The notes beneath the pieces are model-generated. The model saw only the letters and a list, made by a program, of their open reading frames with translations, searched no databases and was not told where the DNA came from. This document shows positions 1-64,000 of a stretch of DNA of 64,000 bases, piece after piece (the stretch's first letter is position 1; each line of letters starts with the position of its first letter). The position numbers were made by a program, and so were the translations under genes. Source of the stretch: an uncultured cyanobacterium (GTDB lineage: Bacteria; Cyanobacteriota; Cyanobacteriia; Cyanobacteriales; CAWUOF01); NCBI GenBank assembly GCA_963744145.1, contig CAVUSO010000001.1, positions 256,001 to 320,000 on the forward strand, written 5' to 3'.

Positions 1-2
1 AA

Positions 3-209
3 TCTTATCTAGAAGCATTAGCAGCTTATAACCAAGTCATCCAACTTCAACCACAAAGTGCTGAAGCATGGGTAAGACGTGGTCATGTCCTCGAAAAAAT
101 GGAAAGGTATGAAGATGCACTCCGTTCCTATGGTGTTGCGATTGAACTCAAACCTGATTATTATGAAGCCATCGAAAATCGGAAATGGTTGGAGTCACAA
201 TTAAAATAA
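3..209 (+). CDS. TPR-repeat protein, C-terminal fragment (runs off window start)
   Basis: Manual translation from base 3: SYLEALAAYNQVIQLQPQSAEAWVRRGHVLEKMERYEDALRSYGVAIELKPDYYEAIENRKWLESQLK*, TPR consensus. Confidence 0.85.
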   Translation, partial: SYLEALAAYNQVIQLQPQSAEAWVRRGHVLEKMERYEDALRSYGVAIELKPDYYEAIENRKWLESQLK

Positions 210-211
210 AT

Positions 212-2602
212 TCAATTGCTGTTCATCCTAGTTTTTTGTCTGTAATTAGCAATTTTTGCTTGCACCTTTTCATATCCAGGAGTTCCTGGAGAAATTTTTG
301 CCAAAGATTTCAGAGCACCGCTAAAATTACCAACCTCAACTTGAGCATAAGCTTGTTGAACTAAGAAATGAGCTTGAAAACGCTGTTGATGACGATATTG
401 GGCAATTTTGGCTTTAACTTTATCATAACTAGCCATACCTGCGGGTAGACTCTCTAGTAATTTTAATGCTTCTGTAAAATTACCGACAGCAGCTTGAGCA
501 TAAGCAGCTTGGATTAAAGGATGAGCTTTAATACTTTGTTTTTCTCGATACTCAGCAATTTTAGCTGTAATTTTATCATAATTAGCCATACCTTTGGGTA
601 AACTTTCCAGTAATTTCAATGCTTCTGTAAAATTACCAATAGCAGCTTTAGCATAAGCAGCTTGGATTAAACGGTGAGCTTTAATACTTTGTTTTTGTCG
701 ATATTCGGTAATTTTCGGCTGAATAATAGCATAAGCTGTAGTTCCTGGAGGAATTTGTTCAAGAAAACTAAGCGCATTGGTAAAATCGCGAACTAGAGCA
801 CACTGATAGGCTTTTTGAATGAATTTTTCAGCTTCTGCTTCAATTTTCGGCTTTGATTGTTGAACAATTGGATGCAGTTTTTCTTGCCAAAAAGCTATAT
901 TAGGAACTTTGTCAGCTTCCTTAAGTACATCTAGCCAACGTTCTTGTTGAATTGCTTTTTCAACTGCATGGAATTGATTATTAGCAGTTAACCAGTCGGT
1001 TTGCCAATGTTGTTTAGTGGTTTGAGACTGTTGATAAACTGCACTATCGGTAGAGATCGATTGGACTAATGCGATCGCTTGGTGGAAATGTCCAGTCTGA
1101 AATTGAGTCGTCGCTCTTGCGAGGATTTCCGGACCATAATCAGGTGGACCAACTTGGAACAAAGAAGAAACTCCCACCGCGATCGCGACAGCATTAGCGG
1201 TGAACCCCACACTAATTCCAGTGAGGATGATAGCGGTACTAGGAGAAACAGGAATCGAAAAAATTGACTTATGAGTAGTCGTAGATGCTGCTTGATCCTC
1301 AATAACTGTGGTGGAATCGGTCACAGTCAAAGAAATTTCGTTTCGTTCAACAATTTGATTTTCCAGCATTAGGGTCGGAAATACTCGTGATGGAGCAGAT
1401 ATATTTAGCAGCTTTTGGTTGAAGGTTGGAAGTAGTAAAGGTGTAATGTCGCTCCACAAAGACAAAGGTGTTCCACTGTGAAAAACCGTGGTTATTGTCA
1501 AAGGAGCAACGCGACTTTTACCCACTTCTATGCTTGGGAATTCTAGGAGCAGAGGAAAGAAAATCGGTAGGGAAGTTGAGGAACTAGAAAACACAGACTG
1601 TTGAATTGTCAGTGGTAGTCCCTGCTCAGTAGCTCGTTGCTGGAGTGAGTGTAAAACTTCAGTTGCAGACTGATACCGATTTTCCCAGTTGAAATGCACC
1701 ATCTGATTGATCACAGAGGTTAATCGATCGCTCACACAAGTAAATTGTTGCCAATTAACCTCGCCTGATTGTGGGTCTGCTTTTAAATTTCCTGGTGTTA
1801 GTCCAGTTAAAGCTTGAATCGCAATCATCCCTAAAGCATAAATATCGCTGTTAGGATAGGGTTGACCAATGAATTGTTCTCTCGGGATATACCCTAATGG
1901 ATCAACAACATCTGCATCGCCAATTTCGCAGATTCTGTCTCGAATTTGATCAATTTTTTGGGAAAAAATCGGGAGTGAGGGGGGGGATAGCTGGGCTAAA
2001 CCAAAATCGATCAAAACGAATTTACCGTCTGTAGCACGTCGGATCAAATTATCTGGTTTGAGATCACAATGGATCACACCTTGGCTGTGAATAAATTCCA
2101 GAATTAATAAAACTTCGGTTAATAATTGAATAACCTGCTCTTCACTCCAACGTTTGCGACATCGTTTACTAATTGGTAATTGGGAACTGAGGAGTTGGCC
2201 ATCAATAAACTCTTGTACTAAGTAAAATTTTTGTTCCTCAGCAAAATTTCCTAAAAGCTGGGGAATCCCATCGTGATGTCCAAGTTTTTTTAAAATTTCT
2301 GCTTCGTTGATCAATAAACGTTGCTCGAACAAAAATAATTTTTGATTAGCACATTTAAACTGCTTAATCACGCACTGGGGACGATCTGGATTGTGGATGT
2401 CTTTAGCTAAATAGGTTTCTGCAAATGCCCCCACACTTAAGGGTTTAATAATTTGATAACGATCGTTTAATAATTTTGCTGATTTTGAGGTAATGACCTC
2501 AGTTATTGTGGTTAATGTCCGCATACAACCCCATTCCTGATGGAACCGCAAGTGAATTTCTGGCGAGTTATTGTTTGGGCAAACTGGTAACTCAATCAAC
2601 AT
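212..2602 (-). CDS. Ser/Thr protein kinase with TM segment and C-terminal ~51-aa helical repeats (likely start near 2524, MRTLTT)
   Basis: CVIKQF, HCDLKPDN and DFG motifs; hydrophobic AIILTGISVGFTANAVAIAVGV; repeated KQSIKAHxLIQAAYA units. Confidence 0.9.
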   Translation of the reverse strand: MLIELPVCPNNNSPEIHLRFHQEWGCMRTLTTITEVITSKSAKLLNDRYQIIKPLSVGAFAETYLAKDIHNPDRPQCVIKQFKCANQKLFLFEQRLLINEAEILKKLGHHDGIPQLLGNFAEEQKFYLVQEFIDGQLLSSQLPISKRCRKRWSEEQVIQLLTEVLLILEFIHSQGVIHCDLKPDNLIRRATDGKFVLIDFGLAQLSPPSLPIFSQKIDQIRDRICEIGDADVVDPLGYIPREQFIGQPYPNSDIYALGMIAIQALTGLTPGNLKADPQSGEVNWQQFTCVSDRLTSVINQMVHFNWENRYQSATEVLHSLQQRATEQGLPLTIQQSVFSSSSTSLPIFFPLLLEFPSIEVGKSRVAPLTITTVFHSGTPLSLWSDITPLLLPTFNQKLLNISAPSRVFPTLMLENQIVERNEISLTVTDSTTVIEDQAASTTTHKSIFSIPVSPSTAIILTGISVGFTANAVAIAVGVSSLFQVGPPDYGPEILARATTQFQTGHFHQAIALVQSISTDSAVYQQSQTTKQHWQTDWLTANNQFHAVEKAIQQERWLDVLKEADKVPNIAFWQEKLHPIVQQSKPKIEAEAEKFIQKAYQCALVRDFTNALSFLEQIPPGTTAYAIIQPKITEYRQKQSIKAHRLIQAAYAKAAIGNFTEALKLLESLPKGMANYDKITAKIAEYREKQSIKAHPLIQAAYAQAAVGNFTEALKLLESLPAGMASYDKVKAKIAQYRHQQRFQAHFLVQQAYAQVEVGNFSGALKSLAKISPGTPGYEKVQAKIANYRQKTRMNSN

Positions 2603-2653
2603 CTTTCAGTGCTGCGGCTCTAGTTCAGGAATAAACTAGATCGAGATATTAAA

Positions 2654-3484
2654 GTGCCAGGAGATGAAAAAGTGACAGCAGCTAATATAGCGCCCCCTAC
2701 CCAACTCCCAGATCCCAATCTAGTTAAGTTAGCTGAAGGGGCGATCGCCGAATTTGAGCAATCCATACTCCCCGGTATTTGGCCCGCGATCGATAAGTCA
2801 CAATTGATCACAGATATGCGAGCGCGATTGCAAGATCCCTTTCAAGTTAATCAAGGAAGCCAACCTTTTTGTGGCCCTGCATCACTTTTATTCGAGTTAA
2901 TTCGGCATAATCCTCCTAAATATGTGGAAATTTGCCGTAATTTATATCAAGTTGGTGGCTTTCATACAAAAAGTAAATGGATTACTCCCTCGCGATCGCT
3001 TAGGGAAGATACGGGAAATCCTGATATGCCCTTAGCAGATTGGATGATTTTATCTACTCTTCGGGAATCGGATAATTTAATCTGTCCAGTTAGATCTAAC
3101 GCTCCAGAAATGTTGCGTAATATCAGTGGGATGACTAACCCCTGGGAAATGGAAGGTTGGGTAAAAGAAGTGTTGGGATACAGGAATGCTCAATTTATTA
3201 CAGCTTTTCTGACTGGAGATTTGCAAATATTGCACCAAGTATCAGATATTCTCCAGAGTGGAGGAGTTGCTTTTGCATTAATTACTGCGGAAGGTTTACT
3301 GATGAATCAACCACCATCGGTTCCTTTTCCGAGCCACTGGATTTCTTTATTGGGCAATATTTCTACTGAAAATCCGGATCATATCAGTTTTGATATTTTC
3401 ACTTGGGCACAACAAATGCACATTGATGTCGCAGAAAAACCATTGAAGAGTTATTTCTGGGGAGTGGTAGCTGGGAAACCATAA
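2654..3484 (+). CDS. Hypothetical protein, possible papain-like cysteine peptidase fold
   Basis: 276-aa ORF with NQGSQPFCGPAS (Gln..Cys), later SHW and FTW motifs. Confidence 0.55.
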   Translation: MPGDEKVTAANIAPPTQLPDPNLVKLAEGAIAEFEQSILPGIWPAIDKSQLITDMRARLQDPFQVNQGSQPFCGPASLLFELIRHNPPKYVEICRNLYQVGGFHTKSKWITPSRSLREDTGNPDMPLADWMILSTLRESDNLICPVRSNAPEMLRNISGMTNPWEMEGWVKEVLGYRNAQFITAFLTGDLQILHQVSDILQSGGVAFALITAEGLLMNQPPSVPFPSHWISLLGNISTENPDHISFDIFTWAQQMHIDVAEKPLKSYFWGVVAGKP

Positions 3485-3648
3485 TTATTCTGATAATGAT
3501 TTAATCCGCGTTTGTAGTAGGGAATGAGAGTCCCCTAATGCTCAATATTTGAGGGAAGACAGCCCTGACTACAAACAAATATTTTTGACTTTCGCTTTCT
3601 TGTCTAATACAGCCTATTCCAGGTTTATGAAGTTCATCAAGGTGATCT

Positions 3649-3925
3649 GTGGGGCAGGGCGGGTTCATTAATACCTCGACTACCCTTCGACTACGCTCAG
3701 GGCAAGCGCTCGGCACAAGGGTTATTTGTGTGTGGCAAATTCAACGGTGAACCCGCCCCTACAGGGATTCACCAAAAAATCGATCAGGATTAGAGGATGA
3801 CAAGATTAACAGGATTTGTAGGGGCAGGTGAATGAATTTATGATCACAATCAACCGGGATTTGTAGGGGCAGGTTCACCAATCAATTCTGCTCCAAACCG
3901 ATCACTATCATAAACCTGCCCAACC
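3649..3925. repeat. Cluster of REP-like GTAGGGGC palindromes with a nested 24-bp small dispersed repeat (3683-3706)
   Basis: GGGCGGGTTCA...TGAACCCGCCCCTACA inverted pair; two GGATTTGTAGGGGCAGGT copies; CCCTTCGACTACGCTCAGGGCAAG insert. Confidence 0.7.
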
Positions 3926-3997
3926 AACACAGATCACTCTCAAGCGACTTTAACTGATCGCCATTCATGCCAAATCTTCCTGTACTTCATCAACAGG

Positions 3998-5996
3998 TCA
4001 TCCGCTGTATTGCTCAAGCTGCTTTAACTTCTGTTCGATCGCTACCAGATCTTCTAAAATTTCTGCAACACTCCTTAACTTTTCCGGTTGATAAAAAATC
4101 TTATTAAAATTAATCTCTACTCCCACCACATTATCTAAATACTTAAAAGGTTTAGTCAGATATTTCTCCATAAAATCAGCAATACCTTTTTGATTTTCTA
4201 TCTGATCTCGATGAAACGGAATAATTTCATAATCCTTTTGATCATCTGGCATCAATTTCACCGTAATTTCAATTCGTTCAGGTAACTTTTTATTAGCCTT
4301 TTTAAAAGCAGCATTTACGACAATTTTACCACAACCTAACTCTTCTCTGATCCGATTTGTTTCTTTAACTAGAGTTTCGCGATCGCGATCAAACCAATAA
4401 CGAGCCTGCTCTGTGATAATTACTATATCCTGATCATCAAAAGAATCAATCAAAGGCTTAAGTTCTTGCTCATAAAATTCCCACAGATTACTTCTAGATA
4501 TGGTAAATTCGGTCAAAACGCGATCGCCATTTTCTATTTTAATTGGCATCAATTTTTGGTGAGTTTTTCCCTCCTTTAACCGACTCACAAAACTCCTTCC
4601 CTCCTGATCTACATTAGTTAATATAATCGCTTGTTTATTAAAATAGAAAAACTCTTGATCAAAAACTCTTGCATAATCATTATCAGCAAACTGACGGAGA
4701 GTTTCGACAATCTCCCAACGACTATCTTGATCAATTTCCTTACGTTTAGCACCCTGATTTTTGGGCAAGGTTTTAAACTTCTCACTCGCATTAATTAAGA
4801 TAACTTTATTTTCGCGACTAATATCTTTATTTTTATTCAAAACCCAAAGATAAGTATAAATACTGGTATTAAAAAACTCAGCCGTTGGTAACTGAATAAT
4901 AGCTTCAACAATATTGCTATCTAACAGCCATTTCCGAATATTACTTTCGGAAGACCCCGCATCTCCAGAAAACAAAGTTGAACCATTATGTACAACTACT
5001 CCAATCCCATTAACATCCATTTTGGAGATTAAATGTTGCATAAACAATAATTGTCCATCAGAAATTGCTGGTAAATATTTAAACCTACCCGTTTGATCAT
5101 TTTCAATATCTTTTTGATATCCCTTCCAACTTACTCCGTAGGGGGGATTTGCAACGACAACATCAAAACTATGATGAGCAAATTTATCTTCTGTTAAACT
5201 ATTACCATATTCAATCTGAGAATTTGTCCGAAATCTACTTTCAATTTTAGCTAAAGCATAAAGCGCATCATTCCAATCTTGTCCGTAGGTTTGAGTACAG
5301 CACTCAAACTTCTGCTTAATCCGATCTTCTACCCCAAATAATAGATTACCACCTCCACAAGTACAATCATAAATCTTCAACAAGCGATCGTCTGATGTTG
5401 AAATTTTCGAGACAATGATTTCCGCGATCAATGCAATCATATCATCCGGTGTATATTGTTCTCCTGCTGTCTCTGCGGAAATATCTGCCCAACGACGCTT
5501 AATATGTTCTTCTAAAGTAGTAATTTCCGAGTTATTAAAAGGTTTGAAATCAATTTTACTCCAGGCTTTAGTATAGTCTAATAAAATCTTTTTTGCCTTC
5601 AGCTTATTAATTATACCTTGAAGATCTTAAAAACTTTTCTCCATTAGTTATCTCCACACCTAATAATTCCTTTGTTTCGCGATCGAATCCTTCTAAATAA
5701 GCGGCAAAATCAACATCAAAGGATTGTTCATTTTGGCAAATATCTGGCAGAGTTTGGTTTTTTTCAAAAATATAAGTATTATCACCTTGATTCCGTTTCT
5801 GAACTTCTGATTGATCTGGACTAATTTCTGTTTGTAAACCCTCTTGGATTCTTACCAGTCTACTTTCAACCATTAACAGCGCAAAAAACGGCATCATATA
5901 GGAAGACCATTCAGATTCCTTAATCCCACATCCCCTCAATAAATCTGCTGTTGCCCAGATTTTCGATTCATATTGAAGAATATTGTGATTAATCAT
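3998..5996 (-). pseudogene. hsdM: Type I restriction-modification M subunit, split by a +1 frameshift near 5627
   Basis: N-part IWATADLLRG; removing one base gives EKFLDLQGIINKLK...ETAGEQYTPDDMIALI in frame with the 480-aa ORF carrying DCTCGGG and NPPY. Confidence 0.85.
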
Positions 5997-6023
5997 ACAG
6001 AAATTTTATACCGTCATTAGTTA

Positions 6024-6611
6024 TTAATCTGCTTCAGCAGTCTCTAGAATTACATCCTCATAAATCAACTCGATCGAACAGCGAAAATTAACACTCTTTA
6101 ATTCAACTTCATCCCCTTCTGAATAGGTATAAAGCTCCCAAACTCCCTGATCATTTAATTGATAACACTCAATCATTTTCTGTTCAGTATTGATCAATAC
6201 ATATTCTTTTAATGTAGAAATACGGCGATAATTGTAAAACTTTTTACCTCGATCTTTAGCTTCCGTGCTGGGAGAAAGAACCTCAACAATTAGACAGGGA
6301 TAATAGATAGCTTGAATCGCTTGTCGATCGCGTTGATCACAAGTAACCATCACATCGGGATAGTAAAACGGGCCAATTTCCGACACTCCCACCTTAGCAT
6401 CTGCCATAGAAACTTTACACCCTTTTCCTCGCAGGTGATTTTTTAATGCTGTGGTCAGGTTAACGGTAAGATCATTATGGGGAATTGTTCCCCCAGTCAT
6501 AGCAAAAACTTTGCCATCAATATATTCATATTTAATCGATTGTTTTTCTTCCCAGTGCAAATAGTCCTGGGGAGTTAGATATTGCCACTGGGAAACTGCA
6601 ACCATAACCAT
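6024..6611 (-). CDS. Uma2 family endonuclease
   Basis: KYEYIDG, YYPDVMV, LIVEVLSPST, DRGKKF motifs. Confidence 0.92.
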   Translation of the reverse strand: MVMVAVSQWQYLTPQDYLHWEEKQSIKYEYIDGKVFAMTGGTIPHNDLTVNLTTALKNHLRGKGCKVSMADAKVGVSEIGPFYYPDVMVTCDQRDRQAIQAIYYPCLIVEVLSPSTEAKDRGKKFYNYRRISTLKEYVLINTEQKMIECYQLNDQGVWELYTYSEGDEVELKSVNFRCSIELIYEDVILETAEAD

Positions 6612-6649
6612 CTTCTCATATATTCTAGGTGTAATTGCTCAATTTGATT

Positions 6650-6749
6650 CAATAGGGTTCAGTTAGAGAAGAAAAAATTTCTTAGGTATGTAGTTGAGCT
6701 TCAGCGATCTTGACGCAACTACATACCCGGGCTTAACTGAACCGTATTG
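6650..6749. mobile_element. MITE (CAATACGGTTCAGTTAAG-type terminal inverted repeats), degenerate copy
   Basis: CAATAGGGTTCAGTTAG...CTTAACTGAACCGTATTG; flanks CAATTTGATT / CAAGTTGACT match 8/10; internal GTATGTAGTTG..CAACTACATAC hairpin. Confidence 0.7.
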
Positions 6750-6795
6750 CAAGTTGACTCTATTATATGCGATCGCGATTATTCCAGGAGGGGTA

Positions 6796-7311
6796 TTAGG
6801 GGCGATCGCCTTTATCTATGTCTTCGTTTTCTGTTTTTTTACCTTCTAAAGATGATGGCACTGATATCCGGATGTTAATATCAATTGTGCCTGTGTTATG
6901 ATCAAAACCCATATTAACTATTTTTACGATTGGCTCTACTTGCGAATAATGACTATCTTTCTCTTGTTTAGATGATTTAGCTTTATATCCTGCTTCAGCT
7001 AACAAATTATTAATATTTCTCCAATGCCCTACTTTTTCAGTAGAAATATCAGGCATTTTTGTTAAGTATTGATATAAAGTTTTGCACATATAAACTTCAA
7101 CACCTTTGGGACTCTGGACGAGTTTGCGAGCCATTTCAGCGGGACTGTAACCGCACAGCACCCCCCGCAAAAAAAGCTTTTCCCGCTCTGTAAGTCCCTT
7201 TCTAGCGTGAGGAACTACTTGCTTCTTAGCTTCGGCAAGAGCTTGATACAGCCTTTCCAAGTCCCAGTTATTAGCAGCTTCAGCAAACATCTCGTCGTTG
7301 TTATATGCCAT
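6796..7311 (-). CDS. Stand-alone LuxR-like helix-turn-helix protein, divergent from adk
   Basis: LTEREKLFLRGVLCGYSPAEMARKLVQSPKGVEVYM resembles LuxR-type HTH. Confidence 0.65.
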   Translation of the reverse strand: MAYNNDEMFAEAANNWDLERLYQALAEAKKQVVPHARKGLTEREKLFLRGVLCGYSPAEMARKLVQSPKGVEVYMCKTLYQYLTKMPDISTEKVGHWRNINNLLAEAGYKAKSSKQEKDSHYSQVEPIVKIVNMGFDHNTGTIDINIRISVPSSLEGKKTENEDIDKGDRP

Positions 7312-7439
7312 TGCGTATATGGGTAAATTGATAGCGTATGCCTAACCAAAAGTTATAATGTTAGTTAGGTTCTTATTAGTTAGATCTAGTTTAACATTAG
7401 TGTAGTCAACGTTAATTACTAATAAAAGTAACTATATCA

Positions 7440-8039
7440 ATGCGATTGATCTTTTTAGGGCCACCAGGAGCAGGTAAGGGAACTCAGGCAGCTCTTTTAG
7501 CTAAACCTTTAGGAATTCCTCACATTTCAACAGGTGAATTACTGCGTCAAGCTAAAGCAGAAAAAACACCTCTTGGTCTGAAAGCACAGGAATATATGGA
7601 CAAAGGTGAATTAGTTCCAGACGCTCTGTTACTGGGGATGGTTCGAGAACGTCTGAGTCAACCAGATGCTCAGTTGGGATGGATTTTAGATGGCTTTCCA
7701 CGAAACATCTATCAAGTTGGTGCGTTGGATGGCTTACTGCTGGGGATGAATCAACGAGGTTATGACGGTGTAATCAGTCTGCAAGTACCAGATGATGCTC
7801 TTTTGCCCCGACTGAAGAAACGGGCAATAGAAGCGGTTCCCCCACGTCTGGATGATGCTAAACCAGAAGTGATTCGTAATAGGTTGGAAGTGTATCACGA
7901 AAAAACGGCTCCTTTGATCCAGTTTTACAGCGATCGGCAGCAGCTATTACCAGTCAATGGCTACCAGTCAGTTGAAACCGTCACAGCAGCACTGAAAGCA
8001 CTTATCGACGATCTGAAAAAAACATCCAATCTTGATTAG
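7440..8039 (+). CDS. adk: Adenylate kinase (short-LID type), outside the ribosomal-protein operon
   Basis: GPPGAGKGTQA, HISTGELLR, GELVPD, WILDGFPRN, RLDD motifs. Confidence 0.95.
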   Translation: MRLIFLGPPGAGKGTQAALLAKPLGIPHISTGELLRQAKAEKTPLGLKAQEYMDKGELVPDALLLGMVRERLSQPDAQLGWILDGFPRNIYQVGALDGLLLGMNQRGYDGVISLQVPDDALLPRLKKRAIEAVPPRLDDAKPEVIRNRLEVYHEKTAPLIQFYSDRQQLLPVNGYQSVETVTAALKALIDDLKKTSNLD

Positions 8040-8119
8040 CACTCAGCAATTTATTCTATATTGAGCCTTTTTGCAAAGCAAGTAATGTTTAGTTGAATGG
8101 AACGAGAGACGAATAAAAT

Positions 8120-9535
8120 ATGGCATACAATCACGCAAGCAGGTTTACAGGGGAATACGATCAAAACCCTAAGCTGAACTTTGAAATATATGCAGAACAA
8201 CTATGTAGGCAAGCTATAGAGAATACAAGAGAGACTAAAGAAGCATTTACAGTTGGTATCTTTGGTTCATGGGGTAGTGGTAAGACTACTCTAATGCGTC
8301 GTATTGAAAATAATTTTAATGATGAAAACTTTCTTAAGAAATTTAATTTGACTAAATCCCAACCCAGGTCTAATACTGTAAGTAAGAAGATATGTAGAAC
8401 GATTTGGTTTAATCCTTGGAAGTATGATGGTAAAGAAGATGTCAGAAATGCTCTAATTCAGACAATATTACGCGAGATAATTAACGATAGTTCAGACGAG
8501 ATTGTGCTTAAAAAATGTAAACGTTTAGCCGCTAATTTCGCTCGTTGTACAGGAGGAATTTTAGGGCAACTTACTAAAGTTGGTCTATATGGAGCAACTC
8601 AACCAATAGGTGGTGTTCTTGTTGAACCTATAGCCAAAGAAATCGAAGATTTTATTCTTAATAATATAAAAAGTGACGACGATCCATATTTATTTATTAA
8701 TAAATTTGAAGAGAGGTTTAGAGATGCTGTTCACAATTATGTAGGTATTGAGGGTAGACTGATAGTTTTCATTGATGATTTAGATCGTTGCTTGCCCGAA
8801 AATGCACTAACTGTACTTGAATCCCTCAAACTTTATCTGACTCAAGTTAACTGCATTTTTTTTATAGGACTTGATAAGAGAATTATTGAGCAAGCAGTCA
8901 GTCACAGATATGAAAATATTAGAGTAACGGGAAAAGAGTATATAGAAAAGATAATACGTCTTAACTTTTTCCTATTTGATAAAGATCCGGATATAGTAGC
9001 AAAACTTTTTGAACTCGCTGGAATCAGCAACATTTATGATAAAAAACATCCCCAGATAAAAGAAAATGCGGAAAAAATGTGGACTATGATTATTGGTGCT
9101 ACTCAGGCAAATCTTCGCAAAATTGAACAGTTTACCATTGCCTTTGAGCTAATTGAAAAAATTGTCGATGCCCTTAACAAGAAAATTCAAGAAAAAAAGA
9201 AAGGGGAAACACCGGAAAAACAACGTGAAATGGAAAAGCAGATCATAAATTGGCATGAAGTCTATCCTAAATTGGCTAAAGTTTTGCTTATACAGATGAA
9301 CTTTCCTGATTTTTATGATGCTTGGGAAAACAATCATGCTCTTATGGAGGAACTAAATAATACTTATAAAACGGCTACAGAAACATCAGAAAGATTAAAA
9401 TTTATCCAACAAAAATACCCATCAGCAGATCTAAATTTAATTGAATTCATCGTTAATAATTTTGAATTTGGTAAGATTTGCAATGATGATGATTGGAAGA
9501 TCATACATAAATTATCTCAAACCGTAACTTACTAA
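8120..9535 (+). CDS. KAP-family P-loop NTPase without TM segments
   Basis: GIFGSWGSGKTT Walker A, WFNPWKY, VFIDDLDRC Walker B, EYIEKII. Confidence 0.92.
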   Translation: MAYNHASRFTGEYDQNPKLNFEIYAEQLCRQAIENTRETKEAFTVGIFGSWGSGKTTLMRRIENNFNDENFLKKFNLTKSQPRSNTVSKKICRTIWFNPWKYDGKEDVRNALIQTILREIINDSSDEIVLKKCKRLAANFARCTGGILGQLTKVGLYGATQPIGGVLVEPIAKEIEDFILNNIKSDDDPYLFINKFEERFRDAVHNYVGIEGRLIVFIDDLDRCLPENALTVLESLKLYLTQVNCIFFIGLDKRIIEQAVSHRYENIRVTGKEYIEKIIRLNFFLFDKDPDIVAKLFELAGISNIYDKKHPQIKENAEKMWTMIIGATQANLRKIEQFTIAFELIEKIVDALNKKIQEKKKGETPEKQREMEKQIINWHEVYPKLAKVLLIQMNFPDFYDAWENNHALMEELNNTYKTATETSERLKFIQQKYPSADLNLIEFIVNNFEFGKICNDDDWKIIHKLSQTVTY

Positions 9536-10632
9536 TGCTGGATAAATTCAAAGTAATGATAGAACATTTAAAAAACCTAGCGATAACCAGAATGTCATTA
9601 AAATCAACAAATACAGCCTCTGTTTTTTTAGAAAAAGCATTTTCAAGCGAAATAGAGTCAGCGATTCATTCAGCCAATGTGCAAATTCATGAAGGTTATA
9701 CTATGGTGAAAACCACAGATTTACTAAGTAGCATTGAAGAAGTTATAAGTGATGAGTTTTGGATTTTGAAAACTTCTGATACTTTGTCAGATGCACTAGC
9801 ATTAATGACTTTACAAAATGTTAGTGATATTATCATTGTTGATAGTAATAATAAGTTTGCGGGAATTGTTAGTGATCTATCAATTATTACTGAACTTCCA
9901 CCACCAGTTTCAGATGTTCCTCTTAGATACCAGCTTAATTTCCCCCAATTTCACAAACAGGTTAGTAGAAATATAGTTAACATGATCCAAAAAAATATTG
10001 GCGAGGTATTTAAACTAAACAGAAATATTCGCCGTTTTTCTAAAGATGAATTTTTAACCAATGCTTTGCAAGAATTAACGAATCCTTATAGAACCTATCT
10101 TGACCCAAGAATAATTCCAATTCTTAATGAGGACGAAACCGTCGCAGGTTTAGTTTCATGTGAAACAGTTTTAAAATATGTGAGGATTAATCTCTTCTTA
10201 ATGGAAGAAAAAGTAGAACGTTTTTTATTAGATAAGTCTCTTAGAAAAGAGCCTTATATTCTCAAACCAGATGATACTCTAACGAAGGCATATTTTGTAA
10301 TGCAGCATCTTCCCATAGATCATATCTTGATATGTGATAACAACAATAAACTTTTAGGGATGGTAGAAAGATATCAAATTAGTGCGTATGCTCATCCCTT
10401 ATACTACCCGTTGATGGATATACCTTTGAGGGAAATTATGAAATCTGTGGATAATTTGTATCTAGTAGAGTCTAGCCAACCTATAAAAGAAATTATCAGT
10501 AGTTTCTTAGATCAGGGGATTAAAGCTGCAATTGCAGTTGATAAATCATCCAGTCAGCTATGTCCGTTGCAGGTCATAACGCCTATGAATATTTTACAAT
10601 TCTTTCGGCAAAATTTTTACAGAAAGCTATAA
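9535..10632 (+). CDS. CBS-domain protein (about four CBS repeats)
   Basis: LKTSDTLSDALALM..IIIVDSNNKFAGIVS; IPILNEDETVAGLVS; LKPDDTLTKAYFVM..LICDNNNKLLGMV; LQVITPMNIL; start overlaps KAP stop (TAATG). Confidence 0.85.
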   Translation: MLDKFKVMIEHLKNLAITRMSLKSTNTASVFLEKAFSSEIESAIHSANVQIHEGYTMVKTTDLLSSIEEVISDEFWILKTSDTLSDALALMTLQNVSDIIIVDSNNKFAGIVSDLSIITELPPPVSDVPLRYQLNFPQFHKQVSRNIVNMIQKNIGEVFKLNRNIRRFSKDEFLTNALQELTNPYRTYLDPRIIPILNEDETVAGLVSCETVLKYVRINLFLMEEKVERFLLDKSLRKEPYILKPDDTLTKAYFVMQHLPIDHILICDNNNKLLGMVERYQISAYAHPLYYPLMDIPLREIMKSVDNLYLVESSQPIKEIISSFLDQGIKAAIAVDKSSSQLCPLQVITPMNILQFFRQNFYRKL

Positions 10633-10701
10633 CATCGATAAAGGTTAGAGATGTTTCTTTCAGTAGAATTGTAATTCAAACAAAAAGTAAAGGAGATTTT
10701 C

Positions 10702-11751
10702 ATGGTTATGGATTTTGGTAACTGCCCTCAACTTGGCACTGCATTAGTAGAAGTTTTTCGTGAATTTGGTACACTTAGTAATGCAAAAGCTATGAGGTGG
10801 CTAAAGCCCAATGATACAGTGGCAACACTGGGTAGAGCTTTTAATATTCCAATATGTGTTCCACCATATTTCAAGCCTGTTAAAGTCAGAAATATTCCTA
10901 TTTTAGATAATAATCCAGGAGAGTTAAAAGCGTTAATCAACTATATAGATTATAGAAGACTTATAACACCACCAATAGGAATTCTTCCTGTTGATCTTCT
11001 GGATAATGAAACAAGGAAACAAGTTTTTGAATTTATTAATGTAATTACAGATGTGTCTATTTCAGAAGCATTTCCAGAACTTTTTATAGGTCATACGGAA
11101 AGGCTTTCTTCTGGAACTGATACTTTTAGAGATGGAATTAAGAAGCTGAGAGAGCGCCAGGTAGATGAAATCAATAAAATAAGCCGTCGTTATCGAACGC
11201 TACCTGTATTTAATGATAACAGAACCTTAGTGGGGATGCTTTCTTATACCAATGTACTCAGAAAAATTCAGGAAAATTGTGAAGGGTTTTTGGGTGAGAG
11301 AATTGTCTATACGAAAGCTGAAGACCTCTCCACTCTGCCTGGGAATCAAACCCTGTTTAGAGCAGCTGAGATATTAGCAAATGCTCCATTCACTCACATA
11401 CCCATCATAAGATCAGATAGTTCGGAGATTGTTACAGGAATTGTTGATGATTTAATGATTGAAAGTTATCAACATCCGATACTTTTTGAGTCTTTTAAAG
11501 AAAAACTGTTTTTGGAAAAGATTCAAACTCCAATTACAGACGATAATACAGTCACGCTAACTAGCACTGTTCGGGATGTTATAGAAAAGTTTTTAACTAT
11601 TACTTTTCCAGAAAGACCTACAGCTATCTTAGTTTGCACAAAAAGACAAGGAGGAAACTTTGTTCTCGACGGTATTGTTAGCTATACAGACATATTCAAG
11701 CAATTTGAAGCATGGCGAGAAGGTAATATTCAACACAATCGTGAAGAGTAG
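10702..11751 (+). CDS. CBS-domain protein (about four divergent CBS repeats)
   Basis: IPILDNNPGELKALINYID; LPVFNDNRTLVGMLSYTNVL; IPIIRSDSSEIVTGIVDD; LDGIVSYTDIF; AAGGAG RBS upstream. Confidence 0.8.
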   Translation: MVMDFGNCPQLGTALVEVFREFGTLSNAKAMRWLKPNDTVATLGRAFNIPICVPPYFKPVKVRNIPILDNNPGELKALINYIDYRRLITPPIGILPVDLLDNETRKQVFEFINVITDVSISEAFPELFIGHTERLSSGTDTFRDGIKKLRERQVDEINKISRRYRTLPVFNDNRTLVGMLSYTNVLRKIQENCEGFLGERIVYTKAEDLSTLPGNQTLFRAAEILANAPFTHIPIIRSDSSEIVTGIVDDLMIESYQHPILFESFKEKLFLEKIQTPITDDNTVTLTSTVRDVIEKFLTITFPERPTAILVCTKRQGGNFVLDGIVSYTDIFKQFEAWREGNIQHNREE

Positions 11752-11898
11752 TCAAAATCTTACTTATGACTCTAATTAAGTTAATTAGCTGGCGACTACC
11801 TCTTTGCCCAGTATAATACGATTATTTCCTAAAAGCGATCGCCCCTCTCCTATTCCCAATCTCAAAGTGCGATCGCTAGTTTTTTGATCAACGATAAA

Positions 11899-12243
11899 TT
11901 ACACATATAAAAGCTGATTGGCAATTTCATCAGCTGTGAGCGTATTTAACAAAATAGCAACCCTTTGGACAATCTCATAGGCGTTCTTTTGCGGAATTAC
12001 AATAATCCCAGAATGTTCTCGTCCTTCTGTCATATATTCTAAGTGTAATTGCTCAAAATCCACGCGATTGTGAGTGAGCAAACATCGCTCAACAGATGCA
12101 GCATAAGCCAATTGTTGGCGATCCAATTGACTCAACATTCCCTGTTCGATCGTAGTCGTCACATCAAAACCTCTAGCCCGCAGCAAAGTAGCGACAAGCT
12201 TAGAAACATCTTCATCTGTATAAATACTTGCGAACAGTTTCAC
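11899..12243 (-). CDS. DUF5615 PIN-like toxin
   Basis: YTDEDV..LRARGFDV..LLTHNRVDF..HSGII; coupled to DUF433 gene. Confidence 0.85.
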   Translation of the reverse strand: MKLFASIYTDEDVSKLVATLLRARGFDVTTTIEQGMLSQLDRQQLAYAASVERCLLTHNRVDFEQLHLEYMTEGREHSGIIVIPQKNAYEIVQRVAILLNTLTADEIANQLLYV

Positions 12244-12533
12244 AGTTTTATCATTCCAGCTTTAACAGCAGGATGAATCAATTCTTCAGGAATTCGATTG
12301 CGCTCAATATAAGTATTTATTTCTTCCTGATTATCCAAATAAAAACTCAGTACGTCAAAAATTTGAGCTAATTTCAGATGAGGTAAGTGCATCGGGATTT
12401 CTTCAGGAGTAATACCTAAACGCCACAATTCTACGATCGCACGAACCGAAGTTCTCGTTCCTGCGATAATTGGTTCCCCTTGCAATATTTCCGAGTGACG
12501 TGTGACATAACGTGAAGCAGATTGTATAGTCAT
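12240..12533 (-). CDS. DUF433 antitoxin
   Basis: ILQGEPIIAGTRTSVRAIV..PEEI..PHL. Confidence 0.9.
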   Translation of the reverse strand: MTIQSASRYVTRHSEILQGEPIIAGTRTSVRAIVELWRLGITPEEIPMHLPHLKLAQIFDVLSFYLDNQEEINTYIERNRIPEELIHPAVKAGMIKL

Positions 12534-12653
12534 GGGAGATTAACCGCACATATCGATCTTGATTATAGCTTACGCTAAAACATCTTTTTTGCCAAGCGCG
12601 ATCGCTCTTTCCTAAGTTAAAATATAAATTGTCAGATTCAGAAAGGACAAGCT

Positions 12654-12878
12654 ATGCCCGTAAACTGGAGAGAACATATCGTTAGTACCCCCGATGTACT
12701 GCGAGGTAAACCAAGAATCAAAGGAACTAGAATTCCTGTCAGTCTCATTTTAGGTTATTTAGCATCAAATAATACTGTCGAATATATTATTTCGGAATTT
12801 CCCAATCTAGTTAAAGAACAGATAGATGCTTGTCTTGATTACGCTCGCGATTTGTCAGACTTTGAAACGGTTGCCTAA
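12654..12878 (+). CDS. DUF433 antitoxin
   Basis: PDVLRGKPRIKGTRIPVSLIL..EFPNL..CLDYA. Confidence 0.9.
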   Translation: MPVNWREHIVSTPDVLRGKPRIKGTRIPVSLILGYLASNNTVEYIISEFPNLVKEQIDACLDYARDLSDFETVA

Positions 12879-13005
12879 TGAGCTTAAGATTGTTCATCGA
12901 TACAATGCGTGCCTAAATCTATTATTCAAATCTTTCGTGATACTAATCATGAAGTTTTTTTATTGAGAGATTACATCCCAATTTAATCTCCAGATATTAT
13001 TGTCG
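12878..13005 (+). pseudogene. Decayed, truncated DUF5615 PIN toxin
   Basis: ATG overlaps DUF433 stop; with one base removed reads MSLRLFIDQCVPKSIIQIFRDTNHEVFLLRDYIPI*SPDIIV. Confidence 0.7.
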
Positions 13006-13048
13006 AATTCCAGCATTGAGAAATTCGTTTCGCCTTTTTTATTCTATC

Positions 13049-13507
13049 TTACCCAAGCGATCGCCCTTCTTGCAAATCCCACAAAAACCACGAATTTTCA
13101 ACAACTGTATATTTACCAATAACACTCAATGGTAACACTTCCCCACTCCCAAGCACATCAACAGAAATTCCATCTCGAATCATAATTTTAAACACTTCAT
13201 TCCTACATTCAATTAAGCTTGCATCTAGTTCAAGAATTTGACCCTCTTCATTCAATACACCCAGTAAATCTGAAGTAGATAAACTAAATACATCTTGAGT
13301 ATTACCTTTCTTAGTCAACTGATCGCCACTCTTTCCAGTAGCATCAATAGCGGAAATCAACTATTCATTAGATAGAGGATAATTTTCAGCTAAATATTCA
13401 ACAATTTTAGCAACTCTGGATTCTATTTTTTCCTGTTCTTCACAGCAGAGTGTAATGGCCCACTTTTGCCTAGCATTTTGGATCAAAGTAGAAGTTTGAG
13501 ATTTCAT
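13049..13507 (-). pseudogene. Decayed duplicate of the 15751-16188 gene
   Basis: Colinear at offset 2681 bp; TGG->TAG at NEW(M), and original stop TAA->CAA. Confidence 0.85.
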
Positions 13508-13636
13508 AATGGTTCTGGTATACTATTTCTAGTAGGAGTTACACCAGTAATATTTGGTATCCACCTATATTGATGAGGTGACAGGCAATCTAATTTTATT
13601 ATTTTGAGGTAGTCCACTTAATTAGTTTATCACTTA

Positions 13637-14437
13637 TTGGAAAAAAAGCTGATGTTAAAAATTATTAACTGTCCCACAACCGTTGCAGTTAAAAAAACTT
13701 TTTCGATTACAGGAAAAGTTGACCCTATTCATATTGGTAGATACTTGTTATTAAACATAGACAACCAAATTAGTTTGACCGGACCATTAGTAACCGAGAC
13801 TGGTTCTTGGGAAATAGATATAGCATTTCGTCAAGCAGGTAATCATCGGATAGAAATTACCCTTGATTGTGAAAAAAATCAAGTAATAATTCAGGTTATT
13901 AACGAAATATTATCGGAATATTCGGGAGATATTGTCCTATTTTATCTTAGTCAAAAACCCAACTTTCAGGGACGGATGATTGATGAAATTTGGTCTTGGG
14001 ATTATCAAAAACTTGAATATGTCCATAATTATATTCAGTGGCTTTTTCCAACACTCGGAAAAAGTCGCTTCAACCCAACTGTACCTACTTTAAATAGTGA
14101 AACTATTCAAGCTTTCCGAACTCATGAAGAATTAAAATTACGTTTATTCAAATCTTTTAAAATTATGCTCAAATTTTATGGGCTAGAATGTAATAAGTGG
14201 GACAGTCCTGAAATTAAAATTATCAAATCTGAAGAATATCAATCGAGAAAGAATAATTGGATTACTAAAGGAAATCATAACTATCTGCGGATTACTCGAA
14301 TTATTAGTTGCTTAAATACTCTGGGATTAAACAAATATGCACGGGCTTTTTTCCAATGTTTAACACTGATCTACCAAGAAGAAAAAACTAACATTAGTAG
14401 TGATACTTTTATGTACTGGCAAAATGCTATCAAGTAA
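13637..14437 (+). CDS. OGFr (opioid growth factor receptor) conserved-region protein with beta-rich, Ig-like N-terminus (likely start 13652)
   Basis: LEYVHNYIQWLFP, MLKFYG and HNYLRITRII motifs. Confidence 0.8.
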   Translation: MEKKLMLKIINCPTTVAVKKTFSITGKVDPIHIGRYLLLNIDNQISLTGPLVTETGSWEIDIAFRQAGNHRIEITLDCEKNQVIIQVINEILSEYSGDIVLFYLSQKPNFQGRMIDEIWSWDYQKLEYVHNYIQWLFPTLGKSRFNPTVPTLNSETIQAFRTHEELKLRLFKSFKIMLKFYGLECNKWDSPEIKIIKSEEYQSRKNNWITKGNHNYLRITRIISCLNTLGLNKYARAFFQCLTLIYQEEKTNISSDTFMYWQNAIK

Positions 14438-14472
14438 TACTGATTAAGCTTACATTTGCCCCTAAGCACCCT

Positions 14473-14808
14473 TTAACTAACCGCAAATTCTGTGTATTTT
14501 CTCATTTCTGGGGAACGGAATCCCAAAATAATTCTATCTTTGGGGATTCCAGCATTGAGAAATTCGTTAGCAATTCCATCTTCCGTACCATCTCGATGAA
14601 TCCAAATTTTTCCATCGATAATTTCTACATGAATTAAACAACCGTGAACTTGTCGCACGTCCTCCCAACCCAAAATCATGAGCAGATAGCGATCGCTTTG
14701 GGGATCAAATACCGGATGTCGCTGAATATCTCCATAAGCGTAGGGTATTTGAGCATATTCGGTAATGATCGAACAGATAATTTGACGGTACTTTTCTAAG
14801 CTATCCAT
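14473..14808 (-). CDS. xisI: XisI family protein
   Basis: HGCLIHVEIIDGKIWIHRDGTEDGIANEFLNAGIPKDRIILGF. Confidence 0.93.
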   Translation of the reverse strand: MDSLEKYRQIICSIITEYAQIPYAYGDIQRHPVFDPQSDRYLLMILGWEDVRQVHGCLIHVEIIDGKIWIHRDGTEDGIANEFLNAGIPKDRIILGFRSPEMRKYTEFAVS

Positions 14809-15212
14809 TTCAAAATTACCTCCTTTTGAGGTTGAAAAACCATGAGCTTTACCCGATTATTCCTAAGTAATAGCTTACCAATAGGTTCTTCAAATAATCC
14901 TTCATATATTTCATGATGAACCGCAACATAAAGTTCTCGCTCTGGTTCGATTTCTGCTAAAACATCATGATACACAATATACTGACCAATTGCTTTTTCT
15001 AGTTCGTTCATTTCTGATGCACCTATAAAGCTTTTGATTTCTACAGCAATTTTACGTTCAGCTTTTTCAGCAGCGATGAGTTTTTGAACCCCTAAATCTA
15101 CATACATATCCTTAGTACCCCATTTTAGGGTAAGGGGATCGTGAGTAATTGTCCAGTTATCTTTAAGTAAAGCATTTTTGACACAGTTGTGGTAAATGTC
15201 TTTAGCAGGCAT
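14796..15212 (-). CDS. xisH: XisH family protein
   Basis: MPAKDIYHNCVKNALLKDNWTITHDPL..IAVEIKSF..AIGQY. Confidence 0.93.
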   Translation of the reverse strand: MPAKDIYHNCVKNALLKDNWTITHDPLTLKWGTKDMYVDLGVQKLIAAEKAERKIAVEIKSFIGASEMNELEKAIGQYIVYHDVLAEIEPERELYVAVHHEIYEGLFEEPIGKLLLRNNRVKLMVFQPQKEVILKWIA

Positions 15213-15278
15213 AATTATAATCTTTGAGTTCAGCTTCAGAGCGTGAATTTTATGGTAAAAATTAAATGAGGGTTATGG

Positions 15279-15411
15279 CAATACGGTTCGTTTAAGGATG
15301 TTTTGGGAGATATCAACAAAGAAGGGTGAAGCATTCGGATCTAATATTACTCGTGTGAGCGTTCAATTGTCGCCCGAATGCTTCACCCCTACAACTAACC
15401 GAACCGTATTG
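15279..15411. mobile_element. 133-bp MITE with perfect 10-bp target-site duplication (Nezha-like)
   Basis: CAATACGGTTCGTTTAAG...CTAACCGAACCGTATTG flanked by AGGGTTATGG at 15269-15278 and 15412-15421; internal GGGTGAAGCATTCGG/CCGAATGCTTCACCC palindrome. Confidence 0.85.
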
Positions 15412-15671
15412 AGGGTTATGGGGCACGATCGCAGGTTAGCGCGGATTTGCTCTATAGCTGTAATCCCATCTACAACCTCATCTCGTTGGGATGCTTCCCA
15501 ACCAAGCATTGCGTCTCGCTGGAGTTCAGGAAGTCGTCCCTGATCAATATCTTCTTGCTGTTCGAGTAGTTGAATTCCTGCGAGAATGACTTCGATCGCG
15601 CTTTTATATTTGCCACTCATCAGGTGACGCTGTACGAGGGCTTCGGCTTTAGGTGATCAAACAATTTGCAT
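15363..15671 (-). pseudogene. ParD-like ribbon-helix-helix antitoxin with a nonsense codon and a MITE in its 3' end
   Basis: ATG at 15671 reads MQIV*SPKAEALVQRHLMSGKYKSAIEVILAGIQLLEQ; no toxin partner follows. Confidence 0.7.
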
Positions 15672-15750
15672 GGTGTTTGAGAGAATAGGAGTTGATTTTA
15701 TTATAGGCGATCGCCTTTTTTATTCTATCTTACCCAAGCGATCGCTCTGC

Positions 15751-16188
15751 TTACAAATCCCACAAAAACCACGAATTTTCAACAACTATATATTTACCAA
15801 TAACACTCAATGGTAACACTTCCCCACTCCCAAGCACATCAACAGAAATTCCATCTCGAATCATAATTTTAAACACTTCATCCCTACATTCAATTAAGCT
15901 TGCATCTAGTTCAAGAATTTGACCCTCTTCATTCAATACACCCAGTAAATCCGAAGTAGATAAACTAAATACATCTTGAGTATTACCTTTCTTAGTCAAC
16001 TGATCGCCACCCTTTCCAGTAGCATCAATATCGGAAATCATCCATTCATTAGATAGAGGATAATTTTCAGCTAAATATTCAACAATTTTAGCAACTCTGG
16101 ATTCTATTTTTTCCTGTTCTTCACAGCAGAGTGTAACAGCCCACTTTTGGCTAACATTTTCGATCACAGGAGAAGTTTGAGATTTCAT
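15751..16188 (-). CDS. Hypothetical protein, probable immunity protein
   Basis: 145 aa; start overlaps the 3' end of the upstream toxin-like ORF. Confidence 0.55.
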   Translation of the reverse strand: MKSQTSPVIENVSQKWAVTLCCEEQEKIESRVAKIVEYLAENYPLSNEWMISDIDATGKGGDQLTKKGNTQDVFSLSTSDLLGVLNEEGQILELDASLIECRDEVFKIMIRDGISVDVLGSGEVLPLSVIGKYIVVENSWFLWDL

Positions 16189-16505
16189 AATGGTTCTGGT
16201 CTGTTATTTCTAGTAGGAGTTCCACCAGTAATATTTGGTATCCACCTATGTTGGTGAGGTGGTGATAGATGATCTGGGCGAAGATTACCATTAGGATAAG
16301 TAGGACTGGTAAAATCTAAATCTCTCACAGGCTGTCCAGACGCATCAAATTCTCGCATCTGATAAATCCTCTGGTTATAAGTATCCCATCTTAATTGAGA
16401 GTGCGGTCCTCTAGCATTTGGATCTGGCTTTGCTTCTCCAAGTCTAGGTGGTAGCTGGCTTTTAAGTACAAGTGTACCATCTGCATAGCGCGAGTGGACT
16501 GACAA
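16185..16505 (-). CDS. Stand-alone polymorphic-toxin tip-like protein (Ntox24-like, tentative)
   Basis: GPHSQL..YQMREFDASGQPVRDLDFT..PHQHRW..TGGT resembles Rhs C-terminal nuclease tips. Confidence 0.55.
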   Translation of the reverse strand: MSVHSRYADGTLVLKSQLPPRLGEAKPDPNARGPHSQLRWDTYNQRIYQMREFDASGQPVRDLDFTSPTYPNGNLRPDHLSPPHQHRWIPNITGGTPTRNNRPEPL

Positions 16506-16711
16506 TCTAATTTTATTATTTTAAGGTAGTCAACTTAATTATTTTATCACTTATTGGAAAAAAAATAATCGCTATTTACCTCCTTTTGAGATCGGGATCG
16601 GAAAATGGGCCAGTTTCTGGTAAAATGAAACAGCTCTGATAGATTTGCCTAAATATGAAAAAAAATCTGATAATTAATCAATAATAAATAGTGAACTATA
16701 AATTATAAACA

Positions 16712-18439
16712 ATGAGTGTTGATAAACCTTTAGGAGCAGTTATTCAAGGTTCTCTGAGTCAGGGACTAGAAGTCAGATTGCACGCAGATGTTTCTGTAGA
16801 AGATATGCGAGTCGGCAAATTTTTGGTAGTACGCGGAGTCTACTCTGACTTTTTCTGTATGATGACAGATGTCTCTTTAGGAGCTTCTAGTACCCGAATT
16901 TTTGCTAATCCTCCTCAACCAGAAGATTTGTTTCTCCAAGAAGTATTAGCTGGAAGTGGCACTTTTGGCACAATTAATCTGACACCAATGCTCATGCTCA
17001 ACCGGGAACCAACCCAGAAATTCTTCTTTAATCAGACTCCCAATGGTACAGCTAAACAGCAAACAACCAGTTTAGCCTCATTTCAAGCAAATACTAGCCA
17101 ACCGATGGAATTGTTACCTGTGAAAACTATTCCTTGTCACTTTTCCCAAGTATATGATGCGAATGAGCAAGATTTTCGCGCTGTCTTTGGCTGGGAAGAT
17201 GATCCGACTCGACGCAATTTCGCGATCGGACAACCTTTAGATATGGATGTACCAGTTTGTATCGATCTCGATCGCTTGGTAGAACGTAGTAATGGTGTCT
17301 TTGGTAAGTCGGGAACTGGTAAATCTTTTCTGACGCGGTTACTATTATCAGGTATTATCCGCAAGCAGGCAGCAGTTAATTTAATTTTTGATATGCACTC
17401 GGAATATGGTTGGGAAGCTGTCTGTGAAGGGAAAAAGTTTAGTACAGTTAAGGGTTTGCGACAATTATTTCCTGGACAGGTACAGATGTATACCCTTGAT
17501 GCTGAGTCTACTCGGAGACGGGGTGTGCGTGATGCTCAGGAACTTTATCTAAGTTATGATCAAATTGAAGTAGAAGATATTAGTCTGGTGCAACGTGAGC
17601 TAAATCTCTCGGAAGCAAGTATAGAAAATGCGATTATTCTGCGGAATGAGTTCGGTGATAGTTGGATTTCCCACTTGTTGGATATGACTAATGAGGATAT
17701 CCAATTGTTTTGTGAGGAAAAACGGGGTAATACCTCTTCGATTATGGCCCTTCAGCGCAAGCTCATTCGTCTCAGTGAATTAAAATATATGCGTGCTAGA
17801 TGCCCCCATAATTATGTTGGGCAGATTTTAGATTATTTAGAAGCTGGTAAACACGTTGTGATTGAATTCGGCTCCCAGTCCAATATGCTTTCCTATATGT
17901 TAGCGACCAATATGATTTCTCGTCGCATTCATAAAGCTTATGTACAAAGATCAGAGCGGTTTTTGCAGACTAAAAATCCCCTTGATCGTCCCCGTCAGTT
18001 AGTGATCACGATTGAAGAAGCTCACCGTTTTCTTGATCCTGCAACTGTCCGTCAAACAATTTTTGGGACGATCGCCCGGGAAATGCGAAAATATTTTGTG
18101 ACCTTATTGGTGGTCGATCAGCGTCCTTCGGGGATCGATAATGAAGTGATGTCTCAAATTGGTACTCGGATTACCGCTTTGCTTAATGATGAAAAGGATA
18201 TCGAGGCAATTTTTACAGGTGTTTCTGGTGGTGCTAGTTTACGTTCAGTCTTAGCTAAGTTAGATTCTAAACAACAAGCTCTCATCCTGGGTCATGCTGT
18301 CCCCATGCCCGTTGTTGTCCGGACCCGTCCCTACGATCAGACTTTTTACGAAGAAATTGGTGAACCTTGCTGGGAAGAAAAATCTGATCAAGAGGTTTTT
18401 GATGAAGCTGATTCAGCTTTAGCCGATTTAGGATTTTAA
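16712..18439 (+). CDS. HerA-like ATPase (HAS barrel + DUF87)
   Basis: VFGKSGTGKS, IFDMHSEYG, IEEAHRF, AREMRKY, DQRPS. Confidence 0.92.
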   Translation: MSVDKPLGAVIQGSLSQGLEVRLHADVSVEDMRVGKFLVVRGVYSDFFCMMTDVSLGASSTRIFANPPQPEDLFLQEVLAGSGTFGTINLTPMLMLNREPTQKFFFNQTPNGTAKQQTTSLASFQANTSQPMELLPVKTIPCHFSQVYDANEQDFRAVFGWEDDPTRRNFAIGQPLDMDVPVCIDLDRLVERSNGVFGKSGTGKSFLTRLLLSGIIRKQAAVNLIFDMHSEYGWEAVCEGKKFSTVKGLRQLFPGQVQMYTLDAESTRRRGVRDAQELYLSYDQIEVEDISLVQRELNLSEASIENAIILRNEFGDSWISHLLDMTNEDIQLFCEEKRGNTSSIMALQRKLIRLSELKYMRARCPHNYVGQILDYLEAGKHVVIEFGSQSNMLSYMLATNMISRRIHKAYVQRSERFLQTKNPLDRPRQLVITIEEAHRFLDPATVRQTIFGTIAREMRKYFVTLLVVDQRPSGIDNEVMSQIGTRITALLNDEKDIEAIFTGVSGGASLRSVLAKLDSKQQALILGHAVPMPVVVRTRPYDQTFYEEIGEPCWEEKSDQEVFDEADSALADLGF

Positions 18440-18471
18440 CTGAGAAACCTGCTTAAATCAATATATTAAGT

Positions 18472-18587
18472 CAATATGATTCAGTTAAGGATATTTTTGG
18501 GGATCTCGGCAGCAGAAGGGTGAAGCATTCGGAGCTAATGTTACTGGTCTGATCGTTCCCTTGTCGCCCGAATGCTTCACCCCTACA
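18472..18587. repeat. Partial copy of the same MITE/REP family
   Basis: CAATATGATTCAGTTAAGG left end plus GAAGGGTGAAGCATTCGG..CCGAATGCTTCACCCCTACA; right TIR not evident. Confidence 0.7.
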
Positions 18588-19073
18588 AATTGGTTCGGCG
18601 ATCGTCCGGATTTCCCCCCTACTCAATCAATAATTACAGATTCATAATAGAAAGAGAGCAAGATCAGTTCAATTAATTGGGCCTAAGTGACAAAAGGGAA
18701 AATTATACAGAGTTCTTAGCGAGAATTTTAAACAAATCTACCAAATTGCCGCTCAGAAAATGAACCTTTTGCCCTTTACAGTGGTCTAAATTTTGTAATA
18801 CAATAAAGAAAAGCAAACTCATAACGATTTTGAGTTTTAAGATCTTGTAACCAGACCCCAGTCATTGAAAGTGGGGAGTATCAGGATGAAGGTGAGAAAT
18901 AAAACAATAAGCAAAGAAGCTTCTAGCCATTGCCATTTGCTTAGGTGAGAAAAGTTAGACCCCTATTTTAATCAAGTTCAGTCATTCCGTCAGAATTCAG
19001 ACGGATGATTTCCCATCGGGAATATCGCATGAACGTGATTTTGTGATCAGATTAAGGAGTTCACGGTTACATC

Positions 19074-20078
19074 ATGCCCACTACCAAAACACCCAACAAG
19101 AGTCCCAAAAACACTGAGCTGAACCGAAAATCCTATAGCTCAAGTGATACAGTTCGCACCTATCTGCATGAGATTGGGCGTGTACCGTTATTAACCCACG
19201 AACAAGAAATTGTCTATGGTAAGCAGGTACAGCAAATGATGAAGTTGCTAGAAAGTAAAGAAGCACTCTTCAAAACGCTGTTACGCGAACCCACCCTGAC
19301 TGAATGGGCGATCGAGGTTCAACACACCGAAGCAGAGTTGAACCGACTGATGCGTCAGGGACAGCAAGCGAAGAAAAAAATGATCGAAGCGAATCTGCGG
19401 TTAGTGGTAGCGATCGCCAAAAAATACCAGAAGCGCTACATGGAATTTTTGGATTTAATCCAAGAAGGCACCTTGGGCCTAGAGCGGGGTGTGGAGAAAT
19501 TTGATCCAATGCGGGGCTACAAATTCTCGACATACGCTTATTGGTGGATTCGTCAAGCGATTACCCGGGCGATCGCCCAGCACGCTCGGACGATTCGGTT
19601 ACCGATTCATATTACGGAAAAACTGAATAAAATTAAACGAGCGCAACGGGAACTCACCCAGACATTAGGACGCAGTCCTACTCCTGCGGAAATTGCCAAA
19701 ACACTAGATTTAGAACCAGCGCAAATTCGGGAATTTCTCCTCTTAGCGCGACACCCAATGTCCCTTGATTTACGGATTGGGGATAATCAAGATACGGAAT
19801 TGAAGGATTTGCTCGAAGATGAAAGCGAATCCCCTGAGCAATTTATTATTCAGGAAATGCTCCGTCAAGACTTAGATAGTTTATTAGCCGAATTGACCCC
19901 CCAACAACGGGAAGTGATTATTCTCCGATTTGGGCTCAAAGATGGGAATGAATTATCTCTAGCTAAAGTAGGAGAACGGATGAGTTTGAGTCGTGAGCGT
20001 GTCCGTCAACTCGAACATCAAGCACTAGTTCAATTACGTCATCGTTGGGCAAAAGTTCGGGAATATCTAGCTAGTTAG
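19074..20078 (+). CDS. sigB: Group 2 RNA polymerase sigma factor (SigB-like)
   Basis: DTVRTYLHEIGRVPLLT, ANLRLVVAIAKKY, DLIQEG, KFSTYAYWWIRQ, SRERVRQ; paralogue identity less certain than family. Confidence 0.8.
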   Translation: MPTTKTPNKSPKNTELNRKSYSSSDTVRTYLHEIGRVPLLTHEQEIVYGKQVQQMMKLLESKEALFKTLLREPTLTEWAIEVQHTEAELNRLMRQGQQAKKKMIEANLRLVVAIAKKYQKRYMEFLDLIQEGTLGLERGVEKFDPMRGYKFSTYAYWWIRQAITRAIAQHARTIRLPIHITEKLNKIKRAQRELTQTLGRSPTPAEIAKTLDLEPAQIREFLLLARHPMSLDLRIGDNQDTELKDLLEDESESPEQFIIQEMLRQDLDSLLAELTPQQREVIILRFGLKDGNELSLAKVGERMSLSRERVRQLEHQALVQLRHRWAKVREYLAS

Positions 20079-20085
20079 GGAAAAA

Positions 20086-20180
20086 CCTAACCCCCCAACC
20101 CCCTTCCCTACAAGGGAATGGGGAGAAAGATCATTCTTGCTCCCCTTTCCTCTTAGGAGAGGGGTTGGGGGAGAGGTCAA
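20086..20180 (+). repeat. ~94-bp palindromic repeat, inverted partner of 23562-23655
   Basis: CCTAACCCCCCAACCCCCTTCCCTAC..AGAAAGATCATTCTTGCTCCCCTTTCCTCT..GAGGGGTTGGGGGAGAGGTCAA. Confidence 0.85.
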
Positions 20181-20303
20181 GATCCGCGATTCGCCAGTTC
20201 CAGATTATATTCTAACTACTCAATCCATCAGAGAATCTTTAGAAATGCTGGTTTTCCTCAGTAAAGTCTGAAATACCTATTCTACCGTTGCTGATTTTTA
20301 GAG

Positions 20304-21755
20304 TTACAAATCTTTGCGCCAGAAAAGAGACTCCCAACGTCGTCCTAAAGATACGACTTTAACCATCCACACCCCCTCACTAAACCCAAATGCTGGGAGA
20401 TGACCTTTTGGAGCAGTTAGGTTAAATGTTAGGGCAATATATAATAACCAGTTTTTTCCCTTTCTCCATCCCACTTGATCACCAAATTTATCTCTTATTT
20501 GATCATCTGCATTAAGATGACCTCCCACATCCTTACTTTGCCAGAGGTTTTTTTGCACACTAAAACCAAAATGACCAAGCGAGTATTTCACCCATAACTG
20601 ATCTATAGTGTGAAGGTCTTTACTCGGAAACTTTAACCAATCATTACTATCGAGATATCCCTCTCTTTCACGATGAGCAGCTTTAAGTAAAAGACGGTAA
20701 GTTTTCTCATCAGCTTCTTTCCACTTTCCCGCAGCTAAGAGGTCTTGGAGAGGAGTGTAATCTATATTCTTTTGACTTTCGAGAGTAATTTGAAATTGGG
20801 TCGCTGTTGATGATTGATGAATTTGGGTTTTAAGTATTGATGGGTTAAATATTGATGGTTGAGGTCTTAATTTAACATTAAGTTCTTGCCATATTTCCTG
20901 AGCAGATTTATAGCGATCGCTCAAAGGAAGCGAGATCATTTTATCTAAGATCATCCCTAAATCATCACTAATATTAACATATTGTCGCCATACCCATTTC
21001 ATCTCATTAAAATCAAACAAATTATCTATATAATTACAATTTTGTTTGTGTAATAAACAACCTGTCAAAAGCCTAATACAAGTTACCCCTAAACTATATA
21101 TATCACTAGCTGGAAAAGCTTGACCCTGCATTTGTTCTGGAGCTGCATAACTCAGAGTACCAGTTACAGTACCCATACTCATCATTACCGCATCGCTTAA
21201 TTGCTTAGATACTCCAAAATCAATTAACATCAAACAATTATTTATATCTCTAATAATATTATCTGGTTTAATATCTCTATGGATAATATTATTTTTATGG
21301 ATAAAGTCTAAAACTGGGAGAAGTTGACTTAATAAATCTATGATCTGTTCTTCATCAAATTTTCCTTTTTGTTGTAATTCTTTCAATAAATCTTTTCCGT
21401 CGATAAATTCTTGGATTAAATATAAGTGTTTATCTTGTTGAAAGAATGCTAATAAGTCAGGTATTTGGGGATGTTTACCTAAATCTTTTAACCTAATTGC
21501 TTCTTTTTTAAATAATTCTGTTGCTTTTAGTAATTCTTCACTTTCTTGCAACTGAGGTAGAAATTGTTTGATCACACAAAATGTATCTAGTCGTTGCTCA
21601 TCTATGGCTTTGAAGGTTCTCCCAAAACCACCCTTTCCCAGAAATTGCAATGCTCGATAGCGATCGCCCAGCAATAACCTATTCCCACAGAACTGACAAA
21701 GCTTGATCTCAGGTGGGTTGATGTTCTCACATTCAGGGTTTAGACATAGACTCAT
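20304..21755 (-). CDS. Ser/Thr kinase with C-terminal GUN4 domain
   Basis: CLNPEC zinc ribbon, GKGGFG, HRDIKPDN, DFG, APE; DYTPLQDLLAAGKWKEAD..IDQLWVKYS.GHFGFSVQ..GHLP. Confidence 0.93.
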   Translation of the reverse strand: MSLCLNPECENINPPEIKLCQFCGNRLLLGDRYRALQFLGKGGFGRTFKAIDEQRLDTFCVIKQFLPQLQESEELLKATELFKKEAIRLKDLGKHPQIPDLLAFFQQDKHLYLIQEFIDGKDLLKELQQKGKFDEEQIIDLLSQLLPVLDFIHKNNIIHRDIKPDNIIRDINNCLMLIDFGVSKQLSDAVMMSMGTVTGTLSYAAPEQMQGQAFPASDIYSLGVTCIRLLTGCLLHKQNCNYIDNLFDFNEMKWVWRQYVNISDDLGMILDKMISLPLSDRYKSAQEIWQELNVKLRPQPSIFNPSILKTQIHQSSTATQFQITLESQKNIDYTPLQDLLAAGKWKEADEKTYRLLLKAAHREREGYLDSNDWLKFPSKDLHTIDQLWVKYSLGHFGFSVQKNLWQSKDVGGHLNADDQIRDKFGDQVGWRKGKNWLLYIALTFNLTAPKGHLPAFGFSEGVWMVKVVSLGRRWESLFWRKDL

Positions 21756-21793
21756 AAAACTTCATCAAGCTCTTGACAAATAATCTGAACTTA

Positions 21794-23398
21794 TTATATC
21801 TTGCAGGTTACAAGTCTTTGCGCCAGAGAAGAGACCCCCAACACAAAAAACCACCACCAAACCCAACCACACCCCAACACCGGAAGATGGCCCATAGGAG
21901 CATCGGTGTTAAAAGTTAGGTCATCATAGCTCTTCCAAGTGCCTCCTTTTCTCCATCCTAACTTTTCCACAAATTTTATTTCGATCTCTAGTCTAGCTTT
22001 GGAATCTCCACCCACATCCTTACTCTCCCAGATCTGTTTTTGAACGCTAAACCCAAAATGACCATCAGAATATTTTACCCATAACTGATCTATAGTGAGA
22101 AGGTCTTTACAGGGAAACTTTAACCAATTATCACCATCAAGATATTTCTCTTTTTCACGATTAGCAGCTTTAAGTACAAGTCGATAAGTTTCCACATCAG
22201 CCTCTTTCCATTTACCAGCAGCTAATAAGTCTCGGAGCGGAGCATAATCTATATTTCTTTCACTTTCAAGAATAATTTGATCTACAGATTTATTGAATGG
22301 ATCAGAACTATTGAATAGCCAGTTAAACAAATTATTTTGTTTTTCGTTTATTGTTGGTTCTAAAGGATCTGGTAATAATTGGAAATTCGATTTTTGTGAT
22401 AAATTTGTCTCTAAATTACTAGCCAAATTAATGGTTTTCTGCGCTGCTGTTGGTGGATAATATATACCTCTTAATGGCGAAACTGGTTTGGGATGTTTTA
22501 GAATTGATTGCCCTACTTCTGATCTTTGAAGTGCTTGCAATACTTCGGCAGCAGATTGATAGCGATCGCCCATAGAAATCGATAACATCTTATCTAAGAT
22601 CAACCCTAATTCATCACTTATATTTGCTTGCGATCGCCAGATCCATTTCTGATTTATGGGATCAAATAAATTATTGACAAAAGTATGGTTTTTAATTGCT
22701 GGAAAACAACCTGTTAATAGTCGAATACAAGTAACACCTAAACTGTATATATCACTAGCAGGGTAAGCATAACCTTGAAGTTGCTCCACAGCCATATAAC
22801 CTGGAGTACCCGCTAAAGTTCCTGCTTCGACCTTTAAAGTATCACTTAATAGCTTAGATACACCGAAATCTATTAGTATTAATGAACCACTATTATGTCT
22901 AACAATATTATCTGGCTTTATATCTCGGTGAATAACATTATTTTGATGAATAAATATTAAAACAGGAAGAAGTTGATTTAATAGATCTATAATTTTTTCT
23001 TGACTAAACTTTCCTTGTTCTTGTAATTCCTCTTTTAAATCTTGTCCTTCGATAAATTCTTGGACTAAATATAAATGTTGATCTTGGGGCAGAAATGCCA
23101 ATAAGTCTGGGATTTGCGGATGTTTCCCTAAATCGCATAATCTCATAGCTTCTTTTTCAAAAAATTCAGCATTGTTATTTTCTTGTTGCTCAATAGAAAA
23201 CTGTTTAATAACACATGGAGTTTTAAGTCTATTTTCGTCTATAGCTTTAAATACTCTACCAAAAGCACCAGCACCAATTAACTTTACTGCGCGATAACGA
23301 TCATTTAGTAAAAGGTTGCTTTTACACTTAGAGCAAGATTTTTGATTAAGTGGGTTAAAATATCCGCAACATGAGTTTAAACATAAACATTGTTCCAT
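21794..23398 (-). CDS. Ser/Thr kinase with C-terminal GUN4 domain (tandem paralogue)
   Basis: GAGAFG, HRDIKPDN, DFG; DYAPLRDLLAAGKWKEAD..GHFGFSVQ..GHLP. Confidence 0.93.
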   Translation of the reverse strand: MEQCLCLNSCCGYFNPLNQKSCSKCKSNLLLNDRYRAVKLIGAGAFGRVFKAIDENRLKTPCVIKQFSIEQQENNNAEFFEKEAMRLCDLGKHPQIPDLLAFLPQDQHLYLVQEFIEGQDLKEELQEQGKFSQEKIIDLLNQLLPVLIFIHQNNVIHRDIKPDNIVRHNSGSLILIDFGVSKLLSDTLKVEAGTLAGTPGYMAVEQLQGYAYPASDIYSLGVTCIRLLTGCFPAIKNHTFVNNLFDPINQKWIWRSQANISDELGLILDKMLSISMGDRYQSAAEVLQALQRSEVGQSILKHPKPVSPLRGIYYPPTAAQKTINLASNLETNLSQKSNFQLLPDPLEPTINEKQNNLFNWLFNSSDPFNKSVDQIILESERNIDYAPLRDLLAAGKWKEADVETYRLVLKAANREKEKYLDGDNWLKFPCKDLLTIDQLWVKYSDGHFGFSVQKQIWESKDVGGDSKARLEIEIKFVEKLGWRKGGTWKSYDDLTFNTDAPMGHLPVLGCGWVWWWFFVLGVSSLAQRLVTCKI

Positions 23399-23561
23399 AT
23401 CTATCTAATCTCTATAATACTTACTCAATCCCTTTAATGGGCATGGTGGTTATTTGACAAAACTCACATACTCATTCTAGTTTATAGTTCGGGTATATGT
23501 CTAGTACATAGAATTCAGATTTTTGGTGATTACGCTAACTAAGGAGAGCGGTTTGCAAAGA

Positions 23562-23704
23562 TTGACCTCTCCCCCAACCCCTCGACCCAGAGGAAAGGGG
23601 AGCAAGAATGATCTTTCTCCCTATCCGTAGTAGGGAAGGGGGTTGGGGGGTTAGGCGTCGCCGTGAGCGCTTGCCCTGAGCGTAGTCGAAGGGTAGTCGA
23701 ACGG
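23562..23704 (-). repeat. Inverted copy of the 20086-20180 repeat, followed by nested small dispersed repeats (24-bp insert 23670-23693)
   Basis: Reverse complement matches 20086-20180; CCGTGAGCG[CTTGCCCTGAGCGTAGTCGAAGGG]TAGTCGAACGG. Confidence 0.85.
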
Positions 23705-23806
23705 TTTTTCCTGCGATTAAGCCAACTCTCTAACACCCGATTCCGATAAAATATCCTTATGATAAAAAACTGTCTCAACTAGTTTGGCAATTAAAAAGGT
23801 TAATTT

Positions 23807-24715
23807 ATGTTTATCCCTCAAGGTTTTGTACAACACTCGATCGTTACATCTCTGGGGACAATGGTGTATTATACGGCTGAGGCTGAACCCTGGATTGTTA
23901 AGTCTCAAGTCGATCGGGAAAAATTACCTCCCCTGGTTTTTCTACATGGTTTTGGAGGAGGATCATCGGCTTATGAATGGTCAAAAGTCTATCCCGCCTT
24001 TGCCAGTCAATATCGAATTTTAGCACCTGATTTAATTGGTTGGGGTCGTTCTGAACATCCGGAAAGAAATTACCAAGCTCAAGACTATATCAATACCATC
24101 ATTGAGTTTATTGAGAAAACCTGTAGTGAACCAGTCCCAGTTATTGCTTCGTCCCTTACTGGTGCATTAACGATTCGAGCTGCGATCGCTAAACCAAGTT
24201 TATTTCAATCTCTGATCTTAACTACACCCTCTGGGTTATCAGACTTTGGTCAAAATTCTCAAGATAATTTCTTTGTTCACCTAGTCCGAACTCCCATTAT
24301 CGATCGCTTTCTCTATGCTACCGCAGTTGCTAGCGAAGGGGGAATCAGCAGCTTTTTACAAGAACGACAATTTGCTAGTCCCGATCGCGTCTACCCAGAA
24401 ATCGTGGAAGCTTATTTAGACTCAGCAGGACAACCCAATGCAGAATATGCAGCACTTTCCTTTGTCCGAGGAGATCTATCTTTTGACCTATCTCTTTATA
24501 TTACTCAACTAACTACTCCCACTGCGATCATCTGGGGAGAGAAATCCCAATTTACTAGACCGGAAATTGGTCAAAGATTAGCTAATCTGAATCCCCAAGC
24601 AATTCGCTTTTTTCAGAAGCTAGAAGATGTTGGGCTTACACCTCAATTAGAACTACCTGCGGTGACGATCGGTTTAATTAGACAATATTTAACAGTTTTC
24701 CAAACAGATTTGTAA
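23807..24715 (+). CDS. Alpha/beta fold hydrolase
   Basis: VFLHGFGGG, APDLIGWGRS, IASSLTG, IIWGE. Confidence 0.9.
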   Translation: MFIPQGFVQHSIVTSLGTMVYYTAEAEPWIVKSQVDREKLPPLVFLHGFGGGSSAYEWSKVYPAFASQYRILAPDLIGWGRSEHPERNYQAQDYINTIIEFIEKTCSEPVPVIASSLTGALTIRAAIAKPSLFQSLILTTPSGLSDFGQNSQDNFFVHLVRTPIIDRFLYATAVASEGGISSFLQERQFASPDRVYPEIVEAYLDSAGQPNAEYAALSFVRGDLSFDLSLYITQLTTPTAIIWGEKSQFTRPEIGQRLANLNPQAIRFFQKLEDVGLTPQLELPAVTIGLIRQYLTVFQTDL

Positions 24716-24719
24716 GTTT

Positions 24720-24754
24720 ATGCAGGTATGAGGGTTAATGCTCTATACCTGCAT
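24720..24754. terminator. Hairpin between convergent genes
   Basis: ATGCAGGTAT..ATACCTGCAT inverted repeat. Confidence 0.6.
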
Positions 24755-24770
24755 TACTTTAATCCATCAC

Positions 24771-25295
24771 CTAATATCTGATATCAATCACACTGGCATT
24801 AAAGTCGTAGTTTACCCCCTCTAGCTCAACTGTGGTGCCAATTTTAACTTTGGTATTACCAAGTACCGGTCCATCAGAGGTAATTTTCGCTTTACCAGTC
24901 AAGGTCATCAGCATACTGGTGTTAAAAGATTCTTCTACTCTGGGATCAGGTACGGCTTTAATCGTACCATTGGGTTGGGGCACAGCTAAAAATCGGTTAA
25001 TCGTTTTATAGGATTTAATATCGATCTCCCCATAGGGGTTATTGCGGATAATTACTTTGGTTTTCTTAGTTCTTTCAAATTCATTGAGAACACTGTTTGG
25101 ATCACGTACACTTAAGCCCCGCACAATTAAGTCTACTTCAATTGGTTTCATGCTATTCCCAAGTTGGGCAACGGAACCATTAGCACCAGGAAAGATAAAA
25201 ATACCTACCAATACTAACAGAATTACCAGCCCAGCGCCCAAATCCAAAATGCTAACCTTACCTAATATGCGACCTTCTGTATCCAAAATTTTCAT
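24771..25295 (-). CDS. DUF4330 family membrane-anchored protein
   Basis: MKILDTEGRILGKVSILD plus TM helix. Confidence 0.8.
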   Translation of the reverse strand: MKILDTEGRILGKVSILDLGAGLVILLVLVGIFIFPGANGSVAQLGNSMKPIEVDLIVRGLSVRDPNSVLNEFERTKKTKVIIRNNPYGEIDIKSYKTINRFLAVPQPNGTIKAVPDPRVEESFNTSMLMTLTGKAKITSDGPVLGNTKVKIGTTVELEGVNYDFNASVIDIRY

Positions 25296-25480
25296 GTGAG
25301 ATTGTCCCAGCGAACCAATTAAACGCTAATAGTTGTTTAAATCAAGACTACCATTTCCCCATCCTCATTTTGCCACTGTCATATTAGTAGTCAATTGGTG
25401 GTAGGGAAACATAAAATAGCATTATTAGTCAACAGGTATATCACAGATTTTGTCAATTTTCTGATTCTTGCTATTGTACC

Positions 25481-26332
25481 ATGTTTAACCCATTATCTTT
25501 AATTTCCGGGCGTTTCCTAAGTCGCCACTGGCATATTCTATTGTCTTTTCTAGTTACTTTGGGCGTAGTGGTTGGTTTCCCGGTCGTCGCTGGGGCTTTT
25601 TCTTGGGCAGATTTAATTCTGCAGGGAGTTCAGGTCATCCAGGTATCCAATATCTCTGATCGTCAAGAAGTAGCTTTAGGTAAGCAAATTAACGATCAGT
25701 TGGTTAGTAGTGGTCAGATTAAACTCTACGACAATTCGGATATTAATCAATATGTTCAGCAAATTGGTCAGCGGTTAGTCCCTGTTAGCGATCGCCCCAA
25801 GATTCCTTATACTTTTCAGGTAGTTGATGATAATAGCGTCAATGCTTTTGCGACGATGGGGGGATTTGTTTACGTTCACCGTGGATTATTGAAAGAAGCA
25901 GATAACGAAGCTCAAGTAGCTAGTGTATTAGCCCATGAAATGGGTCATATTGCTGCTCGTCATTCCGTCAAAAAAATGCGTCAAGCTTTAATCGCTCAGG
26001 GAGCAGCCGCAGCCGCAGGGGTTGATAATAATACTGCGGTTAAGGTTGGTTTAGACCTAGCTATCCAACGCCCAACCAGCCGAGGTTATGAATTTGAAGC
26101 TGATCAAAGAGGATTAAAAACGATCGGACGTTCGGGTTACGCTGAATCAGGGATGGTTGACTTTATGAAAAAATTGCTCAAACAACCTTCTCCTCCGACC
26201 TTTTTAAGCGATCACCCAGCTACAGCCGATCGGGTGATTGCTCTCCAAAATAACCTCGATCCAGCAAAAGCTAATGGAGATGGGTTAGATAATAGTTCCT
26301 ATCAAAACCTAATCAGCTCAAAATTGAATTAA
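25481..26332 (+). CDS. M48 family metallopeptidase
   Basis: VNAFATMGG, VLAHEMGH, EFEAD, SDHP. Confidence 0.92.
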   Translation: MFNPLSLISGRFLSRHWHILLSFLVTLGVVVGFPVVAGAFSWADLILQGVQVIQVSNISDRQEVALGKQINDQLVSSGQIKLYDNSDINQYVQQIGQRLVPVSDRPKIPYTFQVVDDNSVNAFATMGGFVYVHRGLLKEADNEAQVASVLAHEMGHIAARHSVKKMRQALIAQGAAAAAGVDNNTAVKVGLDLAIQRPTSRGYEFEADQRGLKTIGRSGYAESGMVDFMKKLLKQPSPPTFLSDHPATADRVIALQNNLDPAKANGDGLDNSSYQNLISSKLN

Positions 26333-26337
26333 ATCGA

Positions 26338-27102
26338 TTACACATGAGCAGACCGACAACGTTTAGAGGATAATAATTCTGGTTTAATCTGGGTTTCGAT
26401 TTGGGCTAGAGAGAGAACTCGCAGACGATGACTTAGGATATTAAATTGATAAACTTGCTGGTGAGTTAGCTCGATCGCGGTTAACCATCCACTGAACGGA
26501 TGATAAGCACCTGTGTCAATTCCTAACCAACCTTGTCCACGAGCTAGTTGTCCTTTATCAACACCTGGTAAAGTTAAGGTAATTGTATGTCCAATGATAA
26601 TTAATTTATCGGGGAAATAAGGTTCGGTCATAAAATGAAACCGATCGCGAATCCAGCAAAACTGTTCCCGAGTTTGTTTTTTTAGGGGTAATGCTGGATC
26701 AACTCCAGCATGGACTAACCAAAAGTCGCCCAAATCTAAATATAAGGGTAAGGTTTCCATCCACTCAATATGTTCTAACAGCTGATCTGTCTTCCCGTGA
26801 TAACTAGCAAGAGTGCTGTCTCCACCACATAACAGCCATTCTTGCATTAGTGATTCATTGCACTGTCGATTGGGAAAAGATTCCAATAGCATCTGTTCAT
26901 GGTTTCCGAGCAAACAGGAATAGGAATTTTGTCGCACCAAGTCAATTACTTTAGCACTATGGGGACCGCGATCGATTAAATCACCCAGAAAATATACTTG
27001 ATCGGCTGTCCCAGGTGCGATCGCATTGAGGAGTACCATCAATCCCTCATAATGTCCGTGGACATCACCAATGACAATTTGTCTGTGGGTATTTTTTTTC
27101 AT
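26338..27102 (-). CDS. Metallophosphoesterase (PPP-type Ser/Thr phosphatase)
   Basis: GDVHG, GDLIDRG, GNHE, VHAG, GHT, IDTG. Confidence 0.92.
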   Translation of the reverse strand: MKKNTHRQIVIGDVHGHYEGLMVLLNAIAPGTADQVYFLGDLIDRGPHSAKVIDLVRQNSYSCLLGNHEQMLLESFPNRQCNESLMQEWLLCGGDSTLASYHGKTDQLLEHIEWMETLPLYLDLGDFWLVHAGVDPALPLKKQTREQFCWIRDRFHFMTEPYFPDKLIIIGHTITLTLPGVDKGQLARGQGWLGIDTGAYHPFSGWLTAIELTHQQVYQFNILSHRLRVLSLAQIETQIKPELLSSKRCRSAHV

Positions 27103-27329
27103 AGGAAATCTTCCTTTCTAAGCAGAGTGCATCCTGATTGATTAAAATATTAGCAAAATTTAACTCTTTGTTGTTCTTGTTTATAGTTTTTTTATATATC
27201 AGGAGATTTTCATTAAAGAACCTTTAAAATTAGGAAACTATCACATAGTTGAATAACTAGGTGTAAGCACTCAAATCAGCAACTAATCAGCAATAAAGCT
27301 GATTAATTGCAATCACCGCAACAACATAA

Positions 27330-28067
27330 CTATCGACTGAGAGCTTGGAAAAAACGTCGGACTTCTCCAAAAAATCCCTGACGCTTAATTTGAGGTGATG
27401 AAGATGAATTACTACCGTTGGTTGCTTTGATGAGAATTTGCTCTAAAGCATCACCCAGGGGTTTTTCTGATTCTTCTGCGATCAGTTCATAGCTATTTTC
27501 AGTTTCTAACCACACCAACCAAGCACTAGGAAAACAACGAAAGAGAATTGCATCGGCTAGGGGTCGGATATAATAACAAGAATAAAGACTGTTTAAAAAA
27601 CGTTCTCGCAGTTGACGTCCAGCATAGCCAATCCCGACGATCGCTGCGTCTTCTAAACAGGGATTAAGGAGTACCACCGGGCGATCGCCAGCTAGGTTGC
27701 AGAGTTTTTCGACTTGTTGAATTTCCACTGAACTAGGAGAGACAATCAAATACACCTGGTCTTCGGGTGAAATTTTATGTTCGATGGGAGAGCGACTAGT
27801 ACCCAGATCGCTGATCCCAAATTCTACTTGTCCCCAATCCCGTCGAGCTAGTGCAGCAGCACCAGCATCACAGAATAAGACTTTTAAATGAGAACCAAAT
27901 TGCTCAAAATCTGGAATAAACTGTTCGGTAATGGATTGGGCTTGAAGTTGGATTTCGGGAAAAACTAATTCAACTTGTAACCGAGTATAACCTGCCGCGA
28001 TCGCTTGTTGGGTCGCTGTCCGAGCTTGAGTGATCGCTTCTGCTAAGGAATTGGGAAGTTCAGCCAT
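27330..28067 (-). CDS. DUF1995 family protein
   Basis: RLQVELVFPE, DAGAAALARRDWG, VLLNP, GIGYAGRQLRERF. Confidence 0.85.
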   Translation of the reverse strand: MAELPNSLAEAITQARTATQQAIAAGYTRLQVELVFPEIQLQAQSITEQFIPDFEQFGSHLKVLFCDAGAAALARRDWGQVEFGISDLGTSRSPIEHKISPEDQVYLIVSPSSVEIQQVEKLCNLAGDRPVVLLNPCLEDAAIVGIGYAGRQLRERFLNSLYSCYYIRPLADAILFRCFPSAWLVWLETENSYELIAEESEKPLGDALEQILIKATNGSNSSSSPQIKRQGFFGEVRRFFQALSR

Positions 28068-28371
28068 TAATTTTAGTTAATATAGGTTGGATTGGGCAAT
28101 TTCACAATTATCGCAGGTTTGAGGAGATTGAATATCAACTGGTGGATAAATTGCGATCGCATTCCCAGCACTGACTAATTAAATTCAAAAGTTGAGATTA
28201 AGTTATCAAAAATGGGTTTTTTCTGCTTGACTTGTTGATGATCCTTGATCATGATCACCTATAAATTGCCGAATCCTCAATAAATTGCCTGATGTGTAGT
28301 TTTATTAAAAATCACAGCATTTTGATTACCAATAGTAGTTTTAGTAATATTAGAAACTTGACTAAGGGAAA

Positions 28372-28848
28372 TTAATCGGTAATTTGGACACTACCAACGA
28401 GAATCAGACAAAGGAGACGGTCGATCGCTTTGCAATCTTCTTCAGTGATCGATTCATCTAAAAGTGCAGCGGTGATTCTATACCAATCAGACTTTCTCAC
28501 TGTCTGGGTTGTCCCAATATTGGCCACAATTTGGTTAACTTTTGCCCTGATTGTCCCCTGAGTAGTCCCCTGAGTAGTCCCCTGAGTAGTCCCCTGAGCT
28601 TTACCCTGAGCTTTACCCTGAGCTTTACCCTGAGCTTTACCCTGAGCTTTACCCTGAGCGTAGTCGAAGGGGGAGTCGAAGGGGGAGTCGAAGGGGGAGT
28701 CGAAGGGGGAGTCGAAGGGGGAGTCGAAGGGTAGACTTACACTGAGGGTCGTCGAAGTGGTCAAAGGACAGGATGAAAGAGTGTACTTACACTGAGCGTC
28801 ACCGAAGTAGTCAAAGGGTAAAATCGAAGGATGGGAGATTTGAAGCAT
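28372..28848 (-). CDS. Small cyanobacterial hypothetical protein with an in-frame repeat expansion
   Basis: C-terminal AALLDESITEEDCKAIDRLL looks protein-like; middle PFDS/KAQG/TTQG runs derive from 12-bp repeats; start uncertain. Confidence 0.5.
   Translation of the reverse strand: MLQISHPSILPFDYFGDAQCKYTLSSCPLTTSTTLSVSLPFDSPFDSPFDSPFDSPFDSPFDYAQGKAQGKAQGKAQGKAQGKAQGTTQGTTQGTTQGTIRAKVNQIVANIGTTQTVRKSDWYRITAALLDESITEEDCKAIDRLLCLILVGSVQITD
28550..28822. repeat. Nested array of 24-bp small dispersed repeat halves
   Basis: GTAGTCCCCTGA x3, TTTACCCTGAGC x5, GTAGTCGAAGGG, GGAGTCGAAGGG x5, then degenerate ACTTACACTGAG..GAAG copies. Confidence 0.9.
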
Positions 28849-29063
28849 TGGTTTTTTCCTGAACTCGATATTTTTATCATCCCCTGGTTTCCTTTACTGC
28901 TAAGTGATGCAGGATTTAACCAAAGCGTGATAGTTTTATGGTGATCCAGTGAGTGCTGGAGATTTTCCGGGTGACTGATATCACTGGTTGATGACCAAAA
29001 ACAATCTGGTTCAAGAGACAAAACGCCTTAACTTTTCTAAAATTGACAAAATCTAGGATAATA

Positions 29064-29507
29064 TTATTGCCATAAACCACGTAAAACTTTTAAATCGTCC
29101 TGATCAAGTTCTACTGGTGTGCCACTCCGAATCAGTTCAGAAAATTCTTCATTAGGAACCATTATACATAGTGCATATAAACGATCGCTTCCAGTATTTT
29201 CAATGACATGGGTTCCTGTGGGTGGTACTAAAATACTGTCTCCCGTCTGAATTGGTACAGTTTTACCATCACAACTAGCTAATCCTTGTCCTTTAAGAAT
29301 AAAAAATATTTCGGTTGCATATTGATGTCGATTAGGTGGAGTTTTCCCACCGACATCAAATATTTCTACACAATAGGTAATCGAAACATTAGCTGTAGCA
29401 CTATCAAAGACAATTGCTAGACGATTAGTGTCATAAGGACTAATTCGGTAAGCTTGATAATCATGAGGACACTTGATGATCGGAATCATGCAGCGAGAGA
29501 CTTCCAT
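29064..29507 (-). CDS. Cupin domain protein
   Basis: PPNRHQYATEIFFILKGQG..GDSILVPPTGTHVIEN. Confidence 0.9.
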   Translation of the reverse strand: MEVSRCMIPIIKCPHDYQAYRISPYDTNRLAIVFDSATANVSITYCVEIFDVGGKTPPNRHQYATEIFFILKGQGLASCDGKTVPIQTGDSILVPPTGTHVIENTGSDRLYALCIMVPNEEFSELIRSGTPVELDQDDLKVLRGLWQ

Positions 29508-29561
29508 GATAGTGTTTCCTGATCTGTAATAATTGGTTAAACAACAATCATGGTAAGTCTA

Positions 29562-30344
29562 CTATGAAAGTTTGACTGTTTTAATCGCATCAAAGATTGC
29601 TTGAGAATTTGTGACAAACCCAAAACATTGCTTAATATTGTATATGGTGGCTTGCCAACAATATTCTGGGGATGTGGTTGCTGTACAATCTTTAACTAAA
29701 ATACAGTCATACCCTAAACAGTTAGCATCTTGCAAGGTGGTCATGACGCATTGATCCGCGTTGACCCCACTAAATAGTAATGTGGTTTTCCCCAGATTAC
29801 GCAAAATACTATCTAATGGAGTATCCCAAAAACCGCTCATTCGATATTTATCTACCCGGATATCGACTGGATTGGGTATAAGTTCATCCACGATCGCAGC
29901 TCCCCAACTACCTGCCATTAATACTGTAGCACCATTGCTGGGTAAGCGATCGCCTAAACCAATTCCTGTTCCAGTCGGATTATAAACGTGATGGATGCTC
30001 GCACTAATATTCATTAAATCCGGTCGATTCCCCCAGTTTAACCAAATTACCGGGACTTGGTGCGATCGCAATTCTGGTAACAAGGTGTTTAAGGGTTGAA
30101 TCGGGGTACGAGCTGGATTAATATCTACACCGATATGAGCTAACCAACCATCTCGATGACAAAAATCATTTTGCATATCAATGATCAGAATTGCTGTTTT
30201 AGCTAAGTCTAGATGGAGGGTTTTTGTTTCGGTTGGTAAAATAATTGGATCAGGAGGAAGGGATGATCGGGTAATATCCGCGATCGTCTCATTGACTTTC
30301 CAATTATTCGGAGGTATCCCTAAATTTTTCAGTTGGTCAGTCAT
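29562..30344 (-). CDS. Isochorismatase-family cysteine hydrolase
   Basis: IIDMQNDF, KYRMSGFWDT, GVNADQCV. Confidence 0.9.
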   Translation of the reverse strand: MTDQLKNLGIPPNNWKVNETIADITRSSLPPDPIILPTETKTLHLDLAKTAILIIDMQNDFCHRDGWLAHIGVDINPARTPIQPLNTLLPELRSHQVPVIWLNWGNRPDLMNISASIHHVYNPTGTGIGLGDRLPSNGATVLMAGSWGAAIVDELIPNPVDIRVDKYRMSGFWDTPLDSILRNLGKTTLLFSGVNADQCVMTTLQDANCLGYDCILVKDCTATTSPEYCWQATIYNIKQCFGFVTNSQAIFDAIKTVKLS

Positions 30345-30360
30345 AGAATGATTAGATCCC

Positions 30361-31869
30361 TTAAAAATTCTCTTTTAGATGAGTTTCACCACGACGATAC
30401 AACTCACGAGCATAATCAGTCCATGTTCCTTGTCCCCAATACCGAAAACAACTGGTTTGGACTAAAAGATTATTGAGTAATGCTTCCCGATAACGCTTTT
30501 GTTTGGTGATTGTTTCTGGATGAGGGGAATTTTTCAGGAGCGGATCAATTTTTTCATGGAATAAAGCACTGAGTTTATTCATGGGTTCCAGGACATTTTC
30601 ATATCCTTGGACCCAACTCATATTATTAGTCCAAGATGCTCCTTCCATGTGAAACTGATGGTCAGTTTTCCTTAATTCTTGAATTGCTGTTTCCACAGTT
30701 TCAGGGGAGCAATTGTCTGGACTAACTCTATCCCAAATTTTGTGTTGTCCGATCGGTTGACAAGCAGGATAATCATCAGGATTACATCCAGCAGCTTCAA
30801 TTAATTCTAAATATTCAGTACCATTAACTCCCACTACCCCAGATTTACCACCATTTTCATCCCGCATTTTGTACCAAGCTTGTCGGAAACCACTAGGAAA
30901 TTCATTCATCATCACACCCCCATTTTCACCATCACCAATTTGAGTCACAATGGAAGGGATAGAAATATTGCTAATTGTTTGTCGGGATAGGGTTTTTGCT
31001 TCGTAATAAGGTTGCATTTGAGCGACTAATTTGGTATCTGATCCTTGGGTTTTAATTAGTGCTGTAATACTGATGCTTTCTCCATGGGAATTACGAGCGA
31101 TGAGACGGTGGGGTAAGTGTTTGTAATGGAGAGAATGTCCTGCTAAAGTTTCTACTGAATGTTCTTGTACTAGCAACCAGCGATAACCACATTCCTGCAA
31201 TGCTTTAATATATTCAAACAAAGTATCGGGATGATTAGGAAGGTGCATTTCTGGAGGAGAAAATCCCTTAACTCGACTGAGTGCTTCCCAACCAAAAATA
31301 GCAGCAAAGTGGTGTTGCCATGCTAGGATATGGAGTTTGAGATCAGGAATTGGGGTAGAAGGAGCTACAGCATGACTCCACATAGTTCCCAACCATTCTA
31401 CATAAGGTTGGTAGGTGGGTTTAGTAGTAACTTCCTTGAGATTTTCCAGGATATCTCCCCGTCCCATTTGTCGCAATCCCCACAAGAGATTACCAGAATA
31501 ATCTAACATCACGCGAGGGTTACATCCTTGTTCAACTAATTGGGGAATAAATTCCGCAATCCGGGTATAACAATAAGCAAAAGATCCAGCGTTATGGTTA
31601 TCTCCAATGTGAGGATGCTCGAACATATTTTGCAGATTACTGATCGTTTCTCCATTCCCTCCTGCTGGGATGCTCGGTTGGTGCATATGGAGTGCGATCG
31701 CAAAGGATGAGGTAATATCTGGTAAGCGAAGATTAGTGTTTGGTAAAAATACAGAACGATTTTGGTTGGTGACAGCTAAAACTTCATTTTCCCACCCAGA
31801 AATATTAGGTAATCCATCAATTATTTCTGGTAATGTCGAACTGTTAGTTGAGGAGAGCGATGAAACCAT
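30361..31869 (-). CDS. Glycoside hydrolase family 57-like protein
   Basis: LHMHQP, YSGNLL, GFSPPEM, DGEN. Confidence 0.85.
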   Translation of the reverse strand: MVSSLSSTNSSTLPEIIDGLPNISGWENEVLAVTNQNRSVFLPNTNLRLPDITSSFAIALHMHQPSIPAGGNGETISNLQNMFEHPHIGDNHNAGSFAYCYTRIAEFIPQLVEQGCNPRVMLDYSGNLLWGLRQMGRGDILENLKEVTTKPTYQPYVEWLGTMWSHAVAPSTPIPDLKLHILAWQHHFAAIFGWEALSRVKGFSPPEMHLPNHPDTLFEYIKALQECGYRWLLVQEHSVETLAGHSLHYKHLPHRLIARNSHGESISITALIKTQGSDTKLVAQMQPYYEAKTLSRQTISNISIPSIVTQIGDGENGGVMMNEFPSGFRQAWYKMRDENGGKSGVVGVNGTEYLELIEAAGCNPDDYPACQPIGQHKIWDRVSPDNCSPETVETAIQELRKTDHQFHMEGASWTNNMSWVQGYENVLEPMNKLSALFHEKIDPLLKNSPHPETITKQKRYREALLNNLLVQTSCFRYWGQGTWTDYARELYRRGETHLKENF

Positions 31870-31977
31870 AGGTGTTTATGCTTGAGGGTCAGCAATAATA
31901 AAATCTGCCATCCTTATTATTACCCATATATAGGATATTCGCGCTACAGGACTTTTGTAAAGTTTTAGTGGTTATTC

Positions 31978-33531
31978 TTAACAATTCTTGCTCGTACTGC
32001 GAGTATAACGATGTTTAACTCCGATCGGAAAGTATTCGGGATCAGCGGTTTTGGCTAAAGAGACTTCGATCTGATGATATTCTGGGGGAACATAATGAGT
32101 AAATTCGCTATTTAGTCGTTTTAATTGAGCGAGAATAGACTCGGAAATCCGATTGATTTTTTTCCGATCGCTATCAATTCCTGGTGCTAATTCGACTACT
32201 ACCGACAAGACTTTATTTTGGTCGGAATTTTCTTTGACTTGTAAAACAAATTTCCCGGTGACCCAATCTTGAATGAGAGGTTGTTCTAAACCGACAGTAA
32301 TATTTTCTGGGTAAATATTAGCACCAAAGTAGGAAACGGTAAAATTAGACCGACCAAAAATATAGAGAAAAGGTAGAGGACGAATACCTCGTAACCCATA
32401 TTTTTGTAACTCAGCGATGGGATCGAAACCCCAATTGTCGAGAAATTTTAACATATCCTGGTAAGGAACTAATCCTCCTGTATCAGAAATATTATAGCGA
32501 ATTAACGGAATACCATTGTTTCCCGAAAACAGTAAGGAAACTCCATCGATTTCAAAGAAACGACTAAAAGGATCATATTGAACCAGGGTAGGTAAACGCG
32601 GTTCTCCAAATAAACTATTAGCTATTTCTGGGTGATCGGAAAGAAAACGACGGATACAAATACTCAAAGGGGTTTCATTACCTAAAATTCCAGCATCAGC
32701 AGTTCCATAGAGGGAAGCTGTCTGATAATAAGAATTATTTCCTCCCGTTCGTTCCCCGATCAAATTGCGCCATTCTTCACTAAAAACTTCCCCAGCAAAT
32801 ACCATTTTAATTTGATAACGATTCCACTCAATTCCACGGGCAATTCCCTGATCAATTATATCCTTAATAAAAGGAGGATATCCTAATAAGACAACTTGCT
32901 CAAATTCCGGACCAAGCTCTTGGATAACTCGGAATATTTCTTCTTTATTATTTCCCGGAGTAACTACGGTAATTTGATAACCTTTACTAGCAAGATAACG
33001 ACAGCAATTAGTTGTATATATTCCTCCCACCCAAGTACCTAAACTAAAACAGATTACAGCTAAAGTTCGACTTATATCAGCACAGAAACTATCCCGAAAT
33101 ATCTGTTCAAACCGAGGAGCAATTTGTAATTCATCAGCGAAAAAACGGGGCCAAAAAGTGGGTTTTCCGGTTGAACCGGAAGAAACAGCAATAAAATCAC
33201 AGGTTTCTAGCTTTCCGGTACGACATAAATGTCCGAGGGGATAGCGGAGCAGATAATTTTCTTTAGTAATTGGTGGTAGTTTTTGAAAATCAGTAAAAGT
33301 TTGGATCTGAGCAGGGCTAATATTTTGTTGAGCTAAAAAATCTTGATAAGCAGGTACAGTAGTAATCACGGAATTAAATAATTCCAATACTGCTGATTCT
33401 GGACTAATTTGGGAATCTTGGTGAAGCAAAGTTTCTAGGGATGAGTTCAGAAAATCTTGAAACGCTGCTAGCGCGATTTGACGTTGGTTTTCCTGCATAA
33501 AATAGCGGTTTATTCTGGTGATTAATACCAA
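31978..33531 (-). CDS. Phenylacetate-CoA ligase-like (ANL) protein (likely start MQEN near 33498)
   Basis: SSGSTGKP, GYPPF, AGE, YGTAD, LIRYNISD, GRS. Confidence 0.88.
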   Translation of the reverse strand: MVLITRINRYFMQENQRQIALAAFQDFLNSSLETLLHQDSQISPESAVLELFNSVITTVPAYQDFLAQQNISPAQIQTFTDFQKLPPITKENYLLRYPLGHLCRTGKLETCDFIAVSSGSTGKPTFWPRFFADELQIAPRFEQIFRDSFCADISRTLAVICFSLGTWVGGIYTTNCCRYLASKGYQITVVTPGNNKEEIFRVIQELGPEFEQVVLLGYPPFIKDIIDQGIARGIEWNRYQIKMVFAGEVFSEEWRNLIGERTGGNNSYYQTASLYGTADAGILGNETPLSICIRRFLSDHPEIANSLFGEPRLPTLVQYDPFSRFFEIDGVSLLFSGNNGIPLIRYNISDTGGLVPYQDMLKFLDNWGFDPIAELQKYGLRGIRPLPFLYIFGRSNFTVSYFGANIYPENITVGLEQPLIQDWVTGKFVLQVKENSDQNKVLSVVVELAPGIDSDRKKINRISESILAQLKRLNSEFTHYVPPEYHQIEVSLAKTADPEYFPIGVKHRYTRSTSKNC

Positions 33532-33724
33532 TTTAGGGTGAAGTTGCTTAGATTTAAATCCCCCTAAATCCCCCTTAAAAAGGGGGACTTTTAATTCATG
33601 CTCTCCCTTTTTAATGGGGTTGAGGGGATTGCTCTCCCTTTTTAAGGGGATTGGGGGGATTGCTCCCCCTTTTTAAGGGGGTTGGGGGGATCTAGAACTA
33701 TGCACCCTCATAAAAAATTGGTAT
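33525..33724. mobile_element. MITE-like element with ATACCAATTT termini and internal ~31-bp palindromic tandem repeats
   Basis: ATACCAATTT...AAATTGGTAT; three TGCTCTCCCTTTTTAAGGGG-like units. Confidence 0.6.
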
Positions 33725-33960
33725 AAGGTTTAATTAATTATATTGATGAATAGGGATTTGAATGAAAAATTCTCTACCTTGACCCAGATGGGATTGCTAA
33801 TAGAGGTGGTCATGTTATAATTGTTTGGTATTTTTCCACCCGATCGTGAAGTTTAAATCTAAAGAAATTGGTATTTTGCCCATTTCAACAGAACTAATTT
33901 GGTTAATCCTAGTCGATTGGTGATATCAGAGCTATACATTGAATAAAGGATCTCAAGTTA

Positions 33961-35961
33961 GTGAAACCTATTTACTGTAATCAAGGACACGATAATCCCC
34001 CCGGAACCCGTTTTTGCTGTCAGTGTGGTGAAAAGTTGTCCCCAGCGATCGGTAATCCTATTTCTGTGGGAATGATGTTGGACGATCGGTATATCATTGT
34101 CGGGGAGTTAGGACATGGTGGTTTTGGACGGACTTATCTAGCACAAGATACAAACCGATTTAAGGAGCTGTGTGTTTTAAAAGAATTTGCTCCCCAAGTC
34201 CAAGGGACTTATGCTCTCCAAAAAGCTGAAGAACTTTTTCAACGAGAAGCTGGAGTTCTCTATCATCTCCAACACCCCCAAATTCCCAAATTCCGAGAAT
34301 TGTGTCGTAGTGAAATCAATGGGATCGGACATATTTTTTTGGTACAGGATTATGTTGAAGGTCAAACCTATCGTGGGTTATTGACGGAAAGAATACGTCA
34401 GGGTTTACGCTTAACAGAAGTAGAATGTCATCATTTATTAATAAAAATTTTACCAGTGTTGGAGTATATCCACTCCTTGGGAGTAGTACATCGTGATATT
34501 TCCCCGGATAATTTAATTTTGCGAAAATCAGACGGTCTTCCAGTCTTAATCGATTTTGGTGGTGTGAAGCAAGTAGCAGCCACAATAGCATCTGAATTAC
34601 AAGGAATTCAAGCAACTAGGTTAGGAAAAGTAGGATATGTCCCAGATGAGCAAATGTCTAACGGAATGGTGTATCCTCACAGTGATTTATATGCTTTAGG
34701 TGTCACGGTTTTAGTGTTGTTAACTGGGAAGGAACCTCAAGGTTTGAGAGATCCTTATGATTTAAGTTGGAAATGGAGAGAAGAAGTTAGTTTAAGTCTA
34801 TTATTAGGTGCAGTCTTAGATAAAATGGTGGCATATCAACCAAGCGATCGCTATCAGTCTGCTCGTCAAGCTCTAGAAGCTCTAACCGGATCTTTATCGT
34901 TACCAAAGCAATCTGCTCCGATCATCCCACCGAATCGGACTAAAGCAGCGATCGCAATTCCTAATCAACGTCAATCCCCATCCAATGTTACTACTCCACC
35001 ATCGACTGGAATTTTATCAGGTTGCTCGAAGTTTTTGGTCATATTGTTATTGATGTTAGGTGCTGCTTGGGGAGGTTGGTGGGGAACTAATCAATGGTTA
35101 TATTTTCGTTCTCATTCACAAAAAAAAGCTCCAGATTTAACCAATCAAACCGAAAATACCACCGCACAACCACTACCTGAGTATTCTCCCGAAGAACAGG
35201 AGCGTAAACAAACGATTATCGATCGTAGTCGTGAGATGAAGTTAGATTTTAGTTTTTTTAATCGTTTAGTTAATCAAGTTTTTTACGCTAATAATCCTCA
35301 GTTAGATAAACGGGCTTTAACCAGCGATTCTGCTGATACCCAATTGCGGGAAGACTGGGATCAAATTGCGATCGAAATGCTAGATAAATTAGCTTTTTTG
35401 AGTCCTGAATCTCGTCAGCGTCTGAGTAATTATACTTCAGATGATAGTGAAGATCGACGCAAAAGAGCCTATAAATTACATTTAAGTAGTCCTAGTCTGA
35501 ATCATATAGCTGATGCTAAGTTTTTCTCTTTATTTCCAGAACAAAGAGGACAGAATTTTATTAATCAACCCATTGGACAAGTATGGCACGCGATCGCATC
35601 TGATTGTTTAACTGGGATGGAAAATGGTAAAATGCTACAGGAAATTAAATTTCCCCCTGATCAGACTAGCGTTCAACTTAGTGGTCAACTCGAACCTGGA
35701 GCAGGTAAAGTTTATATTGCTGATTTACAAAAAGGACAATTCGCAAAATTTCAGCTTGATCGAGCAAAGGAAGGAATTAAATTGTCTATTTATCCTCCCA
35801 GTGGTAATAACCCATTATTAGAAGATTCAAACGAGTTAAATTGGTCAGAAGAATTGAGAGAAAGCGGTTATTATGAGTTTACCATAGTTTCTGAAGCAGA
35901 AAATCCTATTGATTATCAGCTTACCCTTAAAGCTAATCAAAGAAAATCAAACCATCGTTAG
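33961..35961 (+). CDS. Membrane Ser/Thr kinase with extracytoplasmic C-terminal domain
   Basis: GHGGFG, HRDISPDN, DFG, TM FLVILLLMLGAAWGGWWG. Confidence 0.92.
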   Translation: MKPIYCNQGHDNPPGTRFCCQCGEKLSPAIGNPISVGMMLDDRYIIVGELGHGGFGRTYLAQDTNRFKELCVLKEFAPQVQGTYALQKAEELFQREAGVLYHLQHPQIPKFRELCRSEINGIGHIFLVQDYVEGQTYRGLLTERIRQGLRLTEVECHHLLIKILPVLEYIHSLGVVHRDISPDNLILRKSDGLPVLIDFGGVKQVAATIASELQGIQATRLGKVGYVPDEQMSNGMVYPHSDLYALGVTVLVLLTGKEPQGLRDPYDLSWKWREEVSLSLLLGAVLDKMVAYQPSDRYQSARQALEALTGSLSLPKQSAPIIPPNRTKAAIAIPNQRQSPSNVTTPPSTGILSGCSKFLVILLLMLGAAWGGWWGTNQWLYFRSHSQKKAPDLTNQTENTTAQPLPEYSPEEQERKQTIIDRSREMKLDFSFFNRLVNQVFYANNPQLDKRALTSDSADTQLREDWDQIAIEMLDKLAFLSPESRQRLSNYTSDDSEDRRKRAYKLHLSSPSLNHIADAKFFSLFPEQRGQNFINQPIGQVWHAIASDCLTGMENGKMLQEIKFPPDQTSVQLSGQLEPGAGKVYIADLQKGQFAKFQLDRAKEGIKLSIYPPSGNNPLLEDSNELNWSEELRESGYYEFTIVSEAENPIDYQLTLKANQRKSNHR

Positions 35962-36046
35962 AATTAAATCATGTCTGAGGTATGATGATTAGATATTGAA
36001 ATATTTTCATAAACACAGCTAAGGGAGTGTAACAAGATATAAAACC

Positions 36047-36492
36047 CAATCCGGTTCAGTTAACTGTAGGGGCAAAGCATTTCGGCGCATAAATGATGGT
36101 TTAAACGTTTACCCTGAGTTTACCCTGAGCGGAGTCGAAGCTTGCCCTGAGCGTAGTCGAAGGGGGCGTAGTCGAAGGGAAGCATAATATTACCGAAATG
36201 CTTTGCCCTCACCATCTATGCAGCCAACAGATCAACTATATATTAAACATTTCGGCGCATAAATGATGGTTTAAACGTTTACCCTGAGCGTAGTCGAAGG
36301 GAAGCATAATATTACCGAAATGCTTTGCCCTCACCATCTATGCAGCCAACAGATCAACTATATATTAAAATAGGATTTTTGGGGAGATCTCGGCGCAAAA
36401 GAAGGGTGAAGCATTCGGATCTAATATTATTCGTTTGAGTTTATAAATTATCGCCCGAATGCTTCACCCCTACACTTAACCGAACCATATTG
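36047..36492. mobile_element. Composite MITE with internal tandem duplication and nested 24-bp repeats
   Basis: CAATCCGGTTCAGTTAAC...CTTAACCGAACCATATTG termini; duplicated units at 36078-36247 and 36248-36369. Confidence 0.75.
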
Positions 36493-36593
36493 ACACTGAA
36501 CCCTATTGCAGAAAAAATTATAGGGTTCAATGGTTATTACCCCCCCAACGATCTGGAGTAAAAAAGCAAATTGCCAAAAAATTGTTTGAAAAA

Positions 36594-37235
36594 CTATTGA
36601 GTTGGTTTTGATTTGGAGGAAAAAATAGGAAAACGATTATTAGCCATTGAATAAGCTAAATCACGTAAACGCTGACGCTCCCGATCGACTAGAGTAACTG
36701 TATAGATCATTCCTGCTTGTTCCCACATAATTGAAGAAAATGGAATCGAGGGATTTTCCTTAGATCCTTCCCAAATAAAGGCTTCAATGTTATGATCAAG
36801 ATCAACTATTTTCCCATTATTTTTATGTTTGATTAACTCTTGTTGAGCATTGAGAGAATCTTTACTATCTACCGCAAAACTAGCTAGTAAACAGGGATGA
36901 GGGCTAACTTTACAAGTAGATAAACCTACAGTTAAATTCGGTGGTGTTTTAGAAGAAAAAACTCTCACAAATAATTGTCCATTTTGCGCTTCCGGTGTAT
37001 TTGGGAAAATTAACACTGATGGTAAACGCATGACCCAACCTGGTGGTAAGCTATTTTCAATTTCCTTTAAAGATGGTGTAAAAACATTGAGCGGATTAGC
37101 ATTAACTTTCCCTTTGGTCGTGATCCCTAATCCCAAAGCTAAGATGATTAAAATTAGCAATAAATTACTCTTAAATCTTGATTCCATCTTGACTAATTCC
37201 CATTTATGCTGAAATTTGGACTTGGGTTCTCCCAC
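36594..37235 (-). CDS. Hypothetical exported protein
   Basis: Signal-like LLLILIILALGLG; 213-aa ORF, start probably MESRF. Confidence 0.7.
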   Translation of the reverse strand: MGEPKSKFQHKWELVKMESRFKSNLLLILIILALGLGITTKGKVNANPLNVFTPSLKEIENSLPPGWVMRLPSVLIFPNTPEAQNGQLFVRVFSSKTPPNLTVGLSTCKVSPHPCLLASFAVDSKDSLNAQQELIKHKNNGKIVDLDHNIEAFIWEGSKENPSIPFSSIMWEQAGMIYTVTLVDRERQRLRDLAYSMANNRFPIFSSKSKPTQ

Positions 37236-37533
37236 TAGACCAATGGTTTAATATATATTCTCTCTAATTTTTCAGCGATTAAATAATCACCTCATTTTTA
37301 GCTAGGGAAATATTTTTTGATTAGTTCTATTATAAACCTTAGTTAATTAATTTTCAACTATATATAAGTTAAAAAACAACCAATCGATCGCACTGACTAA
37401 AATTTTTATTCTCCTCATATTTGTGATAAAAGCTGTCGGGGTTTGGTAAAAATAGAAAATTTTCCTTGACTTAGTTAAAATAGGCAAACTATAGGATAAG
37501 ATAGAGAAAAGCCCTAAAAACTCCATCCTAGTC

Positions 37534-38682
37534 ATGTTAGCCCATCTAATGTCCTCTCACAGATTGCGGAAATCACAACTAAGTGATTTTTTAGGATTAC
37601 CAGAAAAATGCAAAGAAACTAAAGAAATCCTCATCACCCAAATTCTTGCATTAATTGCATCAGATCCATTAGAAGAAGAAAGATTTTGGGAAACTTTCAA
37701 AACTGAATTAGCAGTCGAACCAACCGAATTAGAAGAAATTTTAAGCTGTACTCCGACCGAACGCAAACGTTGGATTAAAGAAGGAAAAATTCCCATTCTT
37801 GAATATCGTCATTTTCGCAAAGCTGGACGGAATTTGCAATATCCTGTACACGATCGCATACTCATCCTCAAAATAGCACAAACAGAGATTGAATTATGGC
37901 GATCGCAACATCAAGCGCACCTCAAAAATCAACGACAAGCTGGAGCAAAAATTGCCGCTGAAACTAGAAAATATAATCAACAATCTCGTCAAGCTTTTAG
38001 TTTAGCTTGGGAACAAATTAAACAAGAATGGAGAGAAAATAGCTCCCAGGAAATCTCCCTGATTCTCCAACTAGCTTATTGGACAGTTTGGGTATCGCGT
38101 TGGGCTAAAGAAAATGAACTTAAAAGTCGCAATGCGATCGCTTATTTTGATTTTTATCAAGAACGTAAAAACGAATTATACGCAGCTAAAAATCAAGCCA
38201 TTAAAATCTTAGCACAAACTCCCTACAAGAAACTCTCTTTCTATCGTCCCGAACATCCAGATAAAGATTATCTTCATCTTTGTGAAGATCACTATGAAAT
38301 CATGCAACAAATAGAATGTAAGAATAAATGGGAATATTTTTATTACAGTGAAACAGAAATTAAACGATGTCCGAAATGTATTTATCATGTGCAAAAAAAT
38401 TATTATTCCCTCTATTATTTAGAAATCCAAACTAACGAATTCCCAGAGTTTAAGTTTTCCTTTCATACCCCTTATCCAATTGGTAAAGTTTTTTTACCAA
38501 AGCTAGAAGATTTACCAGAAATAGCCCAGGTAGAAGAAGATGGATTATTTCGATTTGGAAGACCTTTATTAGAACAAGAAAAAATCATTCACCGAGAAAA
38601 AGATGTGCTGAAAAATTTTCAGCAAGCTTTGGAAGCAGCACAAACAATCATGGTGAATAATCAGCGCGATCGGCAAGATTAA
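37534..38682 (+). CDS. Hypothetical protein
   Basis: 382-aa ORF upstream of ABC gene; HTH-like ERKRWIKEGKIP and CEDH/CPKC motifs. Confidence 0.7.
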   Translation: MLAHLMSSHRLRKSQLSDFLGLPEKCKETKEILITQILALIASDPLEEERFWETFKTELAVEPTELEEILSCTPTERKRWIKEGKIPILEYRHFRKAGRNLQYPVHDRILILKIAQTEIELWRSQHQAHLKNQRQAGAKIAAETRKYNQQSRQAFSLAWEQIKQEWRENSSQEISLILQLAYWTVWVSRWAKENELKSRNAIAYFDFYQERKNELYAAKNQAIKILAQTPYKKLSFYRPEHPDKDYLHLCEDHYEIMQQIECKNKWEYFYYSETEIKRCPKCIYHVQKNYYSLYYLEIQTNEFPEFKFSFHTPYPIGKVFLPKLEDLPEIAQVEEDGLFRFGRPLLEQEKIIHREKDVLKNFQQALEAAQTIMVNNQRDRQD

Positions 38683-38685
38683 TTA

Positions 38686-40524
38686 TTGATAAATCATTTC
38701 TGGACAATCAATCGAAACATGGGGAAATATTGGTCTCAATCAGCTAAGATTTTTCAGTATAGCCAAAGAGCTGTAAATTTAGTATGGACTACTAGTCATA
38801 GTCTCACCATAGCGATCGCAATTTTGACAATTATCGCTGGATTATTACCAGGATTGATCGCTTATCTCGGTAAATTAATCGTAGATACAGTAATTTTAGC
38901 AGCTCATTCTAGTTTACCCCAGCATCTTCACTGGGCAATAGGTTATGTGGGGATCGAAGCGATCGCTGTCATATTATTAGCAGGAACCCAAAGAGGTTTA
39001 ATTGTTTCTCAATCCTTATTAAGAGTATTATTAGGACAAAAAGTTAATGTCTTAATTTTAGAAAAAGCCTTAGAACTTGAACTCGTTCACTTTGAAGATC
39101 CGGAAATATATGATAAAATGAATCGGGCTAGACAAGAAGCTTCGACTCGTCCATTAGGACTAATTAGCAAAACTTTTAATATTGTCCAAAATACCCTAAC
39201 CTTAATCACTTATAGTGGATTATTATTAAAATTTTCAGTCTGGGCAGTAATTATCTTAGCACTCACTGCTCTCCCAGCTTTTATTGCCGAAACTAGGTTT
39301 GCTGGAACCGCTTTTCGCTTATTTCAATGGCGATCGCCCGAAACTCGTGAACAACACTATTTAGAAACTTTACTTGCTCGAGAAGATTACGCTAAGGAAG
39401 TAAAATTATATCAATTAGGACAGGTATTATTAGAACGTTACTGCCAGATTTTCGATCGCTTTTATCACCGGGATCAAACCTTAACCATCCACCGGGGAAT
39501 TTGGTCTTATCTCCTGGGATTAATTAGTACAGCTACATTTTATCTTGCTTATGCTTGGATCGTAAAAGAAGCAATTAGCAATCAAATTTCTCTCGGGGAT
39601 ATGACGATGTATTTAATGGTATTTCGTCAAGGACAAAGTACCTTTGCGAATATTTTAAGTTCCATCGGGGGAATGTATGAAGATTATTTATATTTATCCA
39701 TCCTCTATGAATTTCTGGAACAGCAAATACCACTTGCTATTGGTAATGCTCAACAAGGAACAATCCCGGGAGATGGAATAAGGTTTGAAAATGTTTATTT
39801 TACCTATCCAGGAAGTCACGAACCTGCTTTAAAAGGAATATCCTTCCATTTAAAACCAGGTACTAAACTCGCGATCGTGGGCGAAAATGGCTCCGGAAAA
39901 ACTACCTTAATTAAACTATTAACCCGTTTATATAGACCTGACTCGGGCAGAATTTTATTAGACGGATTAGATTTGCAAGTATGGGATCTAGAAATATTAC
40001 ATCGTCGATTTGCGGTAATTTTTCAAGATTTTGTGCATTACCAGTTTATCGTTGGAGAAAATGTGGGAGTCGGAGACATTGAACACTTAAGTGATTCTGG
40101 TCGATGGGCGATCGCATCAGCTAAGGGAATGGCAAAACCTTTTATTGAATCTTTACCACAAGGGTATTATAGTCAATTAGGACGTTGGTTTAAAAGCGGA
40201 ATCGAACTTTCTGGGGGACAATGGCAAAAAATTGCTTTATCGAGAGCCTTTATGCGCGAAAAAGCTGATATACTTATACTAGATGAACCAACCGCAGCAA
40301 TGGACGCAGAAGCTGAAGTCCAGATTTTTCATCATTTATCCCAACTCACTCCTACCCAGATGGTGATCCTAATTTCCCATCGGTTTTCTACAGTCCGGAT
40401 GGCTAACCAAATTCTGGTAATTCAATCAGGGGTAGTATTAGAACAAGGAACCCATGCTGAATTACTCAATCAAAATGGACGCTATGCTACCTTATTTCGA
40501 CTCCAAGCTCAAGGATACCAGTAA
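38686..40524 (+). CDS. ABC transporter, fused permease/ATP-binding
   Basis: TM N-half; GENGSGKTT, LSGGQWQK, ILDEPT, ISHR. Confidence 0.93.
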   Translation: MINHFWTINRNMGKYWSQSAKIFQYSQRAVNLVWTTSHSLTIAIAILTIIAGLLPGLIAYLGKLIVDTVILAAHSSLPQHLHWAIGYVGIEAIAVILLAGTQRGLIVSQSLLRVLLGQKVNVLILEKALELELVHFEDPEIYDKMNRARQEASTRPLGLISKTFNIVQNTLTLITYSGLLLKFSVWAVIILALTALPAFIAETRFAGTAFRLFQWRSPETREQHYLETLLAREDYAKEVKLYQLGQVLLERYCQIFDRFYHRDQTLTIHRGIWSYLLGLISTATFYLAYAWIVKEAISNQISLGDMTMYLMVFRQGQSTFANILSSIGGMYEDYLYLSILYEFLEQQIPLAIGNAQQGTIPGDGIRFENVYFTYPGSHEPALKGISFHLKPGTKLAIVGENGSGKTTLIKLLTRLYRPDSGRILLDGLDLQVWDLEILHRRFAVIFQDFVHYQFIVGENVGVGDIEHLSDSGRWAIASAKGMAKPFIESLPQGYYSQLGRWFKSGIELSGGQWQKIALSRAFMREKADILILDEPTAAMDAEAEVQIFHHLSQLTPTQMVILISHRFSTVRMANQILVIQSGVVLEQGTHAELLNQNGRYATLFRLQAQGYQ

Positions 40525-40556
40525 TTAAACAGTTAAGGAATTTACTAGCTAAATTT

Positions 40557-41006
40557 ATGGATTGTATAGATTATTTTTACCGATTAATTGCACGTCGAGA
40601 ATACAGTGTCGCCGAACTAATTAATAAGGGCAAAGAAAAAGACTTTGCTGAAAGTGAAATTCATGAAGCGATCGCCGAACTTCAAGCGAAGGGATATCAA
40701 TCGGATCATCGGTTAGTAGAAAATCGGATTTTATCAGGAACTGGCAAATATGGCAAATCTTTATTAAAGCGCAAATGTTTAGAAAAAGGAATTCCGGGAT
40801 ATGTATTTGAGGAAGTATGGAGCGCACATCAAGAAAATGGTGAGCCGATCGAGTTAGATCATTTAAAAGATAAAGTTATGCGTAAGTACCATCTAGAAAG
40901 TTTTGCGAATATTGACCAAAAAACTAAAGCTAAAGTAATTAATTATTTACAATACAGAGGGTTTAATGCTTTTCAACTTTTAAAAGATTGGCAAATAGAA
41001 GAATAA
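40557..41006 (+). CDS. recX: RecX family regulator
   Basis: LIARREYSVAEL..GYQSDHR..YG..EKGI..YLQYRGF. Confidence 0.85.
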   Translation: MDCIDYFYRLIARREYSVAELINKGKEKDFAESEIHEAIAELQAKGYQSDHRLVENRILSGTGKYGKSLLKRKCLEKGIPGYVFEEVWSAHQENGEPIELDHLKDKVMRKYHLESFANIDQKTKAKVINYLQYRGFNAFQLLKDWQIEE

Positions 41007-41259
41007 CTGTTTCAGGTTAATTTGATTAATCTGTACTTGGGCTGGGAGATAGATATTAGATCAAAAGGGGATTGATGGGAAAAATAGATAAGCTTGTCTT
41101 ATTCATTGGCCGAATCTGGACTTAAAAAGACCCAAAATTAGCAAAAACCTGATAAAATAATAGTGTACATTAGGTGTAGGCGTTTTAACGATTTTAGCCA
41201 CTTGAGGGGCAATTAGACGATCGCCGAATCCAACATGGAAGAATTTTTTCCCTCTAAAA

Positions 41260-42114
41260 TTGATTCAGTACCGGAAATTGCGACTCCATCATGGTCTACT
41301 TATGATCAAAAAAAACTATTGGTTAATTACGGGAGGAGTTGCGGTTTCGATCATTACAGGTATTGCTTTAGCAAGTATATTACCTGCTCATCTCAGCAAT
41401 ATCTGGTCTAAACCGACGGGTTCTCTCCAGAATCAGCTCTTATCAAGTCCAACTAATCAACCATCACAGGGAAAAATCGCTGAAAAATCAAATCTAGATG
41501 ACTCTTCCCATCACCATCGGTTAGACTTACAAGATCGAATTAGACCTGGGAGTAATTTTGATCGGTTTCGCAAACGCTTACGACAAGCAGTGCGATCGCG
41601 AGATGCTAATTTAATCCGATCCATTGCTAGTCCTCAGATTCGATTAAGCTTTAACTCTTCCCGGACTCTGGATGATCTGGATCTAAATAATCCCCGAGCC
41701 CCAATTTGGTTAGCTATGGAAAAAGCTTTTGCTGGTGGTTGTAACAAACAGACCCATAATGGGAAAAAACCAACTTGGATTTGTCCACAGGTTGGGGCAA
41801 TTTGGCCCCAACAACTTGATCCCCAGCATTATGTGGCAATTATTGGTGAAAATGTTAACGTGCGCGATCGCCCTAATCACAATAGTCAAATCATCGGTAT
41901 ACTATCTAATGAAGCCGTGGAATTAGATCAAACTGCACTGAAGAAAACCCCAGTAAATTTTAATAACTTAAATGATTGGACTCCAATTATTTTACCAAAT
42001 AAACAACATGGTTATATCGCGAATAATTATGTTTATTCAGCTTATGGCTATCACGGTTTTTTTGAAAAAATTGGCGGTAAATGGAAAATGACTACCTTTC
42101 AATCTGGCAAATAA
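41260..42114 (+). CDS. Exported SH3-domain protein
   Basis: N-terminal TM; NVNVRDRPNHNSQIIGIL..W..GYI. Confidence 0.75.
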   Translation: MIQYRKLRLHHGLLMIKKNYWLITGGVAVSIITGIALASILPAHLSNIWSKPTGSLQNQLLSSPTNQPSQGKIAEKSNLDDSSHHHRLDLQDRIRPGSNFDRFRKRLRQAVRSRDANLIRSIASPQIRLSFNSSRTLDDLDLNNPRAPIWLAMEKAFAGGCNKQTHNGKKPTWICPQVGAIWPQQLDPQHYVAIIGENVNVRDRPNHNSQIIGILSNEAVELDQTALKKTPVNFNNLNDWTPIILPNKQHGYIANNYVYSAYGYHGFFEKIGGKWKMTTFQSGK

Positions 42115-42193
42115 GTCTGCTGAGTCAGGTTACTGTTAAGATTTTTAACCCATGTCGCCAAAAATTGAAAAATAATTTAGTAATTAGGTATAA

Positions 42194-42949
42194 TTGATCT
42201 ATTTACCGACCAGCGACCAAATGTCTAAACCAAATAAACAAACATCCCCATCACAGCCACATACACACCAACTAGATCAAGTACATGAAACTAGAGAAGC
42301 GCAAGTAGCATATCGTTTTAATAAACAGTATCGAGGAGAAGCGTTTAAACTACCAGAAGAAATAGAAGCAATGCCAATTTTTAGTGAGTGGGTTTCCGGT
42401 AAACTTAATGCTAAAATTGTATCACCTTTTTGGGAAATAGCTCAACCGCAAAAGCATCAGCGTTGTTTAGATATTGGTTGTGGAGTAAGTTTTTTAATAT
42501 ATCCTTGGCGCGATTGGGAAGCATATTTTTATGGTCAAGAGATTAGTAATGTAGCTAAAGAAGCACTCACTGCTCGAGGACCACAGCTCAATTCCAAATT
42601 ATTTAAAGGAGTACAACTCGGAGCAGCTCACGAATTAAATTATGAAAGTAATTTTTTTGATTTAGCGATCGCGACCGGTTTTAGCTGCTACTTTCCGCTC
42701 AGTTACTGGGAATTAGTAATGACATCAGTCAAAAAAGTTCTTAAACCTAACGGTCGCTTGATCTTTGATATTCTGAATCCAGAAAAACCTTTAGCTGAAG
42801 ATTGGGCAGTATTAGAAACTTATCTAGGTGCGGAAGTATTTTTAGAAGCGATCGAGGATTGGGAAAAACTAATCGAAAGGAAGGGTGGCAAAATAGTTAA
42901 CCAAACATCTGGAGAATTATTTCAATTATATGAAATTCATTTTACTTAA
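42194..42949 (+). CDS. Class I SAM-dependent methyltransferase
   Basis: CLDIGCG, FDLAIA, LKPNGRL. Confidence 0.88.
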   Translation: MIYLPTSDQMSKPNKQTSPSQPHTHQLDQVHETREAQVAYRFNKQYRGEAFKLPEEIEAMPIFSEWVSGKLNAKIVSPFWEIAQPQKHQRCLDIGCGVSFLIYPWRDWEAYFYGQEISNVAKEALTARGPQLNSKLFKGVQLGAAHELNYESNFFDLAIATGFSCYFPLSYWELVMTSVKKVLKPNGRLIFDILNPEKPLAEDWAVLETYLGAEVFLEAIEDWEKLIERKGGKIVNQTSGELFQLYEIHFT

Positions 42950-43047
42950 ATCGTGGAATTTTCAAGCCTAGGGCAACAACTGGTTAGCCGTAACACATTT
43001 TATGCTACGCTATCTGATAATCTGATCAGACCAGCCACGTAATAAGT

Positions 43048-43860
43048 ATGAAAAACGAATTTATCTCGATTTTATCGAACCGAGAATTAGACAAGATGCG
43101 AAAAGCAGGACGTTTAGCAGCGGAACTGCTTGACCATCTAGAACTGATGATCAAACCAGGAGTAAGTACCCTCGCAATTAATGATGAAGCAGAAAGATGG
43201 ACAAAAGCCAGAGGGGCAAAAAGTGCCCCACTTGGTTATAAAGGATTTCCTAAGTCGATCTGCACCAGTGTCAATTATGTGGTCTGTCATGGTATTCCTA
43301 ACGCTAAGGAAATCCTCAAAGATGGAGATATTATTAATATTGATGTGACCCCTTTAGTGGATGGCTATCATGGTGATATATCAAAAACTTTTTTTGCTGG
43401 TACACCTTCACCAACCGCAAAAAAGCTAGTAGAAGTGACCGAGGAATGTTTATTTAGAGGTATTGCGGAAGTTAAACCTGGTGCGAAAATTGGTGATATT
43501 GGTGCCGCAATTCAAGAATATGCAGAAGCACAAGGATTTTCCGTAGTGCGAGATTTTGCGGGTCACGGAGTTCACCGAGTTTTTCATGCACCACCAGAAG
43601 TCCTTCACTATGGTAAACGTGGTACAGGAAAACGTCTCCGCTCTGGGATGGTGTTTACTATCGAACCAATGATTAATGAAGGTACTTGGGAAGTGGAAAT
43701 TCTTAAAGATGGATGGACAGCAATTACCCAGGATCGCAAACTTTCAGCTCAATTCGAGCATACAATTGCCGTTACTGATTCAGGGGTTGAGATTCTTACT
43801 TTACCTCCAAAACCAGCGGCGATCGGTGCTGGTTGTATTCCAGAAAACCAAAAAGTCTAG
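43048..43860 (+). CDS. map: Methionine aminopeptidase type I
   Basis: CTSVNYVVCHGIP, DVT, GYHGD, GHG, FTIEPMIN, SAQFEHT. Confidence 0.95.
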   Translation: MKNEFISILSNRELDKMRKAGRLAAELLDHLELMIKPGVSTLAINDEAERWTKARGAKSAPLGYKGFPKSICTSVNYVVCHGIPNAKEILKDGDIINIDVTPLVDGYHGDISKTFFAGTPSPTAKKLVEVTEECLFRGIAEVKPGAKIGDIGAAIQEYAEAQGFSVVRDFAGHGVHRVFHAPPEVLHYGKRGTGKRLRSGMVFTIEPMINEGTWEVEILKDGWTAITQDRKLSAQFEHTIAVTDSGVEILTLPPKPAAIGAGCIPENQKV

Positions 43861-44281
43861 ATTCCTAGATCTAATTGGGCGATCGTACTTGTCCAGCGCG
43901 ATCGCCTAACTTTCCCGATTTAATTAACCAATAATATATCTAAAATACCTGAACTAGATTATAGTTTCATCGATTTTAAAAACGGAATATTCGGTTAAAA
44001 CCAATATGGTATTTATATTAATCGTGTAGTCTCAAATGCTGATAGTGAAAGTAATTCAGGTTATTGACATAGTATTTTTAGATACTTAATTCCTGAGATT
44101 AATATGAGCGAACCGAACCGAACCAAAAGTAATTCGGTTTCCCGTATTGCTAAAAAGTTGAACACATTATAAATTTTATTTAAAAGAAAAAATCAACAAA
44201 ACTACTTCAAAAAACCAAAAGAGTTAGCAATTACAGCACTCTTAAATTCAAAAATCAACTGACTCTAATAGGAGGTTATCG

Positions 44282-45358
44282 ATGCGGATTGCCCAAGTAG
44301 CACCGTTATGGGAGCGAGTCCCACCTCCAGCCTATGGAGGAATTGAACTCGTTGTTGCATTACTTACGGACGAACTCGTAAGACGTGGTCATGAAGTTAC
44401 CTTATTTGCATCAGGAGATTCCATTACTCTTGCCAAACTAGAATCTGTTCACTCTCAAGCAATACGTTTAGATCCGACGGTCAAAGAATATGGCATTTAT
44501 GAAATGCTAGAACTCAGTCGGGTTTATGAAAATGCAGGGGAATTTGATCTGATTCACTCCCATATAGGCTGTGCGGCTTTACCATATACCAATTTAGTCA
44601 AAACGCCTACCGTTCATACCTTACATGGCATTTTTACGCCTGATAATGAAAAAATGTTTGTTCATGCTCGTCGTCAACCATACGTGAGTATTTCCAATTC
44701 CCAAAGGGAAAAAAGATTAAAACTCAACTATGTAGCGACAGTTTATAACGGGGTTGATACCAGTACCTATGATTTTTATCCTCAGCCCCAAGATCCTCCT
44801 TACTTAGCCTTTTTAGGACGACTTTCACCAGAAAAAGGACCACATTTAGCCATAGAAATTGCCAAACGTAGTGGTTGGAAATTGAAAATAGCTGGGAAAA
44901 TTGATGTGGTTGATCGTGAATACTTCGAGGCAAGTATTAAACCCCATATAGATGGTCAACAAATTGAGTTTTTAGGCGAAGCAAATCACGCCCAAAAAAG
45001 TGTACTGATGGGAAATGCTGTAGCGACTCTATTTCCGATTACTTGGCGTGAACCTTTTGGCTTAGTAATGATTGAATCAATGGCAACAGGAACCCCAGTA
45101 ATTGCGATGAAAATGGGTTCTACCCCCGAAGTTATTGCCCATGGTAAAACTGGATTTTTGTGCGAAAACGTTGATGAATGTATCGCAGCGATCGCTCAAG
45201 TTGCCCGACTAAATCGTCAAACTTGTAGAGAATATGTGATCAAAAACTTCAGCGTTGAAAGTATGACCGATGGTTATGAAGCAGTTTATCAGCAAATCAT
45301 CGCGGAACGGTTTGTACAAAACGGTCATAATCGAACTTTGAGCGTGAGTTTTTCCTAA
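44282..45358 (+). CDS. Glycosyltransferase family 4
   Basis: VPPPAYGGIE, GRLSPEKG, EPFGLVMIESMATGTPV. Confidence 0.92.
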   Translation: MRIAQVAPLWERVPPPAYGGIELVVALLTDELVRRGHEVTLFASGDSITLAKLESVHSQAIRLDPTVKEYGIYEMLELSRVYENAGEFDLIHSHIGCAALPYTNLVKTPTVHTLHGIFTPDNEKMFVHARRQPYVSISNSQREKRLKLNYVATVYNGVDTSTYDFYPQPQDPPYLAFLGRLSPEKGPHLAIEIAKRSGWKLKIAGKIDVVDREYFEASIKPHIDGQQIEFLGEANHAQKSVLMGNAVATLFPITWREPFGLVMIESMATGTPVIAMKMGSTPEVIAHGKTGFLCENVDECIAAIAQVARLNRQTCREYVIKNFSVESMTDGYEAVYQQIIAERFVQNGHNRTLSVSFS

Positions 45359-45446
45359 GTTTAAAAAACCTGTTAATTAAAAATGAAAGTATTCTCATTC
45401 ATTTTTAATTTTTCATCCCTAATCATTTCATCAAGGAGAGAAAGGT

Positions 45447-46874
45447 ATGTCAAGCGAAACGAGACAGCCGATCGCTTTTGGGGAAGGGCGTTCATCGAGT
45501 TTATCAGGACGCTTACGAGCGGGAGAATCATCAAAAACACCTTTTATTACAGCAAAATTAAATATTCCTGGTAGACAATCGATCGCTTTAATCTCTGATC
45601 ATGGCGACCCAGCTGCCGAAATCGGTTCAGTCGAAGCTGGAGGTCAAAACGTTTATGTTCGTCAAGTTGGAGAAGCTTTAGCTAAATTGGGATGGCAAGT
45701 GGATATGTTCACTCGCAAAGCGCAGTTAACCGATCCGGAAATTGTCCAGCATTCGCCCCACTGTCGCACGATTCGGTTAGTTGCTGGACCCCAAGAGTTT
45801 ATCCCAAAAGACGAAATCTTCCCATATATGCCCCAATTTGTGGAGGAATTGCAAAAGTTTCAAAGTAAAGAAGGCATTCATTATCCCTTAGTTCACACAA
45901 ATTATTGGCTTTCCGCTTGGATCGGATTACGGCTCAAAGAACAAACTAATATTCAGCTTGTTCATACTTATCACTCTCTGGGAGAAATAAAGTATAAAAC
46001 TGTAGCCACTAAACCACCGATTGCTAACACCCGATTAGCAGTTGAACGTCAGATTCTCAAACAAGCTAACTGTGTCGTAGCGACCAGTCCTCAAGAACAG
46101 GAGATGTTGCGATCGCTTGTCTCTGAACAAGGTTACATCGAAATCATTCCTTGTGGTACTGATGTAGATAATTTCCGTCGTATCCCCAAATCTGAAGCTA
46201 GAAAAAAATTAGGCTTTGCGATCACCGATCAGATTGTTCTTTATGTGGGACGTTTTGACCCTCGTAAAGGAATAGAAACCATCGTGCGAGCTGCCGCATT
46301 AACTGAAGCGAGAAAATCAGGCAACCTGCGCTTAGTGATTGCTGGTGGTAGCAATCCTGAATATGCTGACGGAAAGGAACGTCAACGGATTGAGGAAATT
46401 GTCGCAGAACTCGGTTTAACTGCACAAACTTTATTTACTGGTCGTTTGGGTCACGAAGTTTTACCACTTTATTACACAGCAGCTGACCTCTGTGTGGTGC
46501 CGAGTCACTACGAACCCTTTGGGTTAGTGGCGATCGAAGCAATGGCTTGTGGAACTCCAGTAGTTGCTTCTAATGTGGGTGGTTTAAAGTTTACAGTTAT
46601 TCCTGAAGAAACGGGTCTATTAGTACCACCTCAAGATCATGCAGCTTTTGCTCAAGCGATCGATCGGATTTTAGGGGACGAATTATGGGCCAGAAAATTG
46701 CAAAGACAAGCATCTGCTCGAGTCCGGGCTAATTTTAGCTGGTCTGGTGTCGCGATTCAATTAAGTGACCTTTATCGTCGTCTGCTCGCTAATTCTCTGA
46801 TGGACGAACGACTTTGGCAAACCCAACCCAGTTTGTGGTCAGAAGATGCTCAAGTCGCGATCGCGACTGGTTAA
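45447..46874 (+). CDS. Glycosyltransferase family 4 (MshA/sugar-phosphate synthase-like)
   Basis: AGGQNVYV, HTNYWLS, GRFDPRKG, EPFGLVAIEAMACGTPV. Confidence 0.9.
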   Translation: MSSETRQPIAFGEGRSSSLSGRLRAGESSKTPFITAKLNIPGRQSIALISDHGDPAAEIGSVEAGGQNVYVRQVGEALAKLGWQVDMFTRKAQLTDPEIVQHSPHCRTIRLVAGPQEFIPKDEIFPYMPQFVEELQKFQSKEGIHYPLVHTNYWLSAWIGLRLKEQTNIQLVHTYHSLGEIKYKTVATKPPIANTRLAVERQILKQANCVVATSPQEQEMLRSLVSEQGYIEIIPCGTDVDNFRRIPKSEARKKLGFAITDQIVLYVGRFDPRKGIETIVRAAALTEARKSGNLRLVIAGGSNPEYADGKERQRIEEIVAELGLTAQTLFTGRLGHEVLPLYYTAADLCVVPSHYEPFGLVAIEAMACGTPVVASNVGGLKFTVIPEETGLLVPPQDHAAFAQAIDRILGDELWARKLQRQASARVRANFSWSGVAIQLSDLYRRLLANSLMDERLWQTQPSLWSEDAQVAIATG

Positions 46875-46888
46875 GCTAGCACCAAATT

Positions 46889-46940
46889 AAATCTACCTGA
46901 TCTTATCCTCCGGGAATTTGAGAGATCAGGTTGAGATTTT
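46889..46940. terminator. Hairpin between convergent genes
   Basis: ACCTGATCT..AGATCAGGT with AAATCT/AGATTT flanks. Confidence 0.55.
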
Positions 46941-46948
46941 GACTGGAT

Positions 46949-47495
46949 TTATTCACGACAAGCCCACCGTTTCCAGTCACTTGGTTTACCAGAAAACCAA
47001 GAAGTTTCCACAGGAATATCTTGTGGTAAAGCTAGTGTCAGTAAAAAACAAAGCACTTGACGGGTATAACTTTGGTGACAGTAAAAACTAAAATAACCTT
47101 GGAGTCCGAATTGATTTTGTTGCCAATAAATACTGACATCCCGACTTTCCCCGCGAATATGCACAACTCGATGTAGGGAAATTCGACGCACCTGATCCCA
47201 ACTAATTAAAATCGTTCCTGAAAATGGACCAGATATTTTTTAACCCAAATTTACTGATTGCTAAAGACTGTCCTAATCCTTCGGCAATAAATATTGTTGG
47301 TGTAAAAATAATTAAGATCAGGATCTTAAAAATAAAAAAGATGCCGATCGGCAAAAACAACACGCAACCAGTCAGTGAGATATAAAAAACCAGCCATCCC
47401 CAAAACGCGACTTTCGGGTTAATCGCTGATTTAACTATCATAGTTTTTTGCTTAGTTTCCACAGGATTTACTTGCTCCTGATATAACTTGGGCAT
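46949..47495 (-). pseudogene. Two-TM membrane protein split by a frameshift in an A6 run (47236-47241)
   Basis: Deleting one A joins the 97-aa and 80-aa ORFs: ..SKFGLKISGPFSGTILISWDQVRRISL.., about 181 aa. Confidence 0.7.
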
Positions 47496-47726
47496 TGGCT
47501 TTTTTTTTGGAAAAATGTATATTTGCTCAATGTTGTCTTAATTAAAGAACAAAGAGATCAGCTCCGATCGCCTGGGTATTTAATATAATCTTAATAATTT
47601 TCATACAGATGAAATAGGTTTAATAAATATTAGTGAAATATTTACCAAAAATAGATAGAAATTTTTCATTTGCTCAAAAATTTTTCCTCCTCTAATAGCA
47701 GTTTCAGGGTTAAATCACCCCAGGAA

Positions 47727-48941
47727 TTAAGATCGACATAAGGCTAAGTCAGGCATTAATCTAGTCATAATTTGCTGGAGAACCATTGCTGTCCAATCCA
47801 CATCAGCTTCAGTGGTATCTCGTCCTAAAGTCAGACGAATTCCACCCAGAGCTAACCGATCACTATATCCCATAGCTAACAAAATCGGACTAGGATTCAA
47901 CTTACCACTATGACAAGCAGCACCAGCACTAATCCCAATTCCGGCTAGATTCATCTGTCGGACTAAGGTTTTTCCCGTAATTACTTCCCGATCGCTACTG
48001 CAATAAGGAGGAATAATACAGAAACTCGCATGGTGGGGCAATCGATGCCAAGGATGACCTGTGGGCTTTAATCCAGGACAGTGGGCTAATTGGGCAAACA
48101 ACCGATCGCGCAATTGAATTAAACGAGGTGTTTCCCGGGTCATTTCCGTTTCCGCTAAAGTTGCAGCTACTCCAAATCCGGCAATCATGGGAACTGGTGG
48201 AGTACCAGAACGTCGCTGAAACTCTTGTCCCCCACCACCTAATAAAGGGACTAATTCCACTCCCTGACGCACATACAACGCTCCCACTCCCTGGGGACCA
48301 TAAATTTTATGACTAGATAGAGATAACAAATCCACGGGTAATGTTTGCACATCAATGGGCAAACGTCCGATGACTTGAACCGCATCAGTATGGAAAAGAA
48401 CACCGTGGGAACGAACAATATCACCTAAAACTTGAATGGGTTGGAGTGTACCTACTTCACTTTGACCATAAATAATCGAAACCAAAACTGTATTGGGGCG
48501 AATTGCTTCGACTAAGTCACGGGGATATACTTGACCGCAATTATCCACAGGTAAACGGGTTACTTCCCATCCCCATTGTTCCAGCAACTTGACTGGTTCG
48601 GCGATCGCGGAATGTTCAACACTAGAAATAATCAGATGTTGGGGCGTTTGATAATGTCTAGCTATGCCCATAATCGCTAAGTTATCAGCTTCAGTGCCAC
48701 CGGAAGTGAAAATAATTGACTCAGGATTAGATGCGTTGATTAATCGGGCGACTCGGATTCTAGCCCGTTCGATCGCAGTAGCAGCCCTTTGTCCCCACTC
48801 ATGGAGACTGGCAGGATTGCCCCATTGTTGGGTGAGAACATCTTGCATCGCAGCGATCGCCTCGGGTCGGGTTGGGGTGGTCGCACTGTAGTCCAGGTAT
48901 ATTTGCATAATTTTCCAATCCAGTAAAAGCTTTACCAACAA
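47727..48941 (-). CDS. Cysteine desulfurase, IscS/NifS family (likely start MQIY near 48908)
   Basis: YLDYSATTP, GNPASLH, FTSGGTE, SSHKIYGP, SAGAACHS. Confidence 0.93.
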   Translation of the reverse strand: MLVKLLLDWKIMQIYLDYSATTPTRPEAIAAMQDVLTQQWGNPASLHEWGQRAATAIERARIRVARLINASNPESIIFTSGGTEADNLAIMGIARHYQTPQHLIISSVEHSAIAEPVKLLEQWGWEVTRLPVDNCGQVYPRDLVEAIRPNTVLVSIIYGQSEVGTLQPIQVLGDIVRSHGVLFHTDAVQVIGRLPIDVQTLPVDLLSLSSHKIYGPQGVGALYVRQGVELVPLLGGGGQEFQRRSGTPPVPMIAGFGVAATLAETEMTRETPRLIQLRDRLFAQLAHCPGLKPTGHPWHRLPHHASFCIIPPYCSSDREVITGKTLVRQMNLAGIGISAGAACHSGKLNPSPILLAMGYSDRLALGGIRLTLGRDTTEADVDWTAMVLQQIMTRLMPDLALCRS

Positions 48942-49010
48942 AGGATCTGCTTAATCATCAGCATAAGATAATCGCAAGAAGATCCGTGGGAAATCACCAA
49001 TATTTTCTTT

Positions 49011-49442
49011 TTATCCACCGGGTTTTCGCACGTTGTAGTCTTCATGGGATAAGACTTCTTGCGGAATTAAAGTATTACCCTGATCGCGACAGATCATGCG
49101 GTAGTTGCGGGTTAAAGGAATACTTATAATTAAGCGATTGTGACGAAGACGTTTGCCACCAAATTCGGTGTAATTTCTTTTTTGCTGTAAGGCATTAATA
49201 ATTGCCCTTGCCTTAATTACCACATGATGAGGCAAAGCTCTCAGATCAATGGGGTCGAGGGCAAAAGTTGCTTCCCAGTCATTTTTTTGCTGTCGTCTTT
49301 CTGCTAGCGAAAGGGCAGTTTGTTCTTGCGCGGCGTGTTCCTGGGCACATAGGTGGCAGATTTGCCCATAACCTTTGTGGCCACAGGAAAAAGTTTTTTT
49401 TCTTCTAGGCATAATAAAGTGGTGTCGGTTTAGCCCGTACAC
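49011..49442 (-). CDS. Hypothetical protein: N-terminal Cys/His motif plus possible RelE/ParE-like domain
   Basis: CGHKGYGQICHLC; GKRL..SIPLTRNYRMI..LSHEDYN. Confidence 0.6.
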   Translation of the reverse strand: MYGLNRHHFIMPRRKKTFSCGHKGYGQICHLCAQEHAAQEQTALSLAERRQQKNDWEATFALDPIDLRALPHHVVIKARAIINALQQKRNYTEFGGKRLRHNRLIISIPLTRNYRMICRDQGNTLIPQEVLSHEDYNVRKPGG

Positions 49443-49749
49443 CGGAATAGCACTGAAGCACCGAAGATGCGTTTTTTAATTTAGACAATTGGAGCAGAGC
49501 GGCAATCTGTCCACTTGCGGCAGGTTGGTTATATTAACTTTATTTTTAAAACAATAGGCCAATCTTGAAAAATCTTTTCAGACTGGTGGGCACAAGTTTT
49601 TTCTAACCGACTGTTCCTCCTGTTGCTTTGGGCTATTATCTCATTGTTTGGATGACTATTGGGAAAATTTAGGTGCTGTTGTTTAACTAGCATCAAGGTT
49701 AGCCTGAAGTTAGCCGATCAGGTAATGGACGCAGAATTTGTCCCAATGA

Positions 49750-51546
49750 TTAATCGCTTAATAATAACAGTCTTAAAGGATCTAAATGAACTAGCCAAGG
49801 AAAAGGGCGATCTTTGAAACTTTTCCAATTTTCTTTGAAAACTTCTGCTTGTAAATGATAGTCTTGGGGATTGATGGGGGCAGAATTTAACTTTAAATAC
49901 AGGGTCATCCGGTGGGGAGTTTCACTCTGATGAGCTAACCAACAAGGAAAAGTATTTTCCGCTTGAACAATATTGGGAAAAATTAATTGATGTGCCCGAA
50001 TCCCCACATGAGATAATGTTTCGGGAATAGATTCAATCACACGGAGCTGACATTGCCAATCGATCGCTTCGATTTCTTCGGCTGTTTTAATGATCGTCCG
50101 AGAGAAATTTTTACAGCCTGTTAGTTGAGCAACTCTAACTGTATTGGGATGTTCAAAAATCTCTTGTTTGTTGCCAGCAGCGATGATTTTTCCTTGTTCT
50201 AACACTAATAAGCGATCGCAAACACGATAAGCCTCTTCTAAGTTATGGGTAACAAAGATAGTTACACCTGAAAAAGTTTGGAGTGTGGCAATTATTTGTT
50301 TTTCTAATTGATAGCGTAAGTGGGTATCTAAGGCTGAAAATGGTTCATCTAATAAGAGAATTTCCGGGTTACTCACTAAGACTCTTGCTAGTGCTACTCG
50401 TTGCTGTTGACCTCCTGATAATTGGGATGGATATTGGTAGGCAAATTCTTGCATTTGGACCGCTGCTAATTGGGCGGTTATTTGGGATTGAGCGATCGCT
50501 GGGGGTGTGTTTTTGGGTAAGCCAAAAGCAATGTTTTCAGCTACCGTTAGGTGGGGAAATAAAGCATAATTTTGGAATAAAAAACCGACGCGGCGATCGC
50601 GGACTGGGAGATTAATTCCTTGGGCAGAATCAAATAATACTCGGTTATTCAAAACAATCTGTCCAGATGTTGGTGTTTCTATGCCCGCAATACAACGTAA
50701 AATGAAGCTTTTACCACTACCAGAAGCTCCTAATAATCCTAATGGACTATTAGAATTGCTGAAAGAGACATCCAATTGAAAATTAGCTAATTGTTTGTAA
50801 ATATCAACAAATAGCCCAGTCTGATTGACAAGTTCTTTTTTTTGTTTTTCAATTATTGGCTTAATTTGTAGGTTTTTTTTGACCCTATTTCTCTTCGATT
50901 CTTGCCAAAAATTGACTATCCCAATTGCTGAAAGTGAAATCGTTAAAATTATGATTGACCATGCCCAAGCTTCATTGGTTTCTCCACTTTCGACCGCAAA
51001 ATAAATTGCCATTGGGATAGTTTGAGTTTGTCCAGGAATGTTTCCAGCTAACATCAAAGTTGCACCAAATTCCCCCAAAGCACGAGCAAAAGCGAGGGTA
51101 GCTCCTGCTAAAATTCCTGGTAAAGCTAAGGGAAAAGTAATCCGCCAAAAAACGGTTATTTCATTTGCACCCAAAGTTCTCGCAGCTTTCTGGAGATTGG
51201 TATCAATTTGCTCAAACGCTGCTAATGTGGTTTTATACATCAAAGGAAAAGCAACTACTGTCGCGGTTATAGCTGCTCCATACCAAGTAAAAACTATGTT
51301 AATATTGACTAAATGTAATAATTGACCCAGAAATCCATTTCTACCTAATAAGATTAGTAATAAAAATCCGACCACGGTGGGGGGCATAATTAAGGGTGAA
51401 ATGAAAATTGCTTCAATCAGCGATCGCCATCTTCCTCGGTAATCTAGCATCCAATAGGCTGCACTAATCCCTAAAAAGAATGTAATTAATGTTGCTAAAG
51501 TAGCAATTTTAAACGATATCCATAAAGGAGAAATATCTGTGGGCAT
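49750..51546 (-). CDS. modB: Molybdate ABC transporter permease/ATPase fusion (ModBC)
   Basis: PLIMPPTVVG, ARALGEFGATLMLAGNIPG; GASGSGKS, LSGGQQQR, LLDEPFSALD. Confidence 0.92.
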   Translation of the reverse strand: MPTDISPLWISFKIATLATLITFFLGISAAYWMLDYRGRWRSLIEAIFISPLIMPPTVVGFLLLILLGRNGFLGQLLHLVNINIVFTWYGAAITATVVAFPLMYKTTLAAFEQIDTNLQKAARTLGANEITVFWRITFPLALPGILAGATLAFARALGEFGATLMLAGNIPGQTQTIPMAIYFAVESGETNEAWAWSIIILTISLSAIGIVNFWQESKRNRVKKNLQIKPIIEKQKKELVNQTGLFVDIYKQLANFQLDVSFSNSNSPLGLLGASGSGKSFILRCIAGIETPTSGQIVLNNRVLFDSAQGINLPVRDRRVGFLFQNYALFPHLTVAENIAFGLPKNTPPAIAQSQITAQLAAVQMQEFAYQYPSQLSGGQQQRVALARVLVSNPEILLLDEPFSALDTHLRYQLEKQIIATLQTFSGVTIFVTHNLEEAYRVCDRLLVLEQGKIIAAGNKQEIFEHPNTVRVAQLTGCKNFSRTIIKTAEEIEAIDWQCQLRVIESIPETLSHVGIRAHQLIFPNIVQAENTFPCWLAHQSETPHRMTLYLKLNSAPINPQDYHLQAEVFKENWKSFKDRPFPWLVHLDPLRLLLLSD

Positions 51547-51603
51547 ATTGAAAATTTTAAAAAAATAGATTATGCTATTTCTTCTAAAGATAACGATTTT
51601 TGT

Positions 51604-51659
51604 AACTATATATTAAAATATAGTTCTCTTTTGTTAAATAATGTGTAACTATCAATACA
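51604..51659 (-). promoter_or_regulatory. NtcA site with -10 box facing modBC, overlapped by a ModE-like palindrome
   Basis: TGTA-ACTATCAA-TACA at 51644-51659; TATATT on minus strand 22 nt away (51617-51622); AACTATAT-N6-ATATAGTT at 51604-51625. Confidence 0.6.
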
Positions 51660-51799
51660 ATTTGTTAATGATTTTATTTAATAATTTAAGCTGGGAAATC
51701 GGAATTTGCCCAGACTGGACAGAAAATTTAAATTAAGATTTAAAATCTAGATTTTTGTGATATGCTTTTTACGAAAAATATCAAGGTTAGGATCTAAAA

Positions 51800-52009
51800 A
51801 TGAAAATCAGTGCCCGTAACACCCTGAAAGCTACTATCAAGAAAGTCGTGATTGGAGCAGTTAATGCTGAAATAACCTTAGAGATTGCTCCTGGAGTTGA
51901 AGTAGTTTCTATCATCACCAAAACCTCGGCTGAAAATCTGGCATTAACAGAAGGTAAAGCAGCTTATGCCGTGATTAAAGCATCAGATTTACTTGTTGCT
52001 GTTGATTAA
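51800..52009 (+). CDS. TOBE-domain molybdate-binding protein (Mop/molbindin)
   Basis: MKISARNTLKATI..SIITKTSAENLAL..AVIKAS. Confidence 0.92.
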   Translation: MKISARNTLKATIKKVVIGAVNAEITLEIAPGVEVVSIITKTSAENLALTEGKAAYAVIKASDLLVAVD

Positions 52010-52042
52010 GATGTAAATAATTTCAGCATAAATTTTTAATTC

Positions 52043-52076
52043 AAATCCCCGATATTTAAACCGGGGATTTTTTTTT
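52043..52076 (+). terminator. Rho-independent terminator
   Basis: AAATCCCCG-loop-CGGGGATTT followed by T run, between convergent genes. Confidence 0.75.
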
Positions 52077-52341
52077 AGGCATTTTCAGTGGAAACAATTT
52101 GATCATTTTGATTAGATAATCCTAACTGTTTCGTCAATTCACGGGCCACATGAATTAAAAACTTAGAAGCATCAGGATTATCATGGTGGGCAAAGTAAGC
52201 AGCAACTTTGGCCATTGCTTGGATTAACCCAGCATCAATTAACTCTTGATGATGATCTAAGACTTCTGGTTCTTGACCATTAGGACAATGGAGTAATTTG
52301 TCAATTAAATTCAGATAAAGTTCTTCACGCTGTGCGGTCAT
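52075..52341 (-). CDS. Hypothetical protein
   Basis: 88 aa, YLNLIDKLLHCPNGQEPEVL..ELIDAGL; co-oriented with nif cluster tail. Confidence 0.75.
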   Translation of the reverse strand: MTAQREELYLNLIDKLLHCPNGQEPEVLDHHQELIDAGLIQAMAKVAAYFAHHDNPDASKFLIHVARELTKQLGLSNQNDQIVSTENA

Positions 52342-52349
52342 AATTTACC

Positions 52350-52982
52350 TCAAAATTTACATACCACAATATGAAAAATATGCCAGTATTTTTCTTCACC
52401 TAAAGCAGTGACTCCCGGATGTTCTTCTTCCTCAAATACCTCAATTTGCCAATCATCTTTTAACAAATCTGTTAATTGTTGACGGGTGACATGAGTCAGA
52501 GCAGGATAAACAGCCCAGGAATCCCGTTCACCAAAAAACTGTCCACAAAAACGTCCTCCTGAGCGTAAACAGTTCGTTATTTTTTGCCAGAATTCAGAGA
52601 AATGCTCTGGAGGACAAAAAGGGAGAGAAAAACTAGCATTAACCAAATCAACCGACTCTGGTAGAGTGATAGATTCAAACCGTTGAACACAGGTTTCCAG
52701 AAGCTTAAGATCCACATCTAAGCGATTCTGTAAACGAGTAATAGCATCGACTTGACCATCAATTCCTAAGACTCTCCACCCACGTCGTAGCAGTTCGACT
52801 GTATCTCGTCCATCACCACAACCTAGATCTACAGCAAAAAGATTTGACTGAACAGATTGATCGGTTTCAAATCTCGCTAAAGCAGTTAGTAAAGTGTCCC
52901 GTGGTGGTCGTCCTACAACTGCTTGATAATAAGCATTCCAATCTCGGTCAAAAACTTGACTTTTTTCTCCCTCTTTCATCAT
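52350..52982 (-). CDS. Class I SAM-dependent methyltransferase
   Basis: AVDLGCGDGRD, LRSGGRFCG. Confidence 0.88.
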   Translation of the reverse strand: MMKEGEKSQVFDRDWNAYYQAVVGRPPRDTLLTALARFETDQSVQSNLFAVDLGCGDGRDTVELLRRGWRVLGIDGQVDAITRLQNRLDVDLKLLETCVQRFESITLPESVDLVNASFSLPFCPPEHFSEFWQKITNCLRSGGRFCGQFFGERDSWAVYPALTHVTRQQLTDLLKDDWQIEVFEEEEHPGVTALGEEKYWHIFHIVVCKF

Positions 52983-53000
52983 TTCTCTGTTAGTAATTAT

Positions 53001-53303
53001 TTAAGCTTGCACAAGGGAACTATGAGTATAACAATTTTTCGGACAAACTCGGGAACAAGCTTCACACCCAATACAATATTCGGGATGAATAATACTCATT
53101 ACTTTCCGTTCAACTTCATCTTCATCCTCGTTGTCAACAAATTCTCCCTCCTCATTCATGGCTCGTAATTGTAACACATTCCGTCCACAAACCTTAAAAC
53201 ATCTGCCACAACCAATACATTTATCTTGGTTAATTTCCTGGACAAACTGGGGAGTCCATGTTTTACCACCAAAAGTCAAACCAGTTAATGTAGTCATTAT
53301 CAA
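53001..53303 (-). CDS. fdxB: Ferredoxin III, nif-specific 2[4Fe-4S]
   Basis: [11 protein letters not shown] and [12 protein letters not shown]. Confidence 0.9.
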
Positions 53304-53352
53304 ACTCCTTGAATTTTCCTTTTTGTTGTTGCCTAAAAAAACGTAACCTCAA

Positions 53353-53655
53353 CTAAACCAAATAAGCTTCTTGGTGAGTACGAATTGTACAATCAGAACG
53401 TGGATAAGCTACACAGAGAAGCACAAATCCTTTACTCATTTGCTCATCATCTAAAAATACCTGCTCAGATTGGTCAATCTCACCACCTTTCTCAACTTTA
53501 CCAACACAACTAGAACAAGATCCAGAACTACAAGAAAAAGGTAAATCTATGTTATGTTCTTCTGCTACTTTTAGGATATATTTATCATCCGGAACAGGTA
53601 TAGTAACATCAAGATCCCGTTTCTTGTTAATCAGTCGCACATTATAAGTTGCCAT
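53353..53655 (-). CDS. fdxH: 2Fe-2S ferredoxin, nitrogenase electron donor
   Basis: [27 protein letters not shown]; position after hesB. Confidence 0.9.
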
Positions 53656-53699
53656 TAGTCAATTCCTCAAAAAGTCAACAACCGAAAATTAAGTCAAGA

Positions 53700-54071
53700 T
53701 TAACTACAAGGTACACCTGTAGGAGTACAATCACCAGCTTGAAAAGATTGACCACAACCACAGGTATCTGTAGCATTAGGATTCAAAAATTTAAAGCCAC
53801 TTTGAGTTAAACCCTCAACATAATCAACCACAACACCTTCTAACAAAGGGGCACTGTTTTTATCAATATAAACTCGTACTTTTCCCAACTGTTCGCACAA
53901 ATCATCTGATTTAGGTTCGTTGATGATATCTAAAGCATATTGATAACCGCTACAACCTCCATCTGTAATGGAAAAACGCACACCCCGTTGAGATTGATTT
54001 TCACTTTTGCTAGAGCCTTGGAGAAAGGTACGAAGACGTAATTCAGCTACTTCTGTCAATGTTAATGTCAT
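53700..54071 (-). CDS. hesB: HesB/IscA Fe-S assembly protein
   Basis: GGCSGYQY, NPNA..CGCGQSF. Confidence 0.92.
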   Translation of the reverse strand: MTLTLTEVAELRLRTFLQGSSKSENQSQRGVRFSITDGGCSGYQYALDIINEPKSDDLCEQLGKVRVYIDKNSAPLLEGVVVDYVEGLTQSGFKFLNPNATDTCGCGQSFQAGDCTPTGVPCS

Positions 54072-54090
54072 AAAAAACTCCGGGAGATCA

Positions 54091-54960
54091 TTAAGTATTT
54101 GCGATCGCTTGAGCTAAATTTCTTTGCTCATAAAAGTCAGACTGATCTTTGTTAGTGATAGAATTACTAGCATTGAGAGGAAAATTTATATTAATCTTCT
54201 TCGTCAATTTCTTGCGATTCTTGTCACCACAAACTGGACAATTAGGATCATGATAAGGATGGAGTTTAGCGAAATTTAAAATTGCTAAATCCATAGTTAG
54301 TAATTGAGACAAAAGCGGTTTACCCAGACCAGTTAATAACTTAATTGCCTCTAAAGCTGTTAAACAAGCCAGGGTTCCCGATACAGCTCCTAAAACCCCA
54401 AAACCACGTTTATCCCAATCAGGTTTTTCCGGAAAAATACAGGATAAACAAGGAGTTTCACCTGGAATAATTGTAGTTAAATATGCCTCCATATCATTCA
54501 TAGCTGCTTCTACCATTGGTTTATCCCAGCGTACACAAGCAGCATTTAACAGATCACGTTCAATGAAGTTGTGGGCACAGTCAAGCACTACATCTGCTGA
54601 TTGAACCAAAGCATCAACATTTTCTGGAGTAACATATTCACAAACAGCATCTATTTTGACATCCGGGTTAATTTCCTCCAAGGTATGTTTAGCTTTAAAA
54701 ACTCTCGGTTTACCTACCCAATCGTCAGTCATTAAAATCTGACGATTCATGTCATCTAAACGTAAGTTACCACCTCGAACTAAGATTAATTTTCCTACAC
54801 CTGCAACAGCTAAATAAAGCGCAGCAGTGCCTCCTAAACCACCAACACCCGTTACTAATACTCTTGATGATTTCAGTTTTTCTTGGGCTACTTCTCCAAA
54901 TCCAGGTAACATAATTTGGCGTTGGTAGCGTTCTAATTCAGTTGGGGTTAGTTTTGACAC
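54091..54960 (-). CDS. hesA: HesA/MoeB/ThiF family protein
   Basis: RYQRQIML, GVGGLG, PCLSC, CPVC. Confidence 0.92.
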   Translation of the reverse strand: MSKLTPTELERYQRQIMLPGFGEVAQEKLKSSRVLVTGVGGLGGTAALYLAVAGVGKLILVRGGNLRLDDMNRQILMTDDWVGKPRVFKAKHTLEEINPDVKIDAVCEYVTPENVDALVQSADVVLDCAHNFIERDLLNAACVRWDKPMVEAAMNDMEAYLTTIIPGETPCLSCIFPEKPDWDKRGFGVLGAVSGTLACLTALEAIKLLTGLGKPLLSQLLTMDLAILNFAKLHPYHDPNCPVCGDKNRKKLTKKININFPLNASNSITNKDQSDFYEQRNLAQAIANT

Positions 54961-54972
54961 TGTAGTTTTTCC

Positions 54973-55290
54973 TTAATCAGCATTAATTTCAGTGAGCAGA
55001 ACTACATTTGCTGGTTTCTGATTAAACACTTTGAACAGTTTTTGGTCTAAAGAAGTAGAAGTCAGAAACAATTCGTAAGCATTTTGGAGTGCAGTTTGAT
55101 ATAAGCTAAGTTTTTCGGCTTCATCTTCTCCTGTCCAAGCAGCATCAATTTCTTTGACTAGCTGAGAAAATTTCTGCAAGATATGGAGACGATTGATATT
55201 CACAACTTGCGGATCGTAAGACAAATCAAAAAATTTGAAATAATCTTCCGCATCTACAAGTTTTTGAAAATCAGACAAAGTTTTACTCAT
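54973..55290 (-). CDS. nifW: Nitrogenase-stabilising protein
   Basis: AEDYFKFFDLSYDPQVVNINRLHILQKF..KLFKVF. Confidence 0.93.
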   Translation of the reverse strand: MSKTLSDFQKLVDAEDYFKFFDLSYDPQVVNINRLHILQKFSQLVKEIDAAWTGEDEAEKLSLYQTALQNAYELFLTSTSLDQKLFKVFNQKPANVVLLTEINAD

Positions 55291-55519
55291 GGGCTTTCTC
55301 CTGAATTTTTAGCTGTCGTTTGAGTTGATCTAATTGCTGATAAATTGCATAAGTTTCGGCTGCCATATCCATTAGTTTTTCATAATCAGTTGGCAATCCT
55401 TCAGCTAGATCGTGAAGATCCATTTTTTGTTGCCCAGCTTTGCTGTTCAGTCGTTTGATTTGAGTTTTTAACTCCTCAATACTGAGATTAATTGGGATTG
55501 TTTCGGTGGATTGAACCAT
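55283..55519 (-). CDS. CCE_0567/DUF683 family nif-associated protein
   Basis: KAGQQKMDLHDLAEGLP. Confidence 0.88.
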   Translation of the reverse strand: MVQSTETIPINLSIEELKTQIKRLNSKAGQQKMDLHDLAEGLPTDYEKLMDMAAETYAIYQQLDQLKRQLKIQEKAHE

Positions 55520-55606
55520 AGTTTATTGTCCTCATGGTTTAGTTGGGATATCAAGCTGCATAAATAAAATTAGGATATTTAATGCAGCTTGAGGTTAAGT
55601 CGGGAA

Positions 55607-56083
55607 TTACAGCTTACCAACTTCAGGGAACCGTTTGGCTAACTCAATCCCAGATTTAGTCAATTTCTCCCCTTCAGCAGCTAATTTCTCGAAGGAATCA
55701 AAGCCAAAACGTTGAGCATCTCGTAAAGTTCTTGCTACCAGTAAAAGACGACCAGAAAAAACTAACGACCAACCAAAACCTTCGTGACTTAAATCGATGA
55801 CTACTTGAGACAGTAATCCAGTTTCTTTTTCAATTAGCGCAGCGATCGCGCGAAAAAACAACTGAATCCGACCCTTAGTATTTGGATCAACATCACCATC
55901 AACGGAAATTTTGCGTTTAGCTTCCCGAGTGACAATAAATGACTTCAGCATCAATTCATCAGTCCAATTGCGGTAAAATCCATAGGAATCTTCCGAACGA
56001 ACTTGACGAATTAGCTCTTGAATAAATGGATGTTCTAGAGCATTAGTTTGAGTTACTTCAGTGAGAGTTTCAGTGGTACTCAT
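55607..56083 (-). CDS. NifX-associated protein (DUF269)
   Basis: LSHEGFG..GRLL..LRDAQRFGF. Confidence 0.9.
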   Translation of the reverse strand: MSTTETLTEVTQTNALEHPFIQELIRQVRSEDSYGFYRNWTDELMLKSFIVTREAKRKISVDGDVDPNTKGRIQLFFRAIAALIEKETGLLSQVVIDLSHEGFGWSLVFSGRLLLVARTLRDAQRFGFDSFEKLAAEGEKLTKSGIELAKRFPEVGKL

Positions 56084-56493
56084 ACAGCAGTTTCTTCCTC
56101 CAAATTATCTAAAAAGTTTGACTTTTGTTGTTGTAAGACTTTCCTCAACCAAGGGGGAGGATTGCCATTTAAAGTAGCGACTAACTTAGTGAGAACATCA
56201 GTAATCTCCTGTTCTTCAGATTGAGCTTTGACAGGAGTTATTCGGTTTTTCACTAAACGAGCAGCCGCACTCCCACCAATCGCTGAAACATAAACAATTG
56301 TGCAATCGGCAAGAGCTTCAATTTTGGGCAATAACTTGTCTTCATTACCATCTTCTTTCAGTTCACCTGCAAATTTTAAAGTTTCGACAAATTTATAACT
56401 CTCTGGTGTTACTTCATAAACATCAATCTTTTTTGCCCAACCAAAATGAGCATTAATATGAACGTTATCGTTGGTAGTAAATGCTATTTTCAT
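56080..56493 (-). CDS. nifX: NifX
   Basis: MKIAFTT..NAHFGWAK..AIGGSAAARL..PPPWLRK. Confidence 0.95.
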   Translation of the reverse strand: MKIAFTTNDNVHINAHFGWAKKIDVYEVTPESYKFVETLKFAGELKEDGNEDKLLPKIEALADCTIVYVSAIGGSAAARLVKNRITPVKAQSEEQEITDVLTKLVATLNGNPPPWLRKVLQQQKSNFLDNLEEETAV

Positions 56494-56543
56494 AATTAAC
56501 CTCTTACTGATGTTTGCTCTACCCTCTCCAGCTCAATCTCAAA

Positions 56544-57842
56544 TTAATGTTTAGATTCTTCTTGAGCCAAAAATAAATTACCAATCTCAAATAAAAGCTG
56601 TGTAGTACCTCGATAACCTACTGCACAACGTTGACCATTACCTAACTGATCTAAAATGGGAAAACCTTGACGAAACAGAGGAATATTTAATCTTTTCGAT
56701 ATGGATACTCCATGAGAATTAGTAATTAACAAATCTGAACCAACTGCTAATTCTTCAAAGTCTTCCAAATCACCGATCGTCACTGTTTCAATTGGTAATT
56801 TTTCCAAAGCTGGGGATTTAGTAGTTGTGACCGCTGCCTGAATTTCGGCTCCCATCCCCATTAATAATCCTACCATTGTAGATAACAAATCAGGTTCTAA
56901 TGCTAAAGAAACACGTTTACGTCCAAAGTAAAAATGAGTATCGAGCATAGCATCCTGTAACTGACGACGTTGGTAGCGATATTTTTCTGGAACAGGAATA
57001 CCACTCAAGTCAGACAATCCTTGCAAAAATTCATCGACCACTCCTAAACCAGTTACTTGGGGAAATACTTCATAGGGAATCCCAAACTGTTTTTCCAGAA
57101 TTTTGGCACTTTCTCTCATACTTTCACCCAAGGCTAAAGTATAGACTGAACTACCAATTTGTCTTAGTTCTGCTAATGTAGTTCCACCAGTCGTTACTGC
57201 ACCGTAGGAATCATCTAAATGACCATCCAAAGAACCAGATAAATTCGGTACAATAATGGGAATTAAGCCAAAAGCTGAAGTGATTTCTTTGATTTCCTGT
57301 ATATCACCAGGAGTAAAAGCAGAACTAAATAATAATGTCACTTGATGATGACGAGTTTCACCTAATTGGGGAAGTTCTCGCATCATACTTTCTACTGCTG
57401 CGGCAAATCCATCCTGTAAAGCACCTCGGAAGTCTGGTGTGGAGACAAAGACGATGGGTAAATCGTATAATTCTGGATGACGTTTGCGAATACTCTGAAG
57501 AATTCCTTTCATATCATCCCCCCGCGTTTCTGTTAGTCCAGTTGTGCAAAGACCAATAATTTGGGGATGAGACTTTTCTGCTAAAGTAAGAATTGCTTGT
57601 TCAACGTTTTCTTCTCCTCCTAAAATAGTAGTAATTTCTGTCATTGCTGTAGTCGAAAGAGGAATTGCTTCTCGGAAATGGCGCACTAAAGAGACTTTCG
57701 CAAAAGCAGTACAGCCTTGAGAGCCGTGGAATAACGGCATCATTCCTTTTAATCCTAAAAAAGCTAAAGCAGCACCTAATGGTTGACTTTGTTTCAGAGG
57801 ATTTACTGCTACTGATTTTTGACGGGTAATAATAGCAGCCAT
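56544..57842 (-). CDS. nifN: FeMo-cofactor scaffold NifN (start taken at MAAII)
   Basis: NPLKQSQPLGA, HGSQGCTAF, RHFREAIPL. Confidence 0.95.
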   Translation of the reverse strand: MAAIITRQKSVAVNPLKQSQPLGAALAFLGLKGMMPLFHGSQGCTAFAKVSLVRHFREAIPLSTTAMTEITTILGGEENVEQAILTLAEKSHPQIIGLCTTGLTETRGDDMKGILQSIRKRHPELYDLPIVFVSTPDFRGALQDGFAAAVESMMRELPQLGETRHHQVTLLFSSAFTPGDIQEIKEITSAFGLIPIIVPNLSGSLDGHLDDSYGAVTTGGTTLAELRQIGSSVYTLALGESMRESAKILEKQFGIPYEVFPQVTGLGVVDEFLQGLSDLSGIPVPEKYRYQRRQLQDAMLDTHFYFGRKRVSLALEPDLLSTMVGLLMGMGAEIQAAVTTTKSPALEKLPIETVTIGDLEDFEELAVGSDLLITNSHGVSISKRLNIPLFRQGFPILDQLGNGQRCAVGYRGTTQLLFEIGNLFLAQEESKH

Positions 57843-57843
57843 T

Positions 57844-59223
57844 TTAAACAGCCTCCTGTAGTTCCCACGGTGCTGGTTCACGGACCTGTGCCCAAATAGG
57901 ACTATATAAGGCTTCTTCTAATTCTCTAGCCATTGCGACCATCCCAGCATATCCAGAGTAGGAATGGTGACGTTCTTGGTTAATATCAAGAAAAGGTATT
58001 CTGGCTTTTAAAGCTGTATATTGATTGCGACCACCAGCAATTAACATATCAGCTTTAGTTTGAGCAATTACTTTCAGTAATTCTTGAGCATTACCTTTAT
58101 CCATCATAATGCCTTCTGCACCCAATAATTCCCGAATTTTAGCTTTATCTTCCTCGGTACTTTTTTTGGTGCTAGTCGCCACTACTTCCATTCCTAAATC
58201 TTTCGCTGCTGAGATAATTGACCAGCTTTTCACTCCTCCAGTATAAAGCACTACTCGTTTACCTTTAAGTCTGGCTCGATAGGGAGCTAATTTTTCAGTT
58301 AATTTAGTGGTTTCTTCAGTAATTAATGCTTCCACCCTAGCTTGTAATGTTCGATCGCCTAGTTTTTCCGCAATGTTCCGTAAGCAACGATTAATATCTT
58401 CTACACCATAGAAAGATTCTTCAATGTAGGGAATTCCGTAGCGTTCCTCCATTTTTCTAGCAATGTTAATAAGAGCTTTGGAGCAAATTGTCACATTTAA
58501 TTTGGCGCGGTGAGCATAACAAATTTCTTGATATCGAGCATCACCTGTCATTTTTGATAGCACACGAATGCCGAGTTTGTCAAATAAGGGCATGACATCC
58601 CAGAGTTCTCCAGCAATGTTATATTCACCAATTAGATTGATGTCATAGGGGGTGGTAAATTCTGGTTCAGCAGTACCAATAACATACTCTAAAAGGGATT
58701 CTCCTCCCACACGATTTCCTAAATTTTTGCTACCGATAAATCCGGGAGAGTTGACCGGAATCACCGGAGTTCCAGTTTTTTTAGCAGCAGCTTCACAAAC
58801 TACATCGATATCATCTCCAATTAATGCTGTGACACAGGTGGAGTAAACAAAAACTGCGGCTGGATTGTAACGTTGTTGGACTTCTAAAATGGCTTTGTAA
58901 AGTCTTTTTTCACCACCGAAAATAACATCGTTTTCACTTAAATCTGTGGTAAACCCCATCTTATAGAGATGGGAATCAGAGGAAAGACTACCCCGACTAC
59001 CCCAAGAATTGCCAGCACAAGCGATCGGTCCGTGAACTAGATGGGCTACATCCGTAATCGGTACTAAAGCGATCATTGCACCATCAAAAGCACATCCTCC
59101 TTGAGCAGCTCCTGGTTGGGCTTGTTGTTGACAAGCTTTCTTTTTTTCTTTATGTTTGTGATGGTTATGTTCACAACCTGGCTCGGTGAGGAGTTCGTTT
59201 ATTTTGCCTTGAGTAATTTTCAT
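57844..59223 (-). CDS. nifE: FeMo-cofactor scaffold NifE (start taken at MKITQ)
   Basis: [30 protein letters not shown]. Confidence 0.95.
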
Positions 59224-59234
59224 ATCTTTCTCTA

Positions 59235-59573
59235 CTAGCAAATGTATTTGGTAACGTCTTCGTGACAAACAGCGGTTAAATAATCAAGCGCCCGAAAGCG
59301 TAAATAAACAAACTCGTCATATAGCGGATTGAGTTTACACAAAGGGGGAATGTGATAAGTCTTTCCAAATAGATGCAAAGTTCGCTCAAAGGGACAGCAA
59401 CAAGGAATAACTTGACAAATAACATGAGCAAGTTTGCGATCGCGTACTTCAAATCTATCCACCCATTGACGCAAAGGTAACAAAATATCGAATCTGGGAG
59501 TTTTTTGCGGAGCTAGGGGATGGTGATGCTCATGAGTATGTTGGGAATGGGTGATAGTAGCCATCTGATTCAC
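59235..59573 (-). CDS. Mo-dependent nitrogenase C-terminal domain protein
   Basis: [33 protein letters not shown]. Confidence 0.88.
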
Positions 59574-59653
59574 AAAATTAAATGTAGGAAATGGAAGAAA
59601 TTGAAAAAAGGGGAAATTGAATTAGTTTATTTCCCCTACACCCTAGCTCTGAT

Positions 59654-61192
59654 TTACCGAATCAAATCGTAGGAGATATCAGTTTTGGATGGGATAATAG
59701 TGTTGCGATCGAGTTCATCAAGCAGTGTATTAACAATCCAGTTCAGTAAGTTAATCGCACCTTGATAACCGTAGGTAGAGTAACGGTGTAAGTGATGACG
59801 GTCAAAGATGGGATAACCAATGCGGACTAAAGGTGTGTGGGTATCGCGCCAGAGATACTTACCGTAGGAGTTACCAATTAACAAGTCTACTGGTTCAGTA
59901 AATAACAGCGATCGCAAGTGCCACAAATCTTTTCCACCCCAGAGAGTTGCACCTTTACCAAAAGGACTAGCATCAAGGATTGCCTGTAATTCTTTAGCAA
60001 ACACATCATTACTGTTGCTTACCAAAATATGCACAGGTTCAGCACCAATTTCTAGTAAGAATTGAGTTAATCCAATTACCAAATCTGGATCACCATACAT
60101 TGCCACCCGCTTGCCATGTAGCCATGATTGGGAATCTGTCAGTGCATCTACTGCCCGTCCCCGTTCATCTTCTAATTCCGCAGGAATTGGTTTACCTGTT
60201 AGAGCCGATAATTTCATCAAAAATTCATCAGTTCCCCGGATACCTACAGGACGACTAACATAAGTAGGTTGCTTCCAATCAGTAGTAATGTAATCGCGAG
60301 TTTTAGGAGTTGAATAAGCCTGTAAAGCAATGGTTGCTTCTGCATTAATTGAATCAGCTGCTTCTTCTAGTGGTGTACCACCGGGATACATTTTGTATTC
60401 TCCCGTATTCGGCGAATCTAAATATTCCGAATTATCAGCTAGCAGGGTATAATTTATCCCCATCAAAGATGCAATTCTCTTGACTTCTCGCAAGTTACCA
60501 ATGTAAGTTTCAAAGCCGGGAATAAAGTTAATCTTACCGTTGGTTGTCTCAGCTTTTTTACCTGCTGTCAAATTCGATAAAATACCCTTCATCATATTGT
60601 CGTAACCCGTAATATGGGAACCGACAAAGCTAGGAGTGTGAGCGTAAGGAACAGGATATTCTTTAGGAACAGAACCCGCAGCCTTAGCATTATTAATAAA
60701 TGCTTGCAAGTCATCCCCAATTACTTCAGCCATGCAGGTAGTGCAGACAGCAATCATTTTGGGCTTGTAGAGATTATAGGAGGTCGCCAAGCCATCAATT
60801 AAATTATTTTGTCCACCGAACACCGCTGCATCTTCAGTCATAGAAGAAGACACGGCTGAAAATGGTTCTTTGAAGTGACGAGTAAAGTGAGAACGGAAGT
60901 AAGCTACACAACCTTGAGAACCGTGAACAAAGGGTAGAGTTGCTTCAAAACCTACTGCGGCTAAAATTGCTCCTAAAGGTTGACAAGCTTTAGCTGGGTT
61001 AACTGTTAAAGCTTCACGGGCAAAGTTTTGTTCGCGGTATTCCCAAGTTTTTGTCCATTCAGCAATTCTCGCTACTTCTTCCGGGCTATGTCCACCTTCA
61101 AATTCTTTCTTACCAGCAAATAACTGTTGATATTCTTCCTGATGGAATAGGGTTACGTGGTCTTGAATTTGGTCTATATTGTTCTGAGGCAT
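59654..61192 (-). CDS. nifK: Nitrogenase MoFe protein beta chain
   Basis: [44 protein letters not shown]. Confidence 0.98.
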
Positions 61193-61329
61193 GATTCGAT
61201 CTCCAATATTTATGAGGGAGTGTACTGTATAATAAAAAACTTGTATCTAGGAGGGACTAAGGATGAAGGTGAAGAGATAGTTTTGAGGGTTTTGAAATTT
61301 TATCCTTCACCCTTAGTAGTGTTTCCCTA

Positions 61330-62823
61330 CTATGCTTTGGTTACTTCTTCCTTCTTCCAAGGAGCGCCAATTAATCCCCAAGTTGGACTATTAAGGGCTA
61401 AATCCATATCACGAGCGAAGATAGCGAAACCATCATAACCATGATAAGGACCGGAATAATCCCAAGAGTGCATTTGGCGGAAAGGAAGTGCCATTTTTTG
61501 GAAGACATACTTTTCTTTAATCCCAGAAGCAATCAAATCTGGTTTGAGTTCCTTGACAAAATGCTCGAACTCATAAGCAGAAACGTCATCATAAATTAAG
61601 GTGCCGTTTTCAATGTAATGAGTTGTGCGTTTGTAGTCATCATTGTGACCAAACTCATAACCTGTACCAACTAGCTTCATTCCCAAATCGTGGAAAGCGG
61701 GAACAACGTGACGGGGACGCAAACCACCCACCATTAAAGCGACAGTCTTACCTTCCAAGCGGGAGTAGAATTTGTCAAGAACTGCTTTAGTTTGAGCTTC
61801 GTACTTAGCAATTACTTTCTCAGCATTATCTTGGATGGTTTGGTCAAACTTGCTCGCAATTTCTCGCAGAGATGCAGCGATTTGAGTTGGACCGAAGAAG
61901 TTGTATTCTAACCAGGGAATACCATAAGCTTCTTCCATGTGACGGCTAATATAGTTCATGGAGCGATAGCAGTGAACTAAATTTAGCTTCACGGTTGGAG
62001 TCATCATCATCTCGTGAAGTGTGCCGTCTCCAGACCATTGAGCTACTACTCGTAAACCAATTTCTTCAAGAAGAATCCGGCTCGACCAAGCATCACCACC
62101 GATGTTGTAGTCTCCGATAATTGCGACATCGTAGGGAGTACCTTCAATGCCTAATTCTTTCTTTTTCTTGTTTGCTTGGGGGAAAACCCAATCCCGAACA
62201 GCGTCGTTAGCAATGTGGTGTCCGAGGGATTGAGATACACCCCGGAATCCTTCACAACGTACAGGTACAACAGTTTTGCCAATTTCTTTACTGGCTTTCT
62301 TAGCTACAGCTTCAATGTCGTCTCCAATTAGACCGATCGGACATTCAGACTGAATTGAAACACCTCTATTCAGGGGGAATAATTGATCTAATTCAGTAAT
62401 TAGTTGAGCAAGTTTTTTGTCACCACCAAATACGATGTCTCTTTCTTGGAAATCGGAGGTAAATTGCATTGTGCCAAAGCTATCAATGCCTGTAGTTCCG
62501 ATATAATAATTACGCCGACCAGACCAGGAATAATAACCACAACCGACAGGACCATGACTGATATGAATCATGTCTTTAATTGGTCCCCAGACTACGCCTT
62601 TTGATCCAGCGTAAGCGCAACCGCGTGTAGTCATGGAGCCAGGAACAGATTTAATATTAGATTTAACACCGCAGTCCGACTTACCTTCTTCAAAGACGTT
62701 GAGATGTTTTTCCCGTTTTTTCTTGGCTTTATCAGGGTAAACTTCTAGGGCTTCTTTGATCAGTTCTTTTCTTTCTTCAATTAATTCTTTGGGATCAACT
62801 GTGGGGGATTCAATAGGAGTCAT
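61330..62823 (-). CDS. nifD: Nitrogenase MoFe protein alpha chain
   Basis: [42 protein letters not shown]. Confidence 0.98.
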
Positions 62824-62942
62824 CAGTCTGCCTCTTTAGAGTGAGTAGGGAATAAAAAATAGAGAATAGGGGAATAGGTGTTAGGTTTAGATCAGGAAAT
62901 ATTCCTTCTTGTTTCTCTCCCCTATCCCCTAATTACTAGGGT

Positions 62943-63911
<969 letters not shown>

Positions 63912-64000
63912 TCAGACTGAAGTCTCAATTTGAGGAAATTGGAGTCTGAAACTTATCTACATCGGTGGAGGACGTACCTCTTGCTCGCTTTTTTCTTTCA

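What the first reader, a model, noticed from the sequence alone, without database searches (positions are those of the whole stretch)
20303..21887. GUN4-kinase tails look hypervariable: a G/T-only segment and a shared 3' nucleotide anchor read in two frames
Seen: after the conserved GHLP the two paralogues diverge completely, then share 33/36 nt (20303-20338 vs 21807-21842). That anchor is translated in different frames (ESLFWRKDL* vs VSSLAQRLVTCKI*) because the intervening lengths differ by 17 nt. In the second gene 48 consecutive coding bases are only G/T (21834-21881) and 68 have no A (21820-21887), within an A-rich gene. The first gene has a similar 27/30 G/T patch (20361-20390). Established: diversity-generating retroelements mutate template adenines, in the Bordetella system mostly to T and G, in a C-terminal variable region next to a conserved 3' IMH. 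Inference: conservation at DNA rather than protein level plus A-depletion points to targeted diversification of GUN4 tails, either as remote DGR targets or by an undescribed length-variable mechanism. No RT or template repeat is visible in this window.
Basis: partly seen in the sequence, partly recalled or inferred. Interest (0 to 1): 0.82.

Follow-up and report, generated by a model that had tools for sequence, protein, structure and literature searches.

The report
Random DNA patches in GUN4 sensors
Many cyanobacterial signalling genes, including these two kinases, carry a private stretch of random-looking G/T-rich DNA in their pigment-binding loop; it is not made by a known retroelement and is probably rewritten now and then by a tamed DNA-cutting transposase that also sits beside highly variable peptide genes.

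Summary
In this genome 33 of 44 parsed GUN4 ends carry a 31-277 nt insert between GHLP and a conserved anchor: G41/T35/A14/C9, alike at all codon positions, all three frames used. The anchor recurs in 46 of 301 phylum genomes and has stops in all frames in 114 of 139 tails. No adenine-rich template was found. Inserts are stable between close species but unrelated beyond that, so change is episodic. About 111 nt behind the anchor lies a short motif, often followed by a facing TnpA_REP-type HUH gene (22 of 27 assessable loci). The same enzyme family and motif face cyanobactin, double-glycine and prochlorosin-type precursors. A preprint proposed this, unproven, for prochlorosins only. Best reading (0.55): HUH-targeted replacement with newly made DNA; polymerase unknown. 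The window's two genes have lost the motif and may be frozen. This scan noted the GUN4 tails and the HUH neighbour before, in this genome and others.

The parts
20304..21755 (-). Gene 1: Ser/Thr kinase + GUN4-like domain, 483 aa
   Evidence: PF00069, PF05419 over cut-off
20394..20405 (-). Gene 1 GHLP codons, the 5' edge of the insert
20330..20393 (-). Gene 1 variable insert, 64 nt, 73% G+T
20304..20329 (-). Gene 1 type-A anchor, read LFWRKDL*; the block behind it and the terminal motif are lost
   Evidence: (best motif score -12.4)
21794..23398 (-). Gene 2: Ser/Thr kinase + GUN4-like domain, 534 aa
21881..21892 (-). Gene 2 GHLP codons, the 5' edge of the insert
21834..21880 (-). Gene 2 variable insert, 47 nt, 100% G+T
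21794..21833 (-). Gene 2 type-A anchor, read SSLAQRLVTCKI*; the other frames give LLWRKDL* and LFSGAKTCNLQ.. (middle stop decayed)
21765..21793 (-). Remnant of the start of the conserved non-coding block; its terminal motif is missing and gene 1 starts 38 nt behind gene 2's stop
   Evidence: (best motif score -15.7)

Best explanation
These are two copies of a cyanobacterial diversification module on GUN4-like sensor domains. SHOWN: the codons behind GHLP, which in true GUN4 hold the porphyrin/bilin-contacting LxNxLR loop, are replaced by a stretch of variable length whose base make-up ignores the reading frame and which has no copy elsewhere in the genome. It is closed by an anchor that gives a short C-terminal peptide and a stop in every frame, so any length works. 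Selection removes in-frame stops. About 111 nt behind the anchor start lies a conserved motif, often followed by a facing TnpA_REP (HUH, Y1) gene or its remnant. INFERRED: the HUH enzyme recognises the block, nicks single-stranded DNA at or near the insert/anchor junction, and a repair step lays down new, largely untemplated, slippage-prone DNA (G/T on the coding strand, C/A on the other). This replaces part or all of the old insert from the anchor side and gives a new binding loop. Events are rare and need the enzyme, in cis or trans; copies that lost the motif, like the two in this window, are probably frozen. The polymerase, the cut site and the ligands are unknown.
For: Codon-blind composition in 33 tails and 109 distinct tails of other genomes. 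No 3-nt period. No donor in the genome: longest match elsewhere 15.2 nt on average vs 14.7 for shuffles. In-frame stops 0 of 764 codons vs 40 of 755 and 35 of 743 off-frame. Anchor shows no wobble excess (9/9/11% vs 4/7/42% in GHLP codons), and unused frames keep a stop in 259 of 278 cases vs 67% at control gene ends. All-or-none pattern: 29 of 30 pairs with flanks at least 80% alike have unrelated inserts, 1 identical. Two pairs share the 5' part and differ beside the anchor (L250/L251, L280/L284). Re-copies of the 5' flank in 7 of 74 inserts (0.7 expected), internal repeats in 11 of 74 (2.6 expected). HUH faces GUN4 in 22 of 27 assessable loci found with a query that does not itself face GUN4. 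Motif at 110-113 nt in 23 of 29 motif-bearing tails. Same motif at cyanobactin and procA-type loci. HUH and Tyr motifs are intact in the rows printed. This genome's whole HUH groups (SH-aLRT 100, quick tree) with HUHs facing type-B anchors, and its type-B inserts are purer in G/T (p 0.013).
Against: No activity was measured; the enzyme link is adjacency only. 27 of 45 anchor-positive genomes had no HUH match at E 1e-12, and genome-level co-occurrence is weak (18 of 45 vs 7 of 34, p 0.09). The window's gene 2 has a pure G/T insert yet no terminal motif, and motif retention does not track G+T in this genome (p 0.50). This genome's only whole HUH faces a peptide gene, not GUN4. HUH enzymes cut and rejoin DNA and are not known to synthesise it (recalled). 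Ordinary slippage also occurs (3-nt G-run change, L044/L301). Polarity rests on 2 pairs. In the set 21 of 63 assessable loci had no target I could name. The preprint's authors later found no strong evidence for or against causation.
Confidence: 0.55

Rival explanations
1. No dedicated diversifier. A G-rich loop mutates by slippage and recombination, selection keeps hydrophobic Gly/Trp/Val/Cys/Phe loops, and the HUH gene is a selfish passenger that lands behind such genes.
For: Slippage is seen (L044/L301). Lag-1 identity is slightly raised (0.378 vs 0.337). Many anchor-positive genomes lack the HUH. G/T codons give similar residues in any frame (sequence property).
Against: Synonymous positions carry the same bias, which amino-acid selection cannot give. 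Stable inserts differ by 0-3% while their flanks differ by 1-5%, so there is no steady local mutator. Intermediates are rare (3 pairs among 135 in genus g33). Spacing to the motif is fixed and the enzyme faces several unrelated variable genes.
Confidence: 0.17
2. A reverse transcriptase supplies the random DNA without a template, C/A-rich on the non-coding strand, with or without an HUH nick.
For: Among changed TR adenines of 13 cyanobacterial TR/VR pairs the outcomes are G 0.19, T 0.21, C 0.06, close to the inserts' G:T:C. AbiA makes untemplated A/C DNA (PMC11077055, passages). This genome holds a DRT5 and a CRISPR-type RT.
Against: No RVT_1 match in 4 of 5 HUH-bearing genomes tested, among them three one-contig picocyanobacteria with 8-13 HUH matches. 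No RT was looked for or seen next to the modules. DGR-type RT in only 12 of 45 anchor-positive genomes.
Confidence: 0.13
3. The HUH enzyme captures and joins existing single-stranded fragments (foreign DNA or other tails) by strand transfer; nothing is synthesised de novo.
For: Cleavage and strand transfer are the known chemistry of this fold (recalled; fold hits to IS608 TnpA and 4ER8). No polymerase partner was found.
Against: No donor in the genome. No insert is shared between paralogs. Natural DNA is seldom 75% G+T on one strand without a codon period.
Confidence: 0.1
4. Remote targets of a diversity-generating retroelement.
For: 3' position in a ligand-binding domain, a conserved 3' flank, G/T preference, a DGR-type RT remnant and 8 whole FGE-sulfatase matches in the genome.
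Against: No template; no fixed non-A positions or codon period; lengths 26-299 nt in three frames; RT missing from most anchor-positive genomes.
Confidence: 0.04

Closest known systems
TnpA_REP facing prochlorosin (procA) genes in marine picocyanobacteria (Laurenceau et al., bioRxiv 10.1101/2020.03.09.984088; whole main text read; figures and supplements not seen)
   Same: Same enzyme family (46-50% identity over about 210 aa; sister group in the quick tree); tail-to-tail layout, fixed spacing, conserved intergenic DNA, C-terminal remnants, indel-rich variable region. The terminal motif occurs at a procA-type locus beside their hairpin consensus (L240).
   Different: Target is a sensor domain in large signalling proteins. 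The gene end works in three frames. Codon-blind G/T inserts are not described there. The preprint calls the link unique to marine picocyanobacteria; here relatives face GUN4, cyanobactin and double-glycine precursors. Causation is unproven in both.
Cyanobacterial DGRs (PMC7517822 and PMC7159879, passages read)
   Same: 3'-terminal variation of a binding domain fused to kinases and other signalling domains; many dispersed targets; G/T-biased outcome.
   Different: No template or intact RT; length and frame vary; no retained non-A positions. These passages name GUN4 as an N-terminal or effector domain, and CLec/FGS as the varied one.
TnpA Y1 subclass 2.1 / RAYT group 1 (PMC6006769, passages)
   Same: NHVH/NHIH, FWE, YIHANP motifs, about 250 aa, C-terminal extension, no REP flanks noted.
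   Different: The passages read give no targets and no diversifying role. Below the NF047646 cut-off (49.7 vs 80 bits; query lacked the N-terminus).
Junctional diversity of antigen-receptor CDR3 loops (recalled)
   Same: Works like it: random-length, apparently untemplated DNA in a binding loop between fixed flanks, filtered for open frame.
   Different: No gene segments, no RAG or TdT tested or implied; changes are heritable and rare; a three-frame ending removes the frame penalty.
True GUN4 (PMC1084334 and PMC10156173, passages)
   Same: Core fold up to GHLP (E 7e-16 to 1Y6I).
   Different: The LxNxLR motif and the following helix are replaced by insert and anchor peptide, so tetrapyrrole binding cannot be assumed.

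Membership tests
DGR target | Template repeat that differs from the variable region only at adenines | tested here: not met
DGR target | Intact DGR RT with accessory gene in the genome | tested here: not met
   183-aa remnant only; assembly 96.3% complete; 12 of 45 anchor-positive genomes have one
DGR target | Fixed non-A positions, codon period, near-constant length | tested here: not met
   against true VRs
DGR target | G/T-biased substitution spectrum | tested here: met
   not specific
TnpA_REP-faced variable locus (Laurenceau type) | Partner is a subclass 2.1-like HUH Y1 enzyme related to the picocyanobacterial one | tested here: met
TnpA_REP-faced variable locus (Laurenceau type) | Facing orientation, conserved spacing and intergenic DNA | tested here: met
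   met for the GUN4 family
TnpA_REP-faced variable locus (Laurenceau type) | Block and enzyme present at the two genes of this window | tested here: not met
   terminal motif lost at both; no HUH behind them
TnpA_REP-faced variable locus (Laurenceau type) | Enzyme causes the variation | not testable with these tools
   unproven in the preprint too
TnpA_REP-faced variable locus (Laurenceau type) | Hairpin or G-quadruplex at the boundary | not tested
   no folding was run
True GUN4 ortholog | LxNxLR bilin-binding motif after GHLP | tested here: not met
   present only in the copy at C1:1114726; motif from PMC10156173
Simple-sequence-repeat contingency locus | Variation by copy number of a repeat unit | tested here: not met
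   no period at lags 1-9 beyond slight runs; whole inserts unrelated
Ongoing hypervariation | Variants within one population or between strains | tested here: inconclusive
   only contigs at depth about 4; close species are stable

The most novel reading that the evidence does not exclude
Cyanobacteria own a general, RT-free and template-free gene diversifier: a domesticated HUH nuclease plus a short cis block that writes new random DNA into a chosen coding spot. One device would explain the variable loops of GUN4 sensors (with a gene end evolved to accept any frame) and the long-unexplained hypervariable cores of cyanobactin, prochlorosin and other double-glycine peptides: a bacterial counterpart of junctional antibody diversity.
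Probability: 0.4. Interest if true: 0.93.

Novelty: new variant of a known kind. Interest (0 to 1): 0.8.

Why it matters
Few mechanisms are known that vary one chosen gene region in bacteria. The origin of prochlorosin core diversity is called unknown in the preprint, and cyanobactin cores are described as hypervariable cassettes with no mechanism in the passages read. A named enzyme, a shared short motif, a fixed distance and a base-composition signature make that question testable in vitro and in a model cyanobacterium. It also recasts dozens of GUN4-tailed kinases and other signalling proteins per genome as a variable receptor repertoire, and could yield a compact, retargetable randomiser for directed evolution.

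Tried and rejected
Template search: anchor matrix over the own genome, anchor motifs around 25 DGR-RT loci with 1.5 kb flanks, A-run before the anchor core in 80 genomes: nothing above chance. A template with a diverged 3' end could be missed. Anchor in viral contigs: 0 exact matches. Reads: no RNA holder listed; run X1 is the same or a very close strain, contigs only, depth about 4, no listed piece informative on the inserts; X2 and X3 do not hold the genes: no evidence either way. Genome-wide scan for other G/T-rich targets: 18 of the top 90 windows are GUN4 tails, the others shown look mostly like Pro/Thr-type repeats on the opposite strand (by eye). An antisense sigma-70 promoter in the block was considered from the sequence and dropped: the -35-like hexamer is not kept in other genera (no scan run). 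STRR heptamer origin: no lag-7 signal. HUH sequence search of PDB: 0 hits; model of low confidence (pLDDT 53.5), fold hits only at E 0.003-0.02. The careful tree did not finish; the quick tree is used. Second genus (g45): only 3 tails parsed, 6 of 8 loci. Literature: searches showed no paper on variable GUN4 tails or on this enzyme at cyanobactin genes; subscription papers are not covered, and the preprint's supplements were closed. My note of '13 of 45' DGR-RT genomes was a miscount; it is 12 of 45.
Full report
OBSERVATION. The window is G000:C1:256001-320000, a 7.7 Mb genome in 4 contigs; its gene content and its relatives mark it as a cyanobacterium. Two kinase-GUN4 genes lie in tandem on the minus strand. 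The segments between the GHLP codons and the anchor are 64 and 47 nt.

THE FAMILY IN THIS GENOME. There are 54 GUN4 matches. I gave 51 to a parser; 44 had a GHLP-like motif and 33 of those an anchor within 7 mismatches, 24 of type A and 9 of a shorter type B. Inserts are 31-277 nt and use all three frames (9/14/10). Their composition is A14 C9 G41 T35 and is the same at each codon position, unlike the GUN4 coding DNA upstream. At Gly third positions G is 43% against 15% genome-wide (p 5e-18); two-fold A/G sites are 73 G to 37 A against about 1 to 3 in the genome. Amino-acid selection cannot produce this. The inserts are still translated and filtered: 0 stops in 764 in-frame codons, 40 of 755 and 35 of 743 in the other frames (30 tails). 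No insert has a source elsewhere in the genome. There is no codon period.

WHERE THE INSERT SITS. Alignment to solved GUN4 structures ends at GHLP. The one true GUN4 of this genome continues GHLP-LTNQLRG. That is the LxNxLR bilin-binding motif (PMC10156173, passages) at the end of the loop that covers the porphyrin pocket (PMC1084334, passages). The insert therefore replaces the ligand-contacting residues. What the paralogs bind is unknown.

THE ANCHOR. A 26-nt pattern with at most one mismatch occurs in 46 of 301 genomes of the phylum, in 25 genera, with no reversed-pattern hit. Over 139 tails it reads LFSRVETCRL*, SSLASRLVDCNI* or LLSRRDL* (type A; type B has its own three endings). 114 of 139 have stops in all three frames within 48 nt against 43.5% of 3149 control gene ends; unused frames keep a stop in 259 of 278 cases against 67%. 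Mismatches show no third-position excess (9/9/11%; GHLP codons 4/7/42%). This fits coding in three frames, recognition as DNA, or both; I cannot separate them.

TEMPO. Among 74 distinct tails, 29 of 30 pairs with flanks at least 80% alike have unrelated inserts and one pair is identical. In genus g33 (24 tails from 30 loci), 27 of 28 pairs with flanks at least 95% alike have inserts at least 90% identical, while 102 of 107 pairs at 85-95% are unrelated (pairs are not independent, most close pairs belong to one family of nine). So inserts are stable for long spans and then replaced. Two partial cases share the 5' part and differ next to the anchor: L250/L251 (44 nt shared, 12 nt replaced by 17, frame changed) and L280/L284 (about 240 nt shared). 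A plain 3-nt slip also occurs (L044/L301). Re-copies of the 5' flank (7 of 74, 0.7 expected) and internal repeats (11 of 74, 2.6 expected) suggest synthesis with re-priming. Reads gave nothing on variation within a population.

NOT A DGR. The genome has three RVT_1 matches: an RT beside Cas1, a DRT5 and a 183-aa DGR-type remnant. No template was found. Real TR/VR pairs from relatives show 2 changes in 832 non-A positions and 62% C at codon position 3 (13 pairs). A DGR-type RT is present in 12 of 45 anchor-positive and 5 of 34 anchor-negative genomes. The one likeness is the G, T over C preference.

THE HUH PARTNER. Earlier notes of this scan pointed to a facing HUH gene; I tested it. Two of my anchor loci held one. 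It is a Y1 enzyme of about 250 aa (PF01797; NF047646 below cut-off) with the subclass 2.1 motifs (PMC6006769, passages) and a weak fold match to IS608 TnpA and TnpA_REP. Starting from the enzyme: of 65 genome loci, 44 face a GUN4 end, 4 a cyanobactin precursor, 9 something else, 8 end too soon (this set holds the query locus, two loci of G000 and about three duplicated records). The 33 loci, found with a query that faces a peptide gene, give 22 GUN4 of 27 assessable. Of 80 metagenome loci found with a cyanobactin-facing query, 22 face cyanobactin precursors, 18 GUN4, 2 the anchor alone, 21 other, 17 contig ends (the best 80 of 347). Among 'other' are double-glycine precursors (L122, L137, L141, L183, L233), and this genome's only whole copy (C1:6188689-6189447) faces one. 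All classes share a terminal motif, consensus GATACCTGGCAC, 110-113 nt from the anchor start in 23 of 29 motif-bearing tails (29 of 44 tails bear it). In this genome 8 of 29 tails keep it; HUH remnants lie behind two GUN4 ends; the window's two genes have lost it. Cores of 28 cyanobactin precursors at these loci are G-rich at four-fold sites (50 G, 42 T, 28 A, 19 C; p 9e-9 against this genome's 16%, a foreign background), less extreme than GUN4 inserts. A 'transposase' between the E and F genes is on record for the sph and art clusters (PMC6162287, PMC4663559, passages); L105 shows that layout, but I did not check those proteins. In the quick tree (107 rows) HUH genes cluster by target (13 changes vs 49 shuffled; kin share labels, so this is not proof of co-evolution).

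PRECEDENT. Laurenceau et al. (bioRxiv 10.1101/2020.03.09.984088, main text read) describe TnpA_REP genes facing procA at a fixed distance and propose diversifying recombination; a later note says causation is undecided. Homologs at 46-50% identity occur in 13 of 121 genomes of family f44, and one locus of 14 fetched shows procA-type genes, their hairpin and my terminal motif (L240). Four of five HUH-bearing genomes tested have no RVT_1 match.

AGAINST. Adjacency is not activity. 27 of 45 anchor-positive genomes lack a match (p 0.09 for co-occurrence). Motif retention does not predict G+T purity (p 0.50), and gene 2 of the window is pure G/T without the motif. No polymerase is identified.

VERDICT. 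A real, widespread feature. It works like junctional diversification of a binding loop. It is not a DGR target. It belongs by enzyme, layout and motif with the proposed TnpA_REP-prochlorosin system, on a new kind of target and with a three-frame gene end. My searches found neither the GUN4 module nor the cyanobactin link in print. The scan had noted the GUN4 tails, three-frame end and HUH neighbour before; two word searches for the cyanobactin or prochlorosin link returned nothing. Confidence in HUH-targeted replacement 0.55; interest 0.8.

Noticed in passing
L090:2613-2777 (G000:C1 about 6188100-6188280): 54-aa double-glycine-type precursor (..LSESDLRAVVGG-core) faced by the genome's only whole HUH gene, next to an HlyD-type secretion gene; a likely second target class in this genome.
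   Followed up: partly
L105, L108, L109, L113 and 22 metagenome loci: Cyanobactin precursor genes face the same HUH family across the same terminal motif; cores differ completely between near-identical leaders.
   Followed up: partly
L090:3189-3947 and L105:1363-2178: Both HUH genes carry an in-frame 8-aa insertion (GSTSLTTS) missing from most relatives, probably a short dispersed repeat.
   Followed up: no
L184, L186, L187, L189, L198: A well-supported HUH clade (SH-aLRT 99) with no recognised target gene; L149, from a bin labelled Alphaproteobacteria, also has the enzyme and motif.
   Followed up: no
L059:1350-1530: Anchor preceded by a short G/T stretch fused straight to a kinase domain, no GUN4 seen: a deletion or a retargeted module.
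   Followed up: no
G000:C1:7458283-7460436: One 1066-aa open frame with four GUN4 repeats, each with a different insert; the anchor is read through in the inner three.
   Followed up: partly
L280, L284 and G000:C1:7023754: Very long inserts (277-299 nt) that would encode hydrophobic, possibly membrane-spanning stretches.
   Followed up: no
L001, L002, L003: RT beside Cas1, a DRT5 (PADLOC E 8e-202) and a truncated DGR-type RT in this genome, with 8 FGE-sulfatase matches over cut-off.
   Followed up: partly
G000:C1:5579240, 2540561, 3247333 (minus strand): Strong terminal-motif hits with no anchor in front: possible lost or unknown targets.
   Followed up: no
window 13030-13329 and 15711-16010; 28532-28743; 20086-20180 and 23562-23655: A 98% identical 300-nt duplication, 12-nt tandem repeats inside an ORF, and inverted copies of a dispersed repeat flanking the two kinase genes.
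   Followed up: no
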